Origin: Rebecca billardiae RCC1528 | Lineage: Eukaryota; Protista; Haptophyta | Assembly (NCBI GenBank): GCA_965240325.2 | Contig: OZ251230.1 | Location: 1,674,001-1,738,000 of the forward strand | DNA: 64,000 nt | Direction of reading: 5' to 3' | Shown: positions 1 to 64,000 of the stretch, in pieces | Numbering within the stretch: the stretch's first letter is position 1 | Layout: every line of letters begins with the position of its first letter | The notes under the pieces: model-generated | Seen by the model: only the letters and a program-made list of their open reading frames with translations | What the model was told of the DNA's origin: nothing | Database searches by the model: none | Position numbers and translations under genes: made by a program

Positions 1-213
1 AACTCCATACCGATCTGGTTGCCGCACTGGCCGCATTGCAGGGTGCTGCACGGCGCATGCGCGGGGCGCGGTACACGGTCAGCGCGGCGGCGGGCGACGG
101 GCCCGGCGCTGCGGACGTGGGTGCCCGACACGACACGCATGGGCAGCAGCGCACTGCCCCCCGCGCGCCCGGGCCGCCGCGGCCGCCGCCGCGCACATGA
201 TCTCGCGCGGCAT
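1..213 (-). CDS. TUBG1: Gamma-tubulin, 5' end (exon 1 213..197, intron 196..46, exon 2 45..<1); continues beyond window start
   Basis: Splicing ATGCCGCGCGAGATCAT|GT...CAG|CACCCTGCAATGC gives MPREIITLQCGQCGNQIGME(F), the characteristic gamma-tubulin N-terminus. Not present in the ORF track. Confidence 0.9.
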
Positions 214-843
214 GGTCCACGTACGCCCGCTCGCTCGTTGGCAGCGATGGCGTCGCTGTGCAGACGGTTGGTCAGGTGAACTTCTTAGTGCGGCGAGCCG
301 AAAAGGCGACAGGGGGGCTGCCGCCGCCCGGAGTGGTGGAACCCAGTCCGGGCGCGATTTCCGATTTCATTCACTCCCTCTTTTGCTCATCACTTTTCAA
401 TGTCGATCGTCGTCGCGGGTCGCGGGAGCCGCCGCCGGGGACGTGACGGACGTCTCAGGACATCGATCAATCACTTCAATCGGCTCGGTCACAGTCTAAG
501 CTAGTACTAGTCAGTAGTCGGACCGGCGAGGCCACGGGCAGGCGGGCCGACGGGCACGGTTGGAAGGAGGGTCACCCTCACCCACTCAGGCGGACCAGCA
601 AGTGCTGACTCAGCAGCCGGCGCCGTTGGCCGGCGCGGCGTCTTCGCCCTTGCCCCGTCATTCGTCAGGAGGCCGCCGAAGCGGCGGGCGGCGCTGCAAT
701 TCAGCGTCGCAGCCCGCTCGTTATCATAGTCATTACGGCGCACGTGAGAACGTAACAGAGGCAGTCCATGGCAAAGCCGCTGTGCCCTCGAGCCGCCCGA
801 GACGTGCGCGCATTCGCCGGTCGAGCATGCTGAGGACACGCTG

Positions 844-1453
844 CTACGCCGACGACGGCTGCGTGAGGCCGACGGCCAGCGCGATTGTGATGGCGCCGGC
901 GAGCAAGCACGCGACCGCAATGCCCCACTGCTTGGTCGTCTCGGGCGTGACGGGAGGGTCCGTCTTGACGTACGTGCCCCAGTCGGGGTCGTCAATGACG
1001 GTGTCGGACGTCTTGAAGAAGATCTGCAGCGTGCCGTCCGGGAAGCGGTCGTACGACTCAAACGTGAACGCCTGGCAAGACGGGTTGTAATCGCACAGGT
1101 CCATCGCGTCCTCGACAGTCAGCTCGACCTGGTCGCCGATCGTGTTGCCCATGGGCACGTAACCGCGGTAGTACGTGTACTCCGCTGCGACGAGCCGCGC
1201 GTGGGATAGCGTGGCGCGCCGCGGTGAGTGCGGGGGCGCGCGCGCCGCACGATGCCCGCTCGGTGAGCCGAGCGGCCGAGGCGCAATGGAAGGATCGCCG
1301 GGTGCACGCGCGAGAGCGATCACCATTCACGCAGTGGACGCACACCAACGCGAGTGCAAGTGTCCACGACAGCCGTGCACATGGTAATCGAGACACCGGC
1401 GCGGCGGACGCGCCAAACGCTCGTCTTCTTGCAGCCGCGAAGGCGGCGGGCAT
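844..1453 (-). CDS. Small single-pass membrane protein (signal peptide, PAN/apple-like Cys motif, C-terminal TM); predicted intron ~1323..1186
   Basis: Exon 1 MPAAF...LSWTLALALVCVHCVN (hydrophobic), GT..CAG intron, exon 2 EYTYYRGY...AMDLCDYNPSCQAFTF...WGIAVACLLAGAITIALAVGL. Coding-like codon usage. Confidence 0.6.
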
Positions 1454-2582
1454 GTGCGGGCTCGCCGCGATGGCGCCTCCCCACTCGTCAGCTTTTCGGG
1501 CGGTCCGACCCGGTCCGGGAGCGCACTCCGCCCCGGGCGAGGGTGCGACGCCTGTCGCGTCGGTCGGGCTGACCAGTGACGCCTCCGTGCGGCGCGGCGC
1601 GCAAGGAGATCGGTGTGCGATACATCGCACTGCTCTCGCGCGCGCACCATCTTGACTGTGGACAGCGACCCGGTCTCGGATTCTCATTCTGTTTGAGACT
1701 TGGACGTCGACTGCGTTCTGGACAGGACCGGCCGGCAGAGGACATCGGTAGGCATTGGGTACGTGCGGTGGATGCTGCTGCTAGGCGCGGCCCGGGCGGT
1801 GACTGGCACTCGTGGAGTGCGCGCCGTGCGATAAACGGAGAGCAGTGGCGGGTCATGAATCGTGGGCCTGCCTCAAACGCCCGCCCTCGCGCAGTCGACC
1901 TGTGCCACGCGGTGCCTCGTCCTTGATCAAGACTCGGACAGTCCGAGATGTCCGTATTGTACCCCCATCCTCCGCTTGTGCGAGTCCTACGAGAATGGGG
2001 GTCAGCAACGAATACAGTACCCGCTCAATAATGAGTCCCGTTCATATGAGTCATATTGCCATATGTGATCAGCATGGCATGGCATATCATAGCAGAGGAT
2101 CCTTCCTACTACCCGCTTTCTTGGGGTTTATCCGTTCCCCGAACGACGTACAACCAATCTCAATATGATCTGGACTCGTGGCCGTCTACTGGCCGATGCA
2201 AGCTGACGAGACTAGTACTAGTGCCACCCTTTGAAAGCTGGTGGCACGAACTTCGAGGGCGAACAAATATCGTGCAACTGGCCCCCGCTGAGCCACTGCC
2301 CGCGCTCTGCCGCGCGGCCAAGCGGAGCGGAAACATCTATCGTCGTAGCGCGACCAGCCGACCACCCCTTTCAGAGGCGCACTGGCTTCATCTGTGCGGG
2401 GTGGCGGTGGGAGCTTGCCCGACGAGGCTGCTCCATATTCCTCTCCTGCGAGCAGCGCCGGCGCTCGAGCGGGAGGGGGAGCGACAGCTCCGTGGCCGCG
2501 GGCCGAGCGGCGTCGTCGACGCGCTCGCGCGAACGCACTTTCGCACGCCAGTGGGCGGCGGCGCACGCCACCACACCCCACG

Positions 2583-4452
2583 ATGGCGCAATTTGGCATT
2601 GGCCCGACGGGCCTGCCCGCGGGCTTCCCGGGCGATGGCGCCCGCGCTGGCCTCGCGGCGGGCGCGGACCTCGGCGCGGGCATGCGGCAGGGCCTCTCGG
2701 CCGACTTCGCCGCGCGCGCGCAGGCAGCCGCCATGGGCAACGCCTCCCCGCGCAGCGGTGCGACGCTCGGCGCGGGCGGCCTCGGAGGCGCCGGTGGGCT
2801 TCCGAGCATGAACCAGCTGCTCGGCCTCCCGGTCGCCGGGCGGGGAGGCGGCGGTGCGAGCGGGCTGGGCGGGTTGGGCGGAGACAACACGTCCGCGCCG
2901 TCCCTGCAGCAGCAGGGCGTGGTGCCCGGGCTCTCGCCCCCGCCGCCGAGCGACCAGAGCGTCTACTCGAAATGGGCCATGATGCTGCAGCAGCAACTCG
3001 AGCAGGCGTACATGGACCGCTCGCGCATCCTTCAGCTCGCGATCAAGCTGCAGGTTGAGAATCTCCACCTGAAGGAGGGCTTGTACTCCGAGAATCCGCA
3101 GCGATTCATGCAGCTCGTGCAGGTGCGCGCCATCGCGCGGCGCGGCGCGCGTGTGCCCCCTCCCCTGCGACCTCCCCGCGCGCCCGTGCCGCCCGGTCCC
3201 GCGCGCGCACCGCGCACGTGTAGCGCGCACCTCGCGCTCACGCGGCGCTCGTCGGCGCTCGCGGACCCTTCGTGCCGCGCGCCCGAACCGTCCGCCCTCG
3301 CTCCCCGCCCTCACCGGCCCGCCCGCGCCGCAGTTGGGCACGATCGCCGCGGGGCCACTGATCGACGGGAGCGGGATGGAACTGCCTGTGCCGACGCCGC
3401 AGACGCAGCTGAATCTGGCACAGCAGGCGGCGCAGCAGGCGGGGCAGGTAGCTGCGCACACGCAGCAGCAGCAGGTGGCGGCGCAGCAGGCGGCGGCGGC
3501 GCAGCAGCAGCGGAGGCGGCAGCAGCAGGCGCAGCAGCAGCAGGCGCAGCAGCAGCAGGCGCAGCAGCAGCAGGCGCAGCAGGCGCAGCAGGCGCAGCAG
3601 GCGCAGCAGGCGCAGCAGGCGCAGCAGGCACAGGCGCAGCAGGCGCAGCAGGCGCAGCAGGCGCAGCAGGCGCAGCAGCAGCAGCAGCAGCAGCAGCAGG
3701 CGCAGCAGGCGCAGCAGGCGCAGCAGGCGCAGCAGCAGGCGCAGCAGGCGAAGCAGCAGTCGGCGCAGGCGCAGCAGTCGGCGCAGGCGCAGCAGGCACA
3801 GGCGCAGCAGCAATCGCAGCAGGCGCAGCAGCAGCAGTCACAGCAGGCGCAGCAGCAGCAGGCGCAGCAGCAGAACCAACACAAGCGGCAGCGGCAGCAG
3901 CACACGGTCGTGCGGCAGCAGGCAGCGGCGGCGGCGGCTGCGGTGGCGGCGGCGGCGCAGCAGCAGCAGCAGCGCGGCGCAGGCGGCGCGGGTCAGGCCA
4001 GCAGGCGGCCGCCGAGCAGCACCGCCGAGGGGGGCGCGGGCGGGACGGACAGCGGGCAGGCCATGAAGGAGGCCATGATGGCGATGATCATGGACACGGC
4101 CGCGCAGGGCAACGGCGTCGCGGATGACGACGTGCTGACCACGGAGAACCTACACATCCTCGCCAAATGGTTCGACCAGACGCCCGAGGGCAGAGGCGGC
4201 GGCGCCGAACAGAATGGTCCGCGCCTGACCGCCGCGCCGCGCGCACGCCGCGCACCCGCCCGTCGCACCCGCACGCTCACGCGCGCGCCGCCACCGCCGC
4301 GCACGCGCCGCGCCGGGCGCGCAGGCGGCACGACTACGCCCAACATGCTCGAGCTGTCCAGGGGCCTCTCCATGGACGACGGCTTCCCGGAGCTTGGCGC
4401 GAGTGCGGATAAGCAGGGCCAGGTGCAGCAGCCCTTTCCGTTCGACTTCTGA
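2583..4452 (+). CDS. Gln/Ala-rich (polyQ) protein of unknown function; introns 3123..3333 and 4217..4324
   Basis: Joins ORF 2394..4127 (MAQFGIG...FMQLVQ) to ORF 3151..4452 via CAG|GTGCGC...CCGCAG|TTG. Second in-frame GT..AG intron of 108 nt. Short coiled coil WAMMLQQQLEQAYMDRSRILQLAIKLQVENLHLK. Confidence 0.75.
3421..3972 (+). repeat. Coding (CAG)n/(GCGCAGCAG)n tract encoding polyQ/QQA
   Basis: Directly visible tandem CAG/GCG repeats. Confidence 0.95.
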
Positions 4453-4772
4453 TCTGTGCCGGCCTTTCGCCGCTGATTCTGCAGCTCACACTCACAGCTT
4501 CTGCCAGTATTTCTGATCCCCCGTCCTCATCTCGGTCTCGGCGAGACTCGAGAGCGGCTCCAGCACTGAGAGCTTCTGTCACGCGCAATCTGGGGAGGCA
4601 CAACCGCCTGGCGCCAACCCCAGGGCCACGGACCCTGGCGCGCGCGCGCCGTCCGCCGTCCGGGCGGCGTCGTCCGCGGGCGTGGAGGCGCTCGCGCAGC
4701 AGTCCATCGGCCGCGGCGAGACTCTGCAGAGACTGGCAGACTGCCGCATCGATCGCAGCGGCGAGCCGGCGG

Positions 4773-5763
4773 GGCTTAAGCCGCCCGCCCGCCATGAACG
4801 CATGCCATCGAACGACAAATTACCCGTATGATCTAGTTAGTAGTTAGGTTAGTGACGATTAATACTGCGGTATTTTGTAATTAAATCATCAGTATTTAAT
4901 ATATATATATAGTTTAAAATAAGTTAGCTAGCTACGCCTAACTGGCTACCGTGTCTACCGACTAGGCTACTCAGTTCACGGAATTAGTGTTACCACGGTC
5001 TACTACCGAGTTTCACCGAGCGATAATACGGACACCGTAGTGAGTCAGTGACTAGGTCTAGTCACTAGTCATCTACTGATCTAGTGAGACAGTGAGTCGC
5101 GCATCCTGTTTAAATCAGTATACTAGTTTATACACCACTGCGGGCATGCTGAGTGTACTTTACTATTAAGCCGGGGCCTATTCCGCCGTGACCGCGTATA
5201 GCAGGCGTGTATTGGCTTAACTCTTAAGCCGCCCGCCCGCCGCCATGAACGCATGCCATCGAGCGACAAATTACCCGTATGATCTAGTTAGTAGTTAGGT
5301 TAGTGACGATACTGCATTGTAATTAAATAATCATTATTTAACTCTCTATATAGTTAAAAATAAATTAGCTAGCTACGCCTACTGGCTACTGTCTACTGAC
5401 TAGGCTACTCAGTTCACGGTTAGTGTTACCACGGTCTACCGAGTAAGAGTTTCACCGAGCGATAATACGGACACAGTGACTAGGTCTAGTCACTAGTGAA
5501 AGTGATCGTCGCGCATCCTGTTTAATTTATACACCACTGCGGGCATGCAACGCCGGTCTGTGGCCGAGTGGGAGTACTGGCGTGCTCTTGCGTCTGAGGT
5601 CATGGCGGGTTCAAACCAGTTTCCAGGTCTCTCTTCGGAGAGCGTGCGATGAAGGATGGCGCGGCAACCTGCCACCGTGAGCCTTACGCACGTTAAGACA
5701 AATAAACTGTATTACTATTAAGCCGGGGCCTATCCGCCGTGACCGCGTATAGCAGGCGTGTAT
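4773..5763. repeat. Tandem duplication of an AT-rich ~450-bp non-coding unit (~4773..5212 and ~5223..5763)
   Basis: Both units begin CTTAAGCCGCCCGCCCGCC..ATGAACGCATGCCATCG and end ACTATTAAGCCGGGGCCTAT..CCGCCGTGACCGCGTATAGCAGGCGTGTATT. They differ by small indels and a ~160-bp segment present only in copy 2. Confidence 0.9.
5552..5620 (+). other. Degenerate tRNA-like Pol III promoter (possible tRNA-derived SINE head)
   Basis: A-box-like TGGCCGAGTGG (5561..5571) and B-box-like GGTTCAAACC (5608..5617) at tRNA-like spacing. No clean cloverleaf. Confidence 0.35.
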
Positions 5764-5983
5764 TCCACTATTCGGATCCAGTCGGTCCAGTAGACTGTCT
5801 AGATAGAGTGGCAGCGAGCGTCCAGACGGTCGTGGCGGAACTGTCCTGGGCCAGCAATCAGCATTGTCAACGCGCGGAGTCTCACTCAGTGACTCAGTGA
5901 CTCACTCAGCTAGTCTGGAATGATGATTCTGAGCTTGTCAGCCGGTAAATTACTGCTGCTAAATAATTGTCCAGCATTGTATT

Positions 5984-6057
5984 ATCTCGCCTGCCTGAGC
6001 TGTGTGCGTCTCTAATTCTTAGTGTCGTTAAATCATAGATAGAATGAGTGAACTGTA
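5984..6057 (+). repeat. ~48-nt dispersed repeat, copy 1 (with internal insertion)
   Basis: ATCTCGCCTGCCTGAGCTGTGTGCGTCTCTAATTCTTAGT...AACTGTA. Confidence 0.85.
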
Positions 6058-6852
6058 CCGTACGCTGTATAGTGTATGAATCCCCTGGCCAACAACTCGC
6101 CGCCCCCGGAAAGCGCGCGCGAAAATGGCGGTCTCGCGCGGCCACGCCGTGCCGTGGGCCTACTGGGCACTGTGAAAGTTGCATTCGTGGTGCTGGCTGG
6201 TAGTGGCGCAGCTTTGCGCTGCCCTTCTTGCGCACTTCAAGGGCTATCCCCTGATTCCCCATTGGCGCATGACGAGTTGTGCTTCCGCTAGACCGCTATG
6301 CGCGATCCTGACTCGCAGGCCGCAGCTGCTCGCGCGTTCGTTGCCTGCGCGCTGCCAGGTTAGACTCTGCCTCAGACGCGCTAATTGAGCAAGTGCTTGC
6401 AGGAGCGTAGGAGGTGCCCCTGATAAACGCGGCCGCCCTTGCCCAGGCCCTTCGGCCCAAGTGCAAAAGCTGGGTGCATGCTGGCTGTGTGCTTCCCGCG
6501 CTGTTCAGAGGTCATCTTGCTGGGAGCTGACCTTGGCGCACCCCAGCCAGCAGTACGGGCGCAGCAGCTCGGGATCTTCACGGTAGATGAGTGACATGAC
6601 ACCATTCCTTCGCGCATCGGCGTCTCGCCGCCTGCGTCGACCATGTCGTGCGTCGCTGCGAGAATGCACCCGTATGATAGTGCTATCAAAGCGTGGCAGA
6701 TTGATTGAGAGTGCGGCGCGCGGGGCAATAATGCACAAGGTACTCATGCGCCGCTACTCATCTGCGCGCGCCGCCTCAGCTCGCACTTGCGTGGGTTGCA
6801 GAAGCGCGAGTTGGGCACGTCCGATGCGGCGGTTCATGGCGACATGCCGCTA

Positions 6853-9115
6853 CAGGTGCTATGGCCTATTTCTGGACGATGCCGTTTTCTGGACAAGCGC
6901 GTGGCCATGGTGAAGCGCACCGACGAGTCGCCCGCCAAGCGGCGCAAGACGCCAGCAGCGCGCATCGCCAACCCCCGGAACCAGGCGGAGTACGCCATCA
7001 ACAAGTCCAACCACGACGAGAAGCAGCGGCAGCTGCGCACGGCGCTGAAGTGGTGCCGCGATGAGGCAGACGCGGGGCGTGCGAAGGGCGCGGTCGACCG
7101 CGCGATCAGCTCGGATCGGTGGCCCGCCTTCATCACGTCTACCTCAGCCCGCCGGACACAACGGGGCTGACGCAGCCGCTCGACCAGATCAACCAGGTGC
7201 TGCACTACTACTGCTCGGTGAGTACCAAGAAGTGGGCGCGCTACCAGCAGTCGAAGCTGCTCGCGCAGCGCATGCGCGAGGTGCGCGCCGATCTCGGCGA
7301 CGATGAGATCAACCTCGAGGACGCAGTCGACGGCGACGGCGATGACGACGATGATGAGGGCGGCAGCGACGACGACGGCGACGGGGGCGACGACTCGGCC
7401 GAGGAGGGGCGGCGACGCGGCGCGGGCGAGGGCGCGAAGAAGTCTCTCTCGAAGCGCGACTTCCTCCTTTTCCTGGGCACTCGTGGGAGGGCTTCTGTAA
7501 GAAAGAGAGCGTCATCGGCGCCTTCAAGCGCTGCGGCATCACCGCGAGCGGCGTCGACATCGGCTTGATGCAGCAGGACAAGTTCGCGGTCGCCGATCTG
7601 CTGCTCAACCCCGAGCGCGTGTTCGAGGCTGCTCCCGCGGCCGCGGAGGGCGCCGGCCACCGCGGTGCGGTGCGCCGCGCGATCGACTACGGCGCCGGTG
7701 GCATCCCGGCCGAGTACACGCCCGTGTCCTCCACCCACCGTGCCGGCTCGACGCTCGACCTGCATCACCGTCTCTCCGAGCAGCAGACGGTGATCGAGAG
7801 CCTCCGTGCTCAGATCAAGTGGCACGAGACGACGGTCAAGATGCCCAACGCCGAGGAGGCGGAGGCGCTGCTGCCGTTCGACGTCGTGGGCAAGAAGGTC
7901 GAGGGCGGCCGGAAGCGCGCAAACAAGGAGAAGTTCGGTTCGGCCGAGCTGGTCTGCTTCCTCGAGGGCCAGGAGGCAGCCGATGAGGCGGCTGTGACGG
8001 CGGCCGCCGATGCCGAGGCAAAGCGCGCTGCGAAGGCGGCACGGCGCGCCGAGACCGAGGCCGCGGCAGCTGCGAACGTCGACCAGCGCGATGCGCTCGA
8101 GCGCGCCTTCAAGGCCTGCGAGAGGGCGCGCGCCAACTCGGCTGAGCCATGCGCGTGCGGCGCAGATTCGGCCGCGACGTGCACGTGCCGGACGCATCAC
8201 TTCTGTCCGCATTGCAGGCGCGTGCAGAAGACGGCATGGAAGAAGCAGAAGTGCCAGCCGCATCTCGTGGGTGCGCCTTCGGAGGCTGTCATCGACATCG
8301 AGTATCGACACGACGATCACGATGGATGACGCTTAGACCCTAGCAGTAGGTTTGTATCACGGGGGTAGCTGTCGTTAACGACTCGCCGCAGCGGAGTGAT
8401 GACACGCCTAGTCTTTGATAGATGATCGGCCGGGACGAGACTGCTCGGGTACTCGTCTGTCTCGTGTGTCACGGCCGGTCACGGTGCTCCGCGCCGAGCG
8501 GCATCCGGACACAGGGGCGTCATGGCATGCCGACGCCGACGGCGCGCCGCTTCAGGCCGCGCGCAGCAGCGCACGGTTACCCCGGAGTGGGTGGCGACGC
8601 TGTCGCAGGAGGGCGTGGGCTCACAGAACTGGTGATCTAGCACATGGTCGGCTGATGAGACTGATCGCGTGCAGAGCTGAGCTATCAGATAGCTGCATGA
8701 CAACGCGGGTGCTTTGTGAGAACGCGTAGCATGTGCCAGGCACCGAACGCAGGTGAATGGACTAGTGGAGCAGAGAACGCGTGGTATATGCCTGGACTAG
8801 GTCGTCAAGTAAGTCCAGCGAGCTACTGCGGCCCTTCCTGTCCGGTCTCAAGCATTCCTGGCCCACCAACATGCGCGCACAGCTTCACGACCGCACGTCC
8901 ACGGTTTGTCCAGAAAACGGCATGTGCCCAGATCTGGGCTATGACGAAGTCGAGCACGTTGCTCACCAACGCGATGGCCGATGACGATGAGACTTCGTGT
9001 GCCTACCTTTAACTCCACGCTGGTTGGCGTGGTGGCATCGTGGGCGGGCTAGTCCGCCATGGCTGGACGTGAGAGCTACTTGGATTTTCCGTCCAGAAAT
9101 AGGCCATAGCACCTG
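6853..9115 (+). mobile_element. Internally deleted Tc1/mariner-superfamily (pogo/Fot1-like) DNA transposon
   Basis: Perfect 26-bp TIRs CAGGTGCTATGGCCTATTTCTGGACG (6853..6878 / 9090..9115), TA on both flanks, an extra sub-terminal inverted pair ATGCCGTTTTCTGGACAA / TTGTCCAGAAAACGGCAT, and DDE_1-like coding remnants. Confidence 0.9.
6907..8329 (+). pseudogene. pogo-like DDE transposase remnant (frameshifted, central part deleted)
   Basis: N-terminal basic/HTH-like segment, then VYLSPPDTTGLTQPLDQ (pogo-type PP.TT..LQPLD carrying the last catalytic Asp), IGAFKRCGI in another frame, and a Cys-rich C-terminus. The first two catalytic Asp regions are absent. Confidence 0.75.
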
Positions 9116-9483
9116 TACGTCAAAATCGGGTACTGATTCGCACAGTCGCACACCGGCTGATTTCGAGATTGCTCGCCGAAGATCAATCTGGACTCGAGCA
9201 AGCGCACGGAGATTGTGACGGTTGATTACCCTGCACAAAAATTACCCCGACACTTGTCGGCTCGAAGCTTCATACAATCATACATCAATCTCCAGGGTAC
9301 CTTGACGAGATGTACACACGCGACCCTATCCAATCGTTACGATCCGCGGCAAATTCTGAGTTGAGATCCTAGTACTACGAACTATGGACTTTTAAAGAGA
9401 CGACACAGCTCGTACGCTTCATCAATCACCGGGCTAACCTGCTCACATATGCTTTTAGATCCTCGACGGGTTCCGCCGGTAAA

Positions 9484-12400
9484 ATGTGCCTTGGAACAGG
9501 GTGCACTGCGACCGTCTCGGCGCACCACCCTACCGCCGGAAGCATCCACCCGCCGTGGCGCCGCCCCGCCATGCCCACGTGCGCGCCGCCACGACCCGGG
9601 TCCGATGACCTGCCCTCCCCCGCCAACAACCAGCAGCCGTTTGAGATGAAAGAGCCCCGCCGACGCGCCTTCACCGGCGCGTTCCACGACTGCGGGCTTG
9701 AGCGCGCGTACCGCCTCGAGGTGATGAAGCCAGCGCTCGAGCGCAGCATGCTCGCCGTGTGTGGCGCGACGATCGCGTGGATCGTGGTGCACGATGTCCT
9801 GTACGCGGCGATGAGCGCACAATACCACGGCGTCGCCGTGTGGCCCGCGCTCATTAACCTGCACAACGCGTGCGCGGTCCTCCTCGTCGCGTGCCTGTCG
9901 CACGCGCGTGGCTGGTCGCCTCGCCCGCTCGAGCTGTGGTCGACCGCGACGCTCGCGCTCGGGCTCGTGCTCTCGCAGCTGAGCCAGAGCGCATGCGTGC
10001 ACATGCAGTGCGCGCACCACGGCGCCGCCGCCGCCACATGCGCGCGCGGCGGGAGCGCGGACCACACGAGCGCCGCGCTCCAGTACTGCGCGCGGCTCGC
10101 ACTCATCGCCATATTCACGCCGCTGCAGCCGCTGCTCGTCGCGGTGATCGCGGGCTGCGCGCTCGGCTCGGCGGTCTTCGCCGAGTTTGCGCTGTACGAG
10201 CTGCCCCCCGGCGCGCGGCTGCTCCACGCCGGCCTGCTGCTGCTCGTCGCGCTGCTCATGACCGCGGCGCGCGCACGGCTCACACAGCTCGAGCGCACAC
10301 ACTGGTTTTTCCGACGCTCCGTGGACGCGGCGATGGCGCGCATGCACGCGTCGGTGCGCGACCGCGCGTCGCACGAGGTCTGCCTCGCGAGCGCCTCCGC
10401 CGCCACCGACGCGCGCTCGCGCCTCATCCGCGTCGCCATGCACGACCTGCGCTCGCCGCTGCTCTCGGTGCTCAACCTCGCGGACACCATGGGCCGGCTG
10501 CCGCACGCGACCACGCTGGGCGACGTGGGCGTGAGCGCGGCGATCTCGACGCTGTCGCAGTGCGCCACGCTGATGGAGCACGTCGTGTCTGACATGCTCG
10601 ACTTTGAGCGCATCGACTCGGGCAAGCTCAAGCTCACGCTCGCACCCTTCCACGCGTGCGAGCTGCTGAGGGCGGCCAGCGGCACGTTTGGTGTGCTGGC
10701 CGCTGAGAAGGGGGTGACCCTGCTCGTCGAGCCGCTTGAGGACTCACTGGCGTCCGAGCACGTGCTCTTCGTCGGCGACATCCGCCGGCTGCAGCAGTGC
10801 GTGCACAACGGCGTCTCGAACGCGCTCAAGTTCTCGAGCAAGGGCGCGGCCATCCGCGTGAGCGTGCGCGCCGCGCCGCACGAGCGCGAGGCGGACGGCT
10901 GGCAGCGGCTGTGCGTCCGCGTCGTCGACCAAGGCCACGGGCTGACTGCTGAGCAGCTGGCGACTCTCGGGCAGGGCGAGATGGTGGGCGCCGTCGGGCT
11001 GGGGATGCTCCAGGGCAGCGGCGGCACGGGCCTCGGCCTCGGCATCACGCGCATGCTGCTCCTCATGCACCACTGCTCCACCCTTCGCCTCTCGTCCGCC
11101 GGCGTGGGCAAAGGGACCACGTTTGAGATGCTCGTGAATGCGCCGCGCGCCCCCGAGATGCCAGAGGGCGTCCACCACCACGCCGCCGCCGCGCCGGCCG
11201 TCGTCACCGCGAGCGCGCTCTCCGACGACGCCGCCGCGCCGTCGCCGCGGACTCTGACGGGCCACACGAAGAGTCCCTGGCAGCACGCTGCCAACAGCAC
11301 CCCGCTCCGGGCCAGCAGCCCGCTTCGAAGCGCGCGCGTGCCCTGCGCAGCCGAGGCGCCGCGCACGCCCGAGACGCGCGCTGCGGAACAGCCGAGCAGC
11401 TTGCTCGTCGGGCCCACGCCGAAATCCGAACTCTGCGCGGCGGCGCCGCGCACCGCGCTGGACAGCGAGAACGCAGTCACGCCGACCCTCGGCAGTCGGC
11501 AGTCCTCCGCGGACTCGCACTCGAGCCACTCCTCGCACCGTCCCTCGCGCCGAGTCTCTGTGTCGTCGTCTGACTTGCTGTCGCTGAGCTTCGCCAGCCG
11601 CAGCCGGCAGCTCTCGGCCGAGCAGTCACGCCGGCCCTCGCCCACGCCGCACCCGGCCGAGCAGTCACGCCGTCCCTCGCTCACCACGCAGCCAACGGGG
11701 CCCTCGGCCGAGCAGTCACGCCGGCCCTCGCTCACGCAGAACCCGGGCAGCTGGCTACCCTCGGCCGACCGCGCGCGCGCCAAGGCGCGGAGCGCCGGCT
11801 GGACGCCCGACGTGGCCGCGCTCAAGTCGCTGATGGAGCAGTCGCAAAAGTCACACTCGTCGTCCGCGGGCAACCTGCTCTCGCGGCATGAGGACGGCTC
11901 GGCGCCGGGCTGCGGCTCCGAGCAGCAATGCGCGACCATGCAGCCGGCTGGCGCGCACGCCGGCGTCGGGCCGGGCACCCTGCCGCCGACAGCGGTGGGC
12001 GCCGGCGCAGCGGCGCCCACGCCACCCCTCACCGCGGGCAGCGTGACAGACGGCTCCGCGGACGACGCCTCCGACAGCGCCGGCGCGTGCGCCAGCCCGG
12101 CCGACGGCAGCTCCGGCGGCGCGCAGCCGCCCGCTCCCCCGCTGGACGAGTCCTTCTGCGTGCTGCAGGTCGAGGACGACAAGTTCCTGCAGCTCACGCT
12201 GCCACTGCGCATCTTTGCGCCGCTCGGCTGCGCGCACGAGCTCGCGTCGAACGGCGCAGAGGCGGTGCAGATGGCGCTCGGGCGAGACCCGCCGTACGCT
12301 GCCATCCTGATGGACAATCAGATGCCCGTGATGAGCGGAGAGGCCGCGACACGTGCGCTGCGAGGTGCGCGCCGCGCCACCCCGCGCGGCTGCGCACGCA

Positions 12401-12833
12401 CACGCCACACCCACCGTCGCGGCTGCTGAGCTTGTCGCCCCGCCCCCGCTCGTGCGCGCGCAGCCAGCGGCTACACCGGCCTCATCATCGGCATGACGGG
12501 TGACCCGGCGGGCTGCGCAGATCGTGAGGTGCGCCGCGCGCGCGCGCGCGCGCACGGTATCGCACGCGCCGCGCGCGCGTCGCGCGCACCTCCCCGCCGC
12601 TGCCTGACTCGGCGTGCTCCCGCGCGCACGCTTGCCGCCGCCGCCGCCGACAGGCGTTTGAAGCCTCCGGGCTCGACGAGTGTGTCGACAAGGACACGGC
12701 CGGTATGGATCTGGTCGTGCAGCGCATCACCGAGCGCGCGCACAGCGCCGCGCTCATGTCAACACCGACTAGGAGCTCGCAGTGGAGCGACACTTCCTCC
12801 TCGTTCCACGAGCGCGACTTCAGTGAATCATGA
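9484..12833 (+). CDS. Membrane-bound hybrid histidine kinase (TM sensor, HisKA, HATPase_c, receiver); introns 12365..12463 and 12529..12653; start could be 9484, 9571 or 9646
   Basis: H-box MHDLRSPL, N-box RLQQCVHNGVSNALKFS, G1 VVDQGHGL, G2 GGTGLGLGI, receiver VLQVEDD...ILMDNQMPVMSG. Splicing adds RASGYTGLIIGMTG...GLDECVDK and a TGA stop at 12831..12833. Confidence 0.9.
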
Positions 12834-12889
12834 TCGGAGACGGAGCCGGACGAGATTTGTTACGCAGTAGCAACCGCGTCACTACTGTT

Positions 12890-12930
12890 GCCTGAGCTGT
12901 GTGCGTCTCTTAAATTCTTAGTAAACTGTA
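12890..12930 (+). repeat. ~48-nt dispersed repeat, copy 2 (5'-truncated)
   Basis: GCCTGAGCTGTGTGCGTCTCTTAAATTCTTAGTAAACTGTA. Confidence 0.85.
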
Positions 12931-13016
12931 TACGAACTGTGTACGCCCAATACATATTCTGAATGAGCATTCGGGAATTCGTCGGGATTTCGGCGTGACG
13001 GCGTCGTCTGTCAGAA

Positions 13017-13062
13017 CTCGCCTGCCTGAGCTGTGTGCGTCTCTTATTCTTAGTAAACTGTA
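13017..13062 (+). repeat. ~48-nt dispersed repeat, copy 3
   Basis: CTCGCCTGCCTGAGCTGTGTGCGTCTCTTATTCTTAGTAAACTGTA. Confidence 0.9.
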
Positions 13063-13908
13063 CTGTATGATATTCCTTCCGCTCGTTAGAACCCTGGGCT
13101 TATTACTTGCCAGCAGTCGCACGATGGCCCGGGAAGTCGTCGTGCTGTACGCCTAGTAACTAACGGTATAGGCGGCTTCACTACTACGAATAAGCAGCTG
13201 CTAAAATGTTGATGCATGCCGCGTCAAATCATCGTCATCGTGGCAGGTCGACGCTGCAGGATGCAGGTCGACCCGTCGCGGTCACGCACAAACGCTTTTC
13301 CTCGAGACTAGGGCGCGCCTACACTAGCTTACTGTGTATACGGAGCGTTGCGCCAGCTGGACAAACGCGAGGACCCAGCATCCAGGATCCTGGATGCTGG
13401 AGGGCCCTCGACGAGACCCGCCTTCAGATCAGGGCCCTCTCCCGCTGTGCCGCTTTCAGCGCACGCTCGGCCGGTGCAGCGGGCGACGTGTGCGCGCGCC
13501 GTGCTGCTCGCGGCGCGTGCACTTTGGCTAGCTGGCACACGACCCCTGACGGACAAGTCGAATAACCGCAGCTGGGATGCCCTTGCGAGCCGCAAGGACG
13601 AGTCCGAGGCCGGTCGCCGCGGCCGAGCGGCGTGGCCGTGCCGCCTGCACGCGGGGCGCCCATGAACGTGGCTTCGCCGCGCGCGCTGAGGCTGGCGAGC
13701 GTCGCGACCGAGTTCCACGACACGCTCGACGCGCCATCTGCCCGCTTCATTGCTTCCGACGCACGCCTTCTGCGGGCAGCGGCGACTCGCCCGCCCATGC
13801 GGTGGTGAGCCGCCATCCTCCGCGCTTTGCCGTTGGACACTTGGACAGAGCATCGGGGCAGTTCGTTCGATGCGCACCCGCCTGGCCGCCTTGTGCGGAT
13901 CGCCTTGT

Positions 13909-14985
13909 ATGGCCGCCGCCATCGCGTTCCCGCTGGCCGCGGGGGCCTTGGCCTTGCAAGCCGCGCCCCAGCCCCTGCCCGCCTTCGTGAAGCAATGCCC
14001 GATGCCGGCCACCGAGCTGATATTCAACTCGATCGTGGCAGGCCTCTTCCTCGAGCGTCGCATCCCCCGCGGGAGCGTCATCGACGCCGGCTGCCTCGAC
14101 GGCAAGTGGTCGTGCTTCTACGCGCAGCTTGACCACGCGCGAGCCGTGCATGCGTTCGACCCGCTCCCGGGGAACATCTACCGATTGATGACGCGCTACA
14201 AGATGCTGGACAACCTGCGCCCGCACCTGGGCGGGCTCTCGGACGTCGCCGAGATGCGGTATCCACCAGTTCGGCGCAGCAAGGTTGGACAGATCAATCT
14301 TGATACAGCGCCGATTGCGGGCAGCCCCGCCGCAAAGCGCGCCGCCCAGCTCGTGGGCGACGCTGGACCCACGCTGCCGATCTACCGGGTGGACGACTTT
14401 TTCGCGAACGAGACGGTGGGCTTTGCTCACTGGGACGTGGAGGGCTATGAGCGAAAGGTGCTTGGCGGCGCGCGGCAAATGATCCGCCGGGATTTGCCTG
14501 TGTTCTCTGTCGAGGTGCACGTGCACCTCGACCGGAGCTACAGCGTGGCTCTCTTGCGGGACATTGAGTCTCTGGACTACGACGCGTACCTCGTCGAGGA
14601 GCCCTGCGGCGTGCGCGCAGACTGCCGCAACCTGCTGTGCTTCCCGCGCGCGCGCGCACGCCTGTTCACTGGCAGCCCGACGCTCTCGTTGGCGTTGGCA
14701 TCGCGCACGCTGGTGCGCGTGACGTCGGAGTCCATCGTGTCGATGGCGTACCCGTGCTGCGCAAAAGGCGGCGCGTGCTGTCAGCAGAGGGGCAGCTGCT
14801 GCAACTTCAAAGCCGTGATTGGCTGGCGCGTGCAGCAGCTCGGCGGCCGGGAGGATCCGAGCGGCTTCTCGCTTGCCACGGTCTACAACCAGAACCAGAT
14901 AGCCAAGTTCCCGCAGCAGACCGACGTCAACAGCTTATTCGGCCCCCGTCCACCGGCCGCGGCCCCCGCCGTGCATGCTCCCTAG
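13909..14985 (+). CDS. FkbM-family SAM-dependent methyltransferase, copy 1 (signal peptide, intronless)
   Basis: VIDAGCLDG (motif I), VHAFDPLPGN, RVDDF, HWDVEGYERKVLGGA match the FkbM/Methyltransf_21 pattern. Confidence 0.8.
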   Translation: MAAAIAFPLAAGALALQAAPQPLPAFVKQCPMPATELIFNSIVAGLFLERRIPRGSVIDAGCLDGKWSCFYAQLDHARAVHAFDPLPGNIYRLMTRYKMLDNLRPHLGGLSDVAEMRYPPVRRSKVGQINLDTAPIAGSPAAKRAAQLVGDAGPTLPIYRVDDFFANETVGFAHWDVEGYERKVLGGARQMIRRDLPVFSVEVHVHLDRSYSVALLRDIESLDYDAYLVEEPCGVRADCRNLLCFPRARARLFTGSPTLSLALASRTLVRVTSESIVSMAYPCCAKGGACCQQRGSCCNFKAVIGWRVQQLGGREDPSGFSLATVYNQNQIAKFPQQTDVNSLFGPRPPAAAPAVHAP

Positions 14986-15938
14986 GGCGGGCCGCTCGCA
15001 TGCTCCCTCGGGCTCACGGGCCGCTCGATCGATTGCAGCGATGCCACCGTGGGGGCCGGTATCTACCGGTTCGCTCGACGCGCGCGGTCGCTCGATCGCA
15101 CCCACGGCACGGGCGCAAACGAGCGATCGCAACGCCGCTGGAAGCGCAGCAGCACACCGGCCGAGCTCGAGGCGTATTGCCGCGCCAACAGCGAGCGTGA
15201 GTGTGCGCGACCCCGCGGCAGGATGCCCGAAAAGCACTCGCGCAAGGACGGCTCGTGACCGTCGCGCCCGCGCGGCGCGCAACACCTGTCGAACGCCTTG
15301 CCTTCATGCACGGATGACCAGCACGCGAAGCTCCGCTTGTCGCGCGCGAGACGGATCGAACTCGGGCTGCGCACGCGCCTCACGTCCGACGTCCACAGCA
15401 TGCGCCGCCTTGGCAAGAAGAGCGCAAGGCCGCGCTGCACAACCGACGAGGCAATATTCTGACGATGACACTTTTCTGCACACGCGGCCCACTGGCAGCA
15501 GAATCAACATTTACTCATCAAAAATGGCCACCACAATTCACAGAGATGCTCGTCATCAGCAGCTATGCCGCGCCGACACAAAAACACCGTAGCAGTCTGC
15601 TGCTTGATGTATACATTATTTTTCCACCATACTCACACTCGCGACCGCGACCGCTCAGCAGTGAGGCGGAGGTAACGGGGTAACAAGGCTATTTACCAGG
15701 ACGACGACGACAGGTCCCGGAGGCCCGCTACAAAAACAGTAGGTTTCTAGCCAAAGTTGCAGCGGAGCTTCAGCCCAGGAGCAATGAATATAAATCCTCG
15801 CTCATTAGTCAGCACGTGCGCGCGCGGCAAAGTCGTCGTCTGCATCGGTACGTAGCAGAGTCGGCGACGCTGGCCACTGACCGCTATCATTGCAGTATAT
15901 CAACGCTGAAGTAATTAATAATATATATATATATATAT

Positions 15939-15986
15939 AGTTTACTAAGACAAAGAGACTCAGCACACAGCTCAGGCAGGCGAGAT
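15939..15986 (-). repeat. ~48-nt dispersed repeat, copy 4 (reverse strand, abutting a (TA)n tract)
   Basis: Reverse complement ATCTCGCCTGCCTGAGCTGTGTGCTGAGTCTCTTTGTCTTAGTAAACT. Confidence 0.85.
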
Positions 15987-16250
15987 TGACGCCCGCCAAC
16001 TGTCACCGCCCGTGAAGCCGTCGCCGACGGTAGCGCCGTCGGAACAAGGTCGGCATTCAGCCGTAGTCGTGAAGCTGCCGCCGGCGTACAAAAGACACAG
16101 TGCGCAGTGGCGGCTGCAACTCAATTACTAGTCTCGATCTGTGACGACAATGACCGTCCAAGAAAGGAATACGTCGTCATACGAAGGGGGAGCGGTGCAG
16201 CCAATATTTCTTTGGTGCAGCCGCGGCAGCCCTGCGCACCCGTTGGACTC

Positions 16251-17327
16251 ATGGCCGCCATTTTCTTCGCGTTCCCGCTGGCCGCGGGGGCCTTGGCCTT
16301 GCAAGCCGCGCCCCAGCCCCTGCCCGCCTTCGTGAAGCAATGCCCGATGCCGGCCACCGAGCTGATATTCAACTCGATCGTGGCAGGCCTCTTCCTCGAG
16401 CGTCGCATCCCCCGCGGGAGCGTCATCGACGCCGGCTGCCTCGACGGCAAGTGGTCGTGCTTCTACGCGCAGCTTGACCACGCGCGAGCCGTGCATGCGT
16501 TCGACCCGCTCCCGGGGAACATTGCCATGGTAAATAATCGCTACAAGATGCTGGACAACCTGCGCCCGCACGTGGGCGGGCTCTCGGACGTCGCCGAGAT
16601 GCGGTACCCACCAGTTCGGCGCAGCAAGGTTGGACAGATCCGTCTTGATACAGCGCCGATTGCGGGCAGCCCCGCCGCAAAGCGCGCCGCCCAGCTCGTG
16701 GGCGACGCTGGACCCACGCTGCCGATCTACCGGGTGGACGACTTCTTCGCGAACGAGACGGTGGGCTTTGCTCACTGGGACGTGGAGGGCTATGAGCGAA
16801 AGGTGCTTGGCGGCGCGCGGCAAATGATCCGCCGGGATTTGCCTGTGTTCTCTGTCGAGGTGCACGTGCACCTCGACCGGAGCTACAGCGTGGCTCTCTT
16901 GCGGGACATTGAGTCTCTGGACTACGACGCGTACCTCGTCGAGGAGCCCTGCGGCGTGCGCGCAGACTGCCGCAACCTGCTGTGCTTCCCGCGCGCGCGC
17001 GCACGCCTGTTCACTGGCAGCCCGACGCTCTCGTTGGCGTTGGCATCGCGCACGCTGGTGCGCGTGACGTCGGAGTCCATCGTGTCGATGGCGTACCCGT
17101 GCTGCGCAAAAGGCGGCGCGTGCTGCAAGAAGGGTAGCTGCTGCAACTTCAAAGCCGTGATTGGCTGGCGCGTGCAGCAGCTCAGCGGCCGGGAGGATCC
17201 GAGCGGCTTCTCGCTCGCCACGTTCTATAACCAGAACCAGATAGCCAAGTTCCCGCAGCAGACCGACGTCAACAGCTTATTCGGCACCCGTCCACCGGCC
17301 GCGGCCCCCGCCGTGCATGCTCCGTAG
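16251..17327 (+). CDS. FkbM-family SAM-dependent methyltransferase, copy 2
   Basis: Near-identical to 13909..14985, with the same motifs. Confidence 0.8.
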   Translation: MAAIFFAFPLAAGALALQAAPQPLPAFVKQCPMPATELIFNSIVAGLFLERRIPRGSVIDAGCLDGKWSCFYAQLDHARAVHAFDPLPGNIAMVNNRYKMLDNLRPHVGGLSDVAEMRYPPVRRSKVGQIRLDTAPIAGSPAAKRAAQLVGDAGPTLPIYRVDDFFANETVGFAHWDVEGYERKVLGGARQMIRRDLPVFSVEVHVHLDRSYSVALLRDIESLDYDAYLVEEPCGVRADCRNLLCFPRARARLFTGSPTLSLALASRTLVRVTSESIVSMAYPCCAKGGACCKKGSCCNFKAVIGWRVQQLSGREDPSGFSLATFYNQNQIAKFPQQTDVNSLFGTRPPAAAPAVHAP

Positions 17328-17713
17328 CGTAGGATTACAGTGTACGTGATGCTGCGCTACTACGTCGCGTACGTATAGTTAATAGTATATATATATATAT
17401 ACTATTTATAGTAATAATAATATAAGACGATCGCGGCGGTAATCGCCACCCGAGCGGCACGGCAGATGACGACGACTCGACAGGAGTCATGACGACGCGC
17501 GACGACATAAATATAAAATAACGAGGAGACACTTGAATGCTGCAAGGGACCCGACGGTCCGGAGGCGGTCCGGAGACCGGACTCTGTCCGGAGGCGGAGC
17601 ACGCAGTGCACTGAGTGACTGGAGCCGGGGGGAAAGTCAACGTGATTTACAGGCGAAGGTTCAAGGCGGTAACTATACAGTATACTTCCCCCATAACCGA
17701 ACGGTTATAGAAC

Positions 17714-19479
17714 AAACAATTATATATATATATTACGTATAAATTATAATTGTCATCGCATGTCAAAATCGCAGCCTGCTCAGACTGAGGTTCAAAACAA
17801 TTATGGCCCGCGGTGCAGGGCGGAACGCGCAGCGTGGAGCCCGCTCCGTGGGCCCTAACCACGTTTCAAAAAGATCTTTGATCAAGAAAAAAGGGACGGG
17901 GGGCGATTTTTAGGGCTGGCGGTGACCGAGTTTCGATTTTTGAGACCCTCTCTACACATGCATTACGGAGAAATAACCGCGTCCACGACATTCCCCTATT
18001 CAATCGATGGACGGGACGTGAGCGGCCGTGACTTTAACGTAACGGTTCGTTACGAGCGATTTAGTTTGATAGTGAGATTGCCGCGAACCGATGTGCTGAC
18101 AATGTACGTCCCTGCTTGAATCAGTTGATCAACTATTCAATCGCGCCCTATCTGTATCAGGAGCCGACAAGGCAAGGGTCAGTAGCAGAGGGCCCAAGCT
18201 CGGCGTATATCTCAATACTATCTGACGCGAACGGACTTGGTTGGGCGCGCGCGCGGCCCCGGGCGGCGGCCCACCAGAGGCGGCCCGCGTTTGGAGGCGA
18301 GCCACGGGCACGAGGCTCACGAGCGACCGACGGGTGAGGACGGCGATGGGCAGGTGCGCGCGGCGAATGGCGCCTGGAGCGCGCGGCTGCGGCGGGTCCC
18401 GACTGCCGTCGACATCGCGTTCGTCGTGCCCCCGCTCACTCCGCGCGCCCCCGCCGCCCCTGCCGCCCTGTCGATGCCTCGGCGCGGCCTTGCGCGGCCC
18501 CGGCGCGTCCGCGAGCCGGCGCCGCAGCCGCCGCCCTGTGTTCGGGCTCTCGCAAGCTCGGGGGCAGCGGCGCCTGATGCCGGACTGATCGATCTCTGAG
18601 CCTTCGACTTCACCACGCGCCGCCCTTGCCATGCCTTTCCGGGGTCTCCCATCTGGAACTCTTCTTGATTGAGAGAGAGCAGGCGCGCCGACGATCCGAG
18701 TCCATCGTCGGTCGACTCTGAGCGAGGGCTACGCCTCGGAACTGAACGGTACTCTACGAGGAGGACGAGCTGCGCGGGCGACGGTGGTGCGTGACGTCCC
18801 CAGAGCTGGCCGTGCCTCTGCAACGCGTGCCGAGCCTGATCGAGGTGTGTCAGCTGCCCGTGCACGCGCGGCGAGTGCGCGAACCGGATCACCGGTGCCC
18901 TCGCACCTCGGCACCGTGCTCCCTCGGGCTGTCAGCTCCGCGTGGCCTGGCGTGCACGTAGAGTTGCGCTCATGCGTCGATCACGCCTCGCGCCCGCCTG
19001 TCGGCCGTCGCGCAGGCGCTGGTCGAACCCTACTCGGACCAGTGCATCATCCCGGGCGCTGCCGGCGCGGGGGGTGACCCCGGGGACAGCGGTCAGCAGC
19101 AGCGGCCCGAACGAATCCGCGGCCCCGCACCGTGCTCCCTGGCTGTCAGCTCCGCGTGGCCTGGTGTGCACGTGGAGTCGCGCTCATGCGTCGATCACGC
19201 CTCGTCGCATCCGCCTGTACACAATCGGCGCCGCCGCCGGCGGCTGCAATGGGCCCGCCCGGCGCGGCGGGCGGCGGCGCGCCGCTGGAGTCTAGTTGTA
19301 CGGGCATATGCAACTGGTCTGTCAATAGACGACTGCGACGGAGGGTGCACCGCCACCGCGGGCCCTGAACTACGTTCGTTCTACGGAAAAGGACCGCGGA
19401 ACGCGGTCATATATATATTACGTATAAATTATAATTGTCATCGCATGTCAAAATCGCAGCCTGCTCAGACTGAGGTTCA
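17714..19479. repeat. ~81-bp tandem duplication; copy 1 = 17714..17794 (empty), copy 2 = 17795..17804 + 19409..19479, split by element A1
   Basis: AAACAATTAT-ATATATATATTACGTATAAATTATAATTGTCATCGCATGTCAAAATCGCAGCCTGCTCAGACTGAGGTTCA occurs once intact and once interrupted. Confidence 0.85.
17805..19408 (+). mobile_element. Non-autonomous Helitron2/Helentron-like element A1
   Basis: 5' GGCCCGCGGTGCAGGGC terminus shared with A2/A3, sub-terminal inverted copy CACCGCGGGCC near the 3' end, 3' hairpin GACCGCG-GAA-CGCGGTC, no TSD versus the empty site. Confidence 0.75.
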
Positions 19480-19667
19480 GGACGACGCGGTGCTGCCGGT
19501 GCTCATGCTGCAGCTGGTCAGACCAGTGCGGGCAGTGGTCAGTCAGCTTGAGCTGGTCACGCGCCCGCAGGCTGGTGCACCGCGAGTCCGAGGGCTACTG
19601 TATAGCAGTGGGACTATTTAAGATTGATCTGAATTCCGCGCGTACAGTAGTCGTTAATCGTCGTTAT

Positions 19668-21700
19668 GGCCCGCGGTGCAGGGCGGAGCGCGCAGCGTGG
19701 AGCCCGCACCAGCGGGCCCGAACCACGTTTCAAAAAGATCTTTGATCAAGAAAAAAGGGACGGGGGGCGATTTTTAGGGCTGGCGGAGACCGAGTTTCGA
19801 GTTTTTGAGATCGCATAGAGAGGTCTATTAGGCCGAAAAAAAGCGCGTCCAGCTGATTCCCTTATTCCTTAAGTGAAGTGCGATCTGGACGTCAGCTGGA
19901 CGTGACATTAGTGTAACGGTTCGTTACGAGCGCGATTTTAAGTATGAGATTGCCGCCAACCGCCAACCGATAAAAACGGCAAGGCAAGGGCTCGGGAAAC
20001 TTGATCACTTCTAAATGTGAATAGTAAAATGCTCTCCCCGAGCGCGCCTGTCGCCTCGCAGGCCGCGCGTCTCGCCCTCTCGCTCGCTCTCCCCGAGCGA
20101 GGCTGAGCTCGCGGCCCGCCTGTCACCTCGCAGGCGCGCGCCACGGACACATGCGCGACGAGATCGCGGCGGGGGCGGCGAGATCGCGGCGGGGGCGACG
20201 GGCAACAACCTGCCCGCGGGCGCGTTCGTCACTCGAGGAGCAGCGCGCAAGGGCGAGCCGAGTCCGGAGCACGCGAGCTCGTCGCTCGCCGACCGGAGCA
20301 GAGCGCGCCGCCCGCCGCCGCCGAGCGAGCGGCGCGGCAGAGCTGATGAGCCGGATGCGCCCGGAGCTCGCGCGGCTGAAGGGCGAGCTCGAGCACGCGA
20401 GCTCGCGCCTCGACGCCGAGCCCGAGCTCCTCCTCAACTCGGTCGACGGCGGCGCGGAGGTCCGGCAGCAGCGTGAGGACTCACAGACAGTGTGAGTGAG
20501 CCGCGCGCAGCTCAGCCTGCCGCTGGCAGCCGCCGTCTTCGAGGCCGACGCGGCGGAGGAGGCGGCGGGCGACGAGATCGCGGCGGGGGCGGCGAGATCG
20601 CGGCGGGGGCGACGGGCAACAACCTGCCCGCGGGCGCGTTCGTCACTCGAGGAGCAGCGCGCAAGGGCGAGCCGAGTCCGGAGCACGCGAGCTCGTCGCT
20701 CGCCGACCGGAGCAGAGCGCGCCGCCCGCCGCCGCCGAGCGAGCGGCGCGGCAGAGCTGATGAGCCGGATGCGCCCGGAGCTCGCGCGGCTGAAGGGCGA
20801 GCTCGAGCACGCGAGCTCGCGCCTCGACGCCGAGCGCGAGCTCCTCCTCAACTCGGTCGACGGCGGCGCGGAGGTCCGGCAGCAGCGTGAGGACTCACAG
20901 ACAGTGTGAGTGAGCCGCGCGCAGCTCAGCCTGCCGCTGGCAGCCGCCGTCTTCGAGGCCGACGCGGCGGAGGAGGCGGCGGGCGAGCACGGCGGCGCGG
21001 TGGAGCAGGCGCGCACGCGCGGCGGCAGGCGCGACGCGCCGCTCGCCTCGTTCCACCGCCCCGAGCTCCGCTCGGTCGGTCTCGGTGCGCGGCTGCGCAG
21101 CCGGCAGGCCGGCGGGCCAGCAGTCTGCAGTGGCGCGCGCTCTCGCTCTGCCGGCACGAGGCGTGCCGGCTGAGCGACCAGCGGCCCGTCGTCGAGCGCA
21201 TGGCGCAGGGCGAGTACCTCAAGCAGGTGCGCCCGCTCGCGCGCACGCGCCGGCTCGCGACCAGCGGCCCTTCGTCGAGCGCATGGCGCAGCGCGAGCAC
21301 CTTGCAAGCAAGCTGAAGGTAAATCAGACTGAAGCAGGTGCGCCCGCACGCGCGCACGCGCCGGCCCGGCGCCGCGCGGCGCCTCTCGCCCTCTCGCCCT
21401 GCGCGCGCCGCCGCCCCGCTTCCCCGCGCGGCCCGTCCGCTCCGCGCCTCTCGCCCTGCGAGCGCGCCGCCCCGCTTCCCCGCGCGGCCCGTCCGCTGGT
21501 GTCCCATGCCACCCTTGGCCGTGCGCGCCCGCATACTCGCGCCGAGTCCGAGACTCGGTCTCGGGTCTGACTCTCCCTCTCAGAGTGGCTGAACTGTCTT
21601 TCTGACTCGGACTGACTGACTCGTCAGTCTCATTCTCAACCACTGCGCCGCGGGCCCCGAACTGCGTTGGTTCTACGGAAAAGGACCGCGGAACGCGGTC
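19668..21700 (+). mobile_element. Non-autonomous Helitron2/Helentron-like element A2
   Basis: Same termini as A1. 5' stem GGCCCGC-GGTGC...GCACC-A-GCGGGCC, 3' ATIR CTGCGCCGCGGGCC, 3' hairpin. Near-identical to 30684..32707 in opposite orientation. Confidence 0.8.
20156..20985 (+). repeat. 414-bp tandem duplication inside A2 (mirrored at ~31384..32212 in A3)
   Basis: ORFs 20151..20495 and 20496..20909 repeat the same peptide with a 414-nt offset. Confidence 0.9.
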
Positions 21701-21933
21701 ATATTATTATAATACGCGACGATGACTAGCTAGAATTGACTCAGTTTCGTCATTGCTCATTGCTGCTACATTAGCTTCGTACAGTACAGTAGTGCCAGCT
21801 GACTTCGGAGTCAGTGACAGTCGTACTATGAATTGAGTATGATAGAATTATGGCGCACGCCCCCCCCGAAAGGTCTGAGCGTGAGCGAAAGCCGGGGGGG
21901 GCGGCGCACGTGCTCCGCAAAATCAAAAAAGAG

Positions 21934-22197
21934 TGTCAAGATCCAACGTTACCCGGACTCGCTCTCCCGTGCGTACACACCCGGATCACCAACCGTCACA
22001 CTACACCAGACTACACCGACATTCATTATTCTTAGATGGTTCGGGATTCCTTCCTCGCCAGGGCAGTTCAGTTCCGTGTCGCTTCATCGCTTCACCGCAC
22101 CTCGAGTCGAACTCCCAACTCCTCGTCGTCCGCACCGACGAGCCTCAGCGTCACGCCTCGGGCCTCACGGCCCCGTCGCTCTCTTCACCCTTTGACA
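21934..22197 (+). repeat. 5' LTR (264 bp)
   Basis: TGTCAAGATCC...CCCTTTGACA; lacks 79 bp present in the 3' LTR. Confidence 0.95.
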
Positions 22198-22214
22198 TGG
22201 TGGAGCCGCGGGGT
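22198..22214 (+). promoter_or_regulatory. Primer binding site (TGGTGGAGCCGCGGGGT; tRNA-Ala-like 3' end); variant second copy at 22299..22315
   Basis: Immediately follows the LTR CA. TGGTGGAG is complementary to the CTCCACCA 3' end typical of tRNA-Ala. Confidence 0.65.
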
Positions 22215-22297
22215 CCCAACTCCTCGTCGTCCGCACCGACGAGCCTCAGCGACACGCCTCGGGCCTCACGGCCCCGTCGCTCTCTTCACCCTTTGAC

Positions 22298-25200
22298 ATG
22301 GCGGAGCCGCCGGGTGGCGACATGCGTGACCAGCTCCCGCCGCGAGCTCTCGTCCTCAAGCCGCAGGACCTCCGCACGGCCATCTCCGACTCCGTTCTTG
22401 TGGTCATGGTCACGTCGAAGCCGGACATGGACGTCGCGCTCGCGTTCTCCAACCCGTCCTCGCCCCTCGAGCCGGGCAAGGACGATACCGGCGCGGACAA
22501 GCCCATCGTCTGCCCCCCGTCCACCGCCGCCGCCACCATCCAGGCCAAGCAGCTGCGCACGCAGGCTTTCATCGTGCAGTTGCTTCTCAAGGCGGTCGCT
22601 CCTCGCATCCTCGACCCGATCATCGCGCAGCTGCAGCACTCGGGTCTCGGGCTCGAGCTGTCTCCTCTTGTCAACGCGCTCAACGTGCGCTGCAACAGCT
22701 CCCGCCCCTCCTCGCTCGTCGCCAAGCTGTACGCCCTGCTCTCGATCAAGCTGTCGCCGAGCGAGAGCTTCCACACCTTTGCTGCCCGCGTGATGTCCAA
22801 CGCCACGGAGCTGCGCGGCGTCGAGATCAAGGACGACATCTTCACGCTCGTCGTGATCCTCGTGAACCTCTACGGCCGCAACCCGTCCTTCGTCAGCTCG
22901 GTGATCGCGACGATGAACGACCAGCCCATCTCGGTGGAGGATCTCATCGAGCGCGTGCACGATCTCGACCGCGTCGCCGCCGCCGCCAACGGCACGAACC
23001 CCAACCGCCAGGCCGTCAACGCGCTCACCTCCAAGGGCCAGCCCGGCGCATCCATGCCTCCTACCCCGTGCAAGTACTGCGGCGGCATGCACTGGAACCG
23101 CGACTGCCCGAACCGCCCCCAGACGTCCACCTCGCGCTCCTCGGGCGCGACGCCCGCAGCCGACGCTCGCTCAGGCGGCGCGCGCCGCCCGACTCACAAG
23201 TCCAACAAGCTCCAGCGCGTGCCCTCCGCGCCCTCGCAGTCGCAGCCGCAGCCGACGCCGCAGCGGGCGAAGCCGTCGGCGACCACGACGCGCGTGCGGC
23301 TCATCCAGGACAGCACGCCGACGCTCAACGCCATCTCCATCTCGGGCTCGGCGTCAGGCCCCAACTCGCAGCCGGCGGCGACCGACGCCGACGCGCCGCC
23401 GCCGCCGCCCGCCAACTCGCAGCCGCCCGCCGACTCGCCGCTGTCGCGGGCGCGCTTCAACTCGCTGCCGACGCTCGTCCTCACGCCGTCGTCGCGGCAG
23501 CCCGCCGGCGCGCCGCCGCCGCCGCCGGCGCCCGCCAACTCGCCGCCGCCCGCCGACTCGCAGCTGTCGCGGGCGCACTCCAACTCGCAGCCGGCGCTCA
23601 CCAACACGCCGCCGCTGCCGCCGCCCGCCGACTCGCAGCAGCCGGCGCTGTCGCTCATCGACCAGCAGCCGGCGCTCTACTCGCCGCCGCCGCCGCTGTT
23701 CGACCCGCCGACGCAGGCCAGCTCGCCGCCGCCGCCCTTCGGCCCGCCGTCGCCGCCGACGCAGGTCGACTCGCCGTCGCCGCCGGCGTCTGAGGCCGGC
23801 TCCCCGATCCAGCTCGCGACGGCGGCCGAGCTCGAGCGCGGCCAGAATGTGATCATCATGGCGTTGCGCCAGTCCATCCGCAAGCCCGCCTCCTACGAGC
23901 CGCTCCACCTCAAGCCGTTCCGTCTCGCCAACCCCCCGGACGACCGCGACGACTCCGCCTCCGACTCGGCCTCGGAGACGGACGATGAGCTGCCGGACCT
24001 CGTCCAGTGCACTCCCTCGTCCACGACCTCGGCTTCGGACGCGGCCTCGGACACGTCCGACGACTGCCCCAGCCTGGACGACGTCTCCATCGCGGGCAAC
24101 CACACCTACCCGCTCGGCCACCTCGGCCAGCTCGCCGGAGAGCCGCTCACGCTCAGCCCGTACGAGTTCCTCGCCGCAGCCGCCGCGGCCGAGGCCGAGA
24201 TCCATCGCGCACGGTCTTTCGGTGACGCCGGCGCCTACATCGATGACCTGCTCGTCCAGTACGAGCCGCCGCCGCCGCGGTTCAAGCACGAGGGTCGGCT
24301 CCGCGCGCTCTTCAAGTCCTCGCACGGTGCCTTCCTCTTCCTCGTCGCGCTCGCCGTCCTCGCCATCATCTCGATCCTCACCGCGGTCACCTGCTGCGCC
24401 TGCACCGGCCCGCCCATCATCTGCGGCGTCTCCCGCTCGTTTGACCCGATCAACCCGACCTGCATCCAGCAGCCGTTGCTCGCCGATCCGGAGGAGATTG
24501 AGAACGTGCACTCGACGATCTCCTTCGCCATCGGCACGCCGTTCACAGGCGACATCGCCCAGGCGAGCATCTCGATCATGATCGACACCGGCGCGGACAC
24601 CACCATCGCCTCGACCGCGTTCTCTCGGTTTGCCGCCAAGTCCTTCCGCCAGTTCTCGGAGGCGCGCGCGGCGAACGGCACGCGGATCAAGATCAACACC
24701 TCGGCCTCGTTCGCCCTCGGCATGCGCTCGATCGACGGCGACCTCATCACGCTGCCGCTCATGGACGTCCCGCTCTCTCCAGACGTCCCGGGCTTCTACA
24801 TGAGCGACACTTGGCTGACCCGCCTCGGCATCTCGTTCATCTCGCTCGCGGCGCCGACCACCTTCATGTCCGGCGCCACCCCGATCCACGCGCAGGGCGG
24901 CCGGTACCTACTGTACGGCGACAAGCTCGTTCCTCTGCACGGCCGCGATCTCGCATGCGCCGTCTTCATCCCGGACGACGACTCGCCGTCGCCCACCATC
25001 GCCGCGTCCGGCCTCCACGTGCCGCCCGCCCCGCTCCAGTCCTCGCTGCCGCCGCCGCCGGCGCAGCCGCCCACGCCCGACGGCGCTCTCGTCATCGTGA
25101 CCATGGACCAGGCCTCGCAGACCGCCGACCTCGCGCCGGACGACGACACGTTCTGCGACGAGTGCTGCGTCGAGTTCAAGGACACCGACGAGCTCTCGCG

Positions 25201-28060
25201 CGTCGCTCACCTCCGGCTCGGCCACGCTCACGCCGCTGCCGTCAACCGCACGCTCGCCGCATCCAAGCACCTCGGCGCGCGCAACCTCAAGTCGGACTGC
25301 TCGTGCGCGCTCGCCAAGATGAAGCGCAACTCGTTCACGTCCACGTCGCCCCGCTCGGAGAAGGCGTTCGTGCTCGTCCATGTCGACGTCGCCGGCTACG
25401 TCGACGGCAAGTTCATCGTGAACCCGGACGATTTTGCCAAGTTCTACGTGATCGTGTTTGTCGACGACTACACCCGGGCCGGCTTCATCTACTTCCTCGA
25501 CCGCCGCTCGGACGCACCGGAGGCGATGCGACGCTTCATCGACGACATGTCGGTCTACGGCCACACCGTCAGCCGCTTCCGCGTCGACGGCGCCCCCGAG
25601 CTCAACTCGACCGACTGGGAGGGCATCTGCCGCGCCCACGGCATCGCCCCCAACCAGGTCACGCCGCCCGACACGCCGCAGCACAACCCGATCGCCGAGC
25701 GCTTCATCCAGACGCTCTTCAACGCGGCGCGCTCGATCCTGTTCCACTCCAAGCTGCGCATCGACGCCTACGCCAAGGACGCGCTGCGCCACGCCGCGTA
25801 CATCATCCGCCGCATCGCCACGCCGGTGACGTTCGACAAGACGCCGTTCGAGCTGCTGCGCGGCTTCCCGCCAGATCTCGCTCAGCTGCGTGTCTTCGGC
25901 TGCGTCGCCTACGTCGTGCCGCCGAACACGCACTTCAAGAAGCTCGACCCGCGCGCCGTCATGGGCGTCTACGTCGGCCACGGCGACGACGGCCACATGG
26001 TGAACGTCCCGCCCAAGAACCGCACGCGCTACACGAAGGCGATCATCGTGCGCGTGCCCGGCGACGGCCAGATCGTCCCGGACATGTTCATCATCTCGCA
26101 CCACGTGCGCTTCGACGAGGACACGCTCTACGTCGACCACCCCGACGCCGCTCACATCGCGCGCGACCCGCTCGCCGCCGCGCCGCAGCTGCCGCCGACG
26201 CCGCCGCCGCTCGACCTCCATGCTGCCGATGTGGGTAATGGGGGAAGTTCCCACGGCGCCGTCCGGCGCCGCGATGGCGCCGGCGCATTCGGACACGCTG
26301 AGCGGGTGGGGGACGCACCGCACGCCTACGTCGGAGACGCTGACGACGACGCCGCCGGCGCCGAGGACTCCCTCGATGTCGGCAACGCGCTCAACGACGA
26401 CGACCCGCCCTCATCTCGCACGCGCGCGCGCGCACACGTCAACTCGGTCGCGTCGCCGACTTACTCCAAGCTGCCGCGCATCTACGCGCTCCTGCTCGCC
26501 ATCGGACTCTCGGACACGCCGACGGCGGTGCAAGCACTCAACGGCCCGCATGCGACGCAGTTCGCCGCCGCTCTCGACGCCGAGTACGCCTCCATCCTGG
26601 CCAACGACACGTGGGTGGAGGTGCCGCGCAAGCCGGGGATGCGCACGCTGAAGGCGGCGCCCGTGTTCAACATCAAGCGCGACAAGAAGGGCAACATCAA
26701 GCGGTTCAAGGCCCGCGTCGTGGGCAAGGGCTTCACGCAGATCGAGGGCATCGACTACGACGAGACCTTCTCCTCGGTCGTCCGCTACGAGACCCTCAAG
26801 ATGATCATCGCCATCGCCGCGGCCAAGCAGCGCCGCCTCTTCCACGGCGACTTCACGACGGCGTACCTCAACGCGCCGATCGACTACGAGATCTACCTCG
26901 AGCTGCCGCTCGGGTACAAGCCGACGACGAAGGGCGACGTCGTGCTGCGCCTCCTCAAGAGCCTCTACGGTCTCAAGCAGTCCGGCCGCAACTGGCGTCT
27001 CATGATCGACGACTGGATGAAGGAGTACGGGTTCGCGCAGAGCCAGGCCGACCCGTGCCTCTATGTCCTCAACACGCAGTCGGGCATCATCGCCGTGTGC
27101 ATCTACGTGGACGACATGCTCATCCTCGACGACAGCGACGACCCGACCGCCTGCGACAACTTCATCTCGAAGATCACATCCTCGTACAAGATGACCATCA
27201 CGGCCGACATCGACGGCTACCTGTCGGCCACGCTCACGCGCTCCAAGGACGGCATCATGGTGACCGTCACCAAGAACATCCTCGAGCTCCTCGAGAAGAC
27301 GGGCTTCATGAACTGCAACACGTCCGACACGCCGATGACCGAGGGCCTCAAGCTCGGCCCGTGCTCCGAGTCAGACGCGCTCGACGCGGAGACGACGACG
27401 TTCTTCCGCTCCGTGGTCGGCTCGCTCATCCACATCACGCAGTTTCGCCCGGACATCGCCTACGCCGTCGGCACGCTCACCCACTTCATGTCCAAGCCGG
27501 GCAAGAAGCACCTCGAGGCTGCCAAGCGCGTCATCCGCTACCTCGCCGGCACGCCGAACCACGGCCTCTTCTTCCGCTCGGGCTCGGACGTCACGCTCGT
27601 CGCGTACGTGGACGCCGACTACGCCAACGACCTCCACGACGAGCGCAAGTCTGTCACCGGCTACGTGATGCACCTCTGCGGCTCGACGGTGAGCGGCCGC
27701 CGCGAGAAGCAGCGCACGACGGCTCTGAGCTCGACCGAAGCTGAGTACATGGCCGTCACCTCCGCCGGCAAGGAGATCATCTTCATGCGCAAGCTGCTCA
27801 CCGACCTCGGCTACCCGCAGCTCGCGCCGACCAAGCTCTTCGAGGACAACAAGGCGGTGGTGGACCTCACGGACAACGAGAAGTACCACAACCGCACCAA
27901 GCACATCGACGTCCAGTACCACTGGAACCGTCAGCACGCCCGAGCCGGCACCTTCAAGCTCTTCTTGATCCCCGGCACCGAGAACCCGGCCGACATCATG
28001 ACCAAGCCGCTCGGCCCGGCCGCCTTCCTCAAACTTCGTGCTCAGATCCTGGGCATGTAA
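22298..28060 (+). CDS. Copia Gag-Pol polyprotein (1920 aa)
   Basis: Zn knuckle CKYCGGMHWNRDC, protease IDTGAD, HLRLGH..C (integrase Zn), integrase VHVD/RVDG/AERF, RT KARVVGKGF, LYGLKQSG and YVDDM, RNase H YVDADYA...ADIMTK. Confidence 0.97.
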   Translation: MAEPPGGDMRDQLPPRALVLKPQDLRTAISDSVLVVMVTSKPDMDVALAFSNPSSPLEPGKDDTGADKPIVCPPSTAAATIQAKQLRTQAFIVQLLLKAVAPRILDPIIAQLQHSGLGLELSPLVNALNVRCNSSRPSSLVAKLYALLSIKLSPSESFHTFAARVMSNATELRGVEIKDDIFTLVVILVNLYGRNPSFVSSVIATMNDQPISVEDLIERVHDLDRVAAAANGTNPNRQAVNALTSKGQPGASMPPTPCKYCGGMHWNRDCPNRPQTSTSRSSGATPAADARSGGARRPTHKSNKLQRVPSAPSQSQPQPTPQRAKPSATTTRVRLIQDSTPTLNAISISGSASGPNSQPAATDADAPPPPPANSQPPADSPLSRARFNSLPTLVLTPSSRQPAGAPPPPPAPANSPPPADSQLSRAHSNSQPALTNTPPLPPPADSQQPALSLIDQQPALYSPPPPLFDPPTQASSPPPPFGPPSPPTQVDSPSPPASEAGSPIQLATAAELERGQNVIIMALRQSIRKPASYEPLHLKPFRLANPPDDRDDSASDSASETDDELPDLVQCTPSSTTSASDAASDTSDDCPSLDDVSIAGNHTYPLGHLGQLAGEPLTLSPYEFLAAAAAAEAEIHRARSFGDAGAYIDDLLVQYEPPPPRFKHEGRLRALFKSSHGAFLFLVALAVLAIISILTAVTCCACTGPPIICGVSRSFDPINPTCIQQPLLADPEEIENVHSTISFAIGTPFTGDIAQASISIMIDTGADTTIASTAFSRFAAKSFRQFSEARAANGTRIKINTSASFALGMRSIDGDLITLPLMDVPLSPDVPGFYMSDTWLTRLGISFISLAAPTTFMSGATPIHAQGGRYLLYGDKLVPLHGRDLACAVFIPDDDSPSPTIAASGLHVPPAPLQSSLPPPPAQPPTPDGALVIVTMDQASQTADLAPDDDTFCDECCVEFKDTDELSRVAHLRLGHAHAAAVNRTLAASKHLGARNLKSDCSCALAKMKRNSFTSTSPRSEKAFVLVHVDVAGYVDGKFIVNPDDFAKFYVIVFVDDYTRAGFIYFLDRRSDAPEAMRRFIDDMSVYGHTVSRFRVDGAPELNSTDWEGICRAHGIAPNQVTPPDTPQHNPIAERFIQTLFNAARSILFHSKLRIDAYAKDALRHAAYIIRRIATPVTFDKTPFELLRGFPPDLAQLRVFGCVAYVVPPNTHFKKLDPRAVMGVYVGHGDDGHMVNVPPKNRTRYTKAIIVRVPGDGQIVPDMFIISHHVRFDEDTLYVDHPDAAHIARDPLAAAPQLPPTPPPLDLHAADVGNGGSSHGAVRRRDGAGAFGHAERVGDAPHAYVGDADDDAAGAEDSLDVGNALNDDDPPSSRTRARAHVNSVASPTYSKLPRIYALLLAIGLSDTPTAVQALNGPHATQFAAALDAEYASILANDTWVEVPRKPGMRTLKAAPVFNIKRDKKGNIKRFKARVVGKGFTQIEGIDYDETFSSVVRYETLKMIIAIAAAKQRRLFHGDFTTAYLNAPIDYEIYLELPLGYKPTTKGDVVLRLLKSLYGLKQSGRNWRLMIDDWMKEYGFAQSQADPCLYVLNTQSGIIAVCIYVDDMLILDDSDDPTACDNFISKITSSYKMTITADIDGYLSATLTRSKDGIMVTVTKNILELLEKTGFMNCNTSDTPMTEGLKLGPCSESDALDAETTTFFRSVVGSLIHITQFRPDIAYAVGTLTHFMSKPGKKHLEAAKRVIRYLAGTPNHGLFFRSGSDVTLVAYVDADYANDLHDERKSVTGYVMHLCGSTVSGRREKQRTTALSSTEAEYMAVTSAGKEIIFMRKLLTDLGYPQLAPTKLFEDNKAVVDLTDNEKYHNRTKHIDVQYHWNRQHARAGTFKLFLIPGTENPADIMTKPLGPAAFLKLRAQILGM

Positions 28061-28313
28061 GGCCTCGCCGCACACACGAAGTCCCAGTGCTACATCGGTC
28101 GCCGCTCGTCGGACGCACATTGACCTCACGCTGTCTCTTCTGAACGGAGACGCTGCCGGCACCGACTCGCCCGACTTCTACATCGTCTACTCGGACAACC
28201 GCTCCGACGCATGCATCCCATACGGCAACATCGCATCATCTACAATCACACGATGGTCACACGTCTACACCCAGTCCCTTCGGGTCGACCAGGTTTCGTA
28301 CGACCACCGCTGC

Positions 28314-28326
28314 GATTGGGTGGGGG
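28314..28326 (+). promoter_or_regulatory. Polypurine tract
   Basis: GGGGTGGGGG directly before the TG of the 3' LTR. Confidence 0.8.
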
Positions 28327-28669
28327 TGTCAAGATCCAACGTTACCCGGACTCGCTCTCCCGTGCGTACACACCCGGATCACCAACCGTCACACTACACC
28401 AGACTACACCGACATTCATTATCGAGTCGGGATCATACACGCGCCCATCATGGCCACTTTCCCGACTTACCCGTTGATGGCTATCAGTGCCTCCAGCACA
28501 GTCTTAGACGGCTCGGGATTCCTTCCTCGCCAGGGCAGTTCAGTTCCGTGTCGCTTCATCGCTTCACCGCACCTCGAGTCGAACTCCCAACTCCTCGTCG
28601 TCCGCACCGACGAGCCTCAGCGTCACGCCTCGGGCCTCACGGCCCCGTCGCTCTCTTCACCCTTTGACA
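28327..28669 (+). repeat. 3' LTR (343 bp)
   Basis: Matches the 5' LTR apart from 79 extra bp (28423..28501) and a few substitutions. Confidence 0.95.
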
Positions 28670-30379
28670 AAGAGGATGCGCGCAGGATTTGGGGGATTTT
28701 TGTAGGCGGATTTAGGTGTGAAATCCGCAGCATAGAGACCCCATTTCGCTGCTCATGATTGCGTTTGTACTGCTCCTTAATCCTTGGATAGTAAGTAATA
28801 GAAGAAATCGGAATCAAATAGACGAAGTCATCTCTGATACCTTTCTGATAGTCAAGATTCGTGTGTTGAACTGACCATAAAAAGGTGAGATATCGAACTA
28901 ATTCTCTGGATAGCTGTTCACTGCTCAGATTCATCAAAGCGACGCGATATGGTATTGCGCGGGCAGCTTGAATCGACGTTCCCGCGCGCCCTTGTATCAT
29001 ATGGTTATCAAGCTACCCTTGCTGATATAGTTTTGGTCATCTACTGATACGACGTCAATGCGGGTGGCAATCCTGACGGGCCTGATGAAATCTCATGAGC
29101 ATAAGAATTTCTACCGCTTCACGCACGACCCTTGATTCTCTCCCATTTAATACCGGCGCGTCCGGGACTCACCGGGAGAGCTTGACGAATATGAACGATA
29201 AACTTGAGCGGACAAATCTTCATAATATCTCCCTTCATGATTAATACTATGCCATGGTACGGCCTTTATAGCTCGCGCATTGACGGGCGGGCAGCCGAGG
29301 CTCCGAACGCAGAAAGCCGCCACTGCCCATGTAGGCCGCCGCCGCACGATCGTTCAATCCGACAGACTCAGCGCAGGTGCGCGCGGCTGCGGTGGGTCCC
29401 AACGGCCGTCGGCATCGCATTCGTGCCTCTTTCCCCCCTCGCGCCCCGCCCCGGTGCCGACCCGCGTCCACGCGCGTCGGCGCTGACGCCCGTCGCGCAG
29501 TTTCTTTGTGGCAAGCTCTTGGCAGCTGCTGCTGCAACTACGAGTCGCTCGCAGACGGCAGAGGTGATGCTGCTGGCGGCCAGAGGGCGATACGATGCCG
29601 TGTCTTTGACTGGGCTGTGCCGACCCATCACGGCCACGCGCGCGGTGCGCGGCGTGTGACCTACATCGCCTTGCGAGGGCAGCCGCGGGCGAAGATGTGG
29701 TGCAGGCTCGAGGCACACTCGCCCCGTGCCGTGTGTGACGTCCGTGGCTGCTGCATCGTCTGGGAGCGGCGAGCGCACGATCAGCTTGCAGCTGCCATCG
29801 CGGGCGACGGCACTGTCTCGTGGTCAAACACAGCGCTCGGCGTGAGTGAGCAGCCCGCGGGAGCGGTGGCAGTGACCGAGCTGCGCCGCACCGCCGGCCG
29901 CACGCGCGTGCGCCAGTTGGGTGGCGTCGTGGCCTCGCCTTTCAGCCGTTTCATCCGCCGCGCAGGCCGATTTTACGCCGTCAGCAGCCATTTGTCGACG
30001 CGCTACGCGTCAGACGGCTGACGACTGCCGGGTGATCCGCCAGTGTCGGGCCGAGGTGGTCTCCGGGAGCGCGCGCTTCGCCGGCGTTTACTGTAACTAA
30101 TCTGTATAACCCGACTGCTCAGCCGCATCACCCAGCGCAGCTTCGCCCGCGACGACGGCTTCGCCTGGCTACCACTGCTCATCAGCCGCGTGCCCGGCTT
30201 CGGCTCGGCGGGCGTCCGGTTCGGCCGAGCACGGCTGCAGCGCAGCACGCGAGACCTCGGCTGGAGCGGCCGGCTGTGACGCGGATGGCGGAGGTGGGCT
30301 TTGGGCTCGGGCTGCCCATGAGCCACCACGGGCTGTACCGTCTGCGCAGATCGCGCTCGGCCCGGCCGCAGCCCTCCTG

Positions 30380-30503
30380 AGCGCGCGCCTCAGAGCTGAG
30401 ACTGATCACGGGCAGGCGCACGAGCGACACTGCCGTGCGGCGAGCGCGCGCCTCAGAGCTGAGACTGATCACGGGCAGGCGCACGAGCGACACTGCCGTG
30501 CGG
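30380..30503. repeat. ~62-bp tandem duplication inside element B
   Basis: AGCGCGCGCCTCAGAGCTGAGACTGATCACGGGCAGGCGCACGAGCGACACTGCCGTGCGGC twice. Confidence 0.85.
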
Positions 30504-30683
30504 CTGTGTCGAGCCGCCGCGTGTGCTCGCAGGCGCGGCGCTCGCATGGGCTCAACGTGGGCGCAGCGGGTGCGCGCAGCTGGCGCACGCAGCCACGCGC
30601 GGAACTAGCTAGGGCCGTGCGCCCTCAACTTCGTTGTTTACTACCCGAAGATCGGCGTAGCCGATCTTTATAATAATAACTAT

Positions 30684-32707
30684 GACCGCGTTCCGCGGTC
30701 CTTTTCCGTAGAACCAACGCAGTTCGGGGCCCGCGGCGCAGTGGTTGAGAATGAGACTGACGAGTCAGTCAGTCCGAGTCAGAAAGACAGTTCAGCCACT
30801 CTGAGAGGGAGAGTCAGACCCGAGACCGAGTCTCGGACTCGGCGCGAGTATGCGGGCGCGCACGGCCAAGGGTGGCATGGGACACCAGCGGACGGGCCGC
30901 GCGGGGAAGCGGGGCGGCGCGCTCGCAGGGCGAGAGGCGCGGAGCGGACGGGCCGCGCGGGGAAGCGGGGCGGCGGCGCGCGCAGGGCGAGAGGGCGAGA
31001 GGCGCCGCGCGGCGCCGGGCCGGCGCGTGCGCGCGTGCGGGCGCACCTGCTTCAGCTTGCTTGCAAGGTGCTCGCGCTGCGCCATGCGCTCGACGAAGGG
31101 CCGCTGGTCGCGAGCCGGCGCGTGCGCGCGAGCGGGCGCACCTGCTTGAGGTACTCGCCCTGCGCCATGCGCTCGACGACGGGCCGCTGGTCGCTCAGCC
31201 GGCACGCCTCGTGCCGGCAGAGCGAGAGCGCGCGCCACTGCAGACTGCTGGCCCGCCGGCCTGCCGGCTGCGCAGCCGCGCACCGAGACCGACCGAGCGG
31301 AGCTCGGGGCGGTGGAACGAGGCGAGCGGCGCGTCGCGCCTGCCGCCGCGCGTGCGCGCCTGCTCCACCGCGCCGCCGTGCTCGCCCGCCGCCTCCTCCG
31401 CCGCGTCGGCCTCGAAGACGGCGGCTGCCAGCGGCAGGCTGAGCTGCGCGCGGCTCACTCACACTGTCTGTGAGTCCTCACGCTGCTGCCGGACCTCCGC
31501 GCCGCCGTCGACCGAGTTGAGGAGGAGCTCGCGCTCGGCGTCGAGGCGCGAGCTCGCGTGCTCGAGCTCGCCCTTCAGCCGCGCGAGCTCCGGGCGCATC
31601 CGGCTCATCAGCTCTGCCGCGCCGCTCGCTCGGCGGCGGCGGGCGGCGCGCTCTGCTCCGGTCGGCGAGCGACGAGCTCGCGTGCTCCGGACTCGGCTCG
31701 CCCTTGCGCGCTGCTCCTCGAGTGACGAACGCGCCCGCGGGCAGGTTGTTGCCCGTCGCCCCCGCCGCGATCTCGCCGCCCCCGCCGCGATCTCGTCGCC
31801 CGCCGCCTCCTCCGCCGCGTCGGCCTCGAAGACGGCGGCTGCCAGCGGCAGGCTGAGCTGCGCGCGGCTCACTCACACTGTCTGTGAGTCCTCACGCTGC
31901 TGCCGGACCTCCGCGCCGCCGTCGACCGAGTTGAGGAGGAGCTCGGGCTCGGCGTCGAGGCGCGAGCTCGCGTGCTCGAGCTCGCCCTTCAGCCGCGCGA
32001 GCTCCGGGCGCATCCGGCTCATCAGCTCTGCCGCGCCGCTCGCTCGGCGGCGGCGGGCGGCGCGCTCTGCTCCGGTCGGCGAGCGACGAGCTCGCGTGCT
32101 CCGGACTCGGCTCGCCCTTGCGCGCTGCTCCTCGAGTGACGAACGCGCCCGCGGGCAGGTTGTTGCCCGTCGCCCCCGCCGCGATCTCGCCGCCCCCGCC
32201 GCGATCTCGTCGCGCATGTGTCCGTGGCGCGCGCCTGCGAGGTGACAGGCGGGCCGCGAGCTCAGCCTCGGTCGGGGAGAGCGAGCGAGAGCGGAGAGGG
32301 CGAGACGCGCGGCCTGCGAGGCGACAGGCGCGCTCGGGGAGAGCATTTTACTATTCACATTTAGAAGTGATCAAGTTTCCCGAGCCCTTGCCTTGCCGTT
32401 TTTATCGGTTGGCGGTTGGCGGCAATCTCATACTAAATACTTAAAATCGCGCTCGTAACGAACCGTTACACTAATGTCACGTCCAGCTGACGTCCAGATC
32501 GCACTTCACTTAAGGGAATCAGCTGGACGCGCTTTTTTTCGGCCTAATAGACCTCTCTATGCGATCTCAAAAACTCGAAACTCGGTCTCCGCCAGCCCTA
32601 AAAATCGCCCCCCGTCCCTTTTTTCTTGATCAAAGATCTTTTTGAAACGTGGTTCGGGCCCGCTGGTGCGGGCTCCACGCTGCGCGCTCCGCCCTGCACC
32701 GCGGGCC
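30684..32707 (-). mobile_element. Non-autonomous Helitron2/Helentron-like element A3 (inverted near-identical copy of A2)
   Basis: Reverse complement of 19668..21700 apart from a few small indels. Confidence 0.8.
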
Positions 32708-32929
32708 ATGACTAGCGCGCAGCCTTGATGTAGTGTGTAAAGTACCGGCGGCGGATATTGGCGTCAGAGACCTCGGATCATCCGAGGGGGAGTGAGAAGG
32801 ACTGCCAAGGAGTGAAGCATTGCATGAGGTGAATCCTGGCCGGCCGTTCCGCGCGCGCGCCGGACCATTCCGACCAACCACGGGCGGGCCGTCCACCGCC
32901 GGTGGCCGCGCGTCGGGCATCCTGCCGGC

Positions 32930-35900
32930 TCAGGCACGGAACTCACTCGAATCCTCGCGGGTTGGCTGCGCCTCGTCGTCCGCGTCGTGTCCGTCGTCGC
33001 GCGCGCGTGCAGAGCGGTCGCGCGACCTGTCAGTCCCGGGCGCGGTGGAGCCGGGCGCTGGGGTGCCGGGCGCGGTGGAGGCCATCGCGAGGGAGGGCGC
33101 AGGCGAGCGAGGCCCGGCCGCGCGCCGCTCGTCGTGCTCCGGCGACGTGGGCGACGCCTCGAGCGCGGGCGGCATCCGGATCTCGCCGATGCGCCCGCCG
33201 TTGGGCTGGGGCGCGGGCGTGGGCGTGCCCATCGAGCCGGAGCTGCCCTCGCCGGTGCTCGACGTCGAGGTGGTGCTCCGCCGCTTCGCATCGGCGGGCG
33301 CGACGGGCGGCGGGCGGGCGGCGCCGAACGCGGGCAGCTCTGGCAGCTCCGACGTCGGCGGCCGAGTCGAGTTGCGGCTCGAGCCGCCGGGCGGCCCGCC
33401 GTCGGAGCGCATCGACGAGCGGCCCGAGCCGAGCGAGAGGTAGGAGAGGAAGGAGCGGGCCGTCTCCGCCGCGGCCATCGACGGCGCGCGCGACACGTTG
33501 GCGCCGTACATGGGCGAGGGGGTGGGCTCCTTGCTCGCGGTGTCGGCGGCATCGGCGCCGCCTGCGTCGGCGCCGCTGGCGTTGCTCTCGCGGAGCTCCT
33601 GCAGCTTGGCCAGGCGCGTGGCGCGCGCCGACGCGGACTCTGACCAGAAGGACCATCCTGAGAACGCGCTGCCGTGCGATCGCCGCGTGGTGAAATCGTC
33701 CTCCCGGCTGCTCTGCGCCTCGACCACGCCGCCGCTGCGAGCGTACCCGGCAGCGACAGGCGTGTGCAGCGTGGTGGCGGATGCGAGCGAGTCCTTGCGC
33801 TCGCGGACGAAGGCGGGGTTGGGCGTCCCGCGTGCCGCCGTCATCATCGGCGCGGACGAGTCAGGCGTGTCGGGCACGCGCGACGGCGTCTGCGGCGCCG
33901 AGTCCGGGGGCGCGTTGAGCAGCCCGCGCCCCTCGCCGCTGTCGCGCGTGTTGGCGACGCGCCGGCCTCCGAGCATCAGCCCGACGAGGCTCGGCCGTGT
34001 GCTGCGGTTGTGGCTGCTCGAGGGGCGCGAGGGCCGGTTCGAGCGGCCGAGGCCGACGCCGGGCACGTGCATCTCATCCTCGGCGTCGCTCGCGCGGCGC
34101 GAGCGCAGCGCGTAGATCTCGTCGACGATGCTCGCGTTGTTGCCCTTGCGCGCGCGCGTGAGCTTGGCTGTGCGCGCCTCGACCTGGCTCCCTTTCTTCG
34201 CGTTCACGCGGAAGAGCAGCAGCTTGTGCAGGTAGGTGATGCCCGGGATGAGCGAGATGGCGAGGGTGGGGATGAGGACGATCAGCGTGACCGCCACGTC
34301 CGCAAGCAGCCAGTACGCCGTCGCCGTGTCGCGCAGCACCGTGCGGAAGACGCGCTCGACGCGGCCGGCGCGAGCGTCGCTCTCGCGAGTGCCGGCGAGC
34401 CACGCCATCGTCGACGTCATCATGTGCAGCGCCGCGTACTGCAGCGCGAGCAGCAGCACCACCTGCTCCTGGCGCAGCACGCGCGTCGCCGCCCAGCCGG
34501 AGAGGCGCACGAACGAGCCGAAGAGCGCGTACACAACCACCGCGCCGACGTGCAGCGCGAGCAGCAGGAAGGCGGAGAGCACGTAGAACTTGGGCTCGCG
34601 CGAGCGCGTGTGCTGCCCCGAGCACGCGCGCAGGCCCGCGACGAGCCCGCCGACGATCAGGCACTGCAGCAGCGGCACGATGAAGAGGAAGAGCTCGAGC
34701 AGGTCCCAGCGCGCCGCGGTCGAGCGCGCGCGATTGTCCAGCTCGGACGCCGCCGAGCTCGGCGAGACGAAGTTGTCCGCGCTCATCGAGTTGGCGAGCG
34801 CGTGCTCGTGCGTCGTGCTCAGCAGCATCTCCTTGGCGAGCGCGAGCAGCAGCACCGTCGCGATCGTGTACCGGCCGGGCTGCGCGAAGCTCCACGCGCC
34901 GCGCTTGGCGACGTCGTCGAGCGCGTGCCGCTCCCACGCGAGCCAGCCGGCGCGCTCGCTCGCGAGCACCCACCGGCCGAAGCCGCCCCAGTCGTCGCGC
35001 AGCACCTCGCGCAGCCCGAAGCCGGTCGGGTTGAAGATGAAGGGCGCGTACAGCCACGAGCCGACGAGCACGGAGACCGAGAACCAGAAGGGGAAGCGCG
35101 GGAGCACCTGCGGCCGCGAGCACAGCGTCATCGCGAGCAGCGTGAACAGTTCCGCCGCCGGCTGCAGGTTTGCGTGCGCGTACGCGCGGAACTGCTCGTG
35201 GTACGGCTGGCGCGCCGTCTGGATGCCGCGGCCGGTCGCCATGTACTGCGCGCCGCCGCTCGAGATCTCCTTGCGGTACGAGTACCCGATCCACTGCGCC
35301 TGGAAGGTGAAGAAGGCCCACGAGAAGGTGAGCAGCTGAGAGACAAGCGCCCACGCGCCCGTGAGGATTCCCTTCTCCAGCGCCTCCTCAAAGAAGAGCG
35401 GCAGCGCCTGCGCGAGCACCCACAGCAGGCAGATCGGCCCAAACTGCGCCTCGAGCACGAACGAGGCGACCAGCGCGTACGTGCGCTGCTGCCCCTCGCC
35501 CTGCCCGTCCACGACGGTCGGCCCGACGTACTCCGGCGGCGGCGGGCGCAGCTCCGCGTCGCACAGCACGAAGTAGAGCAGCATGAAGACAAACGTCCAC
35601 AGCGAGATCTCCATCAGCACCGGCGTCAGATAGAAGGCGATGTGGCCGTACCAGAACGCGAGCTGCCGGCCGAACGGCAGCCGCGTGCCCATGCGGTACG
35701 CCTGGCGCGTGAGCGACATCTCAGCGCAGCCGCGGCTCAGCTTGGACATGAACTTGAGCTGCCCGCCGAACGACATCTCGCGCCCCTTGCCCACCTGCAT
35801 GTACTCGCGGTGGATCACGTTGCCGCCGCGCAGCATCAGGTCCATCCCGGCGAAGATGTCCTCGGAGAGGTTGAGCCCCTTGGTCGCCTTGGAGACGCCG

Positions 35901-38900
35901 CCCTGCGCCATCATCGTCAGCTTCTCCATCACGTCCGGGTGGCCGTAGTACTGCCGCGAGATGAGCGGCCGGTCCATCGTGCGCTGGAACAGCGTGCCAA
36001 ACACGTACTCGGACGACGCGGTGAAGTGCGCGATCGTGCCGAGCGACGAGTACACGTGCTCGCGGAAGCCGAGGATCGAGATGCGCTCGCGCGTGCCCGT
36101 CGGGTCGAGCTCAAACTCGCCGAGCGCGTTGCAGATCTTCAGCGCCTCCTCGAGGTAGCCCTGCGGCGCAGGCGGCGGGCGGCGGGCGGCGGCGCGTGAG
36201 CCGCTGGGTTGCGCGCGCGAGCGTGCGCGCCGGCGTGCGCGGCGCGCGCACCTCCTGGTTGGAGTCGATCGTCTGCACGAGGCGGCCGCGCACGAACTGC
36301 ATCGCCACGTTCTGGTTGTCGCCCTTGCCGTCGCCGAGGATCGGGTGGCCGGGCAGCTCGACGCGGATGCGCGGCTCGCGCCGACCGTTCGGCGCGCGGC
36401 GGCACGAGGAGTCGATGAGGCACGCGTACCAGCGCTTGCCGTACACCGCGCTCTCGTCGAGCTCCTCGTCGATGAAGGCGATGTTGAGCCGGGGGAACTC
36501 GCCGAGCAGCATGTCCGTCGCCTCGAGGAACTCCGCGTCGAAGTGCGCGTACCGCTGCATCGAGACGATGCACTGGAACTTTCCCTTGATGACCTCGATC
36601 CGCTGCGCGTGCGAGAGGTCGGGCCGCTGCACGGCGAGCAGCAGGTGCATCGCCTTCTCGTACTGCATCATGCCGCGCACGGTGCGGTAGAGCGTCTGCG
36701 TGCGCATCGACGCCCACTTGCGCAGCGGCATGATCTGCCGGCGCAGCCGCGCCGCCGCGAGCGGCGCGTCGGCCGGCGAGCCCTGCACGGTCGGCAGCTG
36801 CGGCACGTACGGGCCCGGGGTCTTGGGCTCGGCCGAGCCGTCCGCGCTCGGCAGCGGCAGCAGCGGCGAGCTGCGGCTCGGGCTGGTGACGAGCTGCGAC
36901 TCGCACGAGCGGTGCGACTCTGTGTTCGTCGCCGAGCGCCCGTCGACGAACGACGAGTTCTGGTCGGTCTCCGAGCGGTAGGTGTGCCGGCCGGGCTCGG
37001 CGGAGGGCGCGCCAGGCTGCGCGGCGGGCGGCGCCTCCACCGCGCCCGCGCCGCTCGCCGCCGACGTGCGGAGCTTGGGCGACGCCGGCCCGCACCGCCC
37101 GCGCGCGATCGGCGACGGCCCGGCGGAGGCGCGCGTGGAGAGGCTGGGGCCCAAGCGCCTGCGCGTGCCCGGCGTCTCCGCGTCGGCGCCGCTGCGGCGC
37201 GCGCCGCCGGCCGCGCCCGCGCGCGACTTGCGCGCGCTCGCCAGCACGCCGTGGTTCAAGTCGGCGCGCTGCTTCTCCGTCAGCCGCGTGCTCTGTTGCG
37301 CGATGCGCGCGAGCTCCGCGGCCTCGTACTCGCCGCCGTCCTCGAGCCGCGCGGCCGCCGCCTCCCAAATCCGGTGCCACCGCCGCTCGCCCAGCCGCGA
37401 GCGGAAGCAGTCGAGCTCGTCCGGAAAGTACTCGATCAGCAGCGCGATCAGCGGCTCGGGCTCGTCCGAGAGCGCCGCGCCCGCCGAGCGCGCGCCGCGC
37501 ACCTTGGCCGCGTCGGCGACCTTGGTGAAGAGCTCGTCCTCCGAAAGGATGATCGTCTCGGAGTAGTGCGGGATGAGCACGGTGAACGCCGGCACGGCCT
37601 CGAGCGGCTGCGGCTGCGGCATCGGCATGGCGAGCGTGCGCATCCAGTACGTGAGGCGGCGGCGCGCCTCGCTCGACTCGGGGAGCAGGTGGTCAGCGGG
37701 CACGCGCGCGGACGACTGCAGCAGCTCGGGGCGCGTGGGCGAGGTGGCGGGCATGCGCTCGCCCGTGTCCTTGTCGACCACCATCCCGTCCATCAGCACC
37801 TCGTCCGCCTTCACGTCCTCGTACCGCAGCCGGCGCAGCTCCTCCACGGTGAGGTGGTCGCCGTCGAAGAGCGCGACCACGATGGCGTTCCACACCTTGG
37901 CGAACTTGCGCTCGAGCACCGGGTGCATCGGCTCGAAGAGCCTCTTGTACACGTCGGGCGAGGAGGGCGTGTCGATGGCGAAGAGCTGCGCGACCGCTGC
38001 GGCGGGCAGGTCGCACATCCGGCGCAGCGGCACGGCCTTCGCCGCGCCGTTCGGGCCCTCGAGCTTGAGGATCCACAGCCCGCGCGCCGTGCCGTACACG
38101 CACACGCCGAGCACGTACCAGAAGTAGGTGGAGGCGCAGTGCGGCAGGAACGCGGCCATCCACACGACCGCCTGCTGCATTGTGCGCGAGAAGAGAACGC
38201 GCGACGTGTGGAGCTCGGCGTACAGCGAGCGCTCGAGGAAGGGCTGCAGCGGCTGCGCCTCCTCGAGCAGCGCCGTGCCGATCGCGACCGCGCGCAGCAG
38301 CACCGTCGTCTCCATCGCGCACTTGGCGGAGAAGACGAGCACCCAGAAGAGAACGAGGCCGAGCGCCGTCCGGCGCGGCGTGTACACGTTCGCGTCGAAC
38401 TGCGCGAGCTTGCGCCGCACCGAGCGCGGCACCATCGTCGTGCGCACGACGATGAAGGCGGAGACGAGGAGAAACGTGCCCACCAGCAGCGGCTCGTCCG
38501 GCCGCGGCCAGTTCGCCGCGAGCATGCCGAAGAGGACGAACTGGATCGCGTACGGCAGCGTCTTGTCATACTCGAGCAGAACGGTGAGCGCGGTGTGCGA
38601 CGCCTTCACCTCAGACTTGCACGCGTCCGCGGTGATCTGCACGAAGGAGGGCATGAGGAAGCCGCCCCACAGGAAGAGCGACGACGACGGCCGCACCCAC
38701 GCGCCCGTCGCGTAGATCCGCAGCGCGATCAGCACGAGCGCGTAGAACGCGACGAAGTGGTAGATGGCGATGCGCGCATACCCGGCGATCACGTTGTGCC
38801 AGGAGTGGCACTCGATGTGCACCTTGCACCCCTTCATCGTGCGCTCCCAGTCGACGCGCGCGAGCGCCGCCCAGCGCTCGGACGAGGGCGCGTCGAGCAC

Positions 38901-41900
38901 GGGCTCGCCCGTCATCGTCACGACGCGCCGCACGCCCTTGGGCGTCCACACGAGCTCGTTCCAGTCGTCATAGTTGTAGAGCGCCTTCTCGCCCGGCGCG
39001 AGCGGCCGGTCGACCGGCCGCCCGTCCGGCCCGAGCCCGGAGAACATCGCGCCGAACATGTGCCGGTACAGCGGGATCACGTAGTCGCGCAGGTAGTTGC
39101 CCTCGGGCGTGCAGCCCGAGCGCTTGCCGAACTCGGCCCACATCTCGTCCGAGCTGGTCATCTTGGTGCGGCGCGCGTTGTGCGGCGCGAGCTGCGCGGT
39201 GCTCGACTCCGCGCGCATCAGCGCGCCCGCGGGCGCCTCGGGCGGCGCCGGCGCCGAGCTCGCCGCGCCGCCGAGCACCGCGAGCACGTTGTGCCGCGCG
39301 ACGCGGCCGCGGAGCACGTCGTCGCCCGCCGGCGTGTGCCCGCCGCTCAGGCTGCGGTGCACGTCTCCCTCGAACCCCGACTTGCGCGAGAAGCGCTTCG
39401 AGCGGCCGGACGGAGCGGACGGCGCCTTGCTCGCGGCCGGGTCGGACTGCGCCGCGCGCGACACCTCCTGCGCGTTGCGCACGTGCTGCAGCGCGGCGAG
39501 CTGCAGCTGCGGGATCGGCGGGATCGGCGCGCGCGACAGCGCCGTGTCCGGCGAGCCGCACACGCCCCAGCCCGCGCCGCCGCCGCCGCTTCCGCCGGCG
39601 CGCGCGCTCGCGGCCGGCGTCGACGCGACCGACTCGGCATACGCCGGGACCATGTCCACCTTCGCCTCCGAGCTGCGCCCCATCCGCCCCGCGAGGCCGG
39701 CCGGCTCGGCCGCCGCGCCGCCGAGCAGCTCGAGCCCGACGCCGGGCAGGCCCCAGGTGCCGCCGAGCTCGAGGGCCGCGGCCTGCTGCAGCTCGTCGAG
39801 GACGGCGAGCCGGCGCGAGCGCTCCCACGCCTGCGCGTCGTACGCCGCGACCGCGTCCTCGCCGTCATCCTCGTACGCGGCGTCGTCGTCGTCGCCCTCG
39901 GCGAGGCGCTCCATCGCGCTCGACCACTGCTCGAGCCACACCGCCTCGGCGTGCGGCACGCCCGCCGCGCCCGCCACGCCGCCGCCGGGCAGGCCACTCT
40001 CGGCGACGCGCTTGAGCACGCGCATGCCGTCCGCCCACGCCGCCTCCCACTTTTCACTCTCCTTGGCGTCGTTGTCCGCGCTCGCGAGCGAGCGTAGGCC
40101 GTCGAGCGCCTCGCTGATCTTGCGCGCCTGCCAGGCGGGCGCGGCGGCCGAGCGCGCGCGAGCGTCGCTCAGCGAGTTGAGGTCGGCGATCGCGCGCAGC
40201 GTGCGGTTGCGCCGGCGCTCGCCCATCAGCATCTCGCGCTGCGTCATCTCGCGGAGCCGGGCGAGCGCGCTCGCGCGCTTATTGATCAGCCAGCGCCCGT
40301 CGTCCGCGTCGCCCGACTTGGCCTCGGCGACGGCCGCCTCCTCCAGGTCGGCGAGCAGCGTGGCGAGCTCGGCGCGCCGCGCCGCGCGCGCGTTCGCGCC
40401 AGCGTCCACCGCCTCCTCGAGCGGCCCGGCGTCCTCGTCCTCGTAGCCCCAGTCGTCGTCGATCTTGCCCGCAGACGGGTTCTCGCGCTCGTCCGCTGTC
40501 GACTCGCGGCCCGACTCGCCGCCCCAGTCCGAGCCGTTCTCGAACGACTGCTCCGCGTCCGTCACGCCGAGGTACGCCAGGTGTGACAGGCAATCGCGCG
40601 CCCACTGCCGCTCGCCCTCGAACGCGTACTTGTCGTCGACGAGGCGCTGGAGCTCCGCGCGCGCGCGCGCGCGCGCGGCGATCACGTCCGAGAGTGCGCG
40701 CGTGCCGCCCTCCTGCCGCGCGACGTCGGCGAGCTCCTCAAAGCAGCGCTCGACCGCGCGGTCCCACGGCCCTCCGGGCTTCTCCCACGGCGCCTGGTCC
40801 TCGTCGAGCGCGCGCAGCTCGGCGATCGAGATGAGCGCCCACGCGCGGTCCCACTCGGCCTGCTCGACGGGCGTGTGCGTCGAGGAGGCGAGTTTGCGCA
40901 GCTCGGAAACGGCGTCGTGCGCCCACTGCCGCGCGCGCGCGTGCTCGCCGCCCGCGCCGCCCGAGGACGGGCTGCCCGCGCCGCCGCCGACGCCGACGCG
41001 CGCGCCGCCGCCGGCCTCGTCGTCCGAGGACGAGTCGGACGCGGAGTCAGCCGCGTGCATCAGCTGCAGCGCCGAGCGCGACGCGAGGTCCTGCACGTCG
41101 CCGAGCGCGTTGAGTCGCATCACGCGCACCCACGCGCCGCCGTCGCCCGCGCCCGGCTCGGCCGCGGCCGCGCTCTGGAGAGAGCCGACCGCCTGCAGCC
41201 GGCGCTCGCGCAGCGCGTCGCGCTCGCGCTTGCGCCGCGCCGACACGACGGCGCCGGTGAGCGAGCCGCGCGCCATCTTCGGCTTGAGCGCGGAGGAGGA
41301 GGCCGAGTGGTCGTGCGACGCGCGGCGGCCCTCGTGCTTCGGCGCGCCGGCCTTCTGCTGGCCGGCGACGCGCGCCTCGGCGCGCTCGCGCTGCGTCTCG
41401 CCCTCCGTGGGCAGGAGCGCGCGGTACTGCTCGCCCGGCCGGCCGGAAGCGATCGAGCCGAGGCCCTCGAGACGCGTCGTCGTGCGCGCGGTGCGCGCCG
41501 TCTGGTGCCCGCGCTCCTTGAGCCCGTGGAACGAGACGCGCGCGCGCCGGATGAAGTCCGACTTGCGCGCGGGGCGGCTGTCCGGCGCGGGGCCCTTCGC
41601 CACGCGCGCGCTCGGCGTGGCGTCGAGCGCGCCGAACCGGCCGGCTTGCTCGGGCGAGTGGCCGATGCTCGGCGAGGCGCCGCCGGAGAGCGCGTTGTGC
41701 CGCAGCTGCGTCAGCTTGGCCGAGGAGCGGCGCGAGCGGCCCGCGTCGTCGTGCTGCGAGCTACCACGACGTGAGCTGCCGCCGCACGAGCACGCGCTAC
41801 CCGAGGCGTGCAACGCGCCGTGGCACGAGCAGCCGCCGCGCGAGCCGCGCCGCGCGCCGCCACCGCCGCCGCTCGCGCCGAGCGCCGCCGCACTCGCCGT

Positions 41901-44900
41901 GTGCAGCAGCCCGCCGCCGCCGCTCAGCTCGTCGACGACGAGCGCGTTGCTGCTGCTGGCGTGCAGCGCACCCGCGACCGGAAGCAGCGCATCCTGCGCG
42001 TGGTGCCGCGCGCACTCGAAGAAGAAGCAGAGAATCTCCGGGCAGAAGCGCAGGTTGCCCGCCTCCGCCCACAGGCAGAGGTAGAGCGCCATCTCGTGCA
42101 GCCGCTGCGTGTGCGACGGCGTGCGGTACTTGACGAAGACCACCTTCTTCTTGCGCTCGAAGGACCAGAGTCCAGCAGACGTGTCCAGCCAGCGCTCAAA
42201 GGACTCGAACATGAGCAGGTGCAGCTGCTCCGCCGCGAGGTTCTCGTCGCCGCACGAGGACGTGTGCGACGCCCACAGCTGCAGCAGGTGCTCGTGCTGC
42301 GCGACCACCGACGGGCGCTGGAAGCCGAACAGGCACTGCAGCTGCGCGAAGTGCGCGCGCAGCTCGGCGCGCGCCGAGCGCGAGATCTTGACGCGCGTGC
42401 GGCACGCGTTCACCAGCACGACCGCCGCGCTTGCCGCGCTGCCGGGCACGCCGTACGGCGCCGCGCCCGCGGCCTTGGCGCTCTTGGCGCGCGCCGCGCC
42501 GCCCGTCAGTCGCACCACCGCGCGCGCGGCGACGCGCCAGCCCAGGAAGCCGCGCCGCTTGTCCGCCTTGCTTCGGCCGCCGTGCCGCGAGTGGCGCGCG
42601 GACGCCGCCGCCGCCGAGGTGCGCGAGCCGCGCGAATGGCGCTGCTCGGCGGTCGCGGCGGCCGCCGCGCCGTCCGCCGCGCCGTCCGCCGCGGCGGCCT
42701 CCGCCGCCGCCGCCGCCGCCGCCTCCGCGCGCGACGCCTTGCGCAGCTGCTGCTGCCGCTTGAGCTCGGCGAGCCGCGCCGCCTTGGCGCGCTCGTTGCG
42801 CGTGCGACAGCACAGGACGAGAAGGACAGCCCAGAGCACGAGCGCAAAGACGACGGCGAGGAGCCACGAGAGCGGGTAGCGCGACTCGCACTGGCCCGTG
42901 CGGATGAGCGTGTTGCAGCACTCGCGCCCGCCCGCGATGTCGATCGCCCACGCCTGCAGCACGTGGTTGGCGCGCTGCCGTATCGTGCAGCCGTGGTACC
43001 GCCCGCCGCGGCGCACGTCCACGCACGCGGCCTCGGCGACCGAGCCCTCAAGCAGCGCGCACTGCGCCTCGATCAGCTCCTGCAGCTCGGCGTACGAGTG
43101 GTTCACGAGCACCTTGCACCGCCGCGCCTCGTTCACAGGCTCGAGCAGCCCGAGCTCCGTCGTGTTCACGTAGCCCTCGGCGAGCGGCGCGCACACGCGC
43201 GGCCAGCCGACCGCGGGCACGAGGCACTTTGGCCCCGTCCAGCCGGCCTCGCACCTGCACACGCCCGTCTCGGCGGCGCCCTTCTCGGCCGGCGGCACGC
43301 GCGCGCACGAGCCGTGCTCGCCGCACGTGCTCCCGCGCGGCCGGTCCGGGTCGCACGCGTGGCCGCCCGCGATCACGGGCTTGATGGCCTCGCGGAGCGC
43401 GCCCTCCTCCCACACCTTGTCGCCGTCGCCCCACGCGACGTAGCGCTCCTGGTGCTTCTCGATGTAGTCGGCGGTGGGCAGGTCGTCCGGGTCGCAGTCG
43501 ACCTTGACGCCGCCGCCGCTGCCGTCCTCGTCGCGCTGGTACACGCGCACGTAGTCGATCTCGTAGTCCTCCGGCAGCTCGGCGCAGAGCCGCGCGAGCC
43601 ACTCCCGGTCGTTCACGACGCGGCCGTCCTCTTTCTCCACGAGGCACGTCGTGCACTCGGAGCGCTTGCAGTCCGTGCAGCAGTCGCAGTGGTCCGGGCA
43701 GTCGGCCCAGCCCCACAGAGGGCCGAGGTCGATGTTGAGGATGAGGTACATCGCCTCGTCCGGCATCTTGCGCGGCAGCAGCGTGCCCTCGTCCACGAGC
43801 TCGCCCGTCACCGGGTCGTCGAACGTCATCGGCCGCGGCTTGGTGATGATGGACGCGGGAACGTGATACTGCATCTTGTCGTCGAGAGTGTAGTGCACAA
43901 ACCCGTCGTCGCCCGTGCGCCACTCGCACTGGTACTTGTGCTGCGACTCGAAGTGCGTCGGGCTGAGCATCGTGTTCGCCGAGAGCGCGTCCGTGTGCAG
44001 CCGCTTGCCGTTGGGGAAGTACTCGTCTCCCCAGAACCAGTAGCTGCGGCGCGCGCGGGCGGCGGGCGCGGGCGGAGGGCGGAGGCGTGCAAAGATGGCA
44101 GACACACAAGGCGGCGGTGAGCGCGGCGTGATGTGCGGCCGAGCTGGCGGGAGGCCGCGGCACGCCGGGCACGCCTCGCGACAGCGTCCCACCACGCCCG
44201 CCGTCTCAGCCCCCGCCCCGCCCCCGCCCGCGCGCACGCGCGCCCCCCGCCCGCTGCGCATCGGCCCGCGCCCGCGCCCGCGCGCGCGGCGCGCACTTGA
44301 TCGCGACGTCGTATTCCGTGCCGTAGATGGGGCCCTCTGGGCCGTAGTTCTCCGGGCGCGGGAAGACCTCGTCATAGTACTGCATGCGCGTCGAGCCGTC
44401 GCCCGGGTGGACGAACTCGGCGGGCAGGCAGCCCAGCTTCGGCCGCTCCATCGCGTCCGGGTGCTGGCCCGGACCGAGCTGGACGGACGTCGAGATGAGC
44501 GGCTGCTTGGTCGCTATCAGCTGCATCGTCACGTTGTCGATCGGCGGGCACTCGCCCGAGTCGATGCGGAACTGGTAGTCGAAGGTGAAGTCGCCGGGCA
44601 TCACCTCGACGATGTCGATCTCCGGCGCGCCGCGCCCGTGCTCGAAACCCTCCAGCTCGTCGCACTTGTTCAGCAGCTGCGTGCCGAACTGATTTGCATC
44701 ATGGTTCTTGTTTGCGGGGCACTGCGCACAGCCGCACACGCGCAGGCGGGACGGCCGAGGCGTGCGCGAGAGAGACGCAGAGAGGAAGGGAGAGCGAGGT
44801 GTCAGGCGGCGGCGCGCGGCCGGCGCGCGCCGCGCCGCCCCTTCCGCACCAGCCGCCCCGCCGCGCGCGCGCGCGCGGCGCGTGCGGCGCGGCACCTGGT

Positions 44901-45486
44901 CGAAGTTGAACGGCCAGACGTTGTCGGTGCTCTCCTTGAACGTCGCGCGCCCCAGGTTGCCCATCATCCAGAAGGCGGGCCAGGTGCCGCCGATGTCGCT
45001 CTTGCCCGGCATCTGGGCGGAGAGCTCGATGTACCCCTCCGTGAAGCAGAACTTGTTCCACGACTGGATCATCGCCGACTGGTACGTGCGCTTCAGGTCC
45101 TTGTCGTACGGCGCCGTCCAGTCGTTCTGGTTCACCGTCAGCTTGAGCTTGCCGGCCTCGGTGCGCGCGAGGGTCGAGTTGTACGCGTTGTACTGCATGT
45201 TGGAGAAGATCGGCCCGTTCAGCCCCGTCCACTTCGGGTCGTCGCCGTCGTGGAACGTCCGCCCCTCCACCTCGAACTCGTCGCTGAACACGAGCCGGTA
45301 CTTGGTGCCACGCACCGTGATCTCGCGCGCCTCCTTGGGCGTGTCCGGATCGACGAACTCGTCAGCGTCCCATTTGCCAGGTCGGTCGGCCGCGCTCGCG
45401 CCGAGCACGGCGAGCGCCAGCGCGAGCGCTCGCGCGTGCCTCGGCCCGAGGGCGCGGCCCCTCGCGGCTCGTGGCGGGCCCCCCAT
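32930..45486 (-). CDS. KRE6/SKN1-type GH16 + EGF-like + GT48 1,3-beta-glucan synthase fusion (~4012 aa; exons 45486..44896, 44721..44297, 44043..36252, 36160..32930)
   Basis: Signal peptide; LVFSDEF, YQSAMIQSWNKFCFTEGYIE, WPAFWMMGNLGRA, GRGAPEIDIVE, YEIDYVRVYQ (SKN1/KRE6 GH16); CRCEAGWTGPKC; TM; LFGFQ..V, ALYLCLWAEAGNLRFCPE, NYDDWNE (FKS1 domain); WASMRTQTLYRTVRG, ILGDGKGDNQN, QTIDSNQEGYLEE, GVSKA..LNLSEDIFAG, QVGKGRE (GT48). All three GT-AG introns keep the frame. Confidence 0.88.
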
Positions 45487-46316
45487 GTCTGGGCCCCCAC
45501 GCTGATCCCAGCTGCTGCTCGCCAAGCTGCTTGCCCGTGCTGCACGAGCTTCGGCTCGTGAGGTCAGCAGCTTCGTGCATCAACTACTTGAAAACGCGCG
45601 AGACGTTCATCATTTGCTTCTCCACTGACGATTATTGTATCTAGCCTCGGGGATATGATAGGATGCTGGATGAATATGGCAGCCCAATTTTTGGTGTTGC
45701 CAAGACGTGCTATTTTGGACACGCGATCTGATTGGCCTACTCCCGCGCGGGCTGGCAGTGTCATATTGGGATCGGACTCCCCTCAAAACCGTTAACCTCG
45801 TTGAAACGGCCCGATCCCCCGGACTTGCATGAACACCACATCCGGACCGATCCACCCGTCCCAGAAAGCCCATGAGCCCGTCCCGGCTCAGCGGGCTCAT
45901 GACATTCCCCGTTCCATGGAAGGTCATGAGCTCCCGGACACAGTGCGCGCAGGTGCGCCTCGAGGCGAGATGAGCACCAAGGCCCGTCACAGCGCCCGTC
46001 GCGCGCGCTTGACTGCGGCGGCTGAGATGGCTGGAGCGGCGGCGCGTTGCGCTCATCCGCTCAGCCGCCCTCAGTGCACACGTGTAAATAAGCGACCTTC
46101 GGCGCAGCAGACATGTGCCGCCTTGCGGGCCCTCCTCCGCCTGCTAGCGCGGCTCGACTGCAACGGTCGCCAAAGCCAAGCATTGCCTACTGAGTCCGCT
46201 TCTGCCCGCGACACGCGCTCGAATGGCGCCTTGAGCGCGCGCGCATTGGAAACATATACACTCAGGCCCCTCTCTCCCGAGACAGCGCGCGCCTGGCTCC
46301 GCCTCCAGCGTACTGT

Positions 46317-46364
46317 ATCTCGCCTGCCTGAGCTGTGTGCGTCTCTTATTCTTAGTAAACTGTA
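46317..46364 (+). repeat. ~48-nt dispersed repeat, copy 5
   Basis: ATCTCGCCTGCCTGAGCTGTGTGCGTCTCTTATTCTTAGTAAACTGTA. Confidence 0.9.
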
Positions 46365-46861
46365 CTCTGTGCGATGAAGCGGTGGCCGGTAGGCGCCTGC
46401 CGGCCTGTTGTTGAAACGCACCCGCTCGGCTAGTGAGAATGGGCGCAGAAGACGCCGGGAAGCCGAGACATGGAGCGCCGGAACTGGAAGGCCGTTTTTA
46501 CTAATCACTCGGAGGTACCCGGTAGTTACCAGACCAGCCCACCTAGGACGCCGCCGTCGCACAGCCCTCGCCTAAGCTACGCGCCACGCGCACGACCAGA
46601 GCGAAGCTGCCCGCGCGGCGGGCGGCCATTTCTTTTCAAATAATGTTTTCGCTGAGTCAGCGGCCGACCCCCGACGGAGCTTGACGTACTGACTGGGCTG
46701 GGACGGGTGGATTGGACTTGAGGAACGCTGCTGTCCGCTGCCAGTGCAGCGTTGACGATCATCAGTGACATCTGGAGCGGCCTCGTGTTCAGCGCACTGC
46801 CACCTGACGAGCGCCGACCGGAGTGCTAGCTTCGCGCCCGGACCCAGCAGCCTCCCGCCCC

Positions 46862-48322
46862 TCACTCGACCTCTGCGATCACGACGGTCATGTTGTCCGA
46901 GCCGCGGCCGCCGCGGGTCGCGCTGCGCAGGCACGCGTCGAGGAGCGCCGCGCACACGGACGACGTGGGCGCGGCCGCGCCGAGGCGGCGGCGCTCCGCG
47001 CGCACGCGCTCGAGCGCCGCCTGCGTGGACATGCAGTCCCACACGCCGTCACTCGCCAGCAGCAGCAGGTCGCCGCGCGTGAGCCCGCTCGCGGTGCGCA
47101 CCTCCGGGTACGGCACAAGCACCTGCTCGGCCGCAGGCCTCGGCGCGGCCTTGAACTTGAGCGAGCCGATCGCGCGCGAGCACGCGAGCACGCCGGCGAT
47201 CCGGCCGTGGGCGTCGACGGTGGAGTGCGGCGTGTCCGCGAGGAGGATGCGGCGCTTCTCCTCCGCCAGCGTGGGCCGATGCTCCGTCGTGAGCTCCACC
47301 GTCGCCGCCGCCGCCGCTGACGGCTCCGTGCCGTCAGCCGCTGCCTGTCGCTCAAGAACGCCCCGACATGCGCCAGCGTTGGCGACCGCGACCGAAATGT
47401 CGCCCTCGGTGCCGCGGCGCACGACGGCGCACACGGCGGTCGAGCCGCACTCCCACGCGTTCACCGCCGTCGCGTCGCGGATGCGCGCCGCCATGATCGC
47501 CGTGTCGCCCGCTGCCGCCGCCGCCGCCGCCGCCGGTGCCGCCGCCGCGTCCTGCTGCCAGCCACGCACCGCCCCGGCGGCCGCCGCGCACGCGCGCCGA
47601 GCAACGCCCCGCGCGCGCTCGCGGGCGGGTGCGCCTGCGGCGAGGGCGGCGGCAGCGAGCGCCGTTCCGACGAGCGCGCCGCCGACGAGCGCGAGGGCCG
47701 TTCCCAACGTGCCGCCACCCGCCCGAGAGCTCAACGCGCGTCTGGGGGCAAAGGTGAGAGCGATCGCTGCAGCCATCGCGGCCGCTACTGCGCGCTCCGG
47801 CGCTCGCCTCGGCTCGGCCGGTGGCACCGCTGAGCCGGGGGCGGCCGCGGACGCAGCGGCCTGCACGCACGGGAATGCGCCCTCGGGTCGTGAGAGCGCG
47901 TCCGCCTTCGCCGCCTCGCGCAGCCGCGCGCCCTCCGCCAGCGCCGCGTCCATCGCGACAAACGTGGCCTGCAGCGCGTCGTTCACGTCGCCGAGCTCGG
48001 CGGCCGCCGCGCAGTACGCCTGGCGCATGTGCCGCGCGCAAAAGTCTGCGACGTCTGCGCCACCGTGGCCGTCGAGGACCGCAAAGAACGCCTCGTCCCC
48101 CGCCCGCGACACCGTCGCGTCCAGCGCGTCCTCCTGCGCGCGCCGCCAGCCGCGCACGCGGCAGCCGCCGAGCCGCAGCCAGCCATGCGGCGCGACCACG
48201 TCCAGCACACCGGTCTTGCTGCTGTCCAGCTCGTCGGCGTAGAGCGTCGAGACGGCCTCGCTGCGCGCGCCGCTGCCAGGCAGGCGCGCGCTCGACCACA
48301 GCGCCGCGAACGACTTGGACAT
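46862..48322 (-). CDS. PP2C/PPM-family Ser/Thr phosphatase (atypical)
   Basis: GWRRAQEDA, FAVLDGHGG, CGSTAV, EHRP, GRIAGVLACSRAIG, LASDGVWD, DNMTVV motifs in order. Confidence 0.88.
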   Translation of the reverse strand: MSKSFAALWSSARLPGSGARSEAVSTLYADELDSSKTGVLDVVAPHGWLRLGGCRVRGWRRAQEDALDATVSRAGDEAFFAVLDGHGGADVADFCARHMRQAYCAAAAELGDVNDALQATFVAMDAALAEGARLREAAKADALSRPEGAFPCVQAAASAAAPGSAVPPAEPRRAPERAVAAAMAAAIALTFAPRRALSSRAGGGTLGTALALVGGALVGTALAAAALAAGAPARERARGVARRACAAAAGAVRGWQQDAAAAPAAAAAAAAGDTAIMAARIRDATAVNAWECGSTAVCAVVRRGTEGDISVAVANAGACRGVLERQAAADGTEPSAAAAATVELTTEHRPTLAEEKRRILLADTPHSTVDAHGRIAGVLACSRAIGSLKFKAAPRPAAEQVLVPYPEVRTASGLTRGDLLLLASDGVWDCMSTQAALERVRAERRRLGAAAPTSSVCAALLDACLRSATRGGRGSDNMTVVIAEVE

Positions 48323-51103
48323 CAGGGCGACCGTCCAGTAGTGTTTTGGCGGGCAACAATGCCGTGTCGCTCCGGCCTCCGAGCGAACGGGTGGCCCGGC
48401 GCATTTTGCGCGACGATTGAAGACTCTGCGCACCGGCGGGGCGGGTGCCGAGTCCGGGACTGCCGTCAACTTCAGGCTTCAGTTGGGAACTTGGGATGCG
48501 GATCATCCGCCCCTGTGCATGCATGACACGCTGTGGCCCAACGCACCACTCCACGGATGCCCGTGCACGCGCTGATACGGCGGGGTGGTGCACCAGCAGG
48601 GAGAGCCTAGAACGGGTTCGCCTGCGTTCCCACAGATCTGCTCTCCACTTCCGGCGCCGCCGCGCAGCGGCCTATTCGGAGTGCCCCGGTCAGCCACCGC
48701 CATGCGGCGGGACGGTAATGAAGCATCATGCATTTCAGACATGCAATCCGTGGCGGCAATCTCAACACAGGCATGCGGCTGTACGACACGCACGCCGGGC
48801 GACGGAAGTAGAGACCAGCAGGCCAACGACCTTTCTAGGCTCTTTCCTATGGTGCACCACCCAGCCCGGTACAGGCCGGCGCCAGTGCGCAGCCGATCAG
48901 ACCGGGCCGCAGCCGTCGGTCGCATGTGCCCGCCCGAAGAAGTGACATCTTTCCATGACTCGGTGTGTCATCGCCACTCTGCCTGTCAGCCGGCGTGGTG
49001 CCGCGGCGACCTGAGCCGGCTCCGAGGCTCAAACGCGCCCAGGGAATGGGATCGGCCATGACACATAAGGACCTGCCAGGCCTCGACACTCACACGTCGT
49101 TGTTGTTGGAGGCCGGAAGGGTGGACTGGACGTTACAGAAAAGAATACGAAGGAATCAGGAGTGAAAGGGGCACCCGTGGCGTTTCACGCATATGCTTTT
49201 CATTACGACTGGTCATCATTCAAAACGACATCCGCGATTCCGCGGTTTCCGTAATGTTGTCGGCCCGCCTCGGCGAGCGACCAACTTCTACGCCCCGTCA
49301 AACATTATTATCCCCGAAGCACACGATCTACCACACCCACACCCTAATTCTAATTCTACTACCCGATTGGTCACAATTTTACCGCGAATCCGCGCCAAAA
49401 TCCAAGTTCTACTCCGGCAGACGAAATCCGAAAGTGCGTACGCGGGTAAGCCCCTCACGATGATAGGACGGTCACCTGTGGAACGTTTTAACCGCAGATG
49501 ATGTACAGATTAGCTTCCAAATAGCTTGGTTAAAAACGTCCTTACCGAGGCTACGGCGCAAGGACCAGAGATGGTCCTTTGCTACGGCAGACTTACACGA
49601 TGATTAATCAGGGGCCTTAATCAGCTACCTGCTCAATTGGCGAACAGTTCATCTGCTCGGAGATTTCATATGCACCCGCAACGGTAGGCGCGTTTCTCCA
49701 AGATTCTAGATCCAAGAACCCGACTGAGACGACGAGCGAACCCCGGCCAGCCTTTCCCAGTTTGGGCGAGATGCGTCCCGTCTCCGCTCCTGCGCGCTCG
49801 TCGTCGAGCACCGAGGTGAGCTTCGCGGGGTGAAGCCCGCGCCGCGATGCGCCCAAGCTCCAACTGCCCGCCTCACCACTCACTCTGGTTCCTCCCCCCT
49901 CCCCTGGCCCCGCCCTCCCCATCGCAGTCATCGAACCTTGCGACGGCCATCTGCAAGCGCCGCCGAGTTGCGCACGATGATGTGGCCAAGGCGCAGCCAT
50001 CTCCGATACCCGCTGCTGCGGGGCAGCTGGCGGGTAGACGCGTCTGGCGTGGCGATCTGGCGAGCGCACCTGGCTCTGGGCCCACCTCTCGGTCCACTGG
50101 CGGCGCGCTGTCCTGGACTGACTCGCACAGCTCGGACAGCCCCACGTCAGAGGCGGATGCCGCCTTGCTGATCGATGCCACCCTCCGCGAGCACTGCGTT
50201 GGCTTGGCCGCGCATATCGTCTTCTTCTCGATGGTCCCTTCACCGTCCACAGCACACGTCGCGCTCATCAACGCGCTCGGCGCTGAGCTCGCATGCGCAT
50301 CGGATCTGCTCACGCGCCGGCTAATGGAGCGACGGCGCTCGGCTGCGAGTGGGGCCGTGCACACGGCGCCCGTCACAGCTGTCAGGGCGATGTGCCCACG
50401 CTTTCCGCAGCCCACTCTGGCAAGTGTGCCCCCCGTGATCGATGCGCCCTAGGACAACTCTCGTTATGGATACCGCTGTGTCATCGTCGCCGACGCGGCT
50501 GAGCGCGGGCGCAGCGGCGCCGGCTCGGGCGGCAGCCGCTACTCCGGGGCGGCTGCGACCACGGGCGTGGCGCGGCGGCCGTGGACATCACAGATCGCTC
50601 GCCCTCAGGCCACCGCCGACTCAGTTGTACGGAGTCCGCAGCGCTCGGAGTATAGCGCATATTGGTAGCCGCACAATATAGGCTGACGACGAGTGACGGC
50701 GCCGCACTAGTCAGTATAACTAGTATCGTCAGACTGAGCAGTCACTCTGATATTGTGAAGTCAGACGAGCCGGCGAATAATGCGATGTCAAACTCAAAGA
50801 CAAAGACAGACCGGGTACCGTACGGATTCGCGCATCATGTCCGCGGGTGCCGACCATCGTCTGACTGCTTAGTGCGCCAGCTGACTGAGTCAATGACGAT
50901 GAATGACGACACCGTGTCCGACTGACTGAGACTGACTCACTGACTACTGAGTACTGTCGTCACTGAGTACTGAGCGGTAGACGGGTACGCGGGGTGAGTT
51001 AGAGCCGAGGCCCCGAGCGCCGACTCGACTGATCAGTCGTCATCAGTCAAGTCCGCGGCCGGGGCCGAGGCTGCGCGGAGCCGGTGCGCCCAGCACCACC
51101 GGC

Positions 51104-52597
51104 TCAGTCAAGTCGCCGGGGCCGAGGCTGAGCCGGTGGTGCTGGGCGCGCCGTGCTCCCCGACTGCTCGGTAACGTTGCAGCGCATCACGTGCTCATAG
51201 TCGTCCGGCACGCGGCGCCGACGGTCGTCGTCGTGCACGAAGTACACCTCGCCGCCTCGGCCTAGGGCCGTCGGCGAGCGTGCCTCCGGCGCCGGCTGCG
51301 CGCACGTGCACGGCCGCGGCTCTGAGCCGGGCGCGCCCGGCGCGAGTGCGCCCAAGCTGTCAGGCAGGCACGCTCCGAGGTGGCGCTCGCCGTACACGCA
51401 GCCCCCGCGCGTGTGCACCACTTCTGTGACGCCATACCCCTGGACCGAAGAGAGCTGCACGCTGTCGTACCCGCGCGCGAGTGCGTTCAGCGCGATCGCG
51501 CCGTCCAAAGCCGGCAGCAGCATCACGCGCCCGCGCCCCGCGCCTCGCAGCCGACCGAGCGCACCGCGCACCGCAGCCGAGCGATTGCACAGCTCTGCAC
51601 CCGCTGTCTCCCACAGGTCCCGCCGCGCGCGCATGGTCGGATCGAACGCGGCTGTGGTGCCGAGCGAGACGACGGGGTGCGAGCTGAGCTCACGCGCTGG
51701 CGGCACCCACGCGCAGAAGTGCGTCAGCCGCCCTGGGTGCAGGCTTCCGGCCGGCATGAGCGGCAGCAGGGGCTCGCCGTCCGCGCTGACGCCCGATGCC
51801 ACCATGTTCAGCTGATGCTGCGCCAAGTCGCGCTCGATCGCGAGCGTGCGGCCGAGCGGTACGCGCACGCCCGTGCCCACGGCCACGAAGCTCCAGCAGC
51901 CGTACCCGACACCCTCCGGGTAGAGTAGCGGCCACTCGTGCTCCACCTCCACCAGGCCCGACCGCGTGGCTTCGTCTGCGCCATGCGCGCGAGCCGAGCC
52001 AAACGCGCGGCGCGCGCCCCACTCGCCCGCCTGCACCGCCTGGCCCTCCTCCTCGCGTGCGCGGATGACGCGCACGCCCGCTGCGCCGGGCCATTCGAGC
52101 CGGCGGCCGGTCTTGTCGACTCGATAGCGGTAGGTATAAATGCTCCGCGACGGCCGGCCCTTGGCGACCGTCGGGGCGTTGAAGAAGAGGCGGTGAGAGC
52201 ACAGCAGACCGGATGTCTCGGCACCCCTGGCGATGGCCGGCCGCTCATGCGCCGCAGCGCCGCTCGCGTTCACGGTGAGCGAGTGGAAGGCGGTGAGCCG
52301 ACGGACGGATATGCGCCCCACTGCGTCAGCGCCGTACAGCTCCGCCACATACTCGCGCCACGGCTCCCACGCCGCTGCGGCGCTCGACGCATCTGGCAGG
52401 GAGGCGCGGAAGGCGATGGCGACCGCGCAGCTCGGAAGCACCCACTGAAAGCCCGCGCGCGAGGCGAGGCCGCTCGCGTGCAGCCGCGCCCCGGGGTACC
52501 ACGCGCGCACGGGTGGGGGGGCGCCTGGCTTGGGCGTTTGTGGCACCAGCCTGGCTTGGGTTGGTGCCACAAACGCCAGCCACGCGATGGCCGCCAT
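51104..52597 (-). CDS. Hypothetical secreted protein (497 aa)
   Basis: Long ATG-initiated ORF, hydrophobic N-terminus, non-repetitive globular-looking sequence (EGVGYGCWSFVAVGTGV, ARGYDSVQL). No family recognised. Confidence 0.65.
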   Translation of the reverse strand: MAAIAWLAFVAPTQARLVPQTPKPGAPPPVRAWYPGARLHASGLASRAGFQWVLPSCAVAIAFRASLPDASSAAAAWEPWREYVAELYGADAVGRISVRRLTAFHSLTVNASGAAAHERPAIARGAETSGLLCSHRLFFNAPTVAKGRPSRSIYTYRYRVDKTGRRLEWPGAAGVRVIRAREEEGQAVQAGEWGARRAFGSARAHGADEATRSGLVEVEHEWPLLYPEGVGYGCWSFVAVGTGVRVPLGRTLAIERDLAQHQLNMVASGVSADGEPLLPLMPAGSLHPGRLTHFCAWVPPARELSSHPVVSLGTTAAFDPTMRARRDLWETAGAELCNRSAAVRGALGRLRGAGRGRVMLLPALDGAIALNALARGYDSVQLSSVQGYGVTEVVHTRGGCVYGERHLGACLPDSLGALAPGAPGSEPRPCTCAQPAPEARSPTALGRGGEVYFVHDDDRRRRVPDDYEHVMRCNVTEQSGSTARPAPPAQPRPRRLD

Positions 52598-52626
52598 CGT
52601 GTCGACCTCGGCGGCCGTAGCCGGTA

Positions 52627-53410
52627 CAGGCTGGGCTCAGCAAGAGTTTCCCGAGCGCCGGCGAGGCCGCGCTCGCGGCGGCGGACGATGACGCGAAAAC
52701 CGCCGAGTACGATCGCGTGCAACGCGAGCCTAGTCCCCGGCAAAATTGTCCACGGAGCCGCGCGCGTCGCTCACCACGTGCCCGGCGCTCCGCCGCGGAG
52801 GCGCCGTCACAGTGGTTTTCACGCTGGACCGAGCAGTCTGAAGTGGCGCTGAACTGAGGTTTCGTCGGTCCGGTCAGCCACTTTCGCAGTTCAGAGGCCG
52901 GCAAGGACGCGGTTGCCTGGGTGCCCGCCATAAGGGCTTGACGACCTCGTCTGCGCGGAGGCTAGATGCGGCGCGCATGATGCCGACTGCGCCTGACGAT
53001 GATGCCCCACGTCTTGCGCATATGCTGGGGTAGCCTCCAAAGTCACTTGCTGGTGCCTCGTCGCTCAAACTCTTCACCCGCGTGCACTTTGAACTCAACC
53101 GAACAGCTCCGCGTTAATTGGTGGATCCCACGAGGGGGTTGGGGACGGGAGGGGTGTGTTGTAGTGGGGTCATACGCACGGACAGTCAGGTAATGGACAC
53201 CAATGGTCGCGAAAGTTGCTGCATACAATTTATCCTGGGTGGTGCAGGTGTGTATCTCGCGATCCACGGACGTGCTCGGGGGTTGGTGCCCATCGTTGGA
53301 AAGCTCTCGACGAGGCCGATTTTATGGTGTAATCGGCGATTTTTCGCGCCCGCCATGGGATCCACCAAATTGGGATTTATCCTCGGGAAACTCTTGCTGA
53401 GCCCAGCCTG
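52627..53410. mobile_element. 784-bp MITE / non-autonomous Tc1-mariner element
   Basis: Perfect 29-bp TIRs CAGGCTGGGCTCAGCAAGAGTTTCCCGAG (52627..52655 / 53382..53410), TA on both flanks. Confidence 0.9.
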
Positions 53411-53482
53411 TAGGGCGCAGGTCCGTCGGGTATGTACGTACCCGGGTACATAGTAAACTGTAATCCATGGCGGTCGAAGGCA

Positions 53483-53818
53483 ATGGGATCTCACCCATCG
53501 AGGAGCGTCCGCAACAGCCCACCGCCGCAAGGTGCGACAGCGGCCACAAAACCCATCGCCGAGCCAAGGGCATTGGCCGAGCTTCCTTCCCAGATCTCGC
53601 ATGCTGAGCTCAGGGAACATTCGACAGCCGACGATTGCTGGCTGGTCGTCCACGGCAAGGTCGTCGACGTCTCGACGTTTGCCGTGACTCACCCAGGTGG
53701 CCAGGCGCTGCTGACGCAATATGGTGGACAAGATGCTAGCGAAGCCTTCGACGCGATCGGGCACTCACGTAACGCGCGCAGGCAGATTGCACAGCTGCAA
53801 GTTGGCGTGCTCGCATAG
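53483..53818 (+). CDS. Soluble cytochrome b5-like heme-binding protein
   Basis: ELREHSTADDCWLVVHGKVVDVSTF..HPGG..L..YGGQDASEAFDAIGHS; both heme-ligand His present; no C-terminal anchor. Confidence 0.88.
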   Translation: MGSHPSRSVRNSPPPQGATAATKPIAEPRALAELPSQISHAELREHSTADDCWLVVHGKVVDVSTFAVTHPGGQALLTQYGGQDASEAFDAIGHSRNARRQIAQLQVGVLA

Positions 53819-54746
53819 CCCCGCGTTTTTGCAGGACGGTTCAAATCATTGACGGGGTGCTGCCGACTAGCAATGATGACGATAGCAGTAATCTCAGCCG
53901 CCTGGCGCCAGGCCCAGGCGGCCCCAGGCTAAACGGAAACCGAGTGAACGCCGGCAACCGCCGCGCCTGAAACGGCGCACCCGGACAGCGGCAGCCCAGC
54001 AGCAATACTTTACTTATTGAAACTTATACTCTCTTTATCTCTAATAAACCGTACTAGAGACCGTTAGTGCCGTTACACTCCGAGTTACCGGACCTCGGAC
54101 CTGCAGGTGCAGCGCGCCAGTCAACTGAAGTCTGAATCTGGCGGAAACGGTACGTCGGAGGCCGCGCCCGCGCCTGACGTACTCCGACTCATCAGTAGTT
54201 ATAGCACTGAGCCGTAGCCACTGATCTCACTCACTCATCTGATCTGCGGGCGGGCGTAGTCTTATCGGTCGTCATGCATCCGCTTCCGCATCACAGTGAG
54301 CACAGTCGTCTAGGATCAGTACTCAGTAGAGTGTCGCAGACCGCGAGTGACTGATGATGCCGGATACTTCAACGCGAGTAGAATTTCGACTTCGATGAGT
54401 TCGTCCGCCTGAAGGCACTCCTGCAGTTTCACGTGACGTGCCGATCGGATCGGACTCCGCTGCGGACAGTGCCGGTTGCCCATCAGTGAGTGGTGACGAC
54501 GCGACGGTACGGACAGTACTGTAGACAGTTCACAGTAGGACTTCAGTACTCGGGCCCGGTTCATCGTCCGTATAATGAGACAGCACTCAGCTGAGCAGTA
54601 AAGTCCATCCTTAAGTCGTTCAGCTTCAGCGGTTCCGAGCCCGGTCACCTCCTCACTCCTGTGAGTGTGACGCTGTGTACGTCAGCGTGATGACCTCGGA
54701 CCGCTGATCATCATTCATCATCAATCATCATCACCCCTGAGGCTCG

Positions 54747-57371
54747 TCATGGCATGGCAGCTGCAGGCGGGCCCGAGCGGGCGACAGCGCGCAGCGCGGC
54801 GGCAGGCGCCATCGACGACGAAGCGTGCGACCCATCCGCGCTCGCGACAGGCGAGGGCTCGCCGCTCTGCGAGCCGGCAGTGCGCATGCGATCCTGCGTA
54901 TGCGGCGCGGCAGCAGTGCCGGGCAAGGCGCGCGGGTACAGAGAGCGAGCGAGGCGCCGTTGTGGGCGGGTCGCGCCTCGATCAGATGCGCGTCGGGCCG
55001 CCGTGCACCGAGCGCGCGGGCCGCGCGGGCGCCACCCTGCAGCCTGGGCGCACCACGTACCTTGATCCCCTGCAGCTCCTGCCGGACCTGCTGCTGGCGC
55101 GCGGCGCTGGAGGAGAGGCCGCTCTGTGAGCCTGCGGAGCCGGAGTGCGTGAGCGTGCGCGGCTGCGGCTGCGGCTGAGCGCCGCCACCGGCAGCCTCGG
55201 CCGCCCCGCCCGAATGCCACGGCGCGGGCTCGTGCCCCTGCGAGGACGCAGAGGGCGGGGTGGGCGCCGACCCAGCCGCGAGCCCGCAGGAACCCGCCGA
55301 CGCGCCGTGCCTCGCGCCGGCACCACCTGCGGCCACCCGGCGCCGGGCGGGCAGTCCGGGCGTGGGGCGGGCGGGACGGGTGTGCGGGCGCGCACGCGCG
55401 TGAGCACGCGGCGAGCGCGCTTGGGGAGAGAGCTCGCGCGAGCCCGAGCGCACGCGCACCGGTGAGCGCCGCGTACGGCGAGGCGAAGTCGGGGGCGGCA
55501 GCGGCGGCGGCTCGAGCGCGGGAGCCGTGCGCGGGCGGCGCGCCAGCCGTGACGGGCGAGAGAGTGGAGGCGGCGGGCGGGGCGGGCGGAGCGAACGCAG
55601 GCAGTCGCGTGACGATCGGCGGTGGGCGCGCGTCGAGTCGACCGCTGCCGTACGGCGGCACGCTGCCGTACGGCGGCACGCTGCCGCCGCTGCCGAACAA
55701 AGGCTGCGACGCCGGGATCGCCGCAGCCAGCGCGGCGCGCGCCGCGGCCTCGCCCGCGCGCGTCGCCTCCTCCGCGGCCGCGCGCTCCGCGCGTCGCTCG
55801 GCCAACTTCCTTAGCTTCTTCTTGAGCGCGGCGCACTCGCGGCGCTCGGCGGCGAAGGCCTGCTTCGCCGCCTCCGCCTCACGCTCAGCCTTGCGCAGCG
55901 CGCGCGCCAGCCTCTCCGCCGCCTTGCTCGCTTCCGCCGCCTCGCGCCGCGCAGCCTCCGACTCAGCACCCGAGCGCGCCGCCGCGGCGCGCGCGTCGGC
56001 CAGCGAGTCCGAGCGCTCGCGCTCCGCGGTGCGTGCGGCGTCGAGGTCGGCGCTGAGCGTGCGCTGCCGCTCCTCGGCGAGGCGCGCGCGCTCCTCCGCC
56101 TCGCGCGCGCCACGGCTCGCGTGCCCCGTCGCCAGCACGCCCTCCACGGCGCCGCCGTCGCTCAAGTCGCCGCCGTCGTCCCCGTCGCCCCGATCGCCAT
56201 TCCCATCGGCGCCAAGACCGCGCGCGCCGCGCGCGCGCGCGATCGCAGCGGCGCGGTCGCGCCGCGCGGAGGCGGCGGCCTCGTGCTTGGCGGCCGTGAC
56301 CGCCTCGGCCTGCCTCGCGTCCGCCTCCGCCAGCTGCGCCAGCAGCTTGCCGTTCGACACGCGCAGGCCCTCCGCCAGTGCCACCGCTTCGTCTGCGCGC
56401 GTCTCCGCCGCCGCGCGCGCGCGCTCGGCGGCGCGCGCCGATTCGGCGACGCGCAGCTCGGCGGCCGACGAGGCGGCGGCGAGCTTGTGCGAGGCGCCGT
56501 CCGCCTCGTCGCGCAGTCGGCGCAGGTCCGCCTCCGCCTGCATGTACTGCGCGTGCAGCCGCTCCTGCGCACCGATCGCCGAGTCCAGCTCGGCGCCGAG
56601 GTGCGTGACGCGTCGCGAGAGGGAGTCCTTCTCCGCGCGGAGGATGTGCGCGGCCGCGCGCTCCTCCTGCGCCGCGGCGGCGGCGGCGCGCACGCGGGCC
56701 TCGGCGTCGGAGGTGGACGCGTCGAGCTCGGCGCGCAGCGCCTCGTTCTCCTCCGACAGCTTGTCGCAGCGCAGCGAGAGCTCGAGGCGCTCGCGCTGGA
56801 GCGCGCGCAGCCGATCACCGCCGAGCACGCCTGCCGAGCCGTCGCCGTCGGCTGCGCTGCGGAGGTGGTCGAGCTGCGCGCGGAGGTCGTGGATCTCGGA
56901 CTCGAGACGCAGCTGCTTCTCCCCCGAGCGCGCGCCGTGCTCCGCCGCCTGCGCCTCCAGCTCGGCCTGCGTGCGCTTGGTCTCGCGCTGCGCTTCGAAC
57001 ACGGCCTCGCGCGTCGCGTCGAGCTCAGCCTCGAGGGCACCGGCGCGAGAGGCCCACGCGGCCTCGACCTCTGTGCGCATGGCCTCGACCTCCTCGATCG
57101 GCATGCTGTGCGCGCGAATCGCCTCGATCTCGGCCCCGCGTGCCTCGATCTCCTCGGCCGCATCGCGCCTGAACGCAGCGAGCTCAGCCTCGGCGGCGGC
57201 GCGCGTCGCGGCGTCAGCGGCCGCCTGCTCGCGGGCGGCGGTGAGCTCTTCGCTGAGGGTCACCGTTTCGGCCTTGAGCGCTTCGAAGTTGTCCCGGAAC
57301 TCGTTGCGCTGCCGACGCGCCGCATCGAGCTCGAAGAGCAGCTGGTCGGGCTGCTGCGCGGCGGACGCCAT
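54747..57371 (-). CDS. CEP83: CEP83/CCDC41-like centriolar coiled-coil protein (introns ~55459..55327 and ~55060..54894)
   Basis: Colinear resemblance to CEP83 as recalled (NFEALKAE~NYQTLKAE, LESEI~YESEI, LRAEKDS~LEAEKQS, VTAAKHE~VQAAKEE). GT-AG splicing links the three reading frames. Coiled-coil similarity is error-prone. Confidence 0.6.
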   Translation of the reverse strand: MASAAQQPDQLLFELDAARRQRNEFRDNFEALKAETVTLSEELTAAREQAAADAATRAAAEAELAAFRRDAAEEIEARGAEIEAIRAHSMPIEEVEAMRTEVEAAWASRAGALEAELDATREAVFEAQRETKRTQAELEAQAAEHGARSGEKQLRLESEIHDLRAQLDHLRSAADGDGSAGVLGGDRLRALQRERLELSLRCDKLSEENEALRAELDASTSDAEARVRAAAAAAQEERAAAHILRAEKDSLSRRVTHLGAELDSAIGAQERLHAQYMQAEADLRRLRDEADGASHKLAAASSAAELRVAESARAAERARAAAETRADEAVALAEGLRVSNGKLLAQLAEADARQAEAVTAAKHEAAASARRDRAAAIARARGARGLGADGNGDRGDGDDGGDLSDGGAVEGVLATGHASRGAREAEERARLAEERQRTLSADLDAARTAERERSDSLADARAAAARSGAESEAARREAAEASKAAERLARALRKAEREAEAAKQAFAAERRECAALKKKLRKLAERRAERAAAEEATRAGEAAARAALAAAIPASQPLFGSGGSVPPYGSVPPYGSGRLDARPPPIVTRLPAFAPPAPPAASTLSPVTAGAPPAHGSRARAAAAAAPDFASPYAALTGARALGLARALSPSALAACSRACAPAHPSRPPHARTARPAPGGRRWCRREARRVGGFLRARGWVGAHPALCVLAGARARAVAFGRGGRGCRWRRSAAAAAAHAHALRLRRLTERPLLQRRAPAAGPAGAAGDQGTWCAQAAGWRPRGPRARCTAARRASDRGATRPQRRLARSLYPRALPGTAAAPHTQDRMRTAGSQSGEPSPVASADGSHASSSMAPAAALRAVARSGPPAAAMP

Positions 57372-57606
57372 GATGGCGTTCAAACGGGCGTCTGCCACAC
57401 CAAGGGGAGTCACACTGCCCACGCCGTCCGGGCAAAGAAATAGAGGGGGGTGGTCCGGGCGACGACGCAGGACCAAGGGCGCGAGCAGGACTTTGCTTGC
57501 GCTGCGCCGGGTGGCTCTTGATCAGTGGCGCGCTTCAGCCCACCCAGCGCGCCCTGCCACCGGCCAAAGCCCATCCATCGAGCGCTCCGCCTTCCCGCAC
57601 GAAGAC

Positions 57607-58947
57607 ATGGCGCCAGCCAAGCGCGGCGTTGAGCGCACGGCCAAGCTCGTGGGCGTGAGCGCATTCCTCACGTGCTATCTCGTCGTCATCGCGCGGAGCG
57701 AGACGCCGGCTCGCGAGGCGAGCATCTACATCTTCGCGCAAGCGCTCGCGGCGGCAGCTGCGTGCTCGTGCGCGCTCACTCGCCCGCGCGCAAGCATCGC
57801 TCTGCAGGCGCTCGTCGGGCTGGGCAGCTACATCGTCTCAGGTGCCGCTGGGCTTCCCATGTGGAACCACCCCTTCCCGCAAGACCCCCATGCGGCGCAG
57901 CTCCTCGCCAAGTACCTCCTCGTCTTTGCGAGCGCCACGGTCGCACTCGCCCTCTTCAAGAATCTCGCGTCCGAGCGCGTGCGCACGGCGCGTGCGCGCA
58001 CCTTCGGCGTGTTCACCGCGCTCGTGCTCGGCACGAACGTACTCTGGACCACCACCTACGCCTGCGACGGCTCGGACCCGCACTGCGTCCTCGTCGCCAT
58101 CGAGGCCGTCGTGCTCGTGCTCTGGCTGGGCGCAAACGTCGTCCACGCGCTCGCGGCTGAGCGCGAGCCGCTCGTCGAGTGGTCCCGGCCGCAGAGCGTG
58201 GTCGAGATGGGCGCCTCCGCGCCGGCGTTCGTGTACGTGCACGCCGCGCTCTCGCTCGAGTGGGTCGTCGCGTACACCGCGTGGAACGTCGGCTTCGTCA
58301 TCCAGCACCTCTCGGACGCGGCGCTCCTGCAGGATGCGTCGTTCTGGCTGGCCATGCTCTACCTGCGCAGCCGGGACGCGGCGCCGCGCGAGCTGCACGC
58401 GTACTTTTACGAGGCGCGCGCCGTCACGCTCGGCGCGTACATGTCCATGTCGGCGCTGTGCGGCGTCGCTCTGCCGTACGTCGCCGTGAGCCACGACGGG
58501 CAGCCGTGGAGCGCCGCAGACGGCTCCGCGGAGTCCTACGCCGGCTGGGGCACACAGCCGGCACTCCGCTTCGCGGCGGCGCTCAACCTCGGCATCTCCA
58601 TCGCGTACACGCTCAGCGCCCTCGCCGGCGCGCTGCGCGCCGTGCAGCTCGCCCGAGACACGTACAGCGCGCCCGCGCTGCACCAGATCGCGCCGCCCAT
58701 GTCGCCGCCCATCACGCCGAACATCCCGGCGCGGCACCCGGCCGCCGGCCGCGCCACGCTTCCCGTCAAGCCCGTCAAGCCATCGGAGCGCACCCCGCAG
58801 ATGCGAGCGGCCTCGTCGCAGAGCCTGGAGGACGGCCTCGGGGAGCCGCGTGCGACAGACGACACCATCTCTTCACGCACGGGTGACGACAGTGACTCGA
58901 ATGGAACCGCTGCCTCGCCAAGTCTGCATGCGCAGGATGACGCGTAG
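57607..58947 (+). CDS. Multi-pass membrane protein (possibly DUF5692-like)
   Basis: About 9 hydrophobic segments from MAPAKRG; WVVAYTAWN and EARAVTL motifs. The upstream part of ORF 55462..58947 is antisense shadow of the CEP83-like gene. Confidence 0.7.
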   Translation: MAPAKRGVERTAKLVGVSAFLTCYLVVIARSETPAREASIYIFAQALAAAAACSCALTRPRASIALQALVGLGSYIVSGAAGLPMWNHPFPQDPHAAQLLAKYLLVFASATVALALFKNLASERVRTARARTFGVFTALVLGTNVLWTTTYACDGSDPHCVLVAIEAVVLVLWLGANVVHALAAEREPLVEWSRPQSVVEMGASAPAFVYVHAALSLEWVVAYTAWNVGFVIQHLSDAALLQDASFWLAMLYLRSRDAAPRELHAYFYEARAVTLGAYMSMSALCGVALPYVAVSHDGQPWSAADGSAESYAGWGTQPALRFAAALNLGISIAYTLSALAGALRAVQLARDTYSAPALHQIAPPMSPPITPNIPARHPAAGRATLPVKPVKPSERTPQMRAASSQSLEDGLGEPRATDDTISSRTGDDSDSNGTAASPSLHAQDDA

Positions 58948-59429
58948 TCGACTGCAGCCCTGCTGCCGAGTGGTACCGTCGCCCGTCGGATGATGACTAC
59001 GTCTACAGGCGTCGAAGCCGCCGGAGGCGTGCCCAGGCAGTGATCGGTCCCGAGGACATGATGTATCACTGCTGACCGATCACTCATGTCGTCGTCGGCA
59101 GCAGGGCCTGATGGCTGGCGCCGTGCGCGCTCGTCAGTCAGACATCAGTGAGCTATGCCTATAGCACGGTCTATCGTCAGCAGTCAGTGACAGTGTCGTG
59201 CTGCGGCGCGCGCGCCGCGTCGACGCCAGAGCCGCGCCCATATCATCAGACGCGGTGCGTCGAGCTTCCTCCGTCGGCGATGATCCGCGACACTGACGGA
59301 GAGTCGCCGGAGTGATGACTGATGAGTGATGCCTGATGGGCGACTACGAGGATCCATCCCGCCTATATAAATCTGCGCTAGCTAGATGACTGACGCGTCG
59401 TGATTAACGGCGCCCCTCAACGGCCCAGG

Positions 59430-60964
59430 CTACGAGCGCCAGTACTGCGCCCAGCGGTGGATCGTCTCGGTGACCTGCGGGAAGAGCGCCGAGACCGAGT
59501 CGTTGATCACGTGCTGGAAGTAGGCGATCGCCTCCTCGTCCGAGAGGTCGAGGCGGAAGCGCTCCTGCAGCTTGAGGATGTCGTGCTCCGAGCCGATGTC
59601 GTGGATGTTCGCGTCGAGCATGAGGATGAACAGGTTGATGATGAGCGCGGACGACTTGCGCAGCAGGTTGAACGACTACGCCCCGGCGGCGGTTCGGGCG
59701 CGCGCGCGCGCGGGCTCGCGCTCTTGGCATCGGCAGGGCGGCGCAGCGGGCCGCGCGGCGCGCGCCGCCGCGCGCACCTCGCAGCAGATGGCCTTGAAGT
59801 CGCGGTAGTGCGCCGACTCGGCGCCGCCCATCGCCTCGACCATCTCCTTGCACAGCTTCATCGGCGGCGGGAGCGGCTTCGGGTCGCGCCCGAGGATGTA
59901 CCCAAAGTCGATGTGGAACAGCTCGCCCATGCCGGTCAGCATCAGATTGTCGAGGTGGCGGTCGCCGACGGAGAGGAGGTAGGTGATGACGCAGTAGCCG
60001 GCGCACGACTTGACGAACGCGTCGAGCACGTCGGCGCGGATGCCGTACGGCCCGCCCTCGCTCGGGTGCGCCGAGCGCAGGAAGCGCTGCAGGTCGCCGC
60101 GGTGCTCGGCGAGCACCTCGGCAAGCGGTTTGGATCCGTCAACAAACTCGACGAGGCCGTCGTGTGGGCTGGTGGCGAGCACAGTGTACGGCGTGAGGCG
60201 GAGGTCGAAGCCCTCGCGCTTGAGCAGGCCGTCCATCAGCGAGACCATCTGCAGCACGAGCTGGTCCTGCCGCAGGTCGTCGCCCGACTTGAAGATGAGC
60301 CGATAGAGGGAGGGCTCGGCGCGCGCGAGCCTGCGGCGTGTGCTCGTGCCCGCGCCGCCCGCGCCGCCCGCGCCGCCCGCGCCGCCCGCGCCGCCCGCGC
60401 CGCCCGCGCCGCCCGCGCCGCCCGCGCCGCCCGCGCCGCCCGCGCCGCCCGCGCGCTCCGCCGCGGCGCGCAGCGGGTCGGCGCCGGCGGCGGTGGGCGA
60501 GGATGGCTCGTGCGCGTGGGCGCCGCCGCCGTGCACCGCGTGCGGCGAGGTAACCACGAAGCACAGCCCGAGCGGCAGCAGGTTGGACTTGTAGATGGTC
60601 GAGTGCCCTGCAACCAGGCCGAGGGCGCAGAGCCTCGGGTCCACCGGGAGGGGCAGTGGCGGCTGGTCGGCGGTGAGCACCGTGGCGAGGGCGGCGTCGT
60701 GCTCGAGCTGCGCGCGGAGCCTCTCGATCTTGCGCGGCCGCGAGTCTGCCGAGCCGCGCACCCCGCGCGCCACCGCGCGCAGCGCCTCGACCAGCGCCTC
60801 CTGCCGAAGCAGCAGCCGACGCGTGCGCGCGCCTTCCGGGGTGCACTCGAGCGCCCTCGCAAACGCCGCGCAGAGGCGTGTGTAACGGCCGGCGGCAGCG
60901 GCGTCGGCGCCGAGCACGCCCGCCTCGGCGCGCGGCAGCCCGTCGGGCGCGCCCGCCTGCGCAT

Positions 60965-61011
<47 letters not shown>

Positions 61012-63143
61012 GCGTGAGCCGCATCGTGCCGCGCGGCCGCGGCGGCCGCGGCGGCAGCGGCCGCGGCCGCGGCCCCGCCCGATGCGCCCGCGGCGGCTTG
61101 CTCGGACTTGGCCTCGACGGCGAGGAACCAGTGCAAGCTGACCGCGAGCTCGAGGTTCGCGCACGCGCGCGAGATGAGGAGCGCGCCCAGAGACCACGGC
61201 GCGGCGGCCGAGGCCGCGCCGCCGCCGCCGCCGCCGCCGCAGCCGCCGCCGCAGCCGCCGCCGCCGCCGCCGCAGCCGCCGCCGCCGCCGCCGCCGCCGC
61301 CACTCATGCTGGCCAGGACAGACCCGCCTGCGCTCGCGCCGCCGTCGAGCGGTGCGGGCGCGGCGGCCGCGCCGAGCGCATCGGCCGCCGACGCCGCCAG
61401 CGCGCCGACGCCGTGCGCGTGCCCGCCCTCCGCCGTCTCGTACCGCAGCGCCTGCACAAGCGGCAGCAAGAATGCCAGCAGCTCGTCGTCGCGCGCGCGC
61501 GCGAGCCGGCTGACTGCAAACCGTCTGACCGACGGGTCGGCCGCGGCGAAGGAGCGGCCGAGGAGCTCGAGCGCGACCTCCGTCGAGGGCGGCGCCCAGC
61601 GCGGCAGCAGCGTGCGCGCGTGCGCCACCTCGCGCGCGTCGTTCCAGTCCACCGCGCGCAGGAAGCGCGGCAGCGCGCGCGCGTCGCTCAGCATCGCGTG
61701 GCGATGGCGCCACAGCAGTTGCTTCTCGTGCGCGGACAGGTGGTGAGTCGGCGGGGACGAGACGATGCGCTCGATCGCGGCGCGGTCGGCGGCGTCGGGG
61801 GGCACGCGCGCGTCCGCCTCGTCGTCGGCCGGCACCGCGCGCACGAGCTTGTGGCACTTCACCTGCGCCGGGTCGTCGCCGTCCGCGCCGCTGTCGCGCA
61901 CGCGACCCCACCACTGGCCGAGCTCGGCGCCGCCCTCTGCGTCGGCGGCCCCGCCCGCCGTGCCGCCCGCGGGCGCGCGGTCGTCGGCGAGGGCGGCGGC
62001 CGTCGCGACGATCGCCGCGGCGGCCGCGGCGCGAGCCTCGGCCGCGAGCAGCCCGCTCTCGCCCAACGGCGCGTCGGCGTACGCCAGCGTGTGCTCCAGC
62101 CTCGGCAGCTCGACGCTCAGATTCAATCTCGCGCGGCGTGTCGCGATCCGGGCGGCTGTCTGCTCGAGCTGCCTGTAGACCAGCCGGTCCAGCCAGGGCA
62201 GCGGCGTGCCGAGGCCGGCGTGCGAGAGCGCGCCGGCGTCGAGGCCGTCGGCCGTGCCCGCGCCGTCGCCGATCAGGGCGGAGGCAGTGGCGAGGCTGGC
62301 GTTCGTGTCGGCACCACTCACACCGCCTGCGGCCGCAGTCGCGGCCGCGCCGCCGCCACCGCCGCCGCCGCCGCCGCCGCCAGGCGTCATGAGCGGCGCG
62401 CCCCCGCACGACGCGCACGAGGAGACGATCGACGCACAGCGTGCGGCCGCCAGCTCGCGGTGTCGAAGGGCGCGCTCCACGCGCGCTGCCTCGACCTCGA
62501 GCTGATCAATCTCGTCGAGCTCGGCCTGGTCGAGACGGTCGGCAGCCGCGCCGCCGCTGCCGGCGCCGCCGCTGCCGACGTTTGCGTCGTCTCGCCGCCC
62601 GGCGTGGAACCTCCCGTCGAGCTCGTCGTTGGGGAGCAGGAGGTCCTTCTGCCCGACGCGCAGGTGGCCTGCGTCGTTGAAGAGGCGCAGGACGGCCTCG
62701 CCCGCGCGCACCGCGACGCCCGGCCCGTGCGCGCCGTACAGCGTCAGCCGTACCTCCGCATCTGCGCCCAGATCGCGGTAGCTCGCCGGAAACGTGATCC
62801 ACTCGTTCCAGCGGAGCGTGTCGCCGGTCGTCGAGGCGGTGCGCTGTACAGCGCAGAGCGCACGCCCGCGCGAGAAGAGCTGGCAGCACACGTGCATGTC
62901 GGCGCTCGCCGCGCCCACGCGCCGAGCGAATCGCTCGGCAAACGGCGCGCTGTCGACCTGGCTGTCGCCGGTCGGCGGGAACGTGCCGTGCAGGTCGAGG
63001 ATGCGCAGCTTGACGGGGAGCGAGACATCGCACGAGAGGAAGCAGAGCGGCGCGTGCGGGAAGAACGGCTGGGGCAGGTCGTGCCCCAGGCTCTCCACCA
63101 CTCGCCGCGCGCTCTCTGGCGGCAGCACAGTGGGCGCCGCCAT
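59430..63143 (-). CDS. VPS34: Class III phosphatidylinositol 3-kinase VPS34 (intron 59777..59676)
   Basis: N-terminal C2 ([21 protein letters not shown]), WLDRL, helical domain, [40 protein letters not shown], and C-terminal HRWAQYWRS. Confidence 0.95.
60348..60452 (-). repeat. 9-nt coding tandem repeat (GGCGGCGCG)n encoding (GGA)n in VPS34
   Basis: About 11 perfect copies of CCCGCGCCG on the + strand. Confidence 0.95.
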
Positions 63144-63258
63144 CGTCGACCGGCGCCTTCCGCCCCCTGCAGCGACCTTGCAGGGCGGTCAAGACGACTC
63201 ACACATCACGAACCGCCACGGCGCCACCCGCCATCGTTCGTCGCGATCACGATTCACA

Positions 63259-64000
63259 ATGCCGCCACGCGCCTTGCGCTGGCGAGCGCTATTCCTGATC
63301 ACGGCGGTCACTGGCGCTCCGCACGACCTGCCATTCACGCGCACCCAGGGCGGGAGCTTCCCCGTCCCGCGCACTCTCGACGCCAGGCTCTCGCCGCGGG
63401 TGTTCACGAAGTGGCGTTTTGCGCACGCCGTGCTCGTCCGCGACGCAAAGCGCGCGCACAACGCGTCGCTCATCCTCCTGGGCGACTCTATCACGGAGGC
63501 GCTGCGTGGCACACTCCTCGGCGTCCCGAGCAGCTTTCGCGCCCTTGCCGCCAGCGCGCTCCGCTCCGAGCTTGGTGACGAGTGGCCGCGCCCGCTCGTG
63601 CTCGCGATCGCCGGCGACGAGACGCAGCACCTGCTCTGGAGAATACAGAACGGCGAGCTGCCGCCGCACCTGCGCACGTCGGGGGCGCCCATCTCCGTGC
63701 TGATTGGCACGAACAACCTCCTCCGTGGCCGTGGGGCGGCGCACGCCGTCGGCGGCATCCTCACCGTCGTCAACTGGCTGCTGGCCAACACGCGCTCGCC
63801 TGTGCTCGTGAGCGAGATCCTCCCCTTCGGCGACACGGAGCGCGCGAGAGCGGCGTGCCCGCCCATCTGCCTCCCCGGTGGGCAGGCGCACCCGTACGCG
63901 CCGAGCGTCAGCACGAGCAACGAGATGCTGCGGCGCGAGGTCGCGCAGTTGCAGCAGCGCTCGGCCACCCACCGTGCGCGCGTCACGCTCGTGTCGTGTG
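63259..64000 (+). CDS. SGNH/GDSL hydrolase (PAF-acetylhydrolase Ib-like), 3'-truncated by the window edge
   Basis: Manual translation: MPPRALRWRALFLITAVTG...LILLGDSITE...LAIAGDETQHLLWRIQNGEL...VLIGTNNL. Absent from the ORF track because it has no stop in the window. Confidence 0.9.
   Translation, partial: MPPRALRWRALFLITAVTGAPHDLPFTRTQGGSFPVPRTLDARLSPRVFTKWRFAHAVLVRDAKRAHNASLILLGDSITEALRGTLLGVPSSFRALAASALRSELGDEWPRPLVLAIAGDETQHLLWRIQNGELPPHLRTSGAPISVLIGTNNLLRGRGAAHAVGGILTVVNWLLANTRSPVLVSEILPFGDTERARAACPPICLPGGQAHPYAPSVSTSNEMLRREVAQLQQRSATHRARVTLVSC

What the first reader, a model, noticed from the sequence alone, without database searches (positions are those of the whole stretch)
32930..45486. 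Single ~4,000-aa gene fusing a KRE6/SKN1 GH16 transglycosylase to a GT48 beta-1,3-glucan synthase
Seen: the second half of the GH16 domain, an EGF-like motif, a TM helix and the FKS/GT48 domains lie in one uninterrupted exon (44043..36252), so the fusion does not depend on my splice model. The GH16 EIDxxE catalytic motif is intact. Known: in fungi, FKS synthases and KRE6/SKN1 are separate proteins. Inference: the signal peptide puts GH16 in the lumen, where it could branch or remodel glucan extruded by the same polypeptide, making a one-protein storage-glucan machine. Similar fusions may already be known in some algae; I cannot check this here.
Basis: partly seen in the sequence, partly recalled or inferred. 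Interest (0 to 1): 0.72.

Follow-up and report, generated by a model that had tools for sequence, protein, structure and literature searches.

The report
Glucan synthase fused to branching enzyme
This GC-rich haptophyte alga has a real gene of about 4,012 codons that ties a Kre6-type glucan-remodelling (GH16) domain, through a cysteine-rich stalk and one membrane helix, to an Fks-type beta-1,3-glucan synthase. It is one of eight such genes in the genome, and the design has so far been described only for oomycetes.

Summary
On the minus strand, 45486..32930, four exons encode about 4,012 residues. In order they give a signal peptide, a SKN1/KRE6 GH16 domain with an intact EIDIVE motif, a Cys-rich/EGF-like stalk, one TM helix, FKS1_dom1, six TM segments, the GT48 catalytic domain and a C-terminal TM bundle.

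Exon 3 (44043..36252) alone joins the end of GH16 to GT48. Its third-codon GC is 0.92-0.99 throughout, so it is coding and not a chance open frame.

The same architecture is found elsewhere:
- two MMETSP transcripts
- a transcript-like JGI contig
- an intronless metagenomic gene
- at least ten database clusters
- a Picozoa fragment
- an Aphanomyces protein

The genome is a haptophyte by its 18S probe site. It holds seven paralogs of this type plus one of the oomycete type. Trees place the algal type apart from the oomycete fusion in both domains.

This copy is unusual for a 966-residue low-complexity insert inside the cytosolic Fks N-domain.

Function (synthesise and branch in one chain) is inferred. 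The scan had already found two paralogs on other pieces of this genome. I class it as a new variant of a known kind, of moderate interest.

The parts
44896..45486 (-). Exon 1: start codon, signal-peptide-like N-terminus (about 45388-45486) and the first part of the GH16 (SKN1/KRE6) domain
   Evidence: There is an in-frame stop 36 codons upstream of the ATG. tblastn against P0001 covers residues 19-178 at 64% identity.
44722..44895 (-). Intron 1 (174 nt, GT..AG, 83% GC)
   Evidence: The P0001 alignment resumes without loss of residues.
44297..44721 (-). Exon 2: middle of GH16, with the catalytic motif EIDIVE at 44605-44622
   Evidence: R-G-A-P-E-I-D-x-x-E is nearly invariant in 22 relatives.
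44044..44296 (-). Intron 2 (253 nt, GT..AG, 84% GC). The split codon AA|C restores a family-conserved Asn.
43437..44043 (-). Start of exon 3: C-terminal part of GH16, including a Cys-rich insertion (43584-43700) typical of the algal fusion type
42915..43328 (-). Stalk: EGF-like motif (43221-43328) and a Cys-containing helical module ending in CCN...C
   Evidence: The AlphaFold model of ortholog P0001 shows a small beta module and then a helical bundle before the TM helix.
42807..42863 (-). Single transmembrane anchor (LLAVVFALVLWAVLLVLCC)
   Evidence: hydropathy 3.15.
41994..42806 (-). Cytosolic linker, then the first half of the Fks N-terminal domain (FKS1_dom1 positions 2-38)
   Evidence: 63% identity to P0001 841-974; GC3 0.95-0.98.
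39096..41993 (-). 966-residue low-complexity insert (Ala/Gly/Ser/Arg-rich, with W-x3-W helical motifs) splitting FKS1_dom1. It is specific to this copy.
38058..39095 (-). Second half of FKS1_dom1 and six hydrophobic segments equivalent to Fks1 TM1-6
36252..38057 (-). GT48 catalytic domain, first part (end of exon 3), with a second low-complexity insert at 36756-37304
36161..36251 (-). Intron 3 (91 nt, GT..AG, 88% GC)
   Evidence: The junction ..DSNQE|GYLEE.. matches P0001 1773|1774.
32930..36160 (-). Exon 4: rest of the GT48 catalytic domain (35621-36160), the C-terminal TM bundle (34241-35620), a low-complexity tail and the stop codon
   Evidence: yeast FKS1 7xe4 residues 1142-1513, E 2.8e-55.

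Best explanation
This is one intact gene encoding a membrane enzyme of about 4,012 residues, made of two catalytic modules on opposite faces of one membrane.

Steps shown by sequence:
- A signal peptide sends the N-terminus across the membrane.
- A Kre6/TGS-type GH16 domain with an intact E-x-D-x-x-E motif sits on a Cys-rich, EGF-like and helical stalk.
- One TM helix returns the chain to the cytosol.
- An Fks-type beta-1,3-glucan synthase follows, with its N-domain, six TM segments, GT48 domain and C-terminal TM bundle.

Steps inferred:
- The GT48 part polymerises UDP-glucose in the cytosol and threads beta-1,3-glucan through its own channel.
- The tethered GH16 domain, held next to the exit, cuts and re-joins the emerging chain to make beta-1,6 branches or links.
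- In a haptophyte the likely product is the branched, beta-1,6-rich storage glucan in a vacuole. A cell-surface glucan is not excluded.

The gene looks like a stand-alone type-I TGS joined by its cytosolic tail to the N-terminus of a GT48 synthase. This algal type is separate from the oomycete fusion. The 966-residue cytosolic insert of this copy lies at a loop site that varies from 0 to about 250 residues in the paralogs. It is probably a disordered, paralog-specific regulatory or docking loop.
For: One gene:
- A continuous frame with GC3 of 0.92-0.99 across the stalk, TM helix, linker, insert and GT48.
- Colinear BLASTP to P0001 over all parts.
- The same architecture in two MMETSP transcripts marked complete, in a 7.4-kb contig with short leader and trailer, in an intronless 2568-residue gene on a 19-kb metagenome contig and in six further proteins.
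- At least ten 50%-identity clusters bridge the junction.
- Seven colinear paralogs in this genome; in C3 and C20 all matches lie in one reading frame, and the SKN1 and GT48 hits fall in one open frame.

Intact domains:
- 76 of 78 GT48 and 54 of 55 GH16 family-conserved columns are kept. The one GH16 miss is the Asn restored by splicing.
- The EIDIVE motif is present.
- The sequence matches the solved yeast FKS1/GSC2 structures.
- The model of the ortholog's ectodomain has pLDDT 88.6, and its best PDB matches are GH16 laminarinases at probability 1.00.

Topology.

Functional coupling of a Kre6-like GH16 protein with a beta-1,3-glucan synthase to make branched glucan is shown in S. pombe (Ghs2-Bgs3, PMC13612389). 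A haptophyte Kre6 homolog is needed for storage glucan (PMC10543733).

Haptophyte identity: the PRYM02 probe site is exact in all five full-length 18S copies found on C20.
Against: - No transcript, protein or activity data exist for this organism.
- Localisation and product are inferred by analogy.
- Internal transcription starts or proteolytic processing that would separate the two modules cannot be excluded.
- The signal peptide and TM helices were judged by hydropathy only.
- The GH16 fold was modelled on the ortholog P0001, not on this copy, because its GH16 domain is split over three exons and the joined protein was not submitted to any tool.
- The large low-complexity inserts could lower or alter the activity of this particular paralog.
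Confidence: 0.72

Rival explanations
1. The fusion gene is real, but it builds or remodels a cell-surface or scale-associated beta-glucan at the plasma membrane, as in fungal and oomycete walls, rather than vacuolar storage glucan.
For: Fungal Fks and Kre6/Ghs2 act at the plasma membrane (PMC13612389). The topology is the same for the plasma membrane and the tonoplast. Eight fusion paralogs plus three stand-alone GT48 genes leave room for several different products.
Against: No beta-glucan wall is described for haptophytes, according to PMC10543733. Diatom and haptophyte TGS proteins are placed at or predicted for the vacuole (PMC10543733).
Confidence: 0.2
2. The polypeptide is made as one chain and then cleaved in the linker or the insert, so the mature enzymes are a separate TGS and a separate synthase (a polyprotein-like arrangement).
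For: Long, poorly conserved, low-complexity linkers follow the TM helix. Stand-alone TGS proteins of about 550 residues with the same stalk and TM helix exist.
Against: No conserved cleavage motif was seen in the alignment. Keeping the fusion in at least ten divergent clusters suggests that the covalent link itself is selected.
Confidence: 0.08
3. Two adjacent genes (a TGS and a GT48) are bridged by a chance open frame in GC-rich DNA, or this copy is a decaying paralog.
For: At 73% GC long spurious ORFs occur, for example 1312 codons on the antisense strand. This copy carries unusually large inserts.
Against: The chance of the open linker is about 8e-4, and of the whole exon about 1e-18. Codon periodicity is continuous. 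Transcripts of relatives carry both domains. There are no stops, and 76 of 78 and 54 of 55 conserved columns are kept.
Confidence: 0.03

Closest known systems
Oomycete GH16-GT48 fusion, e.g. Aphanomyces stellatus '1,3-beta-glucan synthase' KAF0699966.1 / A0A485KNF9 (P0076); mentioned for 'certain oomycetes' in PMC13612389
   Same: The same domain order in one chain: SKN1/KRE6 GH16, then FKS1_dom1, then Glucan_synthase.
   Different: Its GT48 part belongs to another lineage, with the fungal Fks proteins lying between the two; the AU test gives p = 3e-10. Its GH16 part falls outside the clade of algal-fusion GH16 domains. It lacks the Cys-rich insertion in GH16. The window's genome has its own oomycete-type copy on another contig.
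S. pombe Ghs2 (Kre6-like GH16) with Bgs3 (GT48), the bipartite synthase-remodeler module (PMC13612389)
   Same: A Kre6-type GH16 enzyme coupled to a beta-1,3-glucan synthase to make branched beta-glucan. The window gene is the covalent version of that pairing.
   Different: In S. pombe these are two separate polypeptides. Fungal Kre6 is a type II membrane protein, whereas here GH16 is type I (signal peptide at the N-terminus, TM helix after the domain).
Haptophyte PhTGS and diatom TGS1/TGS2 (stand-alone Kre6 homologs; PMC10543733)
   Same: Signal peptide, SKN1 GH16 domain, TM helix and cytosolic tail. The first 800 or so residues of the window protein have this layout.
   Different: The stand-alone proteins stop after a short tail. 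Most stand-alone-length relatives (about 520-750 residues) form a sister clade, apart from the clade that holds all the algal-fusion GH16 domains.
S. cerevisiae FKS1/GSC2 (PDB 7xe4, 9wzs)
   Same: Homologous N-domain, TM1-6 region, GT48 catalytic domain and C-terminal TM region. 76 of 78 conserved columns are kept.
   Different: The yeast proteins have no luminal GH16 module or extra N-terminal TM helix. They also lack the 966-residue and roughly 180-residue inserts.

Membership tests
GH16 (SKN1/KRE6/TGS type, GH16_2) | Match to Pfam PF03935 above the gathering score | tested here: met
   177.9 bits for exons 1-2 and 51.7 bits for the start of exon 3, against a cut-off of 30.
GH16 (SKN1/KRE6/TGS type, GH16_2) | Catalytic motif E-x-D-x-x-E | tested here: met
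   EIDIVE at 44605-44622. E206, D208 and E211 of P0001 are nearly invariant in 22 relatives.
GH16 (SKN1/KRE6/TGS type, GH16_2) | Beta-jelly-roll fold of GH16 | tested here: met
   Tested on ortholog P0001 (66% identical in GH16), with the window's exons as rows of the alignment. pLDDT is 88.6, and the best PDB matches are GH16 laminarinases at TM 0.70-0.78 and probability 1.00. The window protein itself was not folded.
GH16 (SKN1/KRE6/TGS type, GH16_2) | Transglycosylase (beta-1,6 branching) activity | not testable with these tools
   Needs an enzyme assay.
GT48 (Fks / callose synthase) | Match to Pfam PF02364 and PF14288 above the gathering scores | tested here: met
   216.3 and 291.5 bits for PF02364; 56.2 bits for PF14288, in two pieces because of the insert.
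GT48 (Fks / callose synthase) | Family-conserved residues of the catalytic core | tested here: met
   76 of 78 columns conserved at 90% or more are kept. The two changes are L to M and G to A.
GT48 (Fks / callose synthase) | Fks1-like layout: cytosolic N-domain, six TM segments, GT domain, C-terminal TM bundle | tested here: met
   Three colinear matches to GSC2/FKS1 structures, with a TM region of equal length between them. Six hydrophobic segments and C-terminal segments. Hydropathy only.
GT48 (Fks / callose synthase) | UDP-glucose-dependent beta-1,3-glucan synthesis | not testable with these tools
   Needs an assay.
Oomycete-type GH16-GT48 fusion | Same domain order in one polypeptide | tested here: met
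   compared.
Oomycete-type GH16-GT48 fusion | Common descent of the GT48 and GH16 parts with the oomycete protein | tested here: not met
   In the GT48 tree P0076 groups with C34 and C19a, away from the window's clade. The AU test gives p = 3e-10, though the group was named after the tree was seen. In the GH16 tree P0076 lies outside the fusion clade, which has 100/99 support.

The most novel reading that the evidence does not exclude
The algal-type fusions may be the missing polymerase-plus-brancher for the beta-1,6-rich storage glucan of haptophytes. No multi-spanning synthase has been identified for that glucan. The paralog-specific loops, from 0 to 966 residues at one site of the Fks N-domain, would then give each of the seven copies its own regulation or targeting. 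The fusion would also be an ancient invention found in haptophytes and other algal lineages (a junction-bridging fragment also comes from Picozoa), independent of the oomycete one. That would make it a natural 'Rosetta stone' showing that Kre6-type enzymes act directly on nascent Fks products.
Probability: 0.3. Interest if true: 0.75.

Novelty: new variant of a known kind. Interest (0 to 1): 0.55.

Why it matters
How beta-1,6 branches and beta-1,6-rich glucans are made is still unsettled, in fungi and in algae alike. A 2026 study showed that a Kre6-like GH16 enzyme works in strict partnership with one Fks-type synthase in fission yeast. It stated that the covalently fused form is restricted to oomycetes.

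This gene and its seven relatives in the same genome show otherwise. A second, separately derived fused form is the main kind of GT48 gene in a haptophyte, and it occurs widely in marine eukaryote sequence data.

This gives direct candidates for the enzyme that makes the storage glucan of haptophytes, an important carbon pool in the ocean. It also offers a natural single-chain system in which coupling of synthesis and branching can be tested by mutating one domain at a time.

Tried and rejected
- The spliced protein was never joined for any search, fold or look-up. Exons were sent by reference only. Inside tree scripts, translated match pieces of each locus (this gene included) were strung together to make domain rows.
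- The third word-index search (GT48 region) was swamped by fungal Fks proteins and gave little taxonomic help.
- Judelson 2017, the source for the oomycete fusion, is not held. Morris 2009 does not mention glucan at all, so the published description of the oomycete fusion could be checked only through PMC13612389 and the Aphanomyces protein itself.
- Pfam finds nothing in the 966-residue insert even at E = 1. A self-BLAST finds no internal repeats at 1e-3, and the paralogs have no homologous insert.
- The protein atlas gave only SKN1 clusters with scores below 0.9.
- Insert as an in-frame intron: rejected, because GC3 is 0.92-0.98 against GC2 of 0.49-0.72, and because a 2.9-kb intron would be more than ten times longer than the three real ones.
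- Chance ORF: rejected.
- A search of the held literature found no description of this fusion in haptophytes. That is absence from the held library only.
Full report
**1. What is there.** The region lies in DNA of about 73% GC. The minus strand holds three long open frames. Pfam assigns them, in order, to:
- SKN1/KRE6 (44206-45525, 3.5e-52)
- the end of SKN1, an EGF-like motif, FKS1_dom1 and the start of Glucan_synthase (36111-44375, 2754 codons)
- the rest of Glucan_synthase (32930-36055, 1.8e-86)

Reading the sequence gives three short GC-rich introns with GTGCGC donors and CGCAG acceptors: 44722-44895, 44044-44296 and 36161-36251. The four exons are 45486-44896, 44721-44297, 44043-36252 and 36160-32930. 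They total 197 + 141 + 2598 + 1076 = 4,012 residues. An in-frame stop lies 36 codons before the ATG. The next gene upstream is a PP2C phosphatase ending at 46862.

**2. Is it more than chance?** At this composition a stop is expected every 63 codons. The 2597 codons of exon 3 staying open by chance has probability about 1e-18. The 445 codons between the end of GH16 and FKS1_dom1 have probability about 8e-4. More telling, in-frame third-position GC is 0.92-0.99 in every 100-codon block of exon 3, against 0.38-0.73 for second positions. This holds across the stalk, the TM helix, the linker and both low-complexity inserts. The introns are 83-88% GC. The long antisense frames, such as 36159-40094, are the usual by-product of this codon bias.

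**3. Support from relatives.** The spliced protein was not joined for any search; exons were sent by reference. Inside my tree scripts, translated match pieces of each locus were strung together to make the domain rows.
- A word-index search with the first 430 residues of exon 3 found two long proteins carrying PF03935, PF14288 and PF02364 together. One is an MMETSP transcript ORF marked complete (P0001, 2721 residues, with a second isoform P0003). The other is P0002 on a 7,452-nt, 70% GC JGI contig with a 37-nt leader.
- Exons 3 and 4 align colinearly to P0001 through GH16, stalk, TM helix, Fks N-domain, TM region and GT48. All three splice junctions fall on uninterrupted P0001 residues. The split codon at the exon 2/3 junction gives an Asn that is conserved in the family.
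- A search with the ectodomain of P0001 found six more proteins with the same order of domains. One is an intronless 2,568-residue gene between unrelated genes on a 19-kb metagenome contig.
- A profile of the junction region, run against 1.8 billion representatives, found at least ten clusters that bridge stalk, TM helix and Fks N-domain. Among them are a Picozoa fragment and the Aphanomyces stellatus protein annotated as 1,3-beta-glucan synthase.

**4. The family in this genome.** The assembly is 72.0 Mb in 41 contigs. Six-frame searches with the two Pfam models, followed by tblastn, show seven colinear fusion genes: C13 (this window), C11, C24, C8, C3, C20 and C30. In C3 and C20 all P0001 matches lie in one reading frame, and the SKN1 and GT48 hits fall in one open frame. 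There are also three GT48 loci with no SKN1 hit nearby and at least three stand-alone SKN1 genes. An eighth, divergent locus on C19 is colinear with the Aphanomyces protein over its whole length. Two of the paralogs were already reported by this scan (s1-346345, s1-353077).

**5. The organism.** The haptophyte-specific 18S probe PRYM02 (Simon et al. 2000, listed in PMC7970053) matches exactly, on the strand complementary to the rRNA, in all five full-length 18S genes found on C20. The reversed control gives none.

**6. Are both domains intact?**
- The GH16 motif reads EIDIVE.
- Across 43 GH16 and 32 GT48 sequences, this copy keeps 54 of 55 and 76 of 78 of the columns conserved at 90% or more. 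That is as good as the fungal enzymes. The one GH16 miss is the junction Asn.
- Exon 4 and the end of exon 3 match the solved yeast FKS1 and GSC2 structures (E 2.8e-55 and 1.8e-59). Three colinear blocks leave a TM1-6 region of equal length.
- Hydropathy shows one strong TM helix after the stalk, six segments before the GT domain and a C-terminal bundle.
- The GH16 module therefore lies on the non-cytosolic side, where Fks-type synthases release their product.
- An AlphaFold model of the ortholog's first 700 residues, built from 22 rows that include this window's exons, has pLDDT 88.6. It shows a beta-sandwich, a small beta module, a helical bundle and a TM helix. Its best PDB matches are GH16 laminarinases.

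**7. What is special to this copy.** Between the two halves of FKS1_dom1 lies a 966-residue insert (39096-41993). It is rich in Ala, Gly, Ser and Arg, carries scattered W-x3-W helical motifs, and has no Pfam match and no internal repeats by BLAST. The same site holds 0 to about 250 unrelated low-complexity residues in the paralogs. A second insert of about 180 residues lies inside the GT48 region. Together with the tail, these explain why the protein has about 4,000 residues instead of the 2,400-2,700 of its orthologs.

**8. Relation to what is known.**
- PMC13612389 (2026) shows that S. pombe Ghs2, a Kre6-like GH16 protein, works only with the synthase Bgs3 and is needed for branched glucan. 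It adds that a single-chain GH16-synthase exists in certain oomycetes and is restricted to them.
- PMC10543733 shows that a stand-alone Kre6 homolog is needed for haptophyte storage glucan. It notes that no multi-spanning synthase is known for beta-1,6-glucan.
- My GT48 tree puts the window gene in a clade of algal fusions with 100/99 support, with P0001 nested among this genome's paralogs. The Aphanomyces fusion groups with the C19 locus and a stand-alone C34 gene in another lineage, and the fungal enzymes lie between the two.
- Forcing both fusion types into one clade is rejected, p = 3e-10, though the group was named after the tree was seen.
- In the GH16 tree all algal-fusion domains form one clade (100/99), distinct from a clade of stand-alone-length proteins. 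The oomycete-type domains lie outside both.
- The oomycete GH16 also lacks the Cys-rich insertion.
- The window gene therefore works like the oomycete fusion but is not a member of it.

**9. Mechanism.** Shown: the gene structure, the domain order, the intact motifs and the topology. Inferred: the synthase threads beta-1,3-glucan across the membrane, and the tethered GH16 branches or re-links it at the exit, most likely for vacuolar storage glucan. The rivals are a cell-surface product, post-translational cleavage, and a chance or decaying frame. They are listed with their odds in the rival explanations.

**10. Limits.**
- Localisation and activity are untested.
- Most relatives are unnamed environmental sequences.
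- The literature check covers only the held library.

Noticed in passing
window 39096-41993 (-): A 966-residue low-complexity insert splits FKS1_dom1. It contains about eight loosely similar helical motifs of the form W-x3-W or W-x(6-9)-L-x2-L. The paralogs have unrelated loops of 0 to about 250 residues at the same site.
   Followed up: partly
G000 C19:411400-426000 (L036+L037): A divergent eighth fusion gene is colinear with the Aphanomyces stellatus GH16-GT48 protein over its whole length. One haptophyte genome therefore carries both the algal type and the oomycete type of fusion.
   Followed up: partly
G000 C11:2412000-2424200 and C24:465100-477300 (L024-L027): Two fusion paralogs are almost identical in the conserved domains (tree branches of about 0.01) but differ in their loop inserts. 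This suggests a recent duplication between contigs.
   Followed up: no
P0067 (EukProt, Picozoa sp. SAG22): A 1,102-residue fragment from a Picozoa single-cell assembly bridges stalk, TM helix and Fks N-domain. The fusion thus seems to occur outside haptophytes and stramenopiles.
   Followed up: no
G000 C20:125800-353953: Five full-length 18S rRNA genes lie 25-82 kb apart rather than in a tight tandem array, and one is inverted.
   Followed up: no
window 46862-48469 (-): The upstream neighbour is a PP2C protein phosphatase gene (Pfam 8.6e-38). It leaves about 1.4 kb of intergenic DNA before the fusion gene's ATG.
   Followed up: partly
window 36159-40094 (+) and other antisense frames: Open frames of up to 1,312 codons run antisense to the gene. 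They are a by-product of GC3 near 0.97 and are not genes.
   Followed up: partly
P0004, P0010, P0011 (Phytophthora): Oomycete proteins of 1,700-2,700 residues match the GH16 query (27% of it covered) and carry SKN1 but no GT48 Pfam domain. This is a different expansion of the same GH16 type.
   Followed up: no
The 3' UTR may therefore run into that element.
   Followed up: no
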